Program-made: the position numbers and the translations under genes | Assembly: GCF_963921235.1 (NCBI RefSeq) | Contig: NC_086108.1 | Span: 43,464,001 to 43,528,000, forward strand | Direction of reading: 5' to 3' | DNA from: Mobula hypostoma | Taxonomy: Eukaryota | DNA: 64,000 nt | In this document: positions 1-64,000 of the stretch, one piece after another | How positions within the stretch are numbered: position 1 is the first letter of the stretch | Layout: each line of letters opens with the position of its first letter | The notes under the pieces: generated by a model | Databases searched by the model: none | The model's input: the letters and a program-made list of their open reading frames with translations, nothing else | Told to the model about the DNA's origin: nothing

Positions 1-848
1 CAAGAACCTTTCAACCTCTACTTTAAATCTACTCAATGACTTGGCAACCACGACCAGTTGTGACAATGAATTCCACAAATTAACCTCCCCCCGGCTAAAG
101 GAATTCCTGCTCATCTCTGTTTGAAATGGACATCCCTCTATCTGAGACTGTGCCCTCTGGTCATAGGCTTACCCTCTAGAGGAAACATTCTCTCTCTCCC
201 CCCCAGCCCCATTCTTCTAAACTCCGGTGAGTCCAAGCTCAGAGCCATCAAATACTCTTCATATGTTAACCCATTCATTCCTAGAATCATTCTCGTGAAC
301 CTCCTCTGGACCTTCTCTAATGTTAGCACATTTTTTCTTAGACAACAGGCCCAAAACTGCTTACAGTACTGCATCCAGTCTAGCCAGTGCCTTATAAAGC
401 CACAGCATCACATCTTTGTTCTTGTATTCTAGTCCTCTCAAAATGACTGCTAACATTACATTTGCCTTCCTTACTACCAACTCAACTTGCAAGTTAACCT
501 GCAGAAGGACTTCAGTTCCTATGTACCTCTTACTTTTGAATTTTTTTCCCATTTAGAACATACTCTACACCTTTATTCCTTCTATCAAGGTCATGCTTTT
601 CTACCCTAGAATCCATTTGCCACTACTTTGCCCATTCTCCCAATGTGTGTAAGACCTCCTGAAGACTCCCTGCTTCCTCAACACTACTTGACCCTCCACC
701 TATCTTTGTACTGTCTGCAAACCTGACCACAAAGCCATGAATTCCATCATTTAAATTGTTGACATATAACATGGAAAGAAGCAGTCACAATACCTTGCCC
801 TGCAGAGCACCATTTGTCATCGGCAGCCAAACAGAATAGGTCCTCTTT
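1..848 (-). mobile_element. CR1 LINE ORF2 3' fragment (degenerate), continues at 1851-2445
   Basis: Minus-strand peptides YCKQFW..LEKVQRRFTRMI..TRGHSL and VVRKANVML are typical of the CR1 ORF2 C-terminus. Confidence 0.85.
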
Positions 849-1850
849 AGTCATAGTCATAGTCATACTTTATTGATCCTGGGGAAATTGGTTTTCGTTA
901 CAGTTGCACCATAAATAATAAATAGTAATAGAACCATAAATAGTTAAATAGTAATATGTAAATTATGCCAGTAAATTATGAAATAAGTCCAGGACTAGCC
1001 TATTGGCTCAGGGTGTCTGACCCTCCAAGGGAGGAGTTGTAAAGTTTGATGGCCACAGGCAGGAATGACTTCCGATGACGCTCTGTGCTGCATCTCGGTG
1101 GAATGAGTCTCTGGCTGAATGTACTCCTGTGCCCACCCAGTACATTATGTAGTGGATGGGAGACATTAACCAAGATGGCATGCAACTTAGACAGCATCCT
1201 CTTTTCAGACACCACCGTGAGAGAGTTCAGTTCCAGCCCCACAACATCACTGGCCTTACGAATGAGTTTGTTGATTCTGTTGGTGTCTGCCACCCTCAGC
1301 CTGCTGCCCCAGCACACAACAGCAAACATGATAGCACTGGCCACCACAGACTCGTAGAACATCCTCAGCATCGTCCGGTAGATGTTAAAGGACCTCAGTC
1401 TCCTCAGGAAATAGAGACGGCTCTGACCCTTCTTATAGACAGCCTCAGTGTTCTTTAACCAGTCCAGTTTATTGTCAATTCGTATCCCCAGATATTTGTA
1501 ATCCTCCACCATGTCCACACTGACCCCCTGGATGGAAACAGGGGTCAACGGTACCTTAGCTCTCCTCAAGTCTACCACCAGCTCCTTAGTCTTTTTCACA
1601 TTAAGCTGCAGATAATTCTGCTCACACCATGCGACAAAGTTTCCTACAGTAGCCCTGTACTCAACCTCATCTCCCTTGCTGATGCATCCAACTATGGCAG
1701 AGTCATCAGGAAACTTCTGAAGATGACAAGACTCTGTGCAGTAGTTGAAGTCCGAGGTGTAAATGGTGAAGAGAAAGGGAGACAAGACAGTCCCCTGTGG
1801 AGCCCCAGTGCTGCTGATTACTCTGTCGGACACACAGTGTTGCAAGCACA
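849..1850 (-). mobile_element. Rex1/Babar-clade LINE, 5'-truncated, inserted into CR1
   Basis: Uninterrupted RT C-terminal ORF 1000-1863 (TGAPQGTVLSPFLFTIYTSD, QKFPDD, YKYLG), a (TAGTCA)n tail at about 848-866, and a short CTCTT duplication at the flanks. Confidence 0.85.
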
Positions 1851-2445
1851 CTCTTATTTCCACTCTTTGCCTCCTATCAGTCGGCTAATCCTCTGTTCAT
1901 GCTAGTATCTCTCCTGTAGTAGCATGGGCTCTTGTTAAGCAGCCCGATTTGTGGCATCTTGTCAAAGGCCTTCTGAAAATACAAGTAAGCAATATCTACT
2001 CACTCTCCTTTGTCTGTCCTGCCTGCTATTTCCTCAAAAGAATTCTAACTGATTTGTCAGGCAAGGTTTCCCCCTAAGGAAACCATGCTAACTTTGGCCT
2101 GGTTTATCATGTGCCTCCAGATACCCTGCAACCTCATCCTTAATAATGGACTCTAGCACCTTCCTAACCACTGAAGTCAGGCTAACTGGCCTATAACTTC
2201 CTTTCATCTGCCTCTCTTCATTCTTGGAGTGGAGTGATATTTGCAATTTTTCAGTCCGCCGGAACCATTCCAGAATCTAGTGATTCTTGAAAGATCTTTA
2301 CTAATGCCACCACAATCTCTTCAGCCACTTCTTTCAGACCCTGGCATGTAGTCCATCTGGTCCTTGTGACTTATTGACCTTCAGACCTTTCAGCTTCCCA
2401 AGCATCTTCTAGTAATAGCAACTACACTCGCTCCTACTCCCAGAC
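1851..2445 (-). mobile_element. CR1 LINE ORF2 fragment (continuation of 1-848)
   Basis: CR1 RT-type sequence (reverse complements of KAFDK and YRPVSLTSVV motifs) resumes directly after the Rex1 insertion. Confidence 0.75.
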
Positions 2446-4133
2446 ATGCCTTAGAAATGTTTATGCATAGATGAATGATACTTGAGTTAATAGGATACAT
2501 TTCAACAGCAATGTTCCATTTAATTTTAATTAGATGTAGTGTGCATCATCCAATCTGGTGACCCTGAGAGGGAAACTATCAGTTTGATTGTGGCAACTAT
2601 ATATTGACTAATTTATGTATGTGTTGGTGTTGTCTGTAATTCACCTGGTTGAATTCGTATCTAAGTTTCATGTTTAAGATCCATTTCAAGAATATGAGCA
2701 CTGTAATGATGGTCTGCACTTAAATTCGTTCTTGTGTGAGATGTCCAGTGAGACATTAATATTTAGGTCTCATCTGTTCTCTTCATAGACTGAAAAGAAC
2801 CCTAGAGATTTTTTTGAAGAAGAGCAGGAGAATTATCTCTAATATCCTAGCTAATGCCACTTGTGTAAAGAAAGTTATTTGGTTGTTTTCATATTGCTAT
2901 TTCTATGAGAATTGTTGTACAACCTAAATTAGTGGCTATACTTCAAAATATTTCATCAGCTCATGTTGGAAGAGAAGTAAAATTTGTCTGTTTTTAATGC
3001 CAGACCTTCTTATTTCACTTTTTCCTCAATATACATGGAAAATAACTTGCACGTTAATTTACACGGTTGTGGAGATGTAGCTGTCTAGAGCTGATTTGAG
3101 AAGAGGTCACCTCAGCAGTATGATTCAAAAGTGATGTACCATAAGAATTAGTGTCACAATCATAGTTGTTAACAATTTATATTAATAATTTTAAATTTTA
3201 AGAACTTTTTCTGTAGAAATTTTAAATTGTGGAACTTTCTATTTTCATTTCTTTCAATTTGGAAAAATTATTTAAAAGGAGAAAATTGAGCAACTATTTT
3301 CAGGTCAAGCACAATTCCTGAGACAATTCTTTGAAATATTATCCTATGTCTGTTTATATATTCTATAATTTATATGTATAATGTTAAAGTTTGTAATGGA
3401 ATTGGAAATATGAAGTAGATTTCGTAATGTTAAATTTCTCCATGGGGAGAAACTACTTTGGTAATTCTGGTGAAAAGACTAAAAGGCATGTAGAGTGTTT
3501 AGAAGTGAATTCAGAAACCAGTTCACATTTTTTAAAAAATGGAAATCTGAAGATTCCCCTCCCTAGAGAAGAGTTTGTTTTTTTTTTAGCTATCTGGTAG
3601 AAATGCAACTTAAACAAGGTTGATGTGGGTACTTTCTAATACTTCACATAAGCATTGGCATTGCATTTTGCAGAATAGCATGCAGAATTTTACATGCAAC
3701 TTTCATATGGTACACTTGTCGATAATTAAATAAATTGTGGAACATGGTTCCCTTCAGATCGTATATGTAGTAAACTGAACTTTATTCTGACATGGCATTT
3801 CCACCTCAAACATTAACTCATTAACTGAATCCACATGACCTCTGCTTATTTGCTCTAAATCTTATTCATGCATGTTTTATTAGATTTGATTATTTCAGTT
3901 TTCTCCTGGTTAGTTTTTATCATTCCACAAACTCACTCAAAAGCACATAGAGCATATTTCAACTATCAGTTAATTCCGTGATTAATTCTAGAATTCTCTG
4001 CTTATTCTAGAATTTCCAAATTTTGCATACCTCTATCTTTCTTTCCTCTTGGTATTTAAGTTAAGTACACTAGTATCTTCTAAACAATGCTTGATGAACA
4101 ATATTATTTAATGTTGATATTGTAGTACACTTT

Positions 4134-4442
4134 GTGGGCACGTGGCCAAGTGGTTAAGGCATTGGACTAGTGACCTGAAGGTCGTGAGTTCGAGCCCCAG
4201 CTGAGGCAACGTGTTGTGTCCTTGAGCAAGGCACTTAATCACACATTGCTCTGTGACGACACCGGTGCCAAGCTGTATGGGTCCTAATGTCCTTCCCTTG
4301 GACAACATTGGTGTCGTGGAGAGGGGAGACTTGCTGCATGGACACCTGTTGGTCTTCCATACAACCTTGCCCAGGCCTGCACCCTGGAGAGTGAAGACTT
4401 TCCAGGTGCAGATCCATGGTCTCGCAAGACTACAGATGCCTT
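4134..4442 (+). mobile_element. tRNA-headed SINE
   Basis: A box TGGCCAAGTGG and B box GTTCGAGCC. TAGTACAC duplicated at 4123-4130 and 4445-4452. Near-identical copy at 24463. Confidence 0.9.
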
Positions 4443-6212
4443 TATAGTACACCTTGGCACATTTTTGTTTAGTAAGCACTTTGTAATTACAGATGCTTCC
4501 TTGGCCTATTTCAGAATAGAATTTTAGTTTTGTCTTTCTCTTGCACCAGTTATGATTTGGTTGTACTAAAGTCAGTAATCATAATGCAACTGTTTTTTTA
4601 AAAGGTGAAGCAGATATGAAAATGATGCTATGGTTGAACTTGATTTGCATCTCAAACATATATTAGAATACAACTTTTAGAGAATGTTTTTCTTTGTGAG
4701 GTATACAGTATGTATATGTTTACATTCAGCAGCCAGTATCTTTTTTTTCTTGTCTTTCCAACATTACACAATGGTTCTGACCAGCCATAGTGAGTAAGAT
4801 GCTATGGTTTCAGCTTATCCTTGCTGACAGTATAAATAGTATTTAATAAACTCAGACAGCTAACAAATTAATTTGCTTGTGTGTATATCTAAATTTTATG
4901 CTGTTACTTGTTTCCCAAGTAAAGCCTTTTCTTGATAATACATTTAAATAATTCCTGGTACTTTTTCTTTTCCTTAATCATTTACACTTTAATAACTTCA
5001 ATATGAGAGAGTGTTACCAATGTATTTGCATGGATTATTCTTTTATAAAACTTGGACTTTCCTCTCCTTTTCCTTCGGGTACAGACTTTACAAGTTTAAA
5101 AAAAAATAAGAGCGAGTTTTGAGTATTTATGAAGAGCTGTTAAAAGTACTTCATTTGTTCAAGTAGATCTCATTTTTTTTGCTATCAATAGGTCATTAAT
5201 GTTGATAGTGAATTAGAAAGTGTTAAGCTTATAGGGAATGGACAGAATACAAACTTTTTAATACTCTATATTAAAGAAGGTAATTCCATCACTTGGGTAT
5301 TATCTGTTGGCACCCTTGTTTTTATATTTTGAAGACGCAAATTTGAGTAATGTGATATAAATACAGAATGTAGCACTGCAGCTGCGACGCATGATAAATG
5401 ATGTTGTTTAAAGCACAAATAATGCTTTTCACGTTTGCACCTGAAGTAGTTTAGGTTCTTTTTAAATGACAAAATGGTACAGGCTAAAATGGTTCTGTAA
5501 GACAAATCAGCATTAGTTCAGACCAAAAATAGTTAATATGAACCTGACCATCCAACAAGACCAGATTATCTGTCAGGTTCAGCTTGAATATCCAAAAATA
5601 TTAAGTCTTTAAGGTAGAATCAGCTGTGGTTGTATTGAGCTCAAGAGCTGTTTTTAATTTTGTACTTCTGTTTATGTTACAGATTCTCCAGCCTTGCAAT
5701 GCATAGTAAAGCTTTTATTTTGTTTCCTTGATCTATATAAATGACTAGACCTTTGGCATTTTGAAGTTGAGAAGAATGAAGGCATAATCTTATTGAAACG
5801 TCAATGATCCTAATGGGGCATGATGCACTAGATGCTAAGAAGTTTCCACTATAGCAGAACACAGGCAAGGGGCATTATAACAAAATAATGGGCTGGTCAT
5901 TTAATATTGAGCCACATTGGAATTTCTTCTTACAGAGTGTTTTGTAAGCTAAATCATTAAAGGTATTTTAGAAAGGAGATTTTTTTTTTAAAGATTGGTG
6001 AAGTCTGAACAGTAGGATATGGAGGATGGCAGGACCATGGGGATTGTTGCATAGATTGTGTAAAATGGATTTGTAAACTAGGTATTGGAGTGAATTATAA
6101 CAAAGACCAATGAGCAAAACAAAATAATTCAGATTAAGATTTGCTTAGAAGAATTTGGGTTGAGTAAGTATTGTGTGACAGTGTTCGGAAGAATGCTAAT
6201 GTCCTTTCAACG

Positions 6213-6515
6213 TAGAATCATAGTCATACCACATGGAAATAGATGCGTCAGCACATCAAAACTGGGCCAACCATCAAGCATCCCTTATTATCTGCATATT
6301 TTCATCAATTCCCCCATATGCTAACACTCATTTTCAAATGAGGTGCAATGTACAATGGCCAATTAACCTACCATTCTGCATATTTTTGAATTCTGAGTGG
6401 GTGGAAATTGAACACCCAGAGGAAACCCACATGATCACGGAGAGTGTGCAAATTCCATGCAGGCAGTAGTAGGAGACAGTATTGAGCTTAGGTCACAGGA
6501 ATCGTGTCTCTACTA
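6213..6515 (-). mobile_element. HE1/V-SINE-like element, degenerate
   Basis: GAGGAAACCCACATGATCACGGAGAGTGTGCAAATTCC resembles the reverse complement of the V-SINE core; CR1-like tail at the left end. Confidence 0.55.
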
Positions 6516-6639
6516 ACGAAAGCTCATTGGGAAGGCTTTGGTTTTTGTCATTGGTAAAATGTGCAGATTCATTCAGATCATGACAAAATACGGACTTTTA
6601 GTATCTTTGCTGGCAGGAAACTCAGTGTAACTGGATATA

Positions 6640-7160
6640 CAGTATGGCTAAGATGCAATTTAAATTACAGGAGGAAAGAAAAGTAGAAGGTACTACTTCC
6701 TTGAAGTTATTTTGAGGTTAAGTGGAGAAACAGTTTTGTATGATAAGGGCAAGTTGAGCCATTTAAAGAATGCAATCAAGTTAAGTTATGAAGGTGTATT
6801 GAATAAACTAGGTTTTAACTGTCTTGAGTTTGGAATGTTGAAGGTGAGCAAAGTATGTTCTTAAAATAATTCAGTTTTCAGTACAGTGGGATTAGGTGCT
6901 CTTATGTGAGAGCCCAGCACAATTTAAACCTAGTGATTATAATTTTGGACAGAATTCATGATACACTTGTTCACACAAAACATAATGGAAATGGGTGATA
7001 TTCTTTCTCCAAAAATGGTGTGGTAGTGGGTAATTTTCTAGATTAATAATATCACACTCTTGTGAGATAACTACACCAAAGGATAGGAAGTAAAGGTAGC
7101 TGAATGACTATTTAGTTATAAAAGAGCCATGATCTGATTGAAAGGAATACCAGTGTTAAG
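6640..7160 (+). mobile_element. old CR1 3' fragment
   Basis: Degenerate sequence resembling the CR1 ORF2 end and 3' UTR. Confidence 0.4.
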
Positions 7161-7490
7161 AGTTTTTTTTTCCTGCCACAAATATTTCAGTCTTTTATTT
7201 CCACTCCATAGTTCAGTCCTTTGTATATTTTGTATTACTGGACCATACAGTAACTACATTCTAGCATCCTGGTTTATTTCTGAACAATATTGCAATGCAT
7301 CAACAATACACATACACCGAAGTGCCGTAGTGCTGCACTGTTGAAAGGGATGTTCCAGTGCAAATACTACTGTCCTCTTAACCATCAGTATGGCCACTTC
7401 TCAAAAACAATGCTGCAGCTTTCCTTTAAGTTAAAAAATTAGTTTTTAAGATAACTCATGATCTAAATCTGTTTTGCTTTCCTTTGAAAG

Positions 7491-7606
7491 AACAATTATC
7501 CTGAAGATGGAAATCCTGCAACAACAAATTATATGACTCAGGGAGATAAACTTCGTGCCTTGAAATGTAGGAGACAACCACGATCAGCAACAACTGGAAC
7601 ATTAAG
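7491..7606 (+). CDS. CDC14A: CDC14A dual-specificity phosphatase, internal coding exon (NNYPEDGNPATTNYMTQGDKLRALKCRRQPRSATTGTL-R)
   Basis: Pyrimidine tract plus AG at 7489-7490, GT at 7607. Contains the CDC14 motif TQGDKLRALK. 116 nt, ends in phase 2. Confidence 0.92.
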
Positions 7607-8929
7607 GTAATGCCTTAATAAATGATAAATGAAGTAGTAGGTGCCAATAAAATTCTTAAGTGGGTATAAATGTTATAGAAATTTTAGGTGTGAGTTTGAA
7701 TACATTTAGTCCATATCTCATTATTGAATTGCTACTTCACCTACCGAGCTCATTAAATTTAACACCAAAACTTACTGTTTTGACAACTCTGGAAAAAATT
7801 TTGTGATCTGTATTCCTGCATATGAAATGCAGATTAATAGAATATAGAATTAATTCTCTAACAAAATGTGATCTAAAAGAACATATAACACTTGAATGTA
7901 TACATGACTGTTTCAGTATTATGTTTTGTATAGCACACAGATCTAGTCTGTCAATGTTTATAATTCCATATGAGTTTTCTGTCTTATTTTTATTCTACCT
8001 TGTCAACATACTCTTATATTCCTCCATTTTCTTCTGTTCATCTATTGTCTCAAATGCATCTACTGTTTTGCAACAGTTACTCTTTCTGATACCTAATTTT
8101 TTGATTATTAGCTGCCATCTCAGAATTTACTGAGCCATTTTGGGTTTTCTTCTAATATCTTTTTTTTCTAAACCTTAATGTCTGTATTCTTATTACAGGA
8201 CCGTAGTAGTGTTCAACTCTAATTTGCGCAGTGGATTAGGTTCCTACTTCTCTGGAATTCTTGCCTTGTTCCACTTTTCACATCTCTATTTAAAATGCTG
8301 CTGTTTTGATTGTCCTTCCAAGAATCATATCAAGTTTCTGAGTGATTACTTTTGTGCATTTTATATTCTTACCTGTTTCCCTAGCCTCTGCTCTGAGGAA
8401 CTGCTGAAGTGATTTCTAACTACCTCCCTTTTTGTTTATGTTCACAACCTTCCTTTCCAGCCTAAACATAGTTCAGCTTAGTTCTCCTCTAATTTTGTTT
8501 AACTAGGTAGAACTACTGTTGCTTAGCTCCATGTTTTTATTTTTTAAAGTAACCAGTGAATTGTCCAGATTAAAGTTCAAAGTATATTTTATTATCTAAA
8601 GTACATGTATGTCACTATGTACAACCCTGAGAATCATTTCCTTGTGAGTGTCCTCAGCAAATTGAGGTCAATGAAAGATCAACCAACATACAGATACTTG
8701 TCCTTCTGTTCTCACACCTTGGTTTCCATACTTTGCCTCTTCCATACTTCAGAGTAGCAGAAGTTTCCCACAACAAAATGTGGATTGAAGCCATGGTCTT
8801 TACAGATCAATCCTAGTGTTGGATTAGACACTCCTAGTTTTAACATTTCCCATGCTTTTTATTTTTGTATAATCGGTGGGGAAGGGATGAGCTGGCAGGA
8901 GCAAACTTGCCTTCTCACCTTAAACCTAT

Positions 8930-10160
8930 GCTTTCTAGTATTTGATGTTTCTACCCTTGAGACAAAGACTGACTGTCTACCCTATCTTTGCCTCTCGTTT
9001 TATGTTCTTCTATCAGGTCTCCCCTCAGTCCTCGATGATCCAGAGAAATCAATCCAAGTTTGTCCAACTTCTCTTTATACCTAACATACTGCAATCCAGG
9101 CAACACCCTGGTGAACCTCTTTTACCCTCTTAAAAAGCCTCCACATCTTTCCTGTAATGCGGTGACTAGAATTTTACACAGTACTCCAAATGTGACCTAA
9201 GTTAAGTTTATACAGCTGCAACTTTTATACTCGCGCCATGGCTGAGGTGATAGAGGTGAGTATACTGTATACAGACTTTACAACTTTGTGTAATTATGTT
9301 GCCATTTTCAGGGAGACCCTAAGATTTCTATTTGCATCATTGTTCCTAAGGATCCTACCATTTACTTGTACTTTCCTCTTGCGTTTGACCTCCCAAAGTG
9401 CACCTCACACTTATCTGGATTAAATTTCTTCTGCAGTTTCTTTGGCCATATTTCCAACATCTATATCAAACATAGTGCAGAGAACAGTACAGTACAGGCC
9501 CTTCTGCCCATGCTGTTGTGCCTACCTTTTAACCTATTCCATGGTCATTCTAACTGTTCCCTTCTACTTGCCCCATAACCCTCCCAATTGTCTTTCATCC
9601 ATGTGCTAATCTACGAGCCTCTTGAGTGTCCCTGGTATATCAACCTAACCACCACACTGCATACCAGGCACTCCGTGGAATTAAAAAAAAACTACCTCTT
9701 TCATCTCTCCTAAACTTTTCTCCACTCACCTTAAAAGGATGTCCTCTGGTATTAGCCATTGCTGCCCTGGGAAAAAGGTATACACTTGTATGCCTCTATT
9801 AAAATACCTGATATCAACATTTGGTCTAAATAGAAAAATCCTAGCTTGCTCAGTCTCTCCTCTCAAGATATGTTTTCTAATCCAGGCAGTATCCTGGTAA
9901 ATCTCCTCTGCACCCTCTGATCCTTCCATATCCCTACTAAAAGGAGGCAATCAGAATTGAACACAATATTCCAAGTGCAGTCAATCCTGCTGTACCTTTT
10001 GACAACCTTCCTTCCTATCCACAACTCTGCCAAATTTTGTTTCCTCTGCAAGCTTGCATTTTTCTCCAAATAGTATTCCTGCAGAATGTTGCTGGTCACA
10101 GATCTCCAGTCAGAATAACATCCCTCCAGCAGTACTGTTTTCTTTGACCAAGCCATTATG
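8930..10160 (-). mobile_element. degenerate CR1 3' fragments
   Basis: Minus-strand peptide VQRRFTRILPGLE and CR1 3' UTR-like sequence. Confidence 0.7.
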
Positions 10161-10663
10161 AATTGGTCTACCAAGTCTCAATCATTGTGTTTGTTAAAAT
10201 GCAGCTGTTATACATAATTTTTAATATATAAAAAAAAAGCTTCAGTTCACTAATGTCTGCCCTTTCATCTTGTTGCCTGATGTAGGGTTGCACTTTAATT
10301 TTAAAAATAATTAAGTTACGATTTGCATAACGAAGGACAATTGAAGTGGAAAAACTGATGTCATTCTTTATCCTTAACATATTTGTTGATGTTTCTTCAA
10401 AGATGACTACAATGTGCATTGCAGTGATCAAAGAAGTATTTTTAGTATATTTTCAAAGCTGATTGAACAGATGTAGTTAAGGGATTTTCAAGAGACTAAT
10501 GGCCATCTACTCATTTCCTGTCTGTAGAAAATAAAATTGGAACAAAGCTATTTATCATGGATTTGGATTTTATATTCTTTATTCTATGCACGTATTGAGA
10601 TATAAATGAATAATTGTAATTTAATAAGGGTTATTTTAATTATTATGTCTTGTTATTTTAAAG

Positions 10664-10711
10664 GCTGGATGATATGAAAATTCATTCACGATCTCCATCA
10701 CAACCATTCAG
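10664..10711 (+). CDS. CDC14A: CDC14A 48-nt coding exon (LDDMKIHSRSPSQPF-R)
   Basis: AG at 10662-10663, GTAAC at 10712. Phase 2/2 fits both neighbours. SQPFR matches the vertebrate CDC14A tail as recalled. Confidence 0.88.
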
Positions 10712-11299
10712 GTAACCAACTATATTTATGATTATAATTCTGGCTTAAGTACATTATTAAATAATTACAGAACAGGTAAAAGTGAAACTGAGCTAGTTTG
10801 AACAATGCAAGAATTAAGAAATAATTTCTTAAAACCCCCTTTTTTGAATAACTGGACACTTGTATTTTCAGAATTTCTAATTCTGCTAATTTCACAAGTA
10901 TTTTTTTTCAGCAATATTTGTAAGTTAGATTTTAGGTAAAGTGATCACCTGCTTGAATTCTGCAAACCAGATATATGGCAGTTTCCTTATTGCATAGTAC
11001 CAAATGTCAGTTTACCAAGTCAGTTATGATCTATTCTATTACAACTTGCCCAAGTGTGAAAGACTTGCTTAAGTTAAGAGACTTGTCACAGAATTTGCAT
11101 AGAACATTTAGAAAGAAGAAATTATCCCCAAACAGTTGAACTAAATCAAGTGGAAGTTTGTGTTAAGGTAAAGAAATAAAAAAGAGCTAAGTTGAAGATG
11201 CAGCCTTTAGGGAAGAGCCTTCACTCCTTTGGGACCCGGGTGCTGGACTTTCTGACCTAATTATCTTGGTTTTTCTTTCTGAAAGGAAAACAATAGCAG

Positions 11300-11520
11300 A
11301 ATGCAGATATTGTTACAGAGAGTGTCCTGCAGGTAAATCAATAAGTTACAAAGGTGTGATGGAGATAGATAAGAGATCAAGAGTTCATCTTTATCTTATG
11401 AAGTCAGTTCAATAGTCTTAAACAGTGGGATAGAAGCTGTTCTTAAGCCTGAAGGTGCATGCTTTTGTGCTTTTGTATCTTCTAACTGATGGAAGGGGAG
11501 GGAGAAGAGCGAATGACTGG
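11300..11520 (-). mobile_element. Rex1-clade LINE 3' fragment (left part), split by a CR1 insertion
   Basis: Sequence continues collinearly at 15443. Confidence 0.6.
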
Positions 11521-14500
11521 GATAAATTAATTTAATTTACTTCGGAGTTGGTAATGGAGGCAGTAGATAGGGCAGTCCAGTGCTCCGATTGTAAGATGTG
11601 GGAAGTCAGGGACAGCACAATTGTCTCTGATGACTACACCTGCAAAAGGTGCATCCAGCTGTAGCTCCTGTTAAACCGAGTTAGGGAGCTGGAGCTGGAT
11701 GAACTTTGGATCATTCGGGAGGCAGAGGCAGTAATAGGTCGGAGTTTCAGGGAGACAGTCACCCTTAAAAGTCAGGAGAGAGGTAACTGGGTGACTGTCA
11801 GGAGAGGGAAGGGGAATAGACAGAAAGAGCAGAGCACCCCTGTGGCCGTTCCCATCAACAATAAGTATACTGTTTTGGATACTGTTGGTGGGGACGACCT
11901 ACCAGGGACAAGTTGTAGTGGTCGCGTCTCTGGCATCAAGACTGGACCCTCAGCTCAGAAAGGAAGGAGGAAAAAGAGGAGAGCAGTAGTGATAGGGGAT
12001 TCGATAGTTAGGGGGACAGATAAGAGGTTCTGTGGGAGAGATTGAGAATCCCGGATGGTCTATTGCCTCCCTGGTGCCAGGATCCATGATATCTGGGATC
12101 GAGTTCTTGGTATTCTCAGGAGCAGCCAGATGTCGTGGTCCACATGGGGACCAATGACATAGATAGGAGTAGGGATGAGGTCCTAAAGAAGGAATATAAG
12201 GAGTTAGGAGAGAAGCAGGACCTCAAGGGTGGTAATCTCGGGATTGCTGCCTGTGCCCCGAGACAGAGAGGATAGGAACAGGAAGTTATGGCAGATAAAT
12301 GTGTGGCTGAAGAGTTGGTGCAGGGGGCAGGGGTTCAGATTCCTGGATCATTGGGATCCCTTCTAGGGAAGGACTGACCTGTACAAAGAAGACAGGCTGC
12401 ACCTGAACTGGAAAGGGACCAGCGGGCAGGTTTGCTAGAGCTGTTGGGGAGGGTTTAAACTGGTTTGGCAGGGGGGTGGGAATCAGAATGTGAGTGCAGA
12501 GATTAGGGTAGAAGGACAAGGGCATGATGCTATGTGTTCTGAGTTGGTGAAGAAGGACAGGTAGGGAACAAAACAAAAATGTAGCCAGTTAGAGGGGTTG
12601 AAATGTGTCTACTTCAACATGAGGAGTATTAGGAATAAAGGGGATGAACTTAGAGCATGGATCAGTATATGGAACTACAATGTTGTGGCCATTACTAAAA
12701 CTTGGCTGGAGGAAGGGCAGGATTGGCTGATGCAGGTACCAGGGTTTAGTTGTTTTAAGAGGAATAGGATGGGAGGTAGAAAAGGGGGGGGTGGTGAGGG
12801 GAGTAACATTACTGGTCAGGGATAGTATCACGGCTATAGAAAGGGAGGACGCTGCAGAGGGAGTGTCTACTGAGTCAGTGTGGTTGGAAGTCAGAAATAG
12901 GAAGGGATCAATCACTGTGCTGGGAGTAGTCTATAGGCCCCCAAATAGCCCTCGGGACACCGAGGAGCAGATAAGAAGGCAGATTTTAGAATGGTGCAGG
13001 AAATACAGGGTTGTAGTTATGGGTGATTTCAACTTCCCTCATATTGACTGGTACCTCCTGACTGCAAGGGGGACAGATGGGGCTGAATTTGTCAGGTGCG
13101 TTCAAGAAGGATTCCTGACACAGTATGTCAGCCGGCCAATGACAGTAGAGGCCATAACTGGATCTAGTTCTGGGTAATGAACCTGGTCAGGTGGCAGACC
13201 TCTTGGTGGGGGAGCATTTTGGTGAGAGGGACCACAACTCTCTTAGCTTCAGCATAGCTATGGAAAAGGATAAAAACAGACAAAATGGGAAAGTGCTTAA
13301 CTGGGGAAGCTCTAACTATGAAGGGATGAGGCAGGAACTAGTGAGAGTAAATTGGAAATAGATGTTCAAGGGTGAAAGCACAGAAGTAATGTGGAGGAAG
13401 TTTAGGGACCACTTGTGCTGGGTTCAGGATAGGTTTGTTCCACTGAGACAAGGAAAAAATGGTAGGTAAAGGGAACCGTGGCTGACGAAACACGTGAGGC
13501 AACTCGTCAAGAGGAAGAAGGATGCAGGAGGGGCTCGTGAGAAATATAGGGTAGCCAGGAAGGAGCTTAAGAAAGGACTTAGGAGAGCTCGAAGGGGGCA
13601 TGAGAAAGCCTTGGCATGTAGGGTTAAGGAGAACCCTAAGGCGTTTTATGCGTATGTGAAGAACAGAAGGATGACAAGAATGAAGGTGGGGCCGCTAAAG
13701 GATAAAGAAGGCAACATGTGCCTGGAGGCGGAGGAGATTGGGGAGGTCCTAAATGAATATTTTGCTTCAGTAGTCACAGGTGAAAAGGACCTTGATCAGG
13801 GTGAGGTCGAAATAGAACAGGCCTGTGTGCTGGACAATATGGAGATTAAGGAAGAAGTGGTGTTGGACCACCTTAAAAAAAACATCAAGATTGATAAGTC
13901 CCCAGGGCTGGACGTGATATACCCCAGGTTGCTGTGGGAAGTGAGAGAAGAGGTCACTGGAGCAGTAGCTATGATCTTTGAATCCTCTTTGGCTGCAGGG
14001 GATGTGCCGGAGGATTGGAGAATGGCAAATGTAGTTCCCTTGTTTAAAAAAAGGTAATAGGGAGAATCCTGGGAATTATAGACTGGTGAGTCTTATGTCG
14101 GTGGTCTGCAAACGATTGGAAAGGATTCTTAAGGATAGGATCTACGAGCATTTGGAGAAGTACAGTCTACTCATGATCGTCAACATAGCTTTGTGAAGTG
14201 CCTCACGAGCCTAACTGAGTTTTTTGAAGAGGTAACAGAAGAGATTGATGAGAGTAGGGTAGTAGATGTCTACATGGATTTTAGTAAGGCATTTGACAAG
14301 GTCCCCCACGAGAGACTCCTCCAGAAAGTCATGAGGCATGGGATCAGTGGAACCTTGGCTGTTTGGATAAAAAATTGGCTTACAGGAAGAAAGCAGAGGG
14401 TAGTAGTGGAAGGAAAGTATTCTGCCTGGGGGTCGGTGACTAGTGTAGTGCCGCAAGGATCTGTCCTGGGACCTCTACTCTTTGTGATTTTTTTTTTTTA

Positions 14501-15442
14501 TAAGTGACCTGGATGAAGAGGCAGAAGGATGGGTGAATAAGTTTGCGGATGACACGAAGATTGGAGGAGTTGTGGATGGAGCTGTAGGTTGTTGAAGGTT
14601 ACAAGAGGATATAGACAGGATGCAGAGTTGGACAGAAAAGTGGCAGATGGAGTTCAATCCGGATAAGTGTGAGGTGATGCATTCTGGAAGGACAAACCAG
14701 AAAGCTGAGTACAGGGTTAATGTCGGTTACTTAAGAGTGCGGACGAACAGAGGGACCTTGGGGTTCAAATCCATTCATCCCTCAAGGTCGCTGCACAGGT
14801 TGATAGGATAGTTAAGAAGGCCTATAGGATGCTAGGCTTCATTAATAGGGGGACTGAGTTCAAGAGTAGAGAGGTCATGTTGCAACTCTACAAATCTCTG
14901 GTGATACCACACTTTAGAGTATTGTGTTCAGCTTTGGTCACCTCATTATAGGAAGGGTGTGGAAGCTACAGAGGAGATTTACCAGGATGTTGCCTGGATT
15001 GGAAAACAAGTCCAATGAGGCAAGGTTAGCAGAGCTGGGATTTTTCTCTTTGGAGCGTAGAAGGATGAGAGGAGGCTTGATAGAGGTCTACAAGATTATG
15101 AGAGGCATAGATAGGGTGGATAGCCAGTACCTATTTCCCAGGGCAGGAATAGCAAACACTGGAGGGCATATGTACAAAGTTACAGGAGGAAGATTAGGGG
15201 AGACATCAGGGGTAAGTTTTTTACACAGAGAGTTGTGGGTGCCTGGAATGACTTGCCAGGGGTGGTGGTGGAGGCTGAGACATTAGGGGTATTTAAGAGC
15301 CTGTTGGACAGGCACATGGATGAAAGAAAAATAGAGGGTTATGGAGTAGTGTGGGTTTAGTACTTTTTTTAGGAATATATGGGTCAGCACAATATTGAGG
15401 GCTGAATGGCCTGTACTGTGCTGTAGTATTCTAGTGTCTAGT
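11521..15442 (+). mobile_element. near full-length CR1 LINE (ORF1 zinc finger + SGNH esterase; ORF2 APE endonuclease + RT), disrupted
   Basis: ORF1 from ATG 11554 has CSDC..CKRC and VVIGDSIVRG. ORF2 has YFNMRSI, VYRPP, MGDFN, DFSKAFD, PQGSVLGP and FADD. TCTAGTG-type tail at about 15430-15442. Many stops and frameshifts. Confidence 0.92.
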
Positions 15443-15930
15443 ATATGAGGGATTCTTGATTATGTTGGCTGCTTTCCCAAGGTAGCAGGAAATGTAAACA
15501 GATTGACTGGAGGGGAGGCTTATTTTCCTGATTGCCGGGGCTGCATTCACAACTCTCTTGCGGTCTTGGGCAGAGCAGTTGCCATTCCAAGCTGTGATGC
15601 ACCAGGATAGGGTGCTTCCTGTGGTGCATCTGTAAACATTTGTGAGGGTCAATAGGGGTCTGCTGAATTTCCGGAGCCTTATGAGGAAGTAAAGACACAA
15701 GTGTGTTTTCTTGGCCATAGCATCTATTTGGCTGGATCAAGACAAGTTGGTGACATTTACACCTAGGAACTTGATGCTCTTAGCCACGTCCACCTCAGCA
15801 CCATAGATACAGAAAGGAATTTGTACTCTGTTCTGCTTCCTGAAATCAATAACCAGGTCTTTTGTTTTGCTGACATTGAAGAAAAGGTGATTGCCCTGAC
15901 ACCATTCTGCTTGGTTCTCTATTCCTTTCC
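15443..15930 (-). mobile_element. Rex1-clade LINE fragment (right part)
   Basis: Minus-strand peptide LYFLIRLRKF..YRCT..CITAWNGNC. Confidence 0.7.
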
Positions 15931-16031
15931 TGCCAAAAAGAAATGAGACAAAAAGAAATGCTTCAGATGTTAGATTTCAAGCTGGAAAAGGTTAACACAC
16001 TAGAGAAAAGTCACATCATTATGAGATCAAT

Positions 16032-16602
16032 CAGTTCAGTTGTTCGTCCATCATTGACGTCGATGAGGACCTCGACACCATAATGATGGTGTCGAGACTA
16101 GCGCATGATGTGGATTTAAGTGAGGGAGAGTTGTGCAGCGTCAGCCTCACTCTCTCTTCCCAATTCCCATCTGGGTCCAGTGGCAAGACAGAGTCTAGAC
16201 GGCTGGAGATGGGACTAGGTGCAGTGGATGACCAGGACATCTTCTGTTGTCTTGTCCTGCTCTACACGTTCCACGACGCTTGCAGAGACCGCCTTCTTGA
16301 CCGTTGGACCTTCCATTGGTCTCGTCTGCTCAATCTGCCGGAGTCTGTCTTCACATGCTGGGATAGACAACTCCCTATCTCACCGAGGGTTTGAGACCCG
16401 TCGGCTACCCTCACCTGGTTTAGCCGGCTTGTCGAAGCCGTTGCCCGGGGTGTGGCTGCTGTTGCATGCAAACAGCTACGGGGAGCCACAGGTGAGAGCT
16501 GAGTGCCAGGTGGAGACCAAAGGTGGACTAACCGCCCTGAAAAGGACGCGACATGTTTCCCCACCAGAAGTGCTACCCCTCCCTGACACCCCATATACCC
16601 CA
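16032..16602 (-). mobile_element. non-autonomous RTE-type retroelement (5' UTR + 3' end), about 571 bp
   Basis: Exact 11-bp TSD ATGAGATCAAT at 16021-16031 and 16603-16613. RTE-like 3' end GATGGACGAACAACTGAACTGA. No RT ORF. 5' end carries a ribozyme fold. Confidence 0.8.
16407..16592 (-). ncRNA. HDV-like self-cleaving ribozyme (predicted)
   Basis: P1 GGGGUGU/ACACCCC, P2 GCUCUCACCUG/CAGGUGAGGGU, P3 GGC/GCC, L3 UCCCCGU, P1.1 CC/GG, GCAA, P4 CGGCUU/AAGCCG, J4/2 GCUAA. Confidence 0.75.
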
Positions 16603-17899
16603 ATGAGATCAATAATAGGTTGGGATCCACTGTGGATTAAAAATGAATAGAAGTGCAATGCTACAAGTTGGGGCATGGAAAAAGCTCAGATTTATGTAAA
16701 GTGGGAGCAAGTCATAGGGTACCAGAAGAATGAATGGGAATGGATTTTTTTTCAGCCTTTCTCAACATACAAGTCAGACTCAGACTTTTTTTACTACCAT
16801 TCATAATTCAGTGTCTTTTTACCTGCTGGATGGAAATTACTTATACTGAACGGTTATCTTCTGCTTAAATGTTGACACCTTACGCTTGCTGCTAATGCAG
16901 AAGTATTTGATTCTTAGCCTAAATGTCTTTTGAAGTTTTCATCTGATGTATTTAATCCATCCTCTACATTTAAAAAGTTAAATGTTTTCAGTTTGTCAAA
17001 AGACTTAATTTTTCAACATAATAATAAACAAGGTAGTGATCAATGCTTTAAATATGCTGAGAAAGTTAGTCTTGTTGGTTCTATAAGATTAGCTGGTCTT
17101 GCTGTTCAGTGCATAAAATCGGATCAAAAATGTGATGCTTGGCAGATCTGTGCTGGTTTAGTTCTATTTTCACTAGACTAATCAAAGGATATCTTCAACA
17201 ATAACTTATATTCTTTTGCCCTGACACTTCTGAATTCTGACAGTTCAGTCTTTCTCTCTCATTTGTCTGATTTTGTCAGATTGTAACACATGGATTTGTG
17301 CAGTGTCCCTCAAACTGTCATTCAGGAAAATGACAGATATGAAATAGTAAACAATAGATAAAGAGAATGGGATATTATCAGAATACAAATACTGATTTCC
17401 TTCAGTTGAATATCTGCAGTGCCCACTTATTCCATTTGCAGATTCTTCATCTTAACCAGTAACTCATTTTTTTTCTCCAGTCACTCCGGCCAAGCTATGT
17501 GTTATCTTCATACAATATATATCTGGTAATCCTGAACAGATGAACAGAATCCTGTGAAACTTTGTGACAACTGATACAATGTTAATTTTGTTTTCTTGTA
17601 CACAGACTTTAACTCAGCTATTATAATTGCTGCCCTGAGTCCTGTTAAGTACTAACTCTTTCTTCTATTCTGCAACCATAAGCTCATACTTTCCCATGCC
17701 TTCACTGGCTTCCTGTTTCCTGCCATATTAAATTCACAGTTCTCACTTTAGTTTTCAAGCCTTCTTGAGAGGTGGCTATACTAAATTTGCCCAGCCCATC
17801 AATTGTCTGATTTTAGTTTTCTAGTTTTACTTGCCCCTCAGGAGGATGGCTATCAATTTTATTGCTTGTGCTTTTGTGAATGCTTTTTGCTATATTTTT

Positions 17900-18443
17900 C
17901 CTATTTCATAATTCCTATGAAACCTTTCGTGCCGAAATGGCGTAAAGTGAAGAAGCAATTACCATTAATTTATATGCGAAAACTTTTTCAGCGTTTCCAG
18001 ACCCAAAAAATAACCTACCAAATCATACCAAATAACACAAAACCTAAAATAACACTAACAAATAGTAAAAGCAGGAATGATATGATAAATACACAGACTA
18101 TATAAAGTAGAAAAAATGTATGTACAGTGTAGTTGGGAAGATTAAGCCAAAACTGATTTGTGGAAAAAAAAAGATCGGCACATACGCGCATGTGCACACA
18201 GGTGCCCGCACAAGGCTTCATGGTCATGGTAGTCTTTCTCAGGGTAAACTCAAGAGTCCCGTATTTGACTGCTATTTTTGTCCCTCATTTGGGAGTGAGA
18301 AAGTTGGCAACCCTAACTGAAAAAGACATGTTGAGGTGAGTTTAACCCTACTGAACACTCCCCCCTCCCCCTGGTCGGCCAGTCTGCAAGAATATTGTCA
18401 ATATTAAACCGGTCCGCGATGCAAAAAAGGTTGGGGACCCCTG
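17900..18443. mobile_element. non-autonomous hAT (Charlie-like) element; right TIR visible, left boundary uncertain
   Basis: Ends AAAAGGTTGGGGACCCCTG, closely matching the reverse complement of the CAGGGGTCCCCACCCTTTT terminus at 22141, with shared subterminal sequence. Confidence 0.6.
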
Positions 18444-18449
18444 CTTTAA

Positions 18450-21400
18450 ACTAAATATAGCATGGGGGTGGGTTCAACAGATTGAAGAAGTATGGCTAAA
18501 GTAAAAGAGAAAAACATGGATAAAGTAAAGAGAAAAGTAAGGGTGGAGTGCAGAAACGTCAAGTGCACAAGAGACAAAGAATACTAAATTTTAGAGGCTC
18601 AATGAGTGTAAGGGCACTTTATCTGAATGTCCGATTTATTTGAAACAAGGTCAGTGAACTTGTGGCACAGATCAGTATAAAGGAGTATGATTTAGTGGCC
18701 ATTACAGCAATGTGCTTGCAGGGTGGAGAGACTTGGGAATTAAATATCCAAGGATATCAGGTAATATGGAAGGATAGGCAGGAAGGTAAGGGAGGTGGGG
18801 TAGTGCTCTTAATTAAGGATGAGATCAGGGCGATGTGTGAGACAATACAAGATCTAATGAGCAGAATGTTGAATACATCTGGGTAGAGATTAGGAATAGT
18901 AAAGGGGAAACAAAATCACAGGTGGGAATTCAAGCAACACATACAAAATGCTGGTGGAACGCAGCAGGCCAGGCAGCACCTATAGGACGGAGTACAGCTG
19001 ACATTTCGGATCGAGACCCTTTGTCAGGACTAACTGAAAGAAGAGGTAGTAAGAGATTTGAAAGGGGGAGGGGGAGATCCGAAATGATAGGAGAAGACAG
19101 GTGGGGGAGGGATGAAGCCAAGAGCTGGGAAGTTGATTGGCAAAAGGGATACAAGGCTGGAGAAGGGGGAGTGTCATGGATGGAAGGCCTTGGAAGAAAG
19201 ACGGGGAGGGGAGCACCAGAGGAAGATGGAGAACAGGCAAGGAGTAATTGTGAGAGGAAAAGAGAGAATAAATAAATAAATTAGGGATGGAGTAAGAAGG
19301 GGAGGAGGGGCATTAAGGGGAGTTGTCTATAGGTTACTGAATAACAACATTACGGTGGCACAGGCAGTAAACCGTGAAATATCTGAGGCATGTAAGAATG
19401 GAACAGTTATCATGGGAGAATGTTAACTTGGGTAAATCAAGTTGGTCAAGGCAGTCTTAAGAAGGACTTCATAGAATGCATATGTGAAAGCTTTCTTAAA
19501 CAGCATGTTACTGAACCTACAAGGGAACATGCTGTCTTCGATCTGGTCCTGTGCAATGAGATGGGTAAAATTAGCAATCTTGTAGTTAGGGATCCTTTTG
19601 GTAAATGGAGGGTGCAATAGTTCGATCTAAAACCAGTGTATTATGCCTAAACAAGGATGAAGGAGGAGTTGGATAGGATAGACTGGGAACACAGGCTATA
19701 TGTTGGGATGGTTGAGGAACAGTTGAAGACTTTCAAAGAGATTTTTCACGGTGCTCAACAAAAGTATATTCCAGTTAAAAGCAAGGACAGTAAGGGTGGG
19801 GAGAGCCAGCCTTGGATAACTAAGAAAATAAAGGAAGGCATCAAACTAAAAGCTTGTGTATATAAAGTTGCCAAGAGTAGTGGGAAACTGGAAGATTGGA
19901 AATACTTTAAAAAGCAACAAAGAACCACTAAGCGAGCAATAAAGAAAGGGAAGATAGATTATGAAACTAGCACAAAATATAAAGACGGAGAGTAAAAGTT
20001 TTCTATAATTATATAAAGCGGTGGCCAAAGTGAACGTCGGCCCCTTGGAGTACGAGAAGGAGGAATTGATAATAGGAATGAAGAAAGGGCCAAGGCTTTG
20101 AATGACTTTTGTGTCGGTTTTCACGGTGGAGGACATGACTAACATGCTGAAGAGAGATGAATTGGATGTGATGGGCGGTGAGGGCTTCGATACAATAGCT
20201 ATCACTAAAGAGGTAGTGTTGAGCAAACTTCTGGGCCTAAAGATAGACAAGACCCCTGGTCCTGATAGAATGCATCCCAAGGTGCTGAAAGAAATGGCAG
20301 AAGTTGTAGTTGAGGCTTTGATGATAATTTACCAAAATTCGCTGGACTCTGGGCAGGTCCCCGGCGGATTGGAAGAAGGCGAATGTCACACCATTGTTCA
20401 AAAAAGGATATAGGCAAAAGGCAGGTAACTAGTCCGGTTAGTTTAACATCTGTAGTTATACTTGAGGCTGTCTCTAAAAAAGAAATAGTGAAGCATCTGG
20501 AAAGAAATGGATTCATCAGACAGACGCAGCATGGATTCAGCAAAGGCAGGTTCTGTTCGACAAACTTACTGGAGTTCTTTGAGGATATAACAAGCACAGT
20601 GGATAGAGGGAAACAGATGGATGTTATTTACTTGGATTTTTAGAAAGCTTTTGATAAGGTGCCACATAAAAGATTTATTCATAAGATAAGTAGGCATAGA
20701 GTTGGGGGTGATGTATTAGCATGAATAGAGAATTGGTTAACCAGTAGAAAGCAGAAAGTCTGGATGCATGGGTGTTTCTCTGTTTGACGATCAGTGGTGA
20801 GCGGTGTACCGCAGGGGCCGGTGCTAGGCCCGCATTTTTAACAATATACATTAACAATGTGGCAGAGGGGACTAAGTGTACTGTATCTGAGTTTGCTACA
20901 TTGAGTGGAAAAGCAAATTTTGTAAGAGGATACGGAGAGTCTGCAGAGAGATGTGGATAGGTTAAGTGAGTGGGTAAGGGTCTGGTAGATGGAGTACAAT
21001 GATGGTAATTGGAAGGAAAAACAGAAGATCAGATTATTATTTAAATAGTAAAAGATTGCAGCATGCTGCTGTGTTGAAGGACTTGGGAGTACTTGTGCAT
21101 GAATCGCAAAAGGTTGGTTTGCAGGTGCAGCATGCCATCAAGAAGGCAAATGGAATGTTGGCCTTCATTGCTAGAGGGATTGAATTTAAGAGCAGGGAGG
21201 TTATGCTGCAACTGTACAGGCTACTGGTGAGGCCGCATCTGGAGTGCTGCGTGCAGTTCTGGTCTCCTTACTTGAGGAAGGATATACTGGCTTTGGAGGC
21301 AGTGCAGAGGACATTCCCCAGGTTGATTCCAGAGATTGCAGGGGCGGGGGGGAGGGATGGTTAGACTACAAGGAGTGATTGAGTCACCTGGGACTGTACT

Positions 21401-21810
21401 CGCTGGATTTCAGAAGGATGAAAGGAGACCTTAGAGAAACATATAAAATTATGAAAGGGATATTTAAGATAGAGGCAGGAAAGTTGTTTCCACTAGTAGG
21501 TGAGATTAGAACTAGGGGACATAGTCTCAAGATTTGCGGGTGTAAATTTAGGTTGGAGATGAGGAGGAATTGCATTTCCCAAAGAGTGGTGAATCTGTGG
21601 AATTCTCTGCCCAGTGAAGCAGTGGAGACTAACCCAATAAATATATTTAAGACAAGGTTGGATAGATTTTTGCATAGTAGGGGAATTGAGGGTTAGGTGG
21701 GAAAAGGCAGGTAGGTGGAAATGAGTCCTTGGTCAGATCAGCCATGATCTTATTGAGATGGCCCAGATGGCCTAATCCTGCTTCTATTTCTTAGGTTCCT
21801 ATGTTCTTGT
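18450..21810 (+). mobile_element. CR1 LINE ORF2 (APE + RT) and 3' UTR, degenerate
   Basis: YDLVAIT, DKTPGPDRMHPKVLKE, QHGFSKGR, VIYLDF, CVQFWSP, TRGHSL; TTCCTATG-type tail. Confidence 0.9.
18931..19314 (-). mobile_element. Penelope-like terminal (pLTR) fragment inserted in CR1
   Basis: Same sequence as the termini at 32322, 50009 and 62200; degenerate hammerhead motif at 18996-19031. Confidence 0.8.
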
Positions 21811-22140
21811 GTTTCTTATTCAACATGAGATGTTTCTGTTACCGTTACTGAAACCATTATAAAAATGGAGGAATATAAATTCAATACAAGGTACATCAAT
21901 ATGTTTTCATTTCCAGCATGAACAGGGAGCTGGAATTTAAAAAAAAAATATGCTTTGTTTTTAGCTGAAAACTGTGTGGGTAAAGCCTAAAGAGAATTTT
22001 CCCTCTATCCTTGTCTTCTTAACCACTTGGAATAACTAATTTCCTACACTCAATGTTGTTCTGTACACAATGATTCAATTTGGATATTCTACACGTCTGT
22101 TTTTTTTATTGCAATGTATGCCATGGCAGGTTTTCTAAGG

Positions 22141-23293
22141 CAGGGGTCCCCACCCTTTTTTGCAACGCAGACTGGTTTCTTATTGACAATATTCTTGCGG
22201 ACCGGGGGGGGGGGCCAACGGACAAGAGTAACAGTCAAATACGTTGTGTTTACCCCGAGGTAGACTACAGTGACCATGACGCCTTGCGCGGGCACTAGAA
22301 TGCATGTGTGTACGTGCCGATTTTTTCCTACAAATCATTTTTGGCAATTCTGTTCGGGGGGGTGCTGGGGGGGGTGTTAATCACGACTGGAATATAGGTG
22401 ATAAGTGGCTAATACACTCAGTTTTGTTTCTAAAGGGGTTTATCTAATGAATTTAATATTAAACACACAGCGCATATTTTCCTCGCATGAATATAGTGAT
22501 AAGTCAATTATCAGGGGAGGACAGGGGAGCTTGAAGTAAGTGTTAAACGAACTTCCAGTATAAGTGTTAGAGGCAGGTTCAATGTTATCATTTAAAGAAA
22601 AATTGGATAGGTATATGGACAGGAAAGGAATGGAGGGTTATGGGCTGAGTGCAGGTCGGTGGGACTAGGTGAGAGTAGCGTTCGGCATGGACTAGAAGGG
22701 CCGAGATCACCTGTTTCCGTGCCGTAATTGTTATATGGTTATATAAGTCACTTATAAGTTAATAGCATCATAACATTTTAAGTAACATTTGGATGTTAAG
22801 CACATATTTTCCCCGTATGAACATATAAAATCATTGCAACACACCAATATCACTGAATCAGTGGGAGCCCTGGGTTTGTTTTCCTGCAACAAGGTGGTCC
22901 TATCGAGGGGTGATGGGAGACAGCAATACTCGAATGGGGTTCTTTATGTCCAGTCTATTCCGCAATTTAGTTTTCGTTGCATTCATTGCAGAGATATGTT
23001 GGAAATGGTAGCAACGTTTTCAGTGCTTTTGTGGCTATCTCAGGATATTTAGCCTTGACTTTGGTCCAGAATGCCGGCAGAGATGTAATGTCAAACATAC
23101 TTTCAGTCCGCCGTCACTTGCAAGCTCAAGGAGTTGATCTCCTTGATGCACGGGTAATGACCTCGCGTGCGTTCAAGCTCAACAGTGGGCGTGACAGGGA
23201 ATGAGGAAAGGTGCAGCTGACTCATATTGCCAGATCATATTGTTTCCTCGCGGGACGGTAGCACATGCTTTGCGGCCCGGTACCTGGGGACCG
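22141..23293. mobile_element. hAT/Charlie deletion derivative with transposase C-terminal remnant and an embedded CR1 tail
   Basis: TIR CAGGGGTCCCCA at 22141. Minus-strand remnant SLPAFWTKVKAKYPEIATKALKTLLPFPTYLC (hAT dimerisation domain) at about 22985-23090. CR1 3' end at about 22515-22744. Confidence 0.8.
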
Positions 23294-23832
23294 TTGTTGT
23301 GGTGCCTTCACCTAATGTTCAGAGAAAGTTGTGGTCTGCAAAAAAACTGCATTGTAATGCTTATTGCACAGTTTTGACCAGCTCTGAAAGGGGAAATCAC
23401 TTGAATCTCATCAAAGAACTTGCAATGGCTTTCTTGACTTCCCAATGATTATAAAACATTTTAGGGCGAAGTAAGTTTCAGAAGTCACTGTTTACAATTG
23501 TCACTGTTGTAAAATGAAAACATGGCTGTCAGGATAAAGTCCATAGTCAACTGTGCGATAATTAATTATACAAGTTTACTTCTAAGTCACTATGATAAGC
23601 TATTGGTTCATCATACTTTAAGAATTCTAGTTACTACTGTATATCTCAAGCTGAAATTAGGGTTTTGAAAATTCTAATTCTATTTAATGAATTGATTTTT
23701 CACTTTGCACATTATTTTGAAAATTGTGAAACATCCATTATTTTTAGAAAATGCATTAAGTCACAAAATATTTTTGTTTGTTTTTACTATTCTAATTCAA
23801 GCCAGTTTCATTGTGTGGACATGTTTTAACAG

Positions 23833-23958
23833 GGTCAATTATTCAAGTACTGGCCAAGGATCAATGTCACCTCTAAAATCATCGAAGATCTCAATTACTT
23901 CTGCAAGTCCACGAAGAATATGCAGAAATCCTTTGCCTGCAAACAGTAATAACAAAAG
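23833..23958 (+). CDS. CDC14A: CDC14A coding exon (VNYSSTGQGSMSPLKSSKISITSASPRRICRNPLPANSNNK-S)
   Basis: CAG acceptor ending at 23832, GT at 23959. 126 nt, phase 2/2. Confidence 0.88.
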
Positions 23959-24462
23959 GTGAAGTTTTTGCATATTTTAAAAAAGATAATGTTTAAGAAC
24001 AATCTCGTGCTTTAATTACGTAAACACACCAGCTAAAGAAATTTTATTTTCCCTTTATTCTAAACATCTAAATGTACTTCCTGTCTAAGGAGATTCTTTA
24101 AAAAATATATATATATGTATGTAAAATGTTTAGTTAAGTGTGGAATATAGTATACCACTGGATTATTCAAACTGAGAAAATAAGATTAAACTGCATAAAG
24201 ATTTCAGTTTCAATTGCTGGTCTTGCAGTGCACCCAGGCATTAGCTAGTGTTACTCAGGCCTGAAAGGGTAATGAAAAAAAGATTTGGGAAGCCAGAAAA
24301 TTTCCTCTGTTGTCAAATATCTCAGTGTATACCAGATGAGGATACTGATTTGGGCAGGAGTTCAAATGACATGTTGACTCCACCTTATCAAAACTCATAT
24401 AATGTGACTAATAGGCACAGGTACCAAGAATGCTTGCATATATATATTTTTTGAAAAATGAT

Positions 24463-24775
24463 GTGGGCACGTGGCCAAGTGGTTAAGACATTGGACTGGC
24501 TACCTGAAGGTCGGGAGTTCGAGCCCCTGCCAAGGGAACGTGTTGTGTCCTTGAGCAAGGCACTTAATCACACATTGCTCTGTGACGACACTGGTGCCAA
24601 GCTGTATGGGTCCTAATGCCCTTCCCTTGGACAGCATTGGTGTCCTGGAGAGGGGAGACTTGCAGCATGGGCAACTGCTGGTCTTCCATACAACCTTGCC
24701 CAGGCCTGCACCCTGGAGAGTGAAGACTTTCCAGGCACAGATCCATGGTCTCACAAGACTAACGGATGTCTGTAC
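24463..24775 (+). mobile_element. tRNA-headed SINE, second copy
   Basis: Collinear and highly similar to 4134-4442; A and B boxes intact. Confidence 0.9.
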
Positions 24776-25721
24776 TGGTACTTTTATTGTTTGAAAGTGG
24801 TGTGATTAAACTTGTACATCAAAATATATAGCTGTAATATTTTTGTGGGTAAAAACTTGCTTTCTCTTATCCATGAGACAGAGGAATTGCTGAAAAGAAA
24901 TTAGATGATCAGTTTTTGACCCTGCCTCTGCAGAGACCTCCAGTGGTCTGGTTCTCTCTCTTGCAATCTATTACATAAGTATAGCTACATATAAAAAAAA
25001 TACAAAAAAACTCAATCACATAAAAAAAAATTCCTTAAACTGCTGCTAAAAATTGTTCATGAATCCCATTTATTGAATCAATTCTGGGTAATGATCTGTA
25101 TTTCATCTTTTTCGAGGCTTGTTTATGGAAGGGTTAGATGTTTAGTTTAATGTTTTAAAGAAACTTCGGATTTATGCAAGCAAATAATGGTAATCTTCCA
25201 AGCCCTCAGGATCATTTTGCTTTTTTAAAGATTGGTTAAGATTTGGGTGTTTTTCTGTAGTCATCACTTTTTTTTAAACAACATATTGTAGCTTTAGTTA
25301 TTCCATTGATTCAAGTGCAATGTTTGTTCATCTTAGTATTTGTTGATCTGCAAAGCAAAAATGAATCATTCTTTTTGGGCAGCATGAAAGAAACTTGTAA
25401 AATTGGAGGGAAAAAACAAATTAAGATGTGGTTTTAAATTTCTAAATGTCTATTTTCCTCTCAATACAATGCAAGAATACATGAATAGCCATCTTTGCCT
25501 TCTTTTGAGAATATAGTAAGAGTTGTCATCATGTAGCAGTTAAAATGGTAAGATTTAACAGCTAAGAATATATTTGCCACTTGGTTATACTGGCTTTAAA
25601 GTTGAATACGTTTTATATAAACAGTCTTTGCACTTGAAAAATATAATTGGTAACTTTTCTGTGTGTATTTTTTTTTCATGTACATTATGTCGTGTTTCCC
25701 ATTTGTCTGTTTCCCATTCAG

Positions 25722-26040
25722 CTTCTCCATAAACTCCAGGCTAGGCAGTTCACTAGGAAATCTGTATGCTGCCCCTGATGAACCTGACAACATAATGACA
25801 TCAACTCCTAGGTCAAGTTTTACAGCTGGTTATTCCTCCAACCAGCCTTGTAACAACTCGCAGCTTCCTGCGAGATTTTACCAAGAACTGAACAACAACT
25901 ACTACAGCAAATGCAACAGTGGTACTACTTGCAGTATCCCCATCAATACTTGTTCCCGTCCGAAGGATGATTACAACTGTAGAAATACCTTTGGTGGCCT
26001 CAGTCCCGGCACCATGCGATACCTAAGTCGTTCACACCCT
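25722..26040 (+). CDS. CDC14A: CDC14A penultimate coding exon (FSINSRLGSSLGNLYAA...MRYLSRSHP)
   Basis: CAG acceptor ending at 25721, GTAAGT at 26041. 319 nt, phase 2/0. FSINSRL.SSLGNL and YLSRS.P match vertebrate CDC14A. Confidence 0.93.
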
Positions 26041-26220
26041 GTAAGTTTAAGTTTATGTCCTCTCGTGCTTTATAAGCTGTCATAAAGGGTGCTTATATTT
26101 TTTTTTAAATGGGATCTTATGTTGAGTGGCTAAAAATGTGCTCTGCTTTGAATTGTAGCTTCATTGATTAAAAATGAGTAAAAGGCTTGTAAGAAGTATG
26201 TTTATCAGGATTGTTTATCT

Positions 26221-27385
26221 TTCCTTTGACAAGGTTCCACACGGAAGGTTAGTTAGGAAGGTTCAATCATTAGGTATTAATATTGAAGTAGTGAAATGGA
26301 TTCAGCAGTGGCTGGATGGGAGACGCCAGAGAGTAGTGGTGGATAACTGTTTGTCAGATTGGAGGACGGTGTCTAGTGGTGTGCCTCAGGGATCTGTACT
26401 GGGTCCAATGTTGTTTGTCGTATATATTAATGATCTGGATGATGGTGTGGTAAATTGGATTAGTAAGTATGCAGATGATACTAAGATAGGTGGAATTGTG
26501 GATAATGAAATAGGTTTTCAAAGCTTGCAGAGAGATTTAGACCACTTAGAAGAGTGGGCTTGAAAGATGGCAGATGGAGTTTAATGCTAATAAATGTGAG
26601 GTGCTACATTTTGGTAGAACTATTCAAAATAGGACATACGTGGTAAATGGTAGGGCATTGAAGAATTCAGTAGAACAGAGGGATCTAGGAATAATAGTGC
26701 ATAGTTCCCTAAAGGTGGAATCTCATGTGGATAGGGTGGTGAAGAAAGCTTTTGGTATGCTGGCCTTTATAAATCAGAGCATTAAGTATAGGAGTTGGGA
26801 TGTAATATTGAAATTGTATAAAGCATTGGTAAGGCCAAATTTGGAGTATTGTGTACAGTTCTGGTTACTGAATTATAGGAAAGATGTCAATAAAATTGAG
26901 AGAGTACAGAGGAGATTTACTAGAATGTTGCCTGGGTTTCATCTCCTAAGTTACAGAGAAAGGTTGAACAAGTTAGGTCTTTATTCTTTGGAGCATAGAA
27001 GGTTGAGGGGGGACTTGATAGAGGTATTTAAAATTATGAGGCGAATAGATAAAGTTGACATGGATAGGCTTTTTCCATTGAGAGTGGGGGAGATTCAAAC
27101 AAGAGGACATGAGTTGAGAGTTAAAGGGCAAAAGTTTAGGGGTAACATGAGGGGGAACTTCTTTACTCAGAGAGTGGTAGCTGTGTGGAACGAGCTTCCA
27201 GCGGAAGTGGTTGAGGCAGGTTCGATGTTGTCATTTAAAGTTAAATTGGTTAGATATATGGACAGGAAAGGAATGGAGGGTTATGGGCTGAGTGCAGGTC
27301 GGTGGGACTTGGTGAGGTAAGAGTCGGCATGGACTAGAAGGGCCAAGATGGCCTGTTTCCATTCTGTAATTGTTATATGGTTATA
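26221..27385 (+). mobile_element. relatively young 5'-truncated CR1 LINE
   Basis: ORFs 26174-26563 and 26574-27320 (GVPQGSVLGP, YADD) are separated by one frameshift; TTATATGG tail. Confidence 0.92.
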
Positions 27386-29224
27386 GGATTCCCAGAGTTG
27401 TGGTAATAACCTGGTAACAACTGCAGAATTGGACTCCACTAGAATCCCACTGAAATCAAATGCATGGCTAAAACCTGATGTTAAGCCTCGTACAAATGTG
27501 AGGACCAGTGTCCTGAACTTTATTTAAAATTACCCCTGTATAACTATATTTTAGATGAACTGACAAAATTTACGAAAGTAAGTATAAAGAACAAATCATT
27601 TAAATTCTCCTGTTGTTTATTCTGCTCTATTATTGTACGGTCATTTTTTTTTCCAGGTCTTGTTTTTAATAAAAGGAAACTATAAAGCATTAAATTAAAT
27701 TATCTTAAGAATTTGTAGGTAATATTAGCTTCCTTAGTTGTTTGTGTGTATCTAGCTCCAGACCTGCAATAGATAATTGCCTTTTCAGACTGCTCAAGCA
27801 TGACAGTTGTAAGTGTACTAACCAGATGCAAATAACATTGCAGAGACCCACTCAATACAAGATTTTTTAAGAAGCTGCCATTAAATTGTCAATTTACCAT
27901 ATTTAGCTGTCTCCTGCAGATGAAGTTCTGATCAAAATAGGATGCTACTTGTATCCCAGAAAACTGTGGTTACCACTGCCACTTTGAAGGCAGTAACAAA
28001 ATCTTGGATTAACCATTTCAATCAGATGAAATATTTTGATAAACAAATCAGCCACTCAACCATCTCCCACATTATGAAAAATTACTCCCAAGATTAAATG
28101 TATTACTCCAAATTATGCTGTAAGCAGTAGTTAACTACTGGATGTTATTTGTGTTTATGTTTGCGTCACGTTTTTCCCTTCCTTTTCCCTTTTTATTCTG
28201 TTCAACTTCACAGTAAATGTATGTGCTCTGATCTCCTTAAGGTATAATGACAATTACTTGACACTTGAGTTTATTTTTTATCATCATTTTTCAGCAGATT
28301 TTTTTTGCTGCAAACAAAATTCTACTGAATAAATTATCATATGGCATCTGATAATTTGGTAAACTGTGTGAGGCACATTGCTGTGCATGTATCTAGGAGT
28401 TAAAAATTTGGTGATTGGAAATGCATAATGGTATCTCTCCACATTTAGATCCTTGATCAGTCCTGATCTGCCCTAAAGTTTTTGCGTGATGTAATTATGC
28501 ATCACCATGTATACGATTGTGAATACCTTGTATTATTCCAACTTTATTTGCATGCCTTTTTTTATGCTGGTTCAAAGCAAGTCACACACTCAAATCAGAA
28601 GCAGCGATAGCGCTTAATGTATAATCAAAATGTCAAAACATTTGATATTGATTATTAAAAAATCTGACATTGAACCACATCAGGTGATTGTTCTTGTCCA
28701 TGGTTTGATCAAAGATTGTTTTGGGGAATATTTCAAGAGAAAATTAGTAAAGTTTAGGGAATTCCAGTGCTTATGACTTTGACAGCTGGAAGCACAGTCT
28801 GCATTGTTTGATCTGGAAATATTGTCTAGAATGTTCTTAAGAAGTATAGAATGAGGCACAAATCTTGTGGTTACAGCTCTTTTATTAGATGTTCATCATG
28901 GTACAGGTGGTCAAGCAGTGTCAGCTTGTAACAGCAAGTAAGGCAAGTGTGGGGGGGGGGGTGGAAGTAACAAAGGAACATGTCCTTATGCTGTCCCTAT
29001 TGTACTGCAAACTGTTAGTTAGAATAGGAAATCTTCTGATAACAGCCTGTGAAAAGATATTGTCTGAGTTTCACTTCAGTTTCGCAAAGAAACTGTAGAA
29101 CTATAGAGTCAAATATATTAAACATACTAAAGGTTACAGGTGACTAGATGATTATACAAACATAAAATAAGATTTGGTAATATTACCATATCAGCATAAA
29201 GCTGAAACAAAAAAAAAGATTGGG

Positions 29225-29660
29225 GTAGGACCATCCAGGCCACACACTTTTCTCACTGCTGTCATCAGGAAGAAGATACAGGAGCCTCAGGATGCACAGC
29301 ACCAGGTTCAGGAACAGTTATTACCCCTCAACTATCAGGCTCTTGAACCAGAGGGGATAACTTAAGTTAACTTCATTCGTCCCATCATTGAACTATTCCC
29401 ACAACATATTGACTCACTTTCAAGAACTCTTCATCTCATGTTCTTGAAGTTATTTATTTATTTATTATTTTTTCTTTTGTATTTACACAGTTTGTTGTCT
29501 TTTTGTACATTGGTCATTTGTCCATCCTGTTGGTTGCAATATTTCATTGATTCTATTGTGTTTCTTGGATTTGCTTTGTATACCTGCAAGAAAATGAATT
29601 TCAGGGTTGTATATGGTACTATATGTACTCTGATAAAAAAAACTTATTTGGAAAAAGTAA
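29225..29660 (+). mobile_element. Rex1-clade LINE 3' end and UTR
   Basis: HPGHTLFSLLSSGRRYRS-like remnant followed by a UTR related to 59260-59480. Confidence 0.6.
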
Positions 29661-30814
29661 ATAAGAATGAAACTAAGGTACATAAATTTAAGTACTGGGG
29701 AAAGTCAGACAAGAGTGAGCTATATGGAAGGGACATGGTACTGTTCAAGAGAAATGTATTCCATATAAAATGAAACTAGGCTAAACTAAGAAACAATGGA
29801 TGAAAAAGGTGAAAAAGAATGATTGTAAGGAAAAACTCACACACAAAGTACAAAAGGGGTAAAGTTATAAATCAAATATGTGCTTAACACAGAAGAACCA
29901 TGAAAAAACAAAATGAATAATACCCTATAACAAATAACAAACAATTAAGATTACTAAAAAGGAATGAACAGGATGAAATCACAAATTAATACCAAAATAG
30001 TGACCTAATGCATCATCGCTGCAATTTTCATTAGAGAACCTGACCACTGAAATACCAATAATAACATTCCTGCTGAATTTTTGTGCTGAGGTAGAAAGAA
30101 AATCAAACTAGTTTGTTCTTGGCCATGGCTTGTCATTATTGGAAGTGCTTATTATGGGAAGTAGTTGCTTCTGGCTTGGCTTGGGTAACTTCCCTCTATG
30201 CACACTTCTTGAAAGAAGTGGGAACTACTATCTTAGGAGCTACTAAGCAATATCCAAGAAAGGAATAACTCTGGTTAGGCTACATCTGAAGTATTGTGTA
30301 CAGTCCTGGTCGCCCCACAATTGAAGGGATGTTGAGGCTTTGGAAAGGGTGCGGAAGAGTCTTACCAGGATGCTGCCTGGCTTAGAGGGCATAGATTCCC
30401 TATGCAAATAGGTATTATAGTCACATACCATGTGTCCACCTGTTACTCTTCATTTACTAATCAGAAATACAATTAAGATCAAAATTCCCAGTTTTCGCAC
30501 ATGGTAATCGCAAACTTACTGGATAATATAACTTCTCACATTGGATTTGTTACATTGTGAAGGAAGTTTTCACTAAGACAGAATTTGGTCTGGTCAGGTC
30601 AGGTCATGTCTAATTTATTTGTGCAAGTATATGAAATGTCTTTTTCATCGAACACCCCGCTTTCTGGTGTTATCTATCATTTGGATAGATACTAAGACTT
30701 CCTCTGACATTTGTTTTTATACTTGGTGTTGGAAGTTTTCTTATTACTAGAATGAATTTAGATGCTACCTTACCAATTTTAACGTTCCAGATTTACCTTT
30801 CTTGAAAGCTGGCC

Positions 30815-32305
30815 TGTTATGATGCAAGCTGGAAAATAAGACATGATTTGCCCCTCACAAAGCCATGCTGGCTCTCCCTAATTAGGCCATGGGTTTCCAA
30901 ATGCTCAGATAGCCTACCCCTAAGAATTTTCTCCAGCACTTTCCCTACAACTGACGTGAGACTCACTGGTCTATAGTTTCTGGAATTTTCCCTTGTTCCC
31001 TTCTTAAGATGCAACATTAGCTACTCACCAGTCCTCCGGGATCTCGTTTCTCACCTCCCTTAATAATCTGAGGTAAATCCCATGAGGTCTGGGGACTTAT
31101 CTACCTGAATACTTATTAGGAGACCCACCACTTCCTCCTCTGTGACCTCTAAACACTCTAATATTTTTATACACTTAGCACTGATCTCCTGGTCTTCCAT
31201 GACCTTTTCCTTGGTAAAACTGAAGTAAAATACTCATTAAAACTCACTTGCATTCTCAGCATCCAAGCAAATGTTCCCCTCTTTATCCTTGAGGGGCCCT
31301 ACCCTCTCCCTACTTATTTTCTTGCTCTTGATGTATGTAGAGAATTTCTTGGGATTCACCTTCATCCTACCTGCCAAGGACTTTTCCTGGCCACTGCTAG
31401 CTTTCCTACTTCACTTAGAGTTCTTTTCTGGCTTTTTAATCTTTGTGCTCCATTTGATCCTAACTTCTGAAACTTTACATACTTTTCCTTTCTCTTCTTG
31501 ACTAAATTCATCACCTCCCTGGATATCCAAGTTTCTCTTACCTTTCCATCCTTCTAACAGGAACATACCTTCCTGTACTCTGTGCAATTGACCTTTAAAC
31601 ACCATCCACGTCTGATGCGGACTTGCCAGAAAAAAGGCGCTCCCAATTAACTCTTCTTAGTTACTGCTTAATGCTCTCATAATTTGCCCTACTACAATTT
31701 AAGACTCTCCTGCAAGGACCATACCTATCCTTATTTAGAGCTATCCTGAAAGGTAAGGAGCCTTGGTCACTGGTCCTTAACTGCTCCCCCACTAAAAGGT
31801 CAGTCACCTTTCCAGGCTCATTACCCAACACCAGGTCAAGTACAGCCCCTCCTCTCATTGGATCATCTACATATTGATTTAATAAACCCTCCTGAATAAA
31901 TTTAACAAATTCTGCCCCATCTAAACTCCTTGCACTAAGAAGGTCCCAGTTTATATTAGGAAAGTTGAAATCCCTTATGTCAACAATCTATAATTTTTAC
32001 ACAATTCCTTAAACTGTTCACATATCTGTTCTTCAATGTCCTGGTGGCTATTGGGGTCTGCAGTAAAATCCCATCAGTTTGATGCATCCTTCCTATTCTT
32101 GAGTTCTACCCAAATGGTCTCGGTGTTTGAGCCCTCCACTTTTCTAAAACTTTGAAAATCTGGTACATCAATCATCCATTCTTGCCCTCTCTCTCAACCA
32201 AGTCTCAACACAACATCATAGTTCCATGTACTGATCTATGCTCTAACATCATCACCTTTACCCATAATACTCCTAGCATTTAAAATGCATCTACTTCAAA
32301 CTATC
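30815..32305 (-). mobile_element. CR1 ORF2 fragment (APE to RT start)
   Basis: NYRPVSLTSVVGK, SQHGFVRGKSC, AVLDLVLGNEP. Confidence 0.85.
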
Positions 32306-32321
32306 CTCCCATTATACCCAT

Positions 32322-33110
32322 CAAAGTTGCTGGTGAACGCAGCAGGCCAGGCAGCATCTCAACGAAGAGGTACAGTCGACGTTTCAGGCTGAGACCCTTC
32401 GTCAGGACTAACTGAAGGAAGAGTTAGTAAGAGATTTGAAAGTGGGAGGGGGAGGGGGAGATCCAAAATGATAGGAGAAAACAGGAGGGGGAGGGATGGA
32501 GCCAAGAGCTGGACAGGTGATTGGCAAAGGGGATATGAGAGGATCATGGGACAAGAGGCCCGGGGAGAAAGACAAGAGAGGGGAGAACCCAGAGAATGGG
32601 CATGGGGTATAGTCAGAGGGACATAAGGAGAAAAAGGAGAGAGAGAGAAAGAATGTGTGTATAAAAATAAATAATGGATGGGGTACAAGGGGGAGGTGGG
32701 GCATTAGCAGAAGTTAGAGAAGTCAATGTTCATGCCATCGGGTTGGAAGCTACCCAGACGGAATATAAGGTGTTGTTCCTCCAACCTGAGTGTGGCTTCA
32801 TCTTTACAGTAGAGGAGGCCGTGGATAGACATGTCAGAATGGGAATGGGATGTGGAATTAAAATGTGTGGCCACTGGGAGATCCTGCTTTCTCTGGCGGA
32901 CAGAGCGTAGGTGTTCAGCAAAATGATCTCCCAGTCTGCGTCAGGTCTCGCCAATATATAGAAGGCCACATCGGGAGCACCGGACGTGGTATATCACCCC
33001 AGCCGACTCACAGGTGAAGTGTCGCCTCACCTGGAAGGACTGTCTGGGGCCCTGAATGGTGGTAAGGGAGGAAGTGTAAGGCATGTGTAGCACTTATTTC
33101 GCTTACAAGG
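32322..33110 (-). mobile_element. Penelope-like element 3' part (GIY-YIG endonuclease end + pLTR)
   Basis: Related to 43700-44450 and 62025-62595; hammerhead motif at 32374-32409. Confidence 0.85.
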
Positions 33111-33560
33111 ACCCTTGTGACTTTCCATACCTACACCTTTTGATTTGGAAAATAAGTGGACTCAAGGCAAGAATGATTTTACACTATTTATGGAGGGTGG
33201 TTTTGGAAAGTGAGTCTGTTCAAGGACAAAGTCAATGCCCTTGGGCCATCCTGGTGTGGGATAGAGATGTACAGGGATTGTGCATCCACAGTGAAAGTCA
33301 TTTGTGACTAGGAACTGGAAACAATCGAAGTGGTGGAGAGCATCAGGTTTAAGTGAGAGAAGACTGAATAAAGAAAAGGGTAGGAAGGAACAAGTCCTGG
33401 CCCGAGGTGGGGGGGGGCGGTGTGGAATAACAAAGGATCTAGCAGGGTAATTTCCTCCGGAAAATTGGAGGAAATGTAATCAGACTGTGTCTGCGAGAGT
33501 GGCTGTGCAGGAAAGTTTCCAGAGGAAATGGTTGTTGACGCCCTGGGAAATGTGTATATA

Positions 33561-35112
33561 CAGTAAATTCGGGTGTATAAGCTGACTCTCCCCCCCCCCC
33601 CCCATTTTCAAGGTTAGAAAAGTGACTTTTTCATGTTACCTTTGTATAAACCGACCCCTTTTGTAGAGGTTTTGGATCAGGGAGGGAAGTTTTGGATTAG
33701 GTTCCCAATGGTAAAGGATCCTCTGAAATGTAACCCCCATGAAACCATTTAGCACCCATCGTAATCTCATTAAAACATAACACAGGGTGGCGGGATCAGT
33801 ACATGTACTCAGTATTGAGTTTGCGACCACCATGTACAAAAGATTAAAACAAATGCCATAAGATGCTGGCTTCAAGCTGAAGGTTGTTGATTTTGTTAAA
33901 GGAACAAATAATTCTGCAGCTGCTAAGAAGTTTAGTGTAAACAAGAAACAAGTGAGAGAGTGGAGAAAGGCAGAGGACACGCTGAGGGAAATGCCAAAGA
34001 TGAAATGTGCAAACCGCGGGAAAACATGCCAGTGGCCAGAACTGGAAGAAAAAGTTTTAGAGTGGGTGAATCACCACCGATCATCTGGATATATTGTTAC
34101 CAGAGAAATGATTCAAGTTGAAGCATTGAAATGGGCCGAAAAACACTGTGAGGTCTGCGAAAATTTCAAAGCTACGGGAAGTTGGTGCACCCGATTTATG
34201 AATAGACGTGATCTTGTGTTGAGACAAAAAACAAAGATTGCTCAGAAGTTGCCGAGCGACCTTGAGAATAAGATTACTGCCTTCCAATCGTTTGTAATCA
34301 AGCATTGAAAGACACATTCTTACCCGCTCTCACTGATTGGTAACATGGGCAAGACACCAATGTTCTTTGATTTTGCTGGCAACTGCACTGTCAATCAGAA
34401 AGGGGAGAAAACAGTCCTTGTCAAAACGACTGGACGTGAGAAGCAACATTTTACTGTCGTGTTAATGTGTATGGCTGATGGGACCAAACTACCACCAATG
34501 GTGATTTTTAAGAGGAAAACATTCCCAAATAAAGAAAAATTCCTATGGGGTATTGTTTACGTTCAAGAACGTGGCTGGATGGATGAAGCGGCTTGCTCTA
34601 AGTGGGTTAAAGAGGTGTGGCGTCATGTCCCGAAGGTTTCAGGAAGGAAAAGTCTGGGACATATTCAAAGCGCACTTGTCAGGTGAGATAAAAGCAGCGT
34701 TGAAAGCTGAAAATACGGACATTGCCGTCATCCCTGGTGGTTTGACGTCCGTGCTCCAGCCACTAGATGTGAGTTTAAACAAACCATTCAAAGAATTCAT
34801 GCGCCGAAGAATGGGACGCAATTTTTGGAGAGTCAGATAATGAAGAGTGTGAGAGTTTCAAGCTCTGAACGTTTGACCACAACTGTGTGTACAAGTAAAT
34901 TGAGAAACAATGTGTTTTGTAGATTTTTTTCTTTTGTGTAGATTTCTTAAGCATTTGTATTTTCTTTCGTATCTGACTCAAACAGCCAATAAATATGACC
35001 TGTCTTCCGTGTATTTGTTTTTCCAAGGTTGGCACCCTCTGTATAAGCCGACCCCTAATTTTAGGACCAAAATTTAGGGGCAAATTCTCGGCTTATACAC
35101 CGGAATTTACAG
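33561..35112 (+). mobile_element. pogo-family DNA transposon (Brinker-type DBD + CENP-B HTH + DDE_1; POGK/Passer-like), disrupted
   Basis: 25-bp imperfect TIRs (CAGTAAATTCGGGTGTATAAGCTGA) flanked by TA. Peptides AGFKLKVV, WPELEE, GSWCTRFMNR, DGTKLPPMVIFK, IPGGLTSVLQPLDVSLNKPFK. Stops and frameshifts present. Confidence 0.92.
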
Positions 35113-35834
35113 TAAATCTGATATTTCAGAATGGGGCCATGGGCCAGATGGAGGTGGGCAGCTTGTCTCAGAAAATTCAGTTTCCAACAATCAGTATCAC
35201 TTGGTCTCCACCCTATTACAGACATTCCTTTTCTCCTGCTGAAACGATATTGGCCTGAAACATAACTCTCCCGAAGAAGGGTCTCAGCCCAAAATATTGA
35301 CTGTTTATTCATTTCCCTCGATGCTGCCCGACCTGCTGCATTCCTCCAGCATTTTGTATGTATTGCTTTGGACTTCCAGAATATGCAGACTTTCTCATGT
35401 TTAAAATGAACTGTTATTCTGTCTACAATGCATTTCCAGCATTTTTCAATTGGATTTCAAAGTTCCTGTATCTGAAGTATTTTACTTTCCAGTCTATATT
35501 GTGCTCTTTGCAGAGAATGAAGCAGAAAACATTTTTTTTTAAATTTAGTGTGCTGTTACTTGCAAGAAAGTAATAAGCTATTGCAAACCAGTTAAGACAG
35601 AGAGGAAAGATTCACTGGAGGATTTGAATTATAAGGAGAGACTGGATTGGCTGGAGCTTTATCCTTGGAGGCTGAGGGATGACCTTGTGGTAAATAAAAT
35701 CATGAAGAACATGAGTTGAACGTTTATAATTATCTTCCTAGAGTAAGGGTATCTAAAAAGAGAGCATAGATTTAAGGTGAGATGATGTAAGAGACTTGAA
35801 GAACATGTTATTCACACAGGGTAGTGGATATGTG

Positions 35835-37382
35835 TGTAACGCTCAGTTATATTGGCTCGTACATGTCTAGGGGAAATCCCACCCAGCACCTGCCTCAATG
35901 CTTCCCACAGAGTCGGTTGCCACCCGAATCAATCCCAAACATCAATCATCAGCCAGCACACCCAGTACATTTTACCAAGTACACTTTATAGATATTACTA
36001 AATCTATGACATTAATATAAATTCAATACAGACAAGGAAATAATGAAAAAAAGGCGCCAAGACTTATCAAAGTCCAAGTCCTTTGTGTGCAACCGTTGGA
36101 GCTCAATCAATTCCTGATGACCACCCGGATCCTGTCGACTCACGGCTCGGGACCACCCGGAGTGATCTACTGGAGCCTTTCTGCACGTCCACTGTCCTCC
36201 CTGTCTCTCCTCCGACTCCCCCCAAAATCCCCCGCACGTCCACCGTCCTCTCCGACTCCCCGCCAAAAACCCCCGCATGTCCGCCATCCTCCCCGTCTCT
36301 CCTCTGACTCCCTGCCAAAAACCCCCGCACGTCCGCTGTCCTCTCCGACTCTCCTCCGACTCCCCGCCAAAAACCCCCGCACGTCCGCTGTCCTCCCCGT
36401 CTCTCCTCTGACTCCCCGCCAAAAACCCCCGCACATCCACCGTCCTCCTCATCTCTCCTCCGACTCCTCGTCTCTCCTCCAACTCCCCCCCAAAATCCCC
36501 CGCACGTCCACCGTCCTCCCCCTCTCTCCTCCGACTCCCCCCAAAAACCCCGTCCACCGTCCTCCACGTCTCTCCTCCGACTCTCCGTCAAAACCCTGTC
36601 CACCGTCCTCCCCATCTCTCCTCTGACTCCCCCCAAAAATCCCTGCACATCCACCGTCCTCTCCGACTCTCCTCCGACTCCCCGCCAAAAACCCCTGCAC
36701 GTCCGCCGTCCTCTCCGACTCTCCTCCGACTCCCTGCCAAAAACCCCCACATGTCCGCTGTCCTCCCCGTCTCTCCTCCGACTCCCCGCCAAAAACCCCC
36801 GCATGTCCACCGTCCTCCCCGTCTCTCCTCCGACTCCCCGTCAAAACCCCGTCCACCGTCCTCCCCGGCTCTCCTCCGACTCCCCGTCAAAACCCCGTCC
36901 ACCGTCCTCCTCGTCTCTCCTCCGACTCTCCGTCAAAACCCCGTCCACCGTCCTCCCCGTCTCTCCTCTGACTCCCCCCAAAAACCCCTGCACATCCACC
37001 GTCCTCTCCGACTCTCCTCCGACTCCCCGCCAAAAACCCCTGCACGTCCGCCGTCCTCTCCGACTCTCCTCCGACTCCACCATCCTCCTCGTCTCTCCTC
37101 TGACTCCCCCAAAACCCCCGCACGTCCGCCGTCCTCCCCGTCTCTCCTCCGGCTCCCCGCCAAAAACCCCGTCCCCAGTCATATGAGACAGCATTATCAT
37201 CCAAAAAAAAAATGACACATGACCACACATTGGTTAATAGCACCCTGCTATCTGTATTAACCCAAGCAACTGTCTAGCTAGAGACTTTCTCAGCATTTAG
37301 CATAACAAAGAAGCATTCCCCAGTATAACATAACAAAGAAGCCATTTTAAATTTAACATACAAAAAAGAAAGACCCCGTACA
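35835..37382. mobile_element. solo LTR (TGTA...TACA) inserted in an old CR1 fragment
   Basis: TGTAACG...CGTACA termini; 4-bp TSD TGTG at 35831-35834 and 37383-37386. The CR1 sequence rejoins across the insertion. Confidence 0.75.
36182..37175. repeat. GC-rich minisatellite, unit about 52 bp with variants
   Basis: Tandem CCCCGCCAAAAACCCCCGCACGTCCACCGTCCTCCCCGTCTCTCCTCCGACT with internal indel variants. Confidence 0.95.
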
Positions 37383-38857
37383 TGTGGAATGAGAAGTGGT
37401 AGAGGCAGGAACAATTACAGCATTTAAAAAATAGATTGGACATGTGTATGGATAGAAGAGTTTTAACAGGAAATCAGCCTAAAGGAGGCAAATTAGATAA
37501 GTTTAGTTAGACAACCTGGTCAACGTGAACAAGTAGGGCTAAAGGGCCAATTTCTATGCTGTAGGATTCTAAATGTTTGATGGATGTTTTGGAGGATGTA
37601 TTACATTAATTGAAGAACAACACAACTCAGAGCTACCCAACTTTACGCCAGTTTTCAGCACTCGATCCAGACTCTGCAAGTCACAGCTCTTCAAGTACAC
37701 TCAATATACCCTTTAAATGCAATAAATGTGAATATTTTTCTTCATTGCACCATCCCCTTAACCCGTCTACCAAGGACTAAATAAAAACCCAAGAGACCTA
37801 GATCTAGACCCCTCTACTTGTTTTTTTTTAAAAAAGCTCCTACCTATTTACTCTTCCTGGGCCTGTCAAAACATTTTGTATCTAAATTAAAAACTCCCTA
37901 GGCCATCTGCTTTTCAAAGTAAATGATCCAAATCACTGAACTCTTTCCTCATAGCCCACTCCAAAACAGTTACATTTTTTTCTGTAACGTGTTAACCAGA
38001 ACCACTGCACTTAAAATTTTGTTTAAATAACATCACCTACAGCATAATGTCTTTGCTCATATGATCTGCGCCTCTGCTAACAAAGAAAACTGTGACTCTT
38101 TTGATTGGACTGCTTGTTTGCTGAATTCCACGTGGACAGCATTAAACCATTCTAGTTACCTACTCAAATTTAATTAAGTTTAGTCAATAGGACTTTCATT
38201 ATATACATAATGAGTCTTTCTAAATGAAGGTTTATTACTAAGATTTAAAATTGATTCTAATAACTGTCTAACAAACATTAAAATAGTTGGCCTGTATTAG
38301 TTTGTTTATCCCCTCTTCTAAAATAACATAAAAGCAGCTAAATTAATTAGCTTCTCTTAATGGACCGTCTTAACCCACTCTTAATTTTCTTTCCTTTTTA
38401 TTGTAAAAATATTGACTCCTTTCTAAGATGTGATTAAGTAATTGATACTAGTTTTCTATCCCTTCTCAACCACCTAATAGCTAATCAACTCCTGTGAGGC
38501 TGGATGTTGAGTTTTAATGTCTTATATCATGAACTTTGTCCAGCATCTGTTGTGGATATCCAGTAGAGAATATTGAAGGGACAAGGAACTTTTTCCAAGC
38601 CTTTCTGCTACTTCTCATCCCAATAATTCTATTTAAAGCACTGAAGCTAATTTGCAGCACCACTACCATTCAACCTGGCTGAGTGTTAGCAACTTAGGGT
38701 GGGGGTGGGGGGGGTCAATATTTTGAACTTTGACAGTTTTTTTGTTTGTATAATGGATTGGTGTTGTTGGGGTACTATTAAATGCTTTTAAATGTTTTTG
38801 TAACATTCAAAAGAAATGTAAATATTCTTAGCTGAGGTTTTATTTTTTCTCTTGCAG

Positions 38858-38887
38858 TCACTTCAGTCTGAATATGTTCAGTATTAA
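38858..38887 (+). CDS. CDC14A: CDC14A terminal coding exon (SLQSEYVQY*)
   Basis: Strong acceptor TTTTTTCTCTTGCAG, phase 0. Matches the human C-terminus SLQSEYVHY as recalled. TAA at 38885-38887. Confidence 0.93.
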   Translation, partial: SLQSEYVQY

Positions 38888-40030
38888 AGCATCACTACTC
38901 CGCTGAAAATGGAAAATGCTGTGATTGGAAAAAAGAAGGAAACTGAAGTGAAGACGAACCTCCTTGAGCTGGAAACTAGGGAACCTTTATTTAAATAATT
39001 TGTAAAGGACTAGTAATTGCTGCATTGAAATTGCAATACTTTGGAAATGACTTTTCATGACTACATCATGTATTGAGAGCTGATAAATCAGTATTGCTGA
39101 ACTATAAGTTTCTAGTCAATGACCAATTCTCCATTTTGCTGTGCTGTCATAAACAGCAGTTTGACTAACGCATACTGACAGGTGAAACCTGGCAGCTGAT
39201 TTAGCTGAAATTAGGCAATACCTTAGGTTCTTGTAAAACATCCTGCAAGATCCTAAATAAAAAGTTCAGCCTGGGAATATAATAACCCTCCAGTGCTTAT
39301 GTTTATACAAATGAACCATTTAAAAGGTGCATTATAGCAAGTAACATGTAGAAGTTAATTCTGCACCTCTTCTACAGCCTTAAACAGCATCCCATAGTCG
39401 TAGTGATGGAGAGACTTGGTTTTGCAGTCTTAAAACATGAAAACCATTGAGTCCCAGTATTTGCTATCTCCTGCACTTCCCTATACTCACATTGCACATT
39501 ATCCCCAGTTTTAGCCAAGCTGCTTAAGGGAGCACTTTTATGTCCGTGTGCTCCACCTTTTGATGGTAGAAGTAATGTATTTGTACGTGTGTCCATTGTC
39601 CAGATGACTGCAGCCTTCAGGCTATATCATTAAAACATAACAATCAGAGGTATTCAAATAGCAAGGAGGATGGGGTTTAGGATAAATCTGGACAAAAATT
39701 ATATTGAGAGTTTAATTCATTATTTTTAGAAATGCACCAGAATAAAACAAACCATTGAACTGATTTCTATTAGGTTTGATTTAGCAACTTACTTTCTAAA
39801 GGAGCAAGCTGATAATACAACTCAGACTTTGAATTGTGCACTTATAAAAATCACAAGTGTGTAAATATACAGTTACAAATTTTTCATGTAAGGAACGTTA
39901 ACTGAGATTTATATTTTTGTTCCAAGATCTGTTTTATAAATTTACTTTTTCATATTGATAGTTTGTATAAATATGTATATACAGTATATGGTATCTTAAA
40001 TAAAAATATCATTTGCCCTGTACTTTCCTG
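38888..40030 (+). promoter_or_regulatory. CDC14A: CDC14A 3' UTR with candidate poly(A) signals
   Basis: Repeat-free AT-rich sequence. AATAAA at 39256, 39741 and 39999, the last with upstream TGTA and a downstream GT-rich tract. ATTAAA near 40640 could extend the UTR. Confidence 0.6.
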
Positions 40031-41745
40031 ATGTTCTAATGTAGTGGCATTTGTGTTTTAGTAAACATATCATTCAGGTAATGGTAATATAATTCAAAAT
40101 TAATTTGTCCATTCTGGACTAAGTTTCAAAATATTAAAGCTTTTTGGACAGGTTATTTTTAAGTTATGCCCACATAGGGGGGAAAATTGATTTAGCTTGT
40201 ACAAATAACAAGCGGTGAGACAATTTGGACAGACACAAAAATCAATTTGTTTTTTTTAAGATGGTCATTTGGGAGATTGGGTGGGGACAGGGTAAAACAT
40301 TTGATGTCTAAAAGAGTTTTAAAATTATCTTGTAAATCAACTGGAGCAAATCCTTGTCTGTAGTGTTATTAATACAATAGAGCTAATCTAATATAATTGC
40401 AGTAAAATCATTGATTTGTTTGTTATAGTATACTAGCTCAAATTGTAATGTTTGCTGTTTAAAATGATGGTTGTATATTTCAACAAAATGTAGGCAGCAG
40501 AAATGTATTGTCAAAATTCTACCTCTTGAAAAGAGATTTGAAAAATAGAGCTTGAGGTTCTTGTATTTTCCATGCTCTATGAAGTTTTAAAATTTTTATG
40601 CTAATTTCTTAACCATAGGCCAGTATTTTTAAATACTCAATTAAAGTTCCATTTCAAATATTAAGATATTGTCTGTTTGATTTCACTGCTTTAATTCACA
40701 CTATTCTTCTGGCAACTACAAAATTTCATGATATACAGTGTTTATAAAAAGTATTCATTGCCCCCCCCCCCCAGAAGTTTTCATGTTTTATTGTTTTACA
40801 GCTTTAAATCTGTGAATTTAATTTGGCTTTTCTGATGAACAGAAAAAGACTGTGTGTCAAAGTGAAAACAGATCTCTACAAAGTGATCTAAATTAATTAC
40901 AAATATACAACAAAATAATTGATTGCGTAAGTATTCATCCCCTTTAATATGACACACCAAATCATCACTGGTGCAGCCAATTGGCTTTAGAAGTCACAAC
41001 TGGCTAAATGAAGATCATCTGTGTGCAGTCAGTGTTTCAATTGATTATAGTAAAAATTGATTTAGCTTGTACAAATAACAAGCGGTGGAAGTGTCAAATG
41101 CTGTTGAGTCAGTATTCTAGCAAAAACTACAGAAAAAGGTTATTGGAAATGCACAAGTCAGGAGATGGATACAAGAAAATTTCCAAGTCACTAAATATCC
41201 CTTGGAGTTAAGTCAAATCAAGAAATAGAAAGAATATGGCACAGCTGTAAATATGCCTAGAGCAGGCCATCCTCAAAAACAGTAACGTGCAAGAAGGGAA
41301 CTAGTGAGGGAGGTCACCAAGAGACAGTGATGTCCCTTGGGCAGTTGGCAACGAAAGGAGCAGTTACAAGCTTCAGTGGCTGAGACGGGAGGACTGTGCA
41401 TGCAACAGTTGCCCAGGTGCTTCACCAGTCACAGCTTTATGGGAGAATGGCAAAGAGTAAACCACTGTTGAAAAAAATCTCTCATGAAATCTCAGCTAGA
41501 GTTTGCCAGAAGGCCTACGGGAGACTCAGAAGTCAGTTGAAAGAAGGTTCTATGTTCTGATGAAACCGAAGTTGGGCTTTTTGGCCATCAGACTAAGTGC
41601 TATGTTTGTCGTAAGACAAACTCCACATGTCATCAAAAACATTCCATCCCCACTGTGAAGCATGGTGGTGGCTGCATCGTGCTGTGTGGATGGCTTCACT
41701 GTAGTAGGCCCTGGAAAGCTTGTGAAGGTAGAGGGTAAAATGCAG

Positions 41746-44450
41746 GTGCCAAGGACCTTGGACACCTTCAAAGTGCCGATTGTGCAATCTCCAACTCCAT
41801 CCTTGACCAACAATACCTCAAAGCTGGGATTTTACTTGCTGCTGCTGGAAGTCCTGCCTCCCCCTTCCCCCACCACCACTCAGCAATCTTATGTCTCTTA
41901 GGTCCCACCGGCAGCTCTCGGGTCCTCAGAGAAGCCATCTTCCTCTCACCCCACCTTTCCTGACACCCCAACTCCTCTGACACTACCAACTGCCTTTCCC
42001 CCTCTGATCCCAGCTCTCATCCGTGCTGGGTCTTCACAAACCTCTGACCTTCCTCTCTCTGAGGCAGAATGTTCTGTCCTCAGTAAGGGCTTAACTTTAG
42101 TCCCCCTGCGCCTCAGTGAGTTCCATGTCCGCCATGACACTGAACTCTTCTACCACCGCTTCAGACTCCTGTGCCTACTTCTTTGGCAAGGACTCTCCAC
42201 GCGCACAGATGACCTCTTTGTCCATCTTCTACCCTCTTCCTCTTCCTGGACACTTCGCTCCGGCCTTCTGCCTGCTTTTTTCCCCATTGCCAACTGCTGA
42301 TGGGACATCAACAGTGTTGACTTCACCACTCCTGCTGAACGTACTGCTCTCCACTCTCTCTGCACTAATCCTAAACTCACCATCAAACCTGCAAATAAGT
42401 GGGGGGTGGGGGTACTGTATTAGTCTGGTGGATTGACCACTACCTTGCTGAGGCCCGCAGCAACTTCCTCTTACTTATCCCTCGACCAGGACCCCATTAA
42501 GGAGCAGTAGGCCATTAGATCCCACACCATCACTTACCTTATTAACTCTGAGGATCTCCCATCCACTGCCTCCAGTCTCATAGTTCCCTCACCCCACTCT
42601 TCCCATTTCTACCTTCTACCCAAGATCCACAAACCTGCCTATCCAGGTAGACCCATTGTTTCTGCTTGTTCCTGCTCCATTGAACCTCAGCTCAGTTTTA
42701 TCTCCCCTGGTTCAGTCCCTTCCTACCTACATCTGTGATACTTAATACATTCTGGATCTTTTCAATGACTTCAAGTTTCCTAGTCCTGATCATCTCATTT
42801 TTACTATGGATGTCTGGTCACTATACATCACCAGCCCCCACCAGGAAGGCCTCAAAACTCTGTTTCTTTCTGGACACCAGACCCAACCAGTTCCCCTCCA
42901 CCACCACTCTCCTCCATCTGGCGGAACTTGTCATCTTTCTCAATCATTTCTCCTTCAGCTCCTCCCACTTCCTTCAGACAAAGGTGTATACATGGGCACT
43001 CCTATGGGTCGCAGTTATGCCTGCCTTTTTATCGGCTACATGGAACAGTCTATGTTCCAAGCCTACACTGGTATCACTCCTCAACTTTTCCTATGCTACA
43101 TCGATGACTGCATTGGAAATAATTCCTGCACCCAGGCAGAACTTGTTGACTTCATCAACTTTGCCTCCAAATTCCACCCTGCCTTCAAATTCACCTGGTC
43201 CATTTCCAACACCTCCCTCTCCTTTCTTGATTGCTCTGAAGACAGCTTATCTACTGCTGTCTATTTTAAACCCAGTGATTCAGTTACACCTGGACTATAC
43301 CTCTTACAACCCTGTTACTTGTAAAAATGCCATCGGCTTTTCTCTGTCTCTGCAGCACCTGGTCTCAGGATAAGGCTTTTCATTCCAGAACTAATGAGAT
43401 ATCCTCCTTTAAAGAAAGCAGCTTCCCCTCCTCCACCATCAACACAGCCCTCAACCACAATTCTTCCATTTGGCACACATTTGCCCTTACCCCGTCCTCC
43501 CACCAGCCCACCAGGGATAGGGTTCCTCTTGTCCTCACATAGCACCCCACCAGCCTCCACATCCAGTGCATAATTCTCCATAACTTCTGCCATCTCCAAT
43601 GGGATCTCACCAGCAAGCACATCCTTCCCTCCCCTCACTTTCTGCTTTCCACAAGGATGCCTCCCTATGTAACTCCCTTGTCCGTTCATCCCTTCTCACT
43701 GATCTCCCTCCTGGCACTTATCCTTGCAAGCAGAACAAGTGCTACACCTGCCCCTACACCTCTTCCCTCACTACCATTCTGAACTCCAACCAGTTCTTCC
43801 TGTGAGTCTGTTGAGATCATCTACTGTGCTCTCGGCCTCCTGTTTTTCGGTGAGACCCAAGGTAGACTGGGAGATTGCCTTGCTGAACACCTACGCTCTG
43901 TCCACCAGAAAAAGCAGGATCTCCCAGTACCCACCCATTTTAATTACATTTCCCATTCCCATTCCAACATGTCAGTCCACAGCCCCCTCTTCTGTTGCAA
44001 CGAGGCCACACTCATATTGGAGGAGCAACACCTTATATTCCATCTGAGTAGCCCTCCAAGCTGATGGCATGAACATCAATTTCTCGAACCTCTGATAATG
44101 CCCCCATCTTCTTCACCATTCCCATCTCTCACCTTACCTACCTATTATCTCCCTCTGGTGCTCCTCCCCCTTTTCTTCCTTCCATGGCCCTCTGTCCTTT
44201 ACTATCAGATTCCCCTTCTCCAGCCCTGTATCTCTCACCAATCAACTTCTCAGCTCTTTACTTCACCCCTCCCAATTTCACCTATCACCTTGTGTTGCTT
44301 ACTACCCTCCCCCATCTTCTTAATCTGACTTCTCATCTTTTTCTTTTCTCAAGTGCTGGTGAAGGGTCTTGGACTGAAATGTCAACTGTACATCGTTCCC
44401 CATAGATGCTGCCTGACTTACAGTGTTCCTCCAGCATTCTGTGTGTGTTT
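41746..44450 (+). mobile_element. Penelope-like retroelement (RT + GIY-YIG), frameshifted, nested in Tc1
   Basis: SEAECSVLSKGL, FYLLPKIHK, MDVWSLY, MGTPMG, CYIDD, C-x-C-x2-C linker, pLTR at the 3' end. Confidence 0.88.
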
Positions 44451-44567
44451 ACAGAGCTTGAGCAGGTTTGTAAAGAAGAATAGGGGGGAAATGGCAGTGT
44501 CCAGATGTGTAAAGCTGATAGAGACCTATCCACACAGACCCAAGGCTGTAATTGCTGCCAAAGATGC

Positions 44568-45105
44568 ATCTGGTCACCTCACTACAAGAAGGAAATGGAC
44601 ACTATAGAGAGAGAGCAGAGGAAATTTTCAAGGATGTTGCCTGGATTGGGGAGCATGCCTTATGAGAATAGGTTGAGGTAACTTGGCCTTTTCTCCTTGG
44701 AGTGACGGAGGATGAGAGGTGACCTGACAGAGATGTACAAGATGATGAGAGGCATTGATTGTGTGGATTGTCAGAAGCTTTTTCCCAGGGCTGAAATGGC
44801 TAACACGAGGGGGCATAGTTTTAAGGTCCTTGGAGGTAGATACAAGGGGGATGTCGGAGGTAAGTTGTTGTTGTGTCTTTTTTTTTACACACACACGGAG
44901 TGGTGGGTGCGTGGAATACACTGCCTGCGACAGTGGTAGAGGTGGATACAATAGGGTCTTTAAAGAGACTTAGATAGGTACATGGAGCTCAGAAAAATAG
45001 AGGGCTGTGTGGTAGGGAAATTCTAGGCAGTTTCTAGAGTAGGTTACATGGTCAGCACAACATTGTGGGCTGAAAGGCCTGTAATATGCTGTAAATTCCT
45101 ATGAT
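44568..45105 (+). mobile_element. CR1 3' fragment nested in Tc1
   Basis: MRGDLTEMYKMMRG..TRGHSFKV; interrupts the Tc1 transposase C-terminus. Confidence 0.85.
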
Positions 45106-45439
45106 GATTCTACTAAATACAGATTTGAAGGGAGTGAATACCAATACAATCAATTATTTTGTGTTTTATATTTGTAATTAATTTAGATCACTTTGTGGAG
45201 ATCCGTTTTCCCTTTGACATGAAACAGCCTTTTTCTATTGATCAGTGTAAAAACAAGCCAAATTAAATCCACTGTGATTTAATGTTGTAAAATAATAAAA
45301 CATGAAAACTTCCGGGGTGGGCAGAATACTTTTTATAGGCACTGTAGCTGAGCTGCTGGAGGCCAATATACTATTGGAGTATATTGGAGGTCAATAGAAT
45401 ATTACTATATAATGTCATATACTGAGTCTCTCTTAACTG

Positions 45440-46230
45440 TTTGAGAACCAGAGAGGCCACTGTGTCCTTGATTGTATTTTCACAGAGATTAACAAAGAAG
45501 GTCAATGAGGTTACTGTTGGTTCATCTCTCTGTCAGTAAGGTCTTTGAAAATCCCACATGTGCCCCAAGGGATTAGGCAATTCGGAAAATCAGATCAGAA
45601 GTGAGTTTGGTGACAAGAAGGTGGTGGCCATGGTTAAGGGCTGCTTTGTGATTCTGAGGATTAGTGCTGGCACTTAATTAGAATATGGTAGAAGCTATCA
45701 ATTTAGTAAGTTCATGGAACACCTGAAAATTGGTGGCTGTGTGAGGAGGGTAATCTTTGCCAAGAGAAAGATGATATATATTAAGGTAGGCAGAACAATG
45801 GCAGACTGAATTTAATCCTTTAAAAAAAAGGTGAGGTCTCGCACTTTGGGAGGATTCAACTCCAGCATGTACACGATGAATGACAGGATCCCAGGAAGTA
45901 ATGAGAAAGAGAGGGAACTTGGTAAACATGTCCCCAGATCTATGCAAACAGTAACAGATGGGCAAGGTGGTATAGAAACAAATGCATCAAGATATGGAAT
46001 GAAAGAGCAAAATGGTTATCTTACAACTAAACTTGGTTAAGCTACAGCTGGTGTACTGTGCAGTTCTGATTGCAACACTAAAGGAGAAGTGTGATTACAG
46101 TGGAGAGGTGCAAAGATTTGCAAGGATGTTGCCTGGGACTGAGTGTTTCAGCAAGGAATAACTGGACAGATTGCGTTTGTTCTCCTCGGAGCAGAAAAGA
46201 CTGAAGGAGTACCTGGTTGAAGTATTTAGA
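45440..46230 (+). mobile_element. old CR1 fragment
   Basis: Degenerate YCAVL, VQRFARMLPG-like sequence. Confidence 0.55.
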
Positions 46231-47724
46231 AATGACAGGCAACATTGGGATTGATGAAGGGTCTCGGCCTGAAACGTCAACTGTTTACTCTTTTCCATTG
46301 ATGCCGCCTAGCCCGCTGAGTTCCTTTTGTGTGCGTCAGCAAAGGCAATGTCGTTGTTGAAGTTCATTATCCTGTTTTGTGTTACAGCTCTTGGACACCA
46401 GAAGGCAAGAGTGTTAGAAGATAAACCAGCCAAAGCTTGTGTTCTAGCAGGCAGCAATTACAACCTTCTGCACACCCTTTCCCTGCATGATCATATGATC
46501 CTGAACCTCAGATTACGTATTGCAGGGACCTCTAAGCACTGGGGAGATAAAGCAAGTGTTGCCTCTGTGAAATCCTAAAAAAAAATATCTGTGCCCTCTC
46601 CTGGAGGTGCAAGCCTATTACTGAAGTCCTAATAGCTTGGCCCAGTTTGCAGTTAATGTTGCTGATCACCAAAACTACACTCCATCAAGAAGGCACCTTA
46701 TTGCAATTCTCTCACAGCGAGAGATGATCAGGCAAGGAGAGGAAAATATTCAAGGATGTGCTCAAAGCTTTCTTGAAAATATAAGTGCCCCAGTAGGTAC
46801 ATTACCACTCAAAATGAAGGAGCATTAGGGACACTACTCAGTCCCTCAAGCTTGTGCATCAGGAGTTTGCAAAAGCCCAGCAAAGGCGGTGGAATCCATA
46901 AACTACTCATCCATCCTGTCCCCCTGTGATGGATCTAGTGATCCTATTCCGGTGTCCTGTTATTTCAGAATCTACCAAACTGAAATGGAAACAAGTCCTC
47001 CTCAATTCCATGGGACCACCTGAGGAGAGCATTACCCTACTAAATATTTCTTCATAAACCGAGTATGTACTCATTATAAATATCTCTGCAGAATGAACAA
47101 ACCAAGTTACCATAGAAACTAGTCAAATGTTCATATCTCTCTCTCTCCCCTCTCTCCACACCATCTCCAATGCTTTATCTCTGTTGTTAAACATAGCCAT
47201 CCCTAGCAATAGTTTCCACAAATTCTCTACCCTTCATATTTGTCTTACTGTTTTTGTTGAACATGTAGAACATTCCTCCAATTAAACAAAGAACAAAGCT
47301 AGCTGCCTGGATTTTCCTCAGAAGAGACAGTTGCTTGTTCTGTCTGCCTATATCTTTCATTCTCCCAAATCTACTTCCTTGAGGTTAAGGTCACTGGCCC
47401 TGACCTCCTGGGCAGGAGGACTGAGGCCCTGATCCTCATCATATTTAATGATGGTGTAACATGAGTGAGCCAGAACAAGCCAATCCACAATGTGGAGATC
47501 TTCAGTGGACTTCTGCATGACTCTGACATTCAGAAACATAAGCATGTTTTATTTTAGTCTAATGCTTTAAAATACAAACAATGCAACTTTTGCACAATTA
47601 AAACCCTTAAGCATTATAAAAATAACTTTATCTTTAGAATGTATAATATAATTTATCAAAAGATGATCAGCAAATAAGTTCAGCATCCGTGGAGTGAGAA
47701 CCTGCTAATGTTTCAGGTGAAAAG

Positions 47725-49700
47725 TGATGGTAATACAGCATGGAAACAGGCCTTTTGGTCCAACTTATCCTTGCCCACCATAGCATTCTCCCTGCTAGTT
47801 CCAATTGCCTATGATCAACCCATTGCCCTCCAAGCCCCCCTCCTCTACGTACCTATCCAAATGCATGTTAAACATTACAATTGTACCCACCTTGACCATT
47901 TTCTCGGGCATTTCATTTCAGGTATTCATTGCCATCTATGCAAAAAAGTTACCTCTCCAGTCCCCCTTAAATCTCTCCCCTCCCATCTTATATCAGTGCT
48001 CCTTTTTGGACTCCCCAAGCCTGTGGACTATGGCGGTCCACCTATGATTTTGTAAATTTCTATGAAGTCACCCCACATTCTCCTGCTCTCTAGGGAATAA
48101 AGATCCAACAGTACCAACCCCTGCCTATCACACAGGCCCCCTGGTCCAGCCAGCACCCTCATCTCATAAACCTTTTCTGCACCTTCTTCAGCTTGACAAT
48201 ATCTTTCCTATGACGGTAACTAAAACTGTACTAATACTCCAAATGCAGTTTCGGCAATGACATAGATAATTGCAATATACATCTAAAATTAATGCCCTGA
48301 CTGATGAAGGCCAGCATACTAAATGCATTCTTTAACCCATCTACGTGTACAGCCACGTTCCATGAACTGTGCATTTGTAATCTCACGTCCCTCTGTCCCT
48401 GGACACTCATCAGTACCCTACCATTCAGTTTGTAGGTCCAACCCTAGATTGAATTTGCAAATAGCATTATCTCAAAATCTAATTTCCAATTCTCAGTCCA
48501 CCTCCTTAACTGATCAAGATCTCTTTATAATTTGTTGTAACTTACTTCACCATCAAGACTCCTAATTTGGTATCATCAGCAAACCTACTAATTATGCCAT
48601 GTACATTCATATCAAAATCATTTACATAAATGAAGAGTAACACTGACCCCTGGGGAACCCAACTTTTCAGAAGCCTCCAGTCAGAGAATTGACCTTGAAT
48701 TATCACACTCTGCTTCCCATCATCATGGCAATTCTGAATCTACCTTATTAGCTCCACCTTAATCCCAAACAATGCAACATTCCAGATCAACCTGCCATGC
48801 AGGACCTTTTCAAAGGCCTTAACAAACTCCATATAAATAATATGCAAACATGTATAAATAATATAATGAATAATAATAACATAAATCCTCTTCTTCTAAA
48901 AGCTTACTTACCATAACCTCCCATATGTAAAACCATGTTGACTGTTCCTGATCAGACCTTGACTTTCCAAGTGATGGTAGATCTTATCCCTCCGAATTCT
49001 CTCCAGTAACTTCCCTACAACTTAATTTAGGCTCAAATTTCCTTACCACCTTTCTTGAACAATGAAATGTTAGCCACATTCAGTCTTCTGGAACCTCATC
49101 AGTGGCTACCAATGAAGCAAAGATGGCGCCCCCTTAAGGTCCTGGGCTACACTTGTTCAGGCTCTGGGGATTGCCCAAATTATTGGCCTTAAAGGCTGCA
49201 AATATCTTCTTCCTCGTGATATGCATGTGATCAAATAAATCACTACTTATTACTCTCATTTCTTTAGCATCCATGACATTCTCCTTAGTAAATATCAAGG
49301 AAAAAGACATTAAAAATCTCAGCCAACACCTGCATCTCCTCACACAGGCAGCACTGATGGTCTTCAAAAGGGCCGAGCCTCTCATTGGTTAGTATTTTAC
49401 TGTTAATATTACTGAAGAACCTTTTGGGTTAACCTTTTTCCCTATCTGCCAAATCCATATTCACACCCTCTTTTTGCCCTCCTGATTTCCCTCTTAAGTT
49501 TTAACTTTAACTTATTGAGGGATTCATTCATACCCAGATGCCAAAATATCTTGTACACTTCTTTCTTTTCCTTACCATAATCTCGATATCTCTCGTCTGC
49601 CAGGATTCTCTGAACTTGGTATGTCTACCCTTCACCCTAGCAGTAATATGTTACTCTTTTTAAAAAGTCTCCCTCCTGTCAATAGTCACCCAATCGACCC
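47725..49700 (-). mobile_element. old CR1 ORF2 + 3' UTR
   Basis: Reverse-complement CR1 motifs (KAFEKV, QHGF, FADD region) and 3' UTR-like end. Confidence 0.7.
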
Positions 49701-50068
49701 CAGCTAAATCCTACATAATGCCCTCAATGACTTAGCAGATTTTATTTCAGTTTTCAGAACCTGAAGTATTTTACTTTGGGTACCTAGGTCCTGTTCAGCC
49801 TCAGGAAACACAGTCCGAAAATCATTGGTGCAACTGAGCTGCGAATTCCGAAATTGCACCTGCAAAACGACTGACACTTAGCTGAGAAAAGAAGAACCGC
49901 TGATTGAAGTCAGTGGAAACCAGTCCGGAACTGATTAATACCACCTCCTGGGCCACTTAGCCCACCTTTTCCCATTTGTGGCTAAAATGAATTATGGAAT
50001 CTTGAGCAACACACATCGGAGTTGCTGGTGAACGCAGCAGGCCAGGCAGCATCTCTAGGAAGAGGTAC

Positions 50069-50104
50069 AGTCGACGTTTCAGGCCGAGACCCTTCGTCAG
50101 GACT
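50069..50104 (-). ncRNA. minimal hammerhead motif, antisense copy
   Basis: Reverse complement AGUCCUGACGAAGGGUCUCGGCCUGAAACGUCGACU. Confidence 0.7.
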
Positions 50105-50473
50105 AACTGAAGAAAGAGCTAGTAAGAGATTTGAATGTGGGAGGGGGAGGAGGAGATCCAAAATGATAGGAGAAGACAGGAGGGGGAGGGATGGAGCCAA
50201 CAGCTGGACAGGTGATTGGCAAAAGGGATATGAGAGGATCATGGGACAGGAGGCCCAGGGAGAAGGAAAAGGGGGAGGGGGGGAAAACCCAGAGGATGGG
50301 CAAGGGGTATAGTGAGAGGGACAGAGGGAGAAAAAGGAGAGTGAGAGAAAGAATGTGTGTATATAAATAGATAACGGATGGGGTACGAGGGAGAGGTGGG
50401 GCATTCTCCTATCATTTTGGATCTCCCCCTCCCCCTCCTACTTTCAAATCTCTTACTAACTCTTCCTTCAGTT

Positions 50474-50509
50474 AGTCCTGACGAAGGGTCTCGGCCCGAA
50501 ACGTCGACT
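50474..50509 (+). ncRNA. minimal type-I hammerhead ribozyme motif (Penelope pLTR)
   Basis: AGUC-CUGACGA-A-GGGUCUCGGCCC-GAAAC-GUC-GACU has the intact core plus stems I and II. Confidence 0.75.
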
Positions 50510-52919
50510 GTACCTCTTCCTAGAGATGCTGCCTGGCCTGCTGCGTTCACCAGCAACTTTGAGGTGTGTTGCTTGAATTTCCAGCATCTGCAGAATTCCT
50601 CGTGTTTATGGAATCTTGAGCAGTTTTCCAGTGACCTAACACTGTTCCTGCCTCGGTTTACGTGTTGTAGAACTCTCACACGTGCCTTTAGTATCTTGTT
50701 CGTAGACATTATCAATGTTTTCCTAGTTCAAAATTCATTTCCAACTAATATTGGTTATCCAGCATTCAGTTGTGTGTTCTTAAAACAAAGAGCCGAGTCC
50801 GTTTCAGTCCTTAGTAGACTTGCTCCAAATTCCGCAAGATCACTTATGCTTGGTTTCAAGTCTTCTTTAGCCTCCTCTTCGATTTTTAAGAGTTACCTAC
50901 AACTCCATCAAATCTCCGTACTCTCTCAATTCTGGCCTCTTGACAGTGGTGAATTTTAATTGCTCTGTTGCCGGGTCTATTTGACCGCTGTCAACCCTCG
51001 GGTCTGGAATTTCCCCCTTAAACCTCCTTGCTTCGCTACTTTATTCATCCCCGTTAATATTAGGTACAATTGGAGATAAAAACCCGAATCTTTCTGGCTG
51101 TATTCTACGGCTGTGAGGACCATCTTTAAGGGAGGGTCCCGATTTACCCCTTAACCAAAACACAGTTAGTTACTAACAGCAGCCACAGGTTTTTTTAAAA
51201 TTACATAACATTTCTTCCACGTCGAATTCGCTTCTGCATTTATTTTGTATTCAAGAAACAAAAAGTAATTGCTAAAGTTTAGGAGATATTTCTCAAAGCG
51301 GGACGTCTTGAATTATTGAAACTCCATGTGACTGCAGGGTAATATCACTACAGGTTAATGTAGTGTTTCTGACAGAGGTACAAAGCTCTGTATTATATGT
51401 CAGCCTCTGTGGGATTATTGACAATAATTTATGAACGAACCCATATCCTCGTATGCAACCAATAATCCTAATTTTGCCTTCCGTTGCGCCACCTAAACTG
51501 TCAACGGAGAATATGGGGCTGCAAAACGGCTAACAGTAGCTGACTTGTTTTCTGAACCCTTCAATAATGTAAAAATTAAATAGTTGAGAAGTGAGTCTGA
51601 GCATGTATATGGTCTCCCACATTAGCATTCACTTTTCCCGCATATTATTTGGAGAGTCGTGCCGCTCTCTGCGGAGGAGATAGGCACCATCTGCCTGCAG
51701 TGTACTTTCCTATCTGTAATGATTTAACTCTTTCTCTTTCAGATAAATCCTGAACCACTTCGTACAGGACATTACTAACAGCAAAGAGGATGTCACTTCT
51801 GATAAAAACCCGCCAAGTATTTGACGAAGTGAGACATGGAATAAGGCTGAGCACCAGGGGAAACCTCTTCCCTACAGTCACCCAGGTGGCTGAGGTGAAT
51901 ACCACGTGCGGCAGCACCGCGATCTTCTGCAGGAAGCACTTGTCTCTATCAACATCTTATCCCTCATATAATAATAGCAAACAGCTTCAATGCAAAAACT
52001 ATCGAATTCTGCCCAAATATCAAAGGCTCCCCTTCTGAAAATTTTTTATCCCTATCGCAGCAATCAAGTCTTTCCTGAACAGTTCAATCACTTTTACAAA
52101 ACAATTTCAACTGTTCAAGTAAAAGAAAACAAGTGCGGCAGTAGAAAACCTCGGGAGTACTCTTAATCCCAATTTAACATTCTGATTTGAGCACTCATTG
52201 AAACCAAGTTCAAACTGAACCACTGACAGGTTATGTCTTAGGTAAATACATTACCAATAATTCTCTTTTTTTTTGAAACATTCCTAATTGTATGTGAGCT
52301 TGCATGTTATCAATAATGTCTGACAATTATTTATCAAAGTCATTAAACTAATGAAAAGAAAATAACAAAAAGTCCAGAAATCTAGGTACTTAGACAACTC
52401 CTGTGAATTCCTTAAACAAATAGATTCAATTTTTAAGAATTGGGAGCCCCTCCTATTGAAGAATCTTCTCACAATTTGCTTTTACACAAAATATCAGCCT
52501 TAGTATCATGACATTAATTTCTCCATAAAGCCAAAAAGTTTGTCATTCTCTCAATGTATAAACTGATACTTCATTGCAGTGTTGAGAGAATGAGGTGATG
52601 CCAATTAACAAATGGTAGTATGACATACATTCACTGCTGTAACAAAGTTGCACTTAATCTTCCAGGGAAATGTTCATCCGAGTTCCAAGGCCTGCCTGAG
52701 GTGTTCTTACCTGTCTGAAATATCATTCATGTTATCCATTTGAACTGCTATTTTTCCTCATTGTTCCTTGTCTGATCACCCTCCTGAGACCTAAGGAATA
52801 GACAGGTCCCTCGGGCCCATTCCAGCATTTAGTGAAATCATAGCTGATAATTCTTTTCAATCCATAGTCCTGCCTTTGTCCTGCATCACTGAATAACTTT
52901 GGTGAACACAAATCTACAA

Positions 52920-53586
52920 ATCGCTCTTAAACTTTTCGATGATTTTAAGTTCCCTGGCCCCCACCGCTTTATTTTCACCTTGGATGTCCAGTCCCTATAT
53001 ACTTCCATCCCCCATCAGGAAGGTCTCAAAGCTCTACGCTTCTTTTTGGATTCCAGACCTAATCAGTTCCCCTCTACCACCACTCTGCTCCGTCTAGCAG
53101 AATTAGTCCTTACTCTTAATAATTTCTCCTTTTGCTCCTCCCATTTCCTCCAAACTAAAGGTGTAGCTATGGGCACCCGTATGGGTCCTAGCTATGCCTG
53201 CCTTTTTGTTGGGTTTGTGGAACAATCTATGTTCCGTGCCTATTCTGGTATCTGTCCCCCACTTTTCCTTCGCTACATCGACGACTGCATTGGCGCTGCT
53301 TCCTGCACGCATGCAGAACTCGTTAACTTTATTAACTTTGCCTCCAACTTTCACCCTGCCCTCAAGTTTACCTGGTCCATTTCTGACACCTCCCTCCCCT
53401 TTCTAGATCTTTCTGTCTCTGTCTCTGGAGACAGCTTATCCACTGATGTCTACTATAAGCCTACTGACTCTCACAACTATCTGGACTATTCCTCTTCTCA
53501 CCCTGTCTCTTGCAAAAACGCCATCCCCTTCTCGCAATTCCTCCGTCTCCGCCGCATCTGCTCTCAGGATGAGGCTTTTCATTCTA
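52920..53586 (+). mobile_element. young Penelope-like RT fragment
   Basis: Open frame with TLDVQSLYTSIP, QTKGVAMGTRMGPSYA, RYIDD, LPFLD and YYKPTDSHNYL. Confidence 0.9.
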
Positions 53587-53960
53587 TCCCTTTCATAATT
53601 ATATTTGTCTCTATAAGATCTCCTCTCATTCTTCTGAATTTCAGCAAGTACAGCCCCAGGCCATTCAATCTCTCTTCATAGTTTAACCCCCTCATCTTTG
53701 GAATCAACCTGGTGAACCACCTCAGCACTGCCTCCAAAGCCAGTATATCTCTCCTCAAGTAAGGAGACCAGAACTGCACACAGTACTCCAGGTTCAGCCT
53801 CACCAGTATCCTGTACAGTTGCAGCATAACCCCCCTGCTCTTAAATTCAATTCCTCTAGCAATGAAGGCCAACATTCCATTTGCCTTCTTGATACCCTGC
53901 TGCACCTGCAAACCAACCTTTTGCGATTCATGCACAAGCGCTCCCAAGTCCTTCTGCACA
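53583..53960 (-). mobile_element. CR1 ORF2 fragment
   Basis: KKANGMLAFIARG..EYCVQFWSPY..RRMRGDLIE. Confidence 0.88.
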
Positions 53961-54023
53961 TACTGAAAGCAATAACTCTCTTGATGCTCTCTTGTCTGAT
54001 TCACAATTAATGTCATCTCCATA

Positions 54024-54903
54024 TGTAATGTCCTGGGTAAGATTTCTACAGCTATGTTGAGAGGTATTTTTATTTTAGTGGTTTTCCATAGAAGTAGTGT
54101 GTCCTGCTAGTAAGAGTGTTTTGGCTTCAGCTAAAGATAAGGATAAAGATATGTTGTCCAACCTAGGAATGTGGTGTCAGCCATTCAGGGTTGTCTTGGT
54201 AGAAGTTGTATCTTTCTGCCCAGTGGAACATCTACGAGTGCTGGATGGGAGCAGACTTCTGAAGGACACTCGTCTGGTTTGGGCTCTTTTTAGTGGGAGT
54301 TGCAGGGTGGGGCATGAGGGAATATGCCGCAGAATGCCGCTCTAAGGAGAGACCCAGTTGTACGAAGTGCTTCGTGCAGATGAATGGCTCCAAGGAGGAA
54401 GGGTCGATATTCCTAAAAGAGCCAATTCATTTGAGATGGTCTTCGAGGGAAGTTCTGACTGTGGAGAGTGCCTTCACACAGACTGTGGGTTCAGCGTGTG
54501 AGCAAAGCGATACACCCAAGTACCCCAGAAATGAGCTCCAGCATTCAAGTGCACAATTATACTGGTTTAACTGTAACGGACCCTTCTAATTTTTCTTTTC
54601 TTTTTCTGTTACTGTTTGTTAAAATTGAACATTTGGTAAATATATTTCGGTTGTAATTTTTTGCCGGTGTACGATCTGTTAATTTTCTGGTAAATGATCA
54701 TTTTGCATGGAGCAGTACTCACACGGCATTCTCCCTGGAACATCCCAACTTTCCTGTATGGTTGAACCCCGAAAGATACCAGCTCTAGATGTATATTGCT
54801 TACGGAAGGTGGCCTTTTCACCGCAGAGTCACGTGGCTGTTAGCAGAGTTAACTAATGAAGTTTGTATATGAACCCAGTGAGAGGGTTGCACTGGCATTT
54901 ACA
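54024..54903. mobile_element. possible solo LTR
   Basis: TGTAATG...CATTTACA inverted termini; no clear TSD. Confidence 0.4.
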
Positions 54904-56345
54904 GCTTTTTAAAAAACTTATGGTCTCATTCAATCTGCTGCATGTAATGGGCTTATTAAAGACACAAATTCTGGTAGAATATTTAACATGCCATATGCTA
55001 AAATAAGAGCAAGGCATATGTAACATTTCCTCGACATCACCTAAAATTATCTGTCTAATCTCTTATTTTAATTAATTGAAATATGTGTTTCCAGCAGAGG
55101 GACATGTTTTAGTGAGGTGGAGATAAAAAAAAATTAAGTGCGATTATTCATTCTGACAAGGTTAACAAATCCCCTGCTGATTAATCTATATTTATCAAAA
55201 TGTGAAAACTTTTTGTTATTCATTTTAACGTTGCTGGTACCCAGATGATTCAATCAAATTAAATCCAAAAGCAAGGATATTATTAGACACTGAACAACTG
55301 GCAGGTTTTGTCTTATATAAATACACGACCAAGAATTCACTATAAGACATTAAATTAAATCAAAAATACAATGTTGGCAGCAGAAGATAATGAAAGATAC
55401 GGACTTGCTAGTTTATTGCTAAAATATGAACACTAGTGCCTAAACAATAAATAGTCAGGACGATTGGAAGCTCCGCCATTCCTTAAGGAGAATGAAATAG
55501 CTCGACAGATTACATGTAGCAGAAATCCTGGAAACCAAAGTGTAGAGGGTGCAAGGAGCGGACAGAGGAGGCTTGTCAACTTGCTGCTAGTCCTGCATGG
55601 GTTCTTCAGTACTTTCAAATCACAGGTACCACAGATACCACTCAGTGAAGAGCCACACACAGGATGAACTCATCAAAGACAGAGAAGGAGCCAATACCCT
55701 CCGGAAGGAGCACATTGAAATAGCAATTACCTCTGTCATTAATGAGAATGTCCTGAATTCCATCTCGCAGCAACTTATCCAGTCCAGCCTTTTTGCTGGT
55801 CCTGACCAGTGAGAAGCAAAGAAGACCGTACACTTGAAAACTGCCTTGGGAGCAGGCAGTAATTTTACATTTCATTTTTCTTTACAGCATAGGAGGAAGC
55901 TATTAGGCCCATCCAGTCTATGCTGGCCCTCATTTTAGTTCCAAGCCAACAAATCCCTGAGACTTGCCTCCACAGAAATTCCACAGTTCAGCTGTGAAGA
56001 GCTCAGTCACAAGTCCACAGCTCAGAACCTGGAGTCCATGCATAAGGAAGAATCAGAGATTCCATGGTAGGGCCACTCTACCTCACAAACTGCCCACCCA
56101 CCCATCCTACTGGCAGCCACCTTCTCTGTCTGTGGAAATTCCGTGCCACCCCCCCCCCCCCCCACTGGCCTCATCAGCAACCCCACAACACACACAACTA
56201 GAGTGGAAATAAGTCAGCCTCATTCCAGAAGGACAGTTGAAGAACATCGTCGATGACTACAAAAAGTTTTAGCGACAGTGACACCGAGATTGCTACTGTG
56301 CTGCTAATGAAGCTGGCACTGTTTGTGATGGCCAAAGTAATACAG

Positions 56346-57356
56346 TTAGATTAGATTAGATTCAACTTTATTGTCATTGTGCTGAGTACAGATACAAAGC
56401 CAATGAAATGCAGTTAGCATCTAACCAGAAATACAAAGAATATTGTTATTTACAAAATAACTGTGAATAAAAAGTAAGTGCTACAGCACACAAATATAAA
56501 AATACTGAGACAGTACAATATGGGTGCAACACTGCTGAGCGCTGTGATGGGAGGTTCAGCAGGGTCATAGCCTCAGGGAAGAAGCTCTTCCTGTGCCTGC
56601 TGGTGTGGGAGTGGAGGCTCCTGTAGTGACTACCAGATGGGAGGAGAGTAAAAAGTCCATGGTTAGGGTGAGATGCATCCCTGATAATGCTTTTTGCCCT
56701 GCCCAGGCAGCGTTTATGGTAGATGTTCTCAATGGTGGGCAATTGGATGCCGATAATCCGCTGGGCAGTTTTCACCACATGCTGAAATGCTTTGCGGTCT
56801 GATACAGGACAATTGCCATACCACACTGAGATGCAGTTGGTGAGTATGCTTTCAATGGTACAGCGGTAAAAGTCCGTCAGTATCTTGGGACAGAGGTGAG
56901 CTTTCTTCATGCTCCGCAGGAAATAAAGATGCTATTGTGCCTTTTTGATCAGGATGGAGGAGTCCAGGGACCAGATGAGATCCTTGGAAATGTGGACACC
57001 AAGGAATCTGAAGCTTGATACATGCTCCACTACAGCTCCGTTGATGTAGATGGGGACGTGAGTATGGCTCCTAGCATGCCTGAAGTCCACAATGATTTCC
57101 TTGGTCTTCTGGGTGTTAAGGGCCAGGTTGTTGTTGGCACACCACATGGCCAGGTGCTGGACCTCGTCCCTGTAGGCCGTCTCGTCATCCCCTCTGATCA
57201 GGCCAACCACCGTGGTGTCGCCTGTGAACTTGATTATGGAGTTAGAACCATGTACAGGAATGCGGTCATAGGTGAAAAGGGTGTACAGAAGAGGGCTCAG
57301 CACACAGCCTTGAGGCATACTGGTGTTCAGGGTGAGAGTGGAGAAGGAGAGGTTGT
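56346..57356 (-). mobile_element. Rex1-clade LINE, 5'-truncated
   Basis: PQGCVLSPLLYTLFTYD, IIKFTGD (decayed FADD), FRFLGVHI; (TTAGA)n tail at about 56346-56361. Confidence 0.88.
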
Positions 57357-58370
57357 TAGCTGCTGGCAGTAGGAATGAGAGTGAATAATTATTTTTTTTC
57401 TCATCAAATTAAGGATGATAGTGTCGGTGGGACAGGAGCATTTAGTCTCTATATCTAATTGCCCTTGAGAAATGGGTGATGAGCTGCTGTCTTGTACTAC
57501 TTCAGTCTTTCCGGAGAAGTTAGCCCTATTCTGCTGTGGGGTTCTCCAGGGTTCTCACTGGTACTATCTTTTCAGGTTAGTTTACTGTGTGTGACCAGGA
57601 GGGGAATCTGTGATGCTGATGTTCCTTTGCATCTGCTCTTGACTCTGTTAGTGGTTTAGGGGTGGGAGGAAAGTATATACAAACTAGAGTAGGTGAATAA
57701 CCACAGTGCATTTTGCAGACTATGTATAATGCAGTCAGGGTGGTGGCGATAGAGGATGCTTACACGTGCAGGGGACATCAGTCAACAAACTGCTTTGCTG
57801 AGGGGGAATTCCAGTTTCTTGAGGGATGCTGGAGCTGCACTACTCCAGTGAAGTGGAGAGTATTTCTGCACTTGCGCCTTGTAAATGGCGGAAAGGAGCA
57901 ACAAACAATCTGCTGGACGGACTCAGCAGAATCTGCAGGAGGAAAGGGATTGCTAATACTTTGGGTCAAACCCCTGCACTAGAACCGAGTCTTGATGCAG
58001 AGCTTACAACCCAAAATGTCGACATTTTCTTTCCTCGCACAGATACTGCTGAGTTCCTCCAGCACATTGTTCATTGATCCTAGTTGCAGCACCTGAAGTC
58101 CCCTGTGTCTCTGGTGAAAAGGCTTCAGCTGACAGGATTTGAGTCACCCACTGCAGGATACCAAAACTCTGATCAGTCTCTGTATTTATGTGACTGATCT
58201 AACTGAGTTTCTGGTCAACGGTGACTGACTATTAATATTGGGGGAACTGGCAACAGTAATGCCATTGAACACCCTGTTGGAGAAATTAGATGCCTACACT
58301 TCTGTGGCACAGAAACGGCATGACTGAAAGTTGCCTTGGTCTTGCTGTATGCAAGCATGGGCTTCTTCAC

Positions 58371-58810
58371 TTGGGAGGAGGGCAGGGTGGACTCCACTGC
58401 TCACAGCACGGGTGGGGAGAGTGTTCCCAGAAGACACACATGCTCACTCAGTGCACTGTTCACCTGGGGGAGGTGGGTGGGGCTGAGGAATTTCCAGACA
58501 ACACAGACGGACATCGGACTGACTGCCACAGTGACATTGCCACCCTCAAGACCAGTGACGGTGCCAATGTCATTGCCATCAATGGACACAGACACTTCCC
58601 GGTCGTTTAGTCCGAGTACCCTTGTCCCTAACAGCCCATGTGCCCCTGTCACTAACAGTTCTGGTGCCCCAGTTACAGTCCTAATATTTATGTGATAAAT
58701 TGCCCCCACACTCCTGTTCCTAACATTGCCTATGCTCTGTCACTAACAGTCCTGCTACCCTATTGCTATCAGACCCAGTGCCCTCTCACAGACAGCCCCA
58801 GAGTTCCTGT
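58371..58810 (-). repeat. diverged inverted copy of the GPR88 upstream region 59690-60155
   Basis: Collinear reverse-complement similarity, for example ACATCGGACTGACTGCC, ACTTCCCGGTCG and GTCCCTAAC. Confidence 0.85.
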
Positions 58811-60192
58811 CACCAATATTCCCAGTATTAGATGGAATTGAATATTGTACAATCATCCCACCTCTGACATAATCATGGAAGGAAGGTGAATGGCTGAAGA
58901 TAAATGGCCCTGGGACACCATCTTCAGGAAATTCTGGAGTGATTCTTGTGGCTAGAATTATTGACCTACGAAAACCATAACTGTCTACAATCATCATGTC
59001 TTGATGCCATTGTCTTAAGTTTTAACAGGGCTCCTTAATGCCACACACTGTCAAACAATGTTTTGATGACAAGGGAGATACTCTCATCTCAGCTCTGGAA
59101 TTAACTCTCTTGGCCCACATTTGGAACAAAGCTGCGAAGAGCGCGGGATCAGCGTGGTCCTGGTCAAAGTCAGACTAGCTATTCATGAGTTTCCACTGAT
59201 GGTAATATTTCTACGTTACTTCACTGGTGACTGAGAGCTGGGAAATTGCCTGATTCTATAACCTACGGACTCACATTTGTGGACTCTACACGCCGTGTTC
59301 TCAGTATTATTTTCATTTGCACGACATGTCTTCTTTTGGACATCGGTTGTTTGTCAGTCTTTGTTTACATATAGTGGTCTGTATGTCTTTATTTTCCTGT
59401 AAATGCCCGCAAGAAAGTGAACCTCAAGGTAGCATATGATGACATATATGTACTTTGATAAAAAATTTACCTTGCTTTTGACTTTTGAATGGATATATCC
59501 TGCTTTTCACCAACAACCTGAAAATGCCCCACTATAACGTGAACAACACAGGCAAAATGCTGGAGGAGGTCAGCGCAGGCAGCATCTATGGAAATGAGTA
59601 AACAGGCGACGTTTCGGGCCGAGGCTTTGGATTTCCAGCTTCTGCAGATTTTCTTGTCTTTGTGATTTCCTACGGTATCCTGTGTAATGCGGAGACTCGG
59701 AGTGTCAGTGAAGAGGTCACTGGGTGTGATAGCAAAGGGTACCAGGACTGTTAGCGACAGAGCACTAGCTATATTAATACAGGGGCTATTTGTTACGTTA
59801 AGTATTGGGTCTGGTTGCAGCTGGAGCACCAGGACTGTTAATGACAGGGGTTAGGGACGAGGGGACTTGCACTAAGCGACCGGGAAGTACCTGTGCCCAT
59901 TGGTGGTAATGACACTGGCACTGAAGCCGGCGACGTTCCTGCGGCAGTCAGTCCGATGTGCATCCGTGTTGCCTGGAACTTCCTCAGCCCCCCAACCCCA
60001 CCCGCCTCCCACCTCCCACCTCCCACCTCCCACCTCCCACCTCCTCAGGTGGAGCGGAGCCCGAGTGCGCACGCGTATCTTCTGGGACCACTCTCTTCAC
60101 CTGTCCTCGGAGCGGTGCAGCCCGACCGCAGCCGCTGCACCCTCCCTCCTCCCAACCCAGCACACCGACAGGACCCGGGTATCCCGTGAGGC

Positions 60193-61191
60193 ATGGGCAA
60201 CTTCTCCAACACTTCAACCTGCTGCGACGGAGCTTCGGGCGGGAACATTCCGTGGGCTGTCACCTACGCGCTGATGGCAGTGGCCGGGAGCACGGCCAAC
60301 TTGCTGGTCATTTACCTGGTATCCTCCGTCAGGAGGCTCCGCAGCACCAGCAACGCCTTCATCGTCAACGTGTGCGCCGCCGACCTGCTGCTCTGCGCGT
60401 TCTGGATGCCCCAGGAGGCTGCAGCTCTGGCGCAGCCGCCGCCCCCGGCCGCCGAGCGGACCATCGCCGGGTCGCTGCTCTGGCTCGGGCTGCTCGCCTC
60501 GCTCTTCTCGCACTCGCTCGTCGCCCTCAACCGCTGCGCGCTGATCACCAAACTGCCGGCGGCTTACCGAGACCTCTACCGGCGGAGGAACGCCGCGGCG
60601 ATGATGGCAGGCTCCTGGCTGGCGGCTGCCTTGCTGCTGCTGCCCTGGCTGGCGGGGCGAGGTGACAACAGCCGCCGCCCGCTCGGGGCTTGCTCCCAGC
60701 TCCCGGTTGTCGGCCCCGCCCTCTCCCGCGGCTGCTCAGCTCCTGCCAGCCCCTATGCCGGTGCCGTTACCGCCGCCGCCATCCTGGCTCAGACCGCCGT
60801 CCTGCTGGGTGCTTACTCCCGAATACTGCGCCGGGTGCAGGTCAGCGCGAAGAGGGTCAGCGTCCTCAACTTCCAGATCATTAGCAACCTGCCCTACCCG
60901 TTCGCTAGGAAGGACAGGAGGTCCCGCTTCTCCGTCTCCTTCGTCCTGTGCGCCTTCCTGCTGAGCACCGAGCCGTTTCTGTGGGTGCTGCTCTTCGGGC
61001 TGTTTCAGCCGGTGTCCACCGCCCTCTCCAACCTCGCCTGGCTGCTCTTCACCCTGCTCTTCGTGCTGAGCCCCTACCTGTACACCCGCAAAAACGAGGA
61101 GTTCAAGAAGTCCCTGCGAACTCTCCTCGGCATCGAGCTCGTCAGAGAGCCGACGGGGGTCGAGCCGGCCATCCAGGCGGTATCGCGATGA
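60193..61191 (+). CDS. GPR88: orphan class A G-protein-coupled receptor 88, 332 aa, single coding exon
   Basis: Seven hydrophobic segments. VIYLVSS.R.L.TSNAFIVN.CAADL, WMPQEA, SH.LVALNR, VS.KRVSVLNF and NEEF match GPR88. Good Kozak context (GGCATGG). Lies downstream of CDC14A as in human. Confidence 0.96.
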   Translation: MGNFSNTSTCCDGASGGNIPWAVTYALMAVAGSTANLLVIYLVSSVRRLRSTSNAFIVNVCAADLLLCAFWMPQEAAALAQPPPPAAERTIAGSLLWLGLLASLFSHSLVALNRCALITKLPAAYRDLYRRRNAAAMMAGSWLAAALLLLPWLAGRGDNSRRPLGACSQLPVVGPALSRGCSAPASPYAGAVTAAAILAQTAVLLGAYSRILRRVQVSAKRVSVLNFQIISNLPYPFARKDRRSRFSVSFVLCAFLLSTEPFLWVLLFGLFQPVSTALSNLAWLLFTLLFVLSPYLYTRKNEEFKKSLRTLLGIELVREPTGVEPAIQAVSR

Positions 61192-61397
61192 CCCTGTCAC
61201 CTCAAGCCGGAGACAGGGGCGGCCCAAAGCCCGAGCCGTGCAGAAACTTCTCACTGGATCAACAGTGCCACGGATTCAAGCTCGCCGGAGTGTGAAAGAC
61301 CGTGTTAATAATGTACTATGAAAAAAGTGGGGTACTTCCTCGACGGCGGTGACCCGCGTGGGGTCTGCCCGAGGTCAGGTCCAATTTGGTGTGCCAC

Positions 61398-61400
<3 letters not shown>

Positions 61401-61438
<38 letters not shown>
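61401..61438. repeat. (GT)19 microsatellite
   Basis: Perfect dinucleotide run. Confidence 0.98.
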
Positions 61439-61439
<1 letters not shown>

Positions 61440-62024
61440 GTGCGTCAGGTTTATGTTGGACAGCGCCTGACTTTTCTGACATTGTTCTGATTCCGTTTCA
61501 ATCGCGGGGCCGGGGTGAGGTCGGCTCGATTGGCCCACTCCTCATCACCTTTGATTTGAGCGGCTCTAGCGGCAGGCAATGAAGAGTTACCACATTGGTT
61601 TCTGGTGTGGAATCACACGGCAGTCGTCCTCCCGGTGAGGCAACATTGTACCGTATTTTAAATACAGTTCGGTAGTTTCATGGTCATCTTTACTCGCATG
61701 TTCCAGATTTATTTATTTAATGTATTTTTAAACCTCAGCTGCCATGGTCGTTTAAAACTCATGCCAAAAGATCACTAATTCGGGTCTGGGCAGTTACCTA
61801 CTGATCGAATTACTGAGCCACCCGTGCCTTAGTGTACTTTTAATTGTTAACCAACTTTCCCAGAGTAGATCCACGCAAAGCCCAGACATTTTAATAGCAG
61901 CGGGCCCTCTTTGAATTTGCCTTGACATTTAGACAGGTGTGGGGAAGATAACGGAACCACATCACTAGATAGCACACGCGATTAGTAATTCGTTTATTAT
62001 CGTCACCACGTACAGAGATACAGT

Positions 62025-62595
62025 TGGCCTCCTCTACTGTCGAGATGAAGTCACACATTTTAATTCCACATCCCATTCTGATATGTGAATCCACGGCCTC
62101 CTCTACTGTAGAGATGAAGCCACACTCAGGTTGGAGGAACAACACCTTATATCCCGTCTGGGTAGCCTCCAACCTGATGGCAGTTTCTCTAACTTCCGTT
62201 AATGCCCCTCATCCCCTTATATAGATATAAAATTTCCTTTTTTTCCCCTCTCTCACTTTTTTCTCTCTCTGTCCCTCTCACTATAACTCCTTGCCCATCC
62301 TCTGGGCTCCCCTCTCCCTTTCTTTCTCCCAAGACTTCCCGTCCCATGATCCTCTCCCTTCTCCAGCCTTGTATCCCTTTTGCCAATCAACTTTACAGCT
62401 CTTGGCTCCACCCCTCCCCCTCCTGTCTTCTCCTATCATTTCAGATCTCCCCTTCCCCCTCCCACTTCCAAATCCCTTACTAGCTCTTCTTTCAATTCGT
62501 CCTGACGAAGGGTCTTGGCCCGAAATGTCGACTGTACCTCTTCCTATAGATGCTGCCTGGCCTGCTGCGTCCACCAGCATTTTTATGTGTGTTGC
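62025..62595 (+). mobile_element. Penelope-like 3' fragment + pLTR
   Basis: Matches the reverse complement of 32322-32880; hammerhead motif at 62499-62533; small internal duplication (62025 vs 62094). Confidence 0.85.
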
Positions 62596-64000
62596 TCGGA
62601 GATACAGTGAAAGGTTTTTGCTTGCATGTCATTCGGATATATTATTCGGCAAGGAAGTGGATGGAGCTAATACATAAAACAAAACAGAATCCAGAATATA
62701 GTGTTAGAGAGAATGTGCGGTGCAGGCTGATAAAGAAAGTGCAAAGACCGTGACTAAGGAACTTGGGAAATCAAGAGATTATCTTTCAGTGTATGAGAGG
62801 TGCGATACGGTAAAATGGAAGCTGTCCTTTAGTAATTGCCTGCTAAGTTTGGAATGCATTTCAAAGCTAAATGTTATACTTGACGATCAGACAGTGTGAA
62901 ATATTGCCTGAGAGCGTACCCAGTTTAAGGTGAAAAGTGTAAACTGAAAATGGTGGAAGCACTCCGCAGGTCAGGCAACATCTGTAGGAGGGGAAACAGG
63001 GTTAACATTTCAGTCAGCAGATCTTTGGCGGGGTCTCTGATACCTTCGCTATAACGTTAACTCCGTTTCTCTTTTCACAGGCGCTGACTGGCCTGCTGGC
63101 TGTTGCCACCATTTTGAAGTTTTATTTCAGATTTCCCGTACTTCCAGGTCTATTTCTTAAGGAAATAAATTTAAGCACCGTGAGGCGATTGTAAAAAGTC
63201 GGGCGCAAGTGGAACATCAAAATTTCCACGTCACTGCACCAGTTCGAGTGGGCACAGGATGGTAGGGGTATGATCCGGGTGCAGGTCGGTGGGAGTAGGT
63301 GTTTAACTAGTTCGGCATGGACTAAATGGGCCTGTTTCTCTGCTGTATTTTTCTATGAACCTATGACAGTTTTCGCTTTTATAGGAACGTCGTTTTTACT
63401 TTGTTTATGCAGCAAGCGAACAGATGCAGTTTCCCCCGAACCGCCCTTTGAAATTGGAACGCGATTTTTTTTACTGTTTGAACTCCCGAAAAATGATGCG
63501 GGATGAGCTTTCGTCCGGAACCACGGGGCCTTTCTAAAAGCGCCCCTGGGCTTTTAGCAACCCGGGCGCCGTGTGCTGTGAACGGGGAGGAGGCGGCTCA
63601 CCAGCTGTTTCGTTCCAAGATTTCCCTGGAAAGCAGAATTTTACCGTTTTGTGGCAGCGGTTTAGAAAAGTGAAGTGCAGAGTGGCGGAACTGCTCAGGT
63701 GACGGGGAGAAGGGTAGTGCCGCGGGAGACAGGGCGAATTCTGAACCAGGACAGTTTGCAGCGGGCACATGCTCTCCAAGACCGGCCGCCGCATACCTTA
63801 CTCAACTGGTGCCAACAATTCGAGTCCCTGACCAAGATTTGATAGTTACCAATTGGGAAATGGAGGCAATTATCTTTAGGATTTTGCTGACGTTAGCATT
63901 TTTACTTCTACTCGGTCTTGAGTGGTTCCTGTCCTGCCCGAGGTGAGATCGTGCCCCACTCCTGGCATACGGCATATTTAAAATTTACTTCACGAGTCAT

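Follow-up and report, generated by a model that had tools for sequence, protein, structure and literature searches.

A probable HDV-like ribozyme carrying an additional L3 hairpin at the start of a short non-LTR retroposon in Mobula hypostoma

Introduction

HDV-like ribozymes usually have an L3 of 7–8 nt, and the genomic and antigenomic HDV ribozymes and the CPEB3 ribozyme combine an L3 of this size with a short J1/2 and a G·U pair at the cut site, a wobble that is typical of HDV and CPEB3, though not universal. Within L3 of the HDV ribozyme a U20·G25 reverse wobble is described (PMC13635239). Ribozymes of this kind head the retroelements R2, R4, Dong, Baggins, RTE and L1Tc as well as the non-autonomous NARTc (PMC3774820, PMC6765202, PMC3383444), and the published accounts for R2, R4, Dong, Baggins, RTE and L1Tc describe read-through transcription and a cut at the element's first base (PMC3774820, PMC6765202). 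Large departures in size are on record for R2, with J1/2 loops of 216–498 nt, distances from P1 to P1′ that range from 23 to more than 700 nt, P1 mismatches in about one quarter of R2 ribozymes and a highly variable P4 (PMC3774820). R2 elements shortened by internal deletion to about 529 bp, which consist of the ribozyme and the 3′ end only, are reported to be self-cleaving (PMC3414825).

Here we describe an element of related design in a window of 64,000 nt, the whole stretch of M. hypostoma DNA that was analysed, and report its anatomy, copy number, insertion ends and pattern of conservation across three sequence families. These families, named Y, O and T here, share one fold, and the 195 nt at the element's 5′ end probably represent an HDV-like (double-pseudoknot) ribozyme, a structural variant with an extra hairpin in L3.

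Results

A short retroposon without a reverse transcriptase

The element lies on the minus strand and is a short, non-autonomous, apparently non-coding non-LTR retroposon, SIDE- or SINE-like, an assignment made because it has flanking duplications, short-repeat tails and many dispersed copies and lacks a reverse transcriptase. Its outer features in the window are the following:

16031–16601, minus strand: whole element, about 563 nt plus a tail of the (AACTGA)2 type; family Y (young)
16603–16612, minus strand: upstream target-site duplication TTGATCTCAT, 10 nt
16021–16030, minus strand: downstream target-site duplication TTGATCTCAT, 10 nt
16031–16041, minus strand: short-repeat tail of the window copy, AACTGAACTGA
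16071–16096, minus strand: 3′ hairpin CTCGACACCAT-CATT-ATGGTGTCGAG, a self-complementary match in copies

A search of the 3.48-Gb assembly with the 571-nt element as query returned 5,427 first-look candidates, and all 40 scored matches are almost full length and 96–100% identical. For a 19-nt core word with 10 free bases and 4 under loose restriction after it, there are 2,480 exact matches genome-wide. Among 30 fetched copies, which are best-scoring matches and thus a sample biased towards full length, the flanking duplication measures 8–13 nt in 21 and 6–7 nt in 6, and none was found by script in 3; the tails are (AAC)n, (CAAC)n or (AACTGA)n. About 30 nt upstream of the tail, the fetched copies carry the 3′ hairpin as a perfect 11-bp stem, which we infer to be recognized by the reverse transcriptase responsible for its copying. 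The window copy departs from the majority of the 30 copies by five CpG-type differences in the leader (element positions 33, 44, 88, 139 and 145), none of which falls in a core strand.

Some individual sites have peculiarities of their own. In the window copy a single extra T (16602) stands between the duplication and G 16601; in most other copies the duplication adjoins this first base, G1. Two core matches that lie 181 nt apart on the same strand have a rare C variant of the L3 hairpin in common (G000:C1:138946391-138946667) and look like a local partial tandem duplication. Directly downstream of the element, the minus strand of window positions 14800–15960 reads by eye like decayed LINE reverse-transcriptase sequence together with other repeats.

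A frame of about 113 codons is open to the 3′ end in two near-majority Y copies, L003 and L030 (element positions 223–563, for example L003:1723-2061), and is interrupted in the window copy by a 1-nt shift. No relatives of this frame were found among proteins of 199–2,000 aa, and it could have arisen by chance or derive from a former LINE frame. Nor was an autonomous LINE found that shares the head or tail of the element, and the 3′ hairpin preceded by another context just upstream has 0 matches in the genome. When context was compared 118 nt upstream, 15 matches with the 3′ hairpin and a differing context turned out to be 12 copies with indels and 3 apparently 5′-truncated copies, with no LINE among them; the 3′ end of the partner LINE may have diverged. 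A young 5′-truncated LINE with a 397-codon open reverse-transcriptase frame lies at L031:114-1307 (minus strand; G000:C12 near 187236000), and its copies elsewhere are 95–99% identical. We rejected it as a partner, since it is an unrelated young insertion that lies in an old family-O copy by coincidence.

The leader carries the segments of an HDV-like fold

The preliminary description of this locus had laid out the leader on the minus strand in HDV order with a hairpin inside L3, and when the sequence is read directly every segment it named is present at its coordinates:

16595–16601, minus strand: 5′ strand of P1 in use, GGGGUAU, pairing at 6 of 7 positions with ACACCCC; predicted cut 5′ of G 16601
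16586–16592, minus strand: second heptamer, GGGGUGU, previously taken as P1; base of the J1/2 hairpin with 16510–16503
16500–16594, minus strand: J1/2 insert, 95 nt, a long hairpin; the region that varies most between families
16489–16499, minus strand: 5′ strand of P2, GCUCUCACCUG, 11 bp; 0 of 11 majority differences between Y and O
16485–16487, minus strand: 5′ strand of P3, GGC, 3 bp
16477–16484, minus strand: L3 core, UCCCCGUA; U, CC and G kept in families Y, O and T
16458–16476, minus strand: extra hairpin in L3 (GCUGUU/AACAGC), 6-bp stem and 7-nt loop
16454–16456, minus strand: 3′ strand of P3, GCC
16447–16453, minus strand: 3′ strand of P1, ACACCCC; 0 majority differences between families
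16445–16446, minus strand: P1.1, GG, pairing with CC 16482–16483 of L3
16425–16440, minus strand: P4, 6-bp stem with loop CGAC
16418–16424, minus strand: J4/2, GCUAAAC, with the putative catalytic C at 16423
16407–16417, minus strand: 3′ strand of P2, CAGGUGAGGGU

L3 starts with UCCCCGU at 16484–16478, and the two P1.1 pairs are C:G in 31/31 and 28/31 rows of the three-family alignment. The junction that follows P1.1 and leads to P4 reads GCAAC in the window copy. Around the putative catalytic C, J4/2 reads GGC-U-AA in Y and O and GGC-C-AA in T, the base that follows this C being U in the former two and C in the latter, and two further bases (AC) precede P2′. The junction of P2 and P3 contains two extra bases and one unpaired U. 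In all three families the cut-site pair is G1:C 16447 and not a G·U wobble.

We expressed the fold as a descriptor comprising a 3-bp P3, L3 UCCNNG, an optional L3 hairpin, P3′, P1′, GG, P4, CNAA, P2 and P1. This descriptor, written post hoc, matches just one site on either strand of the 64-kb window, with two choices of P1, at 16601 and 16592. When P2 was allowed to be as short as 5 bp and P4 as short as 3 bp, simulation of 150 order-1 Markov windows yielded 13 partial matches and 1 that included P1 as well, and P2 exceeded 8 bp in 0/150 versus 11 bp in the element, figures that give a rough bound since the descriptor is post hoc.

Full-length copies begin at the first of two P1 strands

The P1 strand is doubled at the start of the element, GGGGURU-AU-GGGGUGU, and full-length copies begin at G 16601 in the first heptamer, not at 16592. 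Genome-wide exact matches separate the two positions: the TAT that precedes the second heptamer is kept in 1,469 and all three of its bases differ in 18, of which 7 read ATG+GGGG, most simply a 1-nt insertion. With these counts of 1,469 and 18, 16592 is not where copies start. Consistent with a start at the first heptamer, 25 of 30 near-full-length Y copies begin with GGGG and 2 with AGGG, the remaining 3 being short by 2–7 nt, and the O copies and 6/7 T copies begin GG(R)GUGU beside unrelated flanks. The first heptamer reads GGGGUGU, with 7/7 pairs, in families O and T and in 9/30 Y copies; in 20/30 of the youngest copies an A at position 6 gives an A·C mismatch in P1. Minimum-energy folds of Y, O and T copies place the second heptamer at the base of the long J1/2 hairpin. 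Contigs from four other organisms cover the element to 16605 and nothing past it, and O-type sequence is also present; these contigs show only a shared family and boundary.

These results revise the preliminary description at one point. It had placed P1 at 16592–16586, with a cut about 9 nt inside the element, a position that the copies do not bear out, as they begin at G 16601; in the minimum-energy folds the second heptamer lies in the J1/2 hairpin instead. The alternative it mentioned, GGGGUAU at the terminus 16601, is the strand at which copies do start, and the mapping of insertion 5′ ends against G1 that it proposed leads to G1 at 16601. Its wider claim, that an HDV-like ribozyme sets the element's 5′ end, remains the probable reading, given a predicted fold that is kept in three families and copy ends that fit it; the cut at 16592 does not survive.

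Three families keep the core and vary around it

Family O was recognized through an old relative, 71% identical, that lies beside one copy, and 15 further O copies were fetched; family T appeared in the output of a pattern search, and 7 copies were fetched. P1, P1′, P2, P3, P1.1, the L3 positions U, CC and G, and J4/2 GGC-N-AA are identical in Y, O and T. Between the Y and O majorities 0/45 core positions differ (both strands of P2, U114 with P3, P3′/P1′/P1.1 and J4/2), whereas J1/2 differs at 18/95 positions (Fisher p = 7.5e-4 versus core) and element positions 196–330 differ at 26 of 124 compared (p = 1.9e-4 versus core), the core positions having been picked from the HDV model, so that their choice was not blind.

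At positions 4–5 of L3, Y has CC where O and T have AA, and the bases that join P1.1 to P4 read GCAAC in Y, UACAC in O and UAAAC in T. The changes in family T are confined to L3 positions 4–5, the distal L3 hairpin, the post-P1.1 junction, P4, J1/2 and the free base after the putative catalytic C. The differences between families lie at positions known to vary freely in HDV-like ribozymes. When the genome was searched for sister families that combine these L3 and J4/2 motifs with another P1′, 1 match appeared, a decayed Y copy.

One O copy (L063:125-330) lacks the apical part of J1/2, its second heptamer being joined to the 3′ half of the insert; this may be a random deletion.

Compensatory changes support P4

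The proposed structure pairs 93.0% of cells in an alignment of 31 copies from the three families, compared with 35–46% when the partner strand is slid by 1–3 columns, and 94.8% of cells over 43 copies, with 35–47% for slid strands across the 43- and 31-copy sets. Three of the six pairs of P4 have changed on both sides between families: one is C:G in 17 rows and G:C in 8, another C:G in 20 rows and U:A in 6, and the third U·G in 13 rows, U:A in 9 and C:G in 7. An apical pair of J1/2 is likewise A:U in 27 rows and G:C in 10. These compensatory changes trace back to a few events that many copies have inherited and do not represent numerous independent ones. P1, P2, P3 and P1.1 are invariant between families, and covariation is silent on them because none varies. 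The covariation check of P1–P4 that had been suggested for this locus thus bears out P4, through its compensated pairs, and says nothing on the invariant P1, P2 and P3. A U:A to C:G change in P2 of two O copies was discounted, as a neighbouring G to A breaks the next pair.

RNAalifold, applied to the 43 copies, predicts neither P2 nor P4 and prefers a nested hairpin UGUGGCU...GGCCACA around the L3 hairpin (window 16454–16490, minus strand) that uses three bases of P1′; in this model the nested hairpin could be an inactive alternative fold. Single-sequence folds are not more stable than shuffles (z = -1.24, -1.12, -1.02 and -0.44). Scans of 5 kb and of 216 nt against Rfam give no match at the site at E values up to 10, in agreement with the expectation stated for this variant that standard descriptors would miss it, and RF00094 run over the genome gives 0 matches among 84 candidates scored. 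A metagenome scan with a 23-nt core word also gives 0 matches.

An extra helix within L3

A 19-nt hairpin extends L3 to 28 nt (26 nt in T). In Y and O a 6-bp stem is capped by the loop UGCAUGC; in T the stem is 5 bp long and the loop reads AGCACGC. A version without the hairpin was sought in the genome, giving 0 matches with 0–6 nt between the L3 core and P3′ and 1,945 with 7–40 nt; none of the recovered copies is without it. Genome-wide, one pair of the hairpin is T/A in 1,691 copies, C/A in 13, T/G in 17 and C/G in 1 (0.15 expected for C/G), a 2×2 count that lends no support to a compensated subfamily or to selection at that pair. In the literature searched we found no precedent for a helix in L3 of any HDV-like ribozyme. 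A single O-like copy (L084; G000:C1:242418320-242418636) has a longer, different sequence in place of the L3 hairpin, with 47 instead of 44 nt between the anchors.

Whether the hairpin acts as a working extra helix of the HDV fold, and the element represents a structural subclass invisible to descriptors and covariance models with a 7–8-nt L3, is in our judgement evenly balanced. If this reading of the L3 helix is true, counts of HDV-like ribozymes in large animal genomes would be too low, a helix inserted into the active-site loop would be tolerated and might serve to bind proteins or to aid folding, and promoter-less, ribozyme-headed short retroposons would have reached thousands of dispersed copies in a vertebrate.

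Discussion

A proposed route of self-cleavage and mobilization

By analogy, the element is best read through the mechanism established for R2, R4, Dong, Baggins, RTE and L1Tc, and we consider it likely that a working HDV-like ribozyme, as predicted here, defines its 5′ end. We infer catalysis, co-transcription and mobilization in trans along the following lines. The element has no recognizable promoter of its own, and because of this it would be transcribed within longer host RNAs. The terminal heptamer (16601–16595) would supply P1, followed by the structured 95-nt J1/2 and then by P2, P3, P1.1 and P4, with the 19-nt hairpin in the 3′ part of L3, and the folded ribozyme would cut 5′ of G 16601. 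The released RNA would start with G1, end with the 3′ hairpin and the short-repeat tail and be copied in trans by the reverse transcriptase of a LINE, so that each new full-length copy would start exactly at G1 and carry the ribozyme again.

Alternatively, the leader may no longer cut: it would be a conserved structured RNA descended from or resembling an HDV-like ribozyme, disabled by the helix inserted in L3 and by G:C pairing at the cut position, and kept for reverse transcriptase binding, RNA stability or packaging while the 5′ end is set otherwise. Such folds have a known non-cutting role, as the R2 protein is reported to bind a pseudoknot in the R2 ribozyme region (PMC6765202), and a leader of this kind would fit the lack of an Rfam match, a 28-nt L3 with no precedent found in the literature searched, G1:C at the cut site, the A·C at P1 position 6 in 20/30 young copies and the competing nested fold of RNAalifold. 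We nevertheless judge it unlikely. The unpaired catalytic positions (U, CC and G of L3, GG of P1.1 and GGC-N-AA) are fixed in three families, which a scaffold would not need; in each family the element opens with the base that begins the P1′-complementary strand; and Y, O and T have all amplified to many copies with the hairpin present.

A precise common 5′ end would equally be expected if it were a transcription start, set by an internal promoter of the pol III type or of the pol II type seen in L1Tc Pr77, with the HDV likeness secondary or coincidental; in L1Tc, promoter and ribozyme are described within the same 77 nt (PMC3383444). By eye, part of the family Y sequence loosely resembles tRNA A and B boxes. 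Yet no tRNA, 5S, 7SL or snRNA match was found, ARAGORN reports no tRNA, the B-box-like stretch is absent from family O, and family Y has TTTT at element positions 59–62, a run that would tend to stop pol III. An internal promoter would also leave the conserved double-pseudoknot strands unexplained, and we regard it as quite improbable. To a mere chance resemblance in a G+C-rich repeat we give next to no credence: the descriptor was post hoc and fold energies are no better than those of shuffles, both of which would fit chance, but 0/150 simulated windows combine a P2 of at least 9 bp with the other elements, conservation is significantly higher in the core than elsewhere in the element, P4 covaries and P1 begins at the insertion end.

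Comparison with known ribozymes and ribozyme-headed elements

Downstream of P1′, family Y presumably has the same GG-GCAAC as the genomic HDV ribozyme; its J4/2 sequence GGCUAA would be that of the antigenomic HDV ribozyme, and its L3 pattern U-CC-N-C-G that of the HDV and CPEB3 ribozymes. HDV and CPEB3 ribozymes match Rfam models, whereas the element's RNA does not. A ribozyme of another class, twister, heads the RTE-type Perere-3 of Schistosoma, where likewise the ribozyme cut site is described as the first base of the element (PMC8501958).

With the HDV-like ribozymes of other non-LTR elements, as described in PMC3774820, the element shares its topology, a cut at the first base (predicted in the element), a large J1/2, a variable P4, a small number of fixed positions, namely the catalytic C and the L3/P1.1 bases, and a presumed reliance on read-through transcripts. 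It is unlike them in its 28-nt L3 with an internal helix, its doubled P1 strand, its G:C cut-site pair and its cartilaginous-fish host; we found no HDV-like ribozyme in a shark or ray retroelement in the literature searched.

The element most resembles the R2 SIDEs and R2/R1 hybrid SIDEs described from Drosophila (Eickbush and Eickbush 2012, PMC3414825). SIDEs of 529 bp and the element of about 563 nt are both short, the SIDEs non-coding and the element apparently so. In both, an HDV-like ribozyme (predicted in the element) stands at the 5′ end, followed by an unrelated middle and by a 3′ end suited to a LINE reverse transcriptase, and relatives differ in J1/2 and in compensated stems. SIDE cleavage has been shown in vitro and the partners of SIDEs are known, R2 and R1 (PMC3414825); for the element cleavage is a prediction, the pattern searches found no partner, and L3 contains a hairpin. 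SIDEs occupy fixed rDNA sites in few copies (PMC3414825), but the element is dispersed in thousands of copies with variable duplications of 8–13 nt.

An active ribozyme would mean that L3, the catalytic loop of the delta fold, has room for a whole helix; the space to be searched for such ribozymes would grow, their escape from standard models would be explained, and a vertebrate would possess a ribozyme-headed short retroposon in thousands of dispersed copies, the known SIDEs being few and rDNA-confined. Thousands of self-cutting intronic sites could then affect host transcripts. Families Y, O and T constitute a natural mutational series. What is new relative to known systems is the helix in L3, the doubled P1 strand, the dispersal in thousands of copies and the cartilaginous-fish host.
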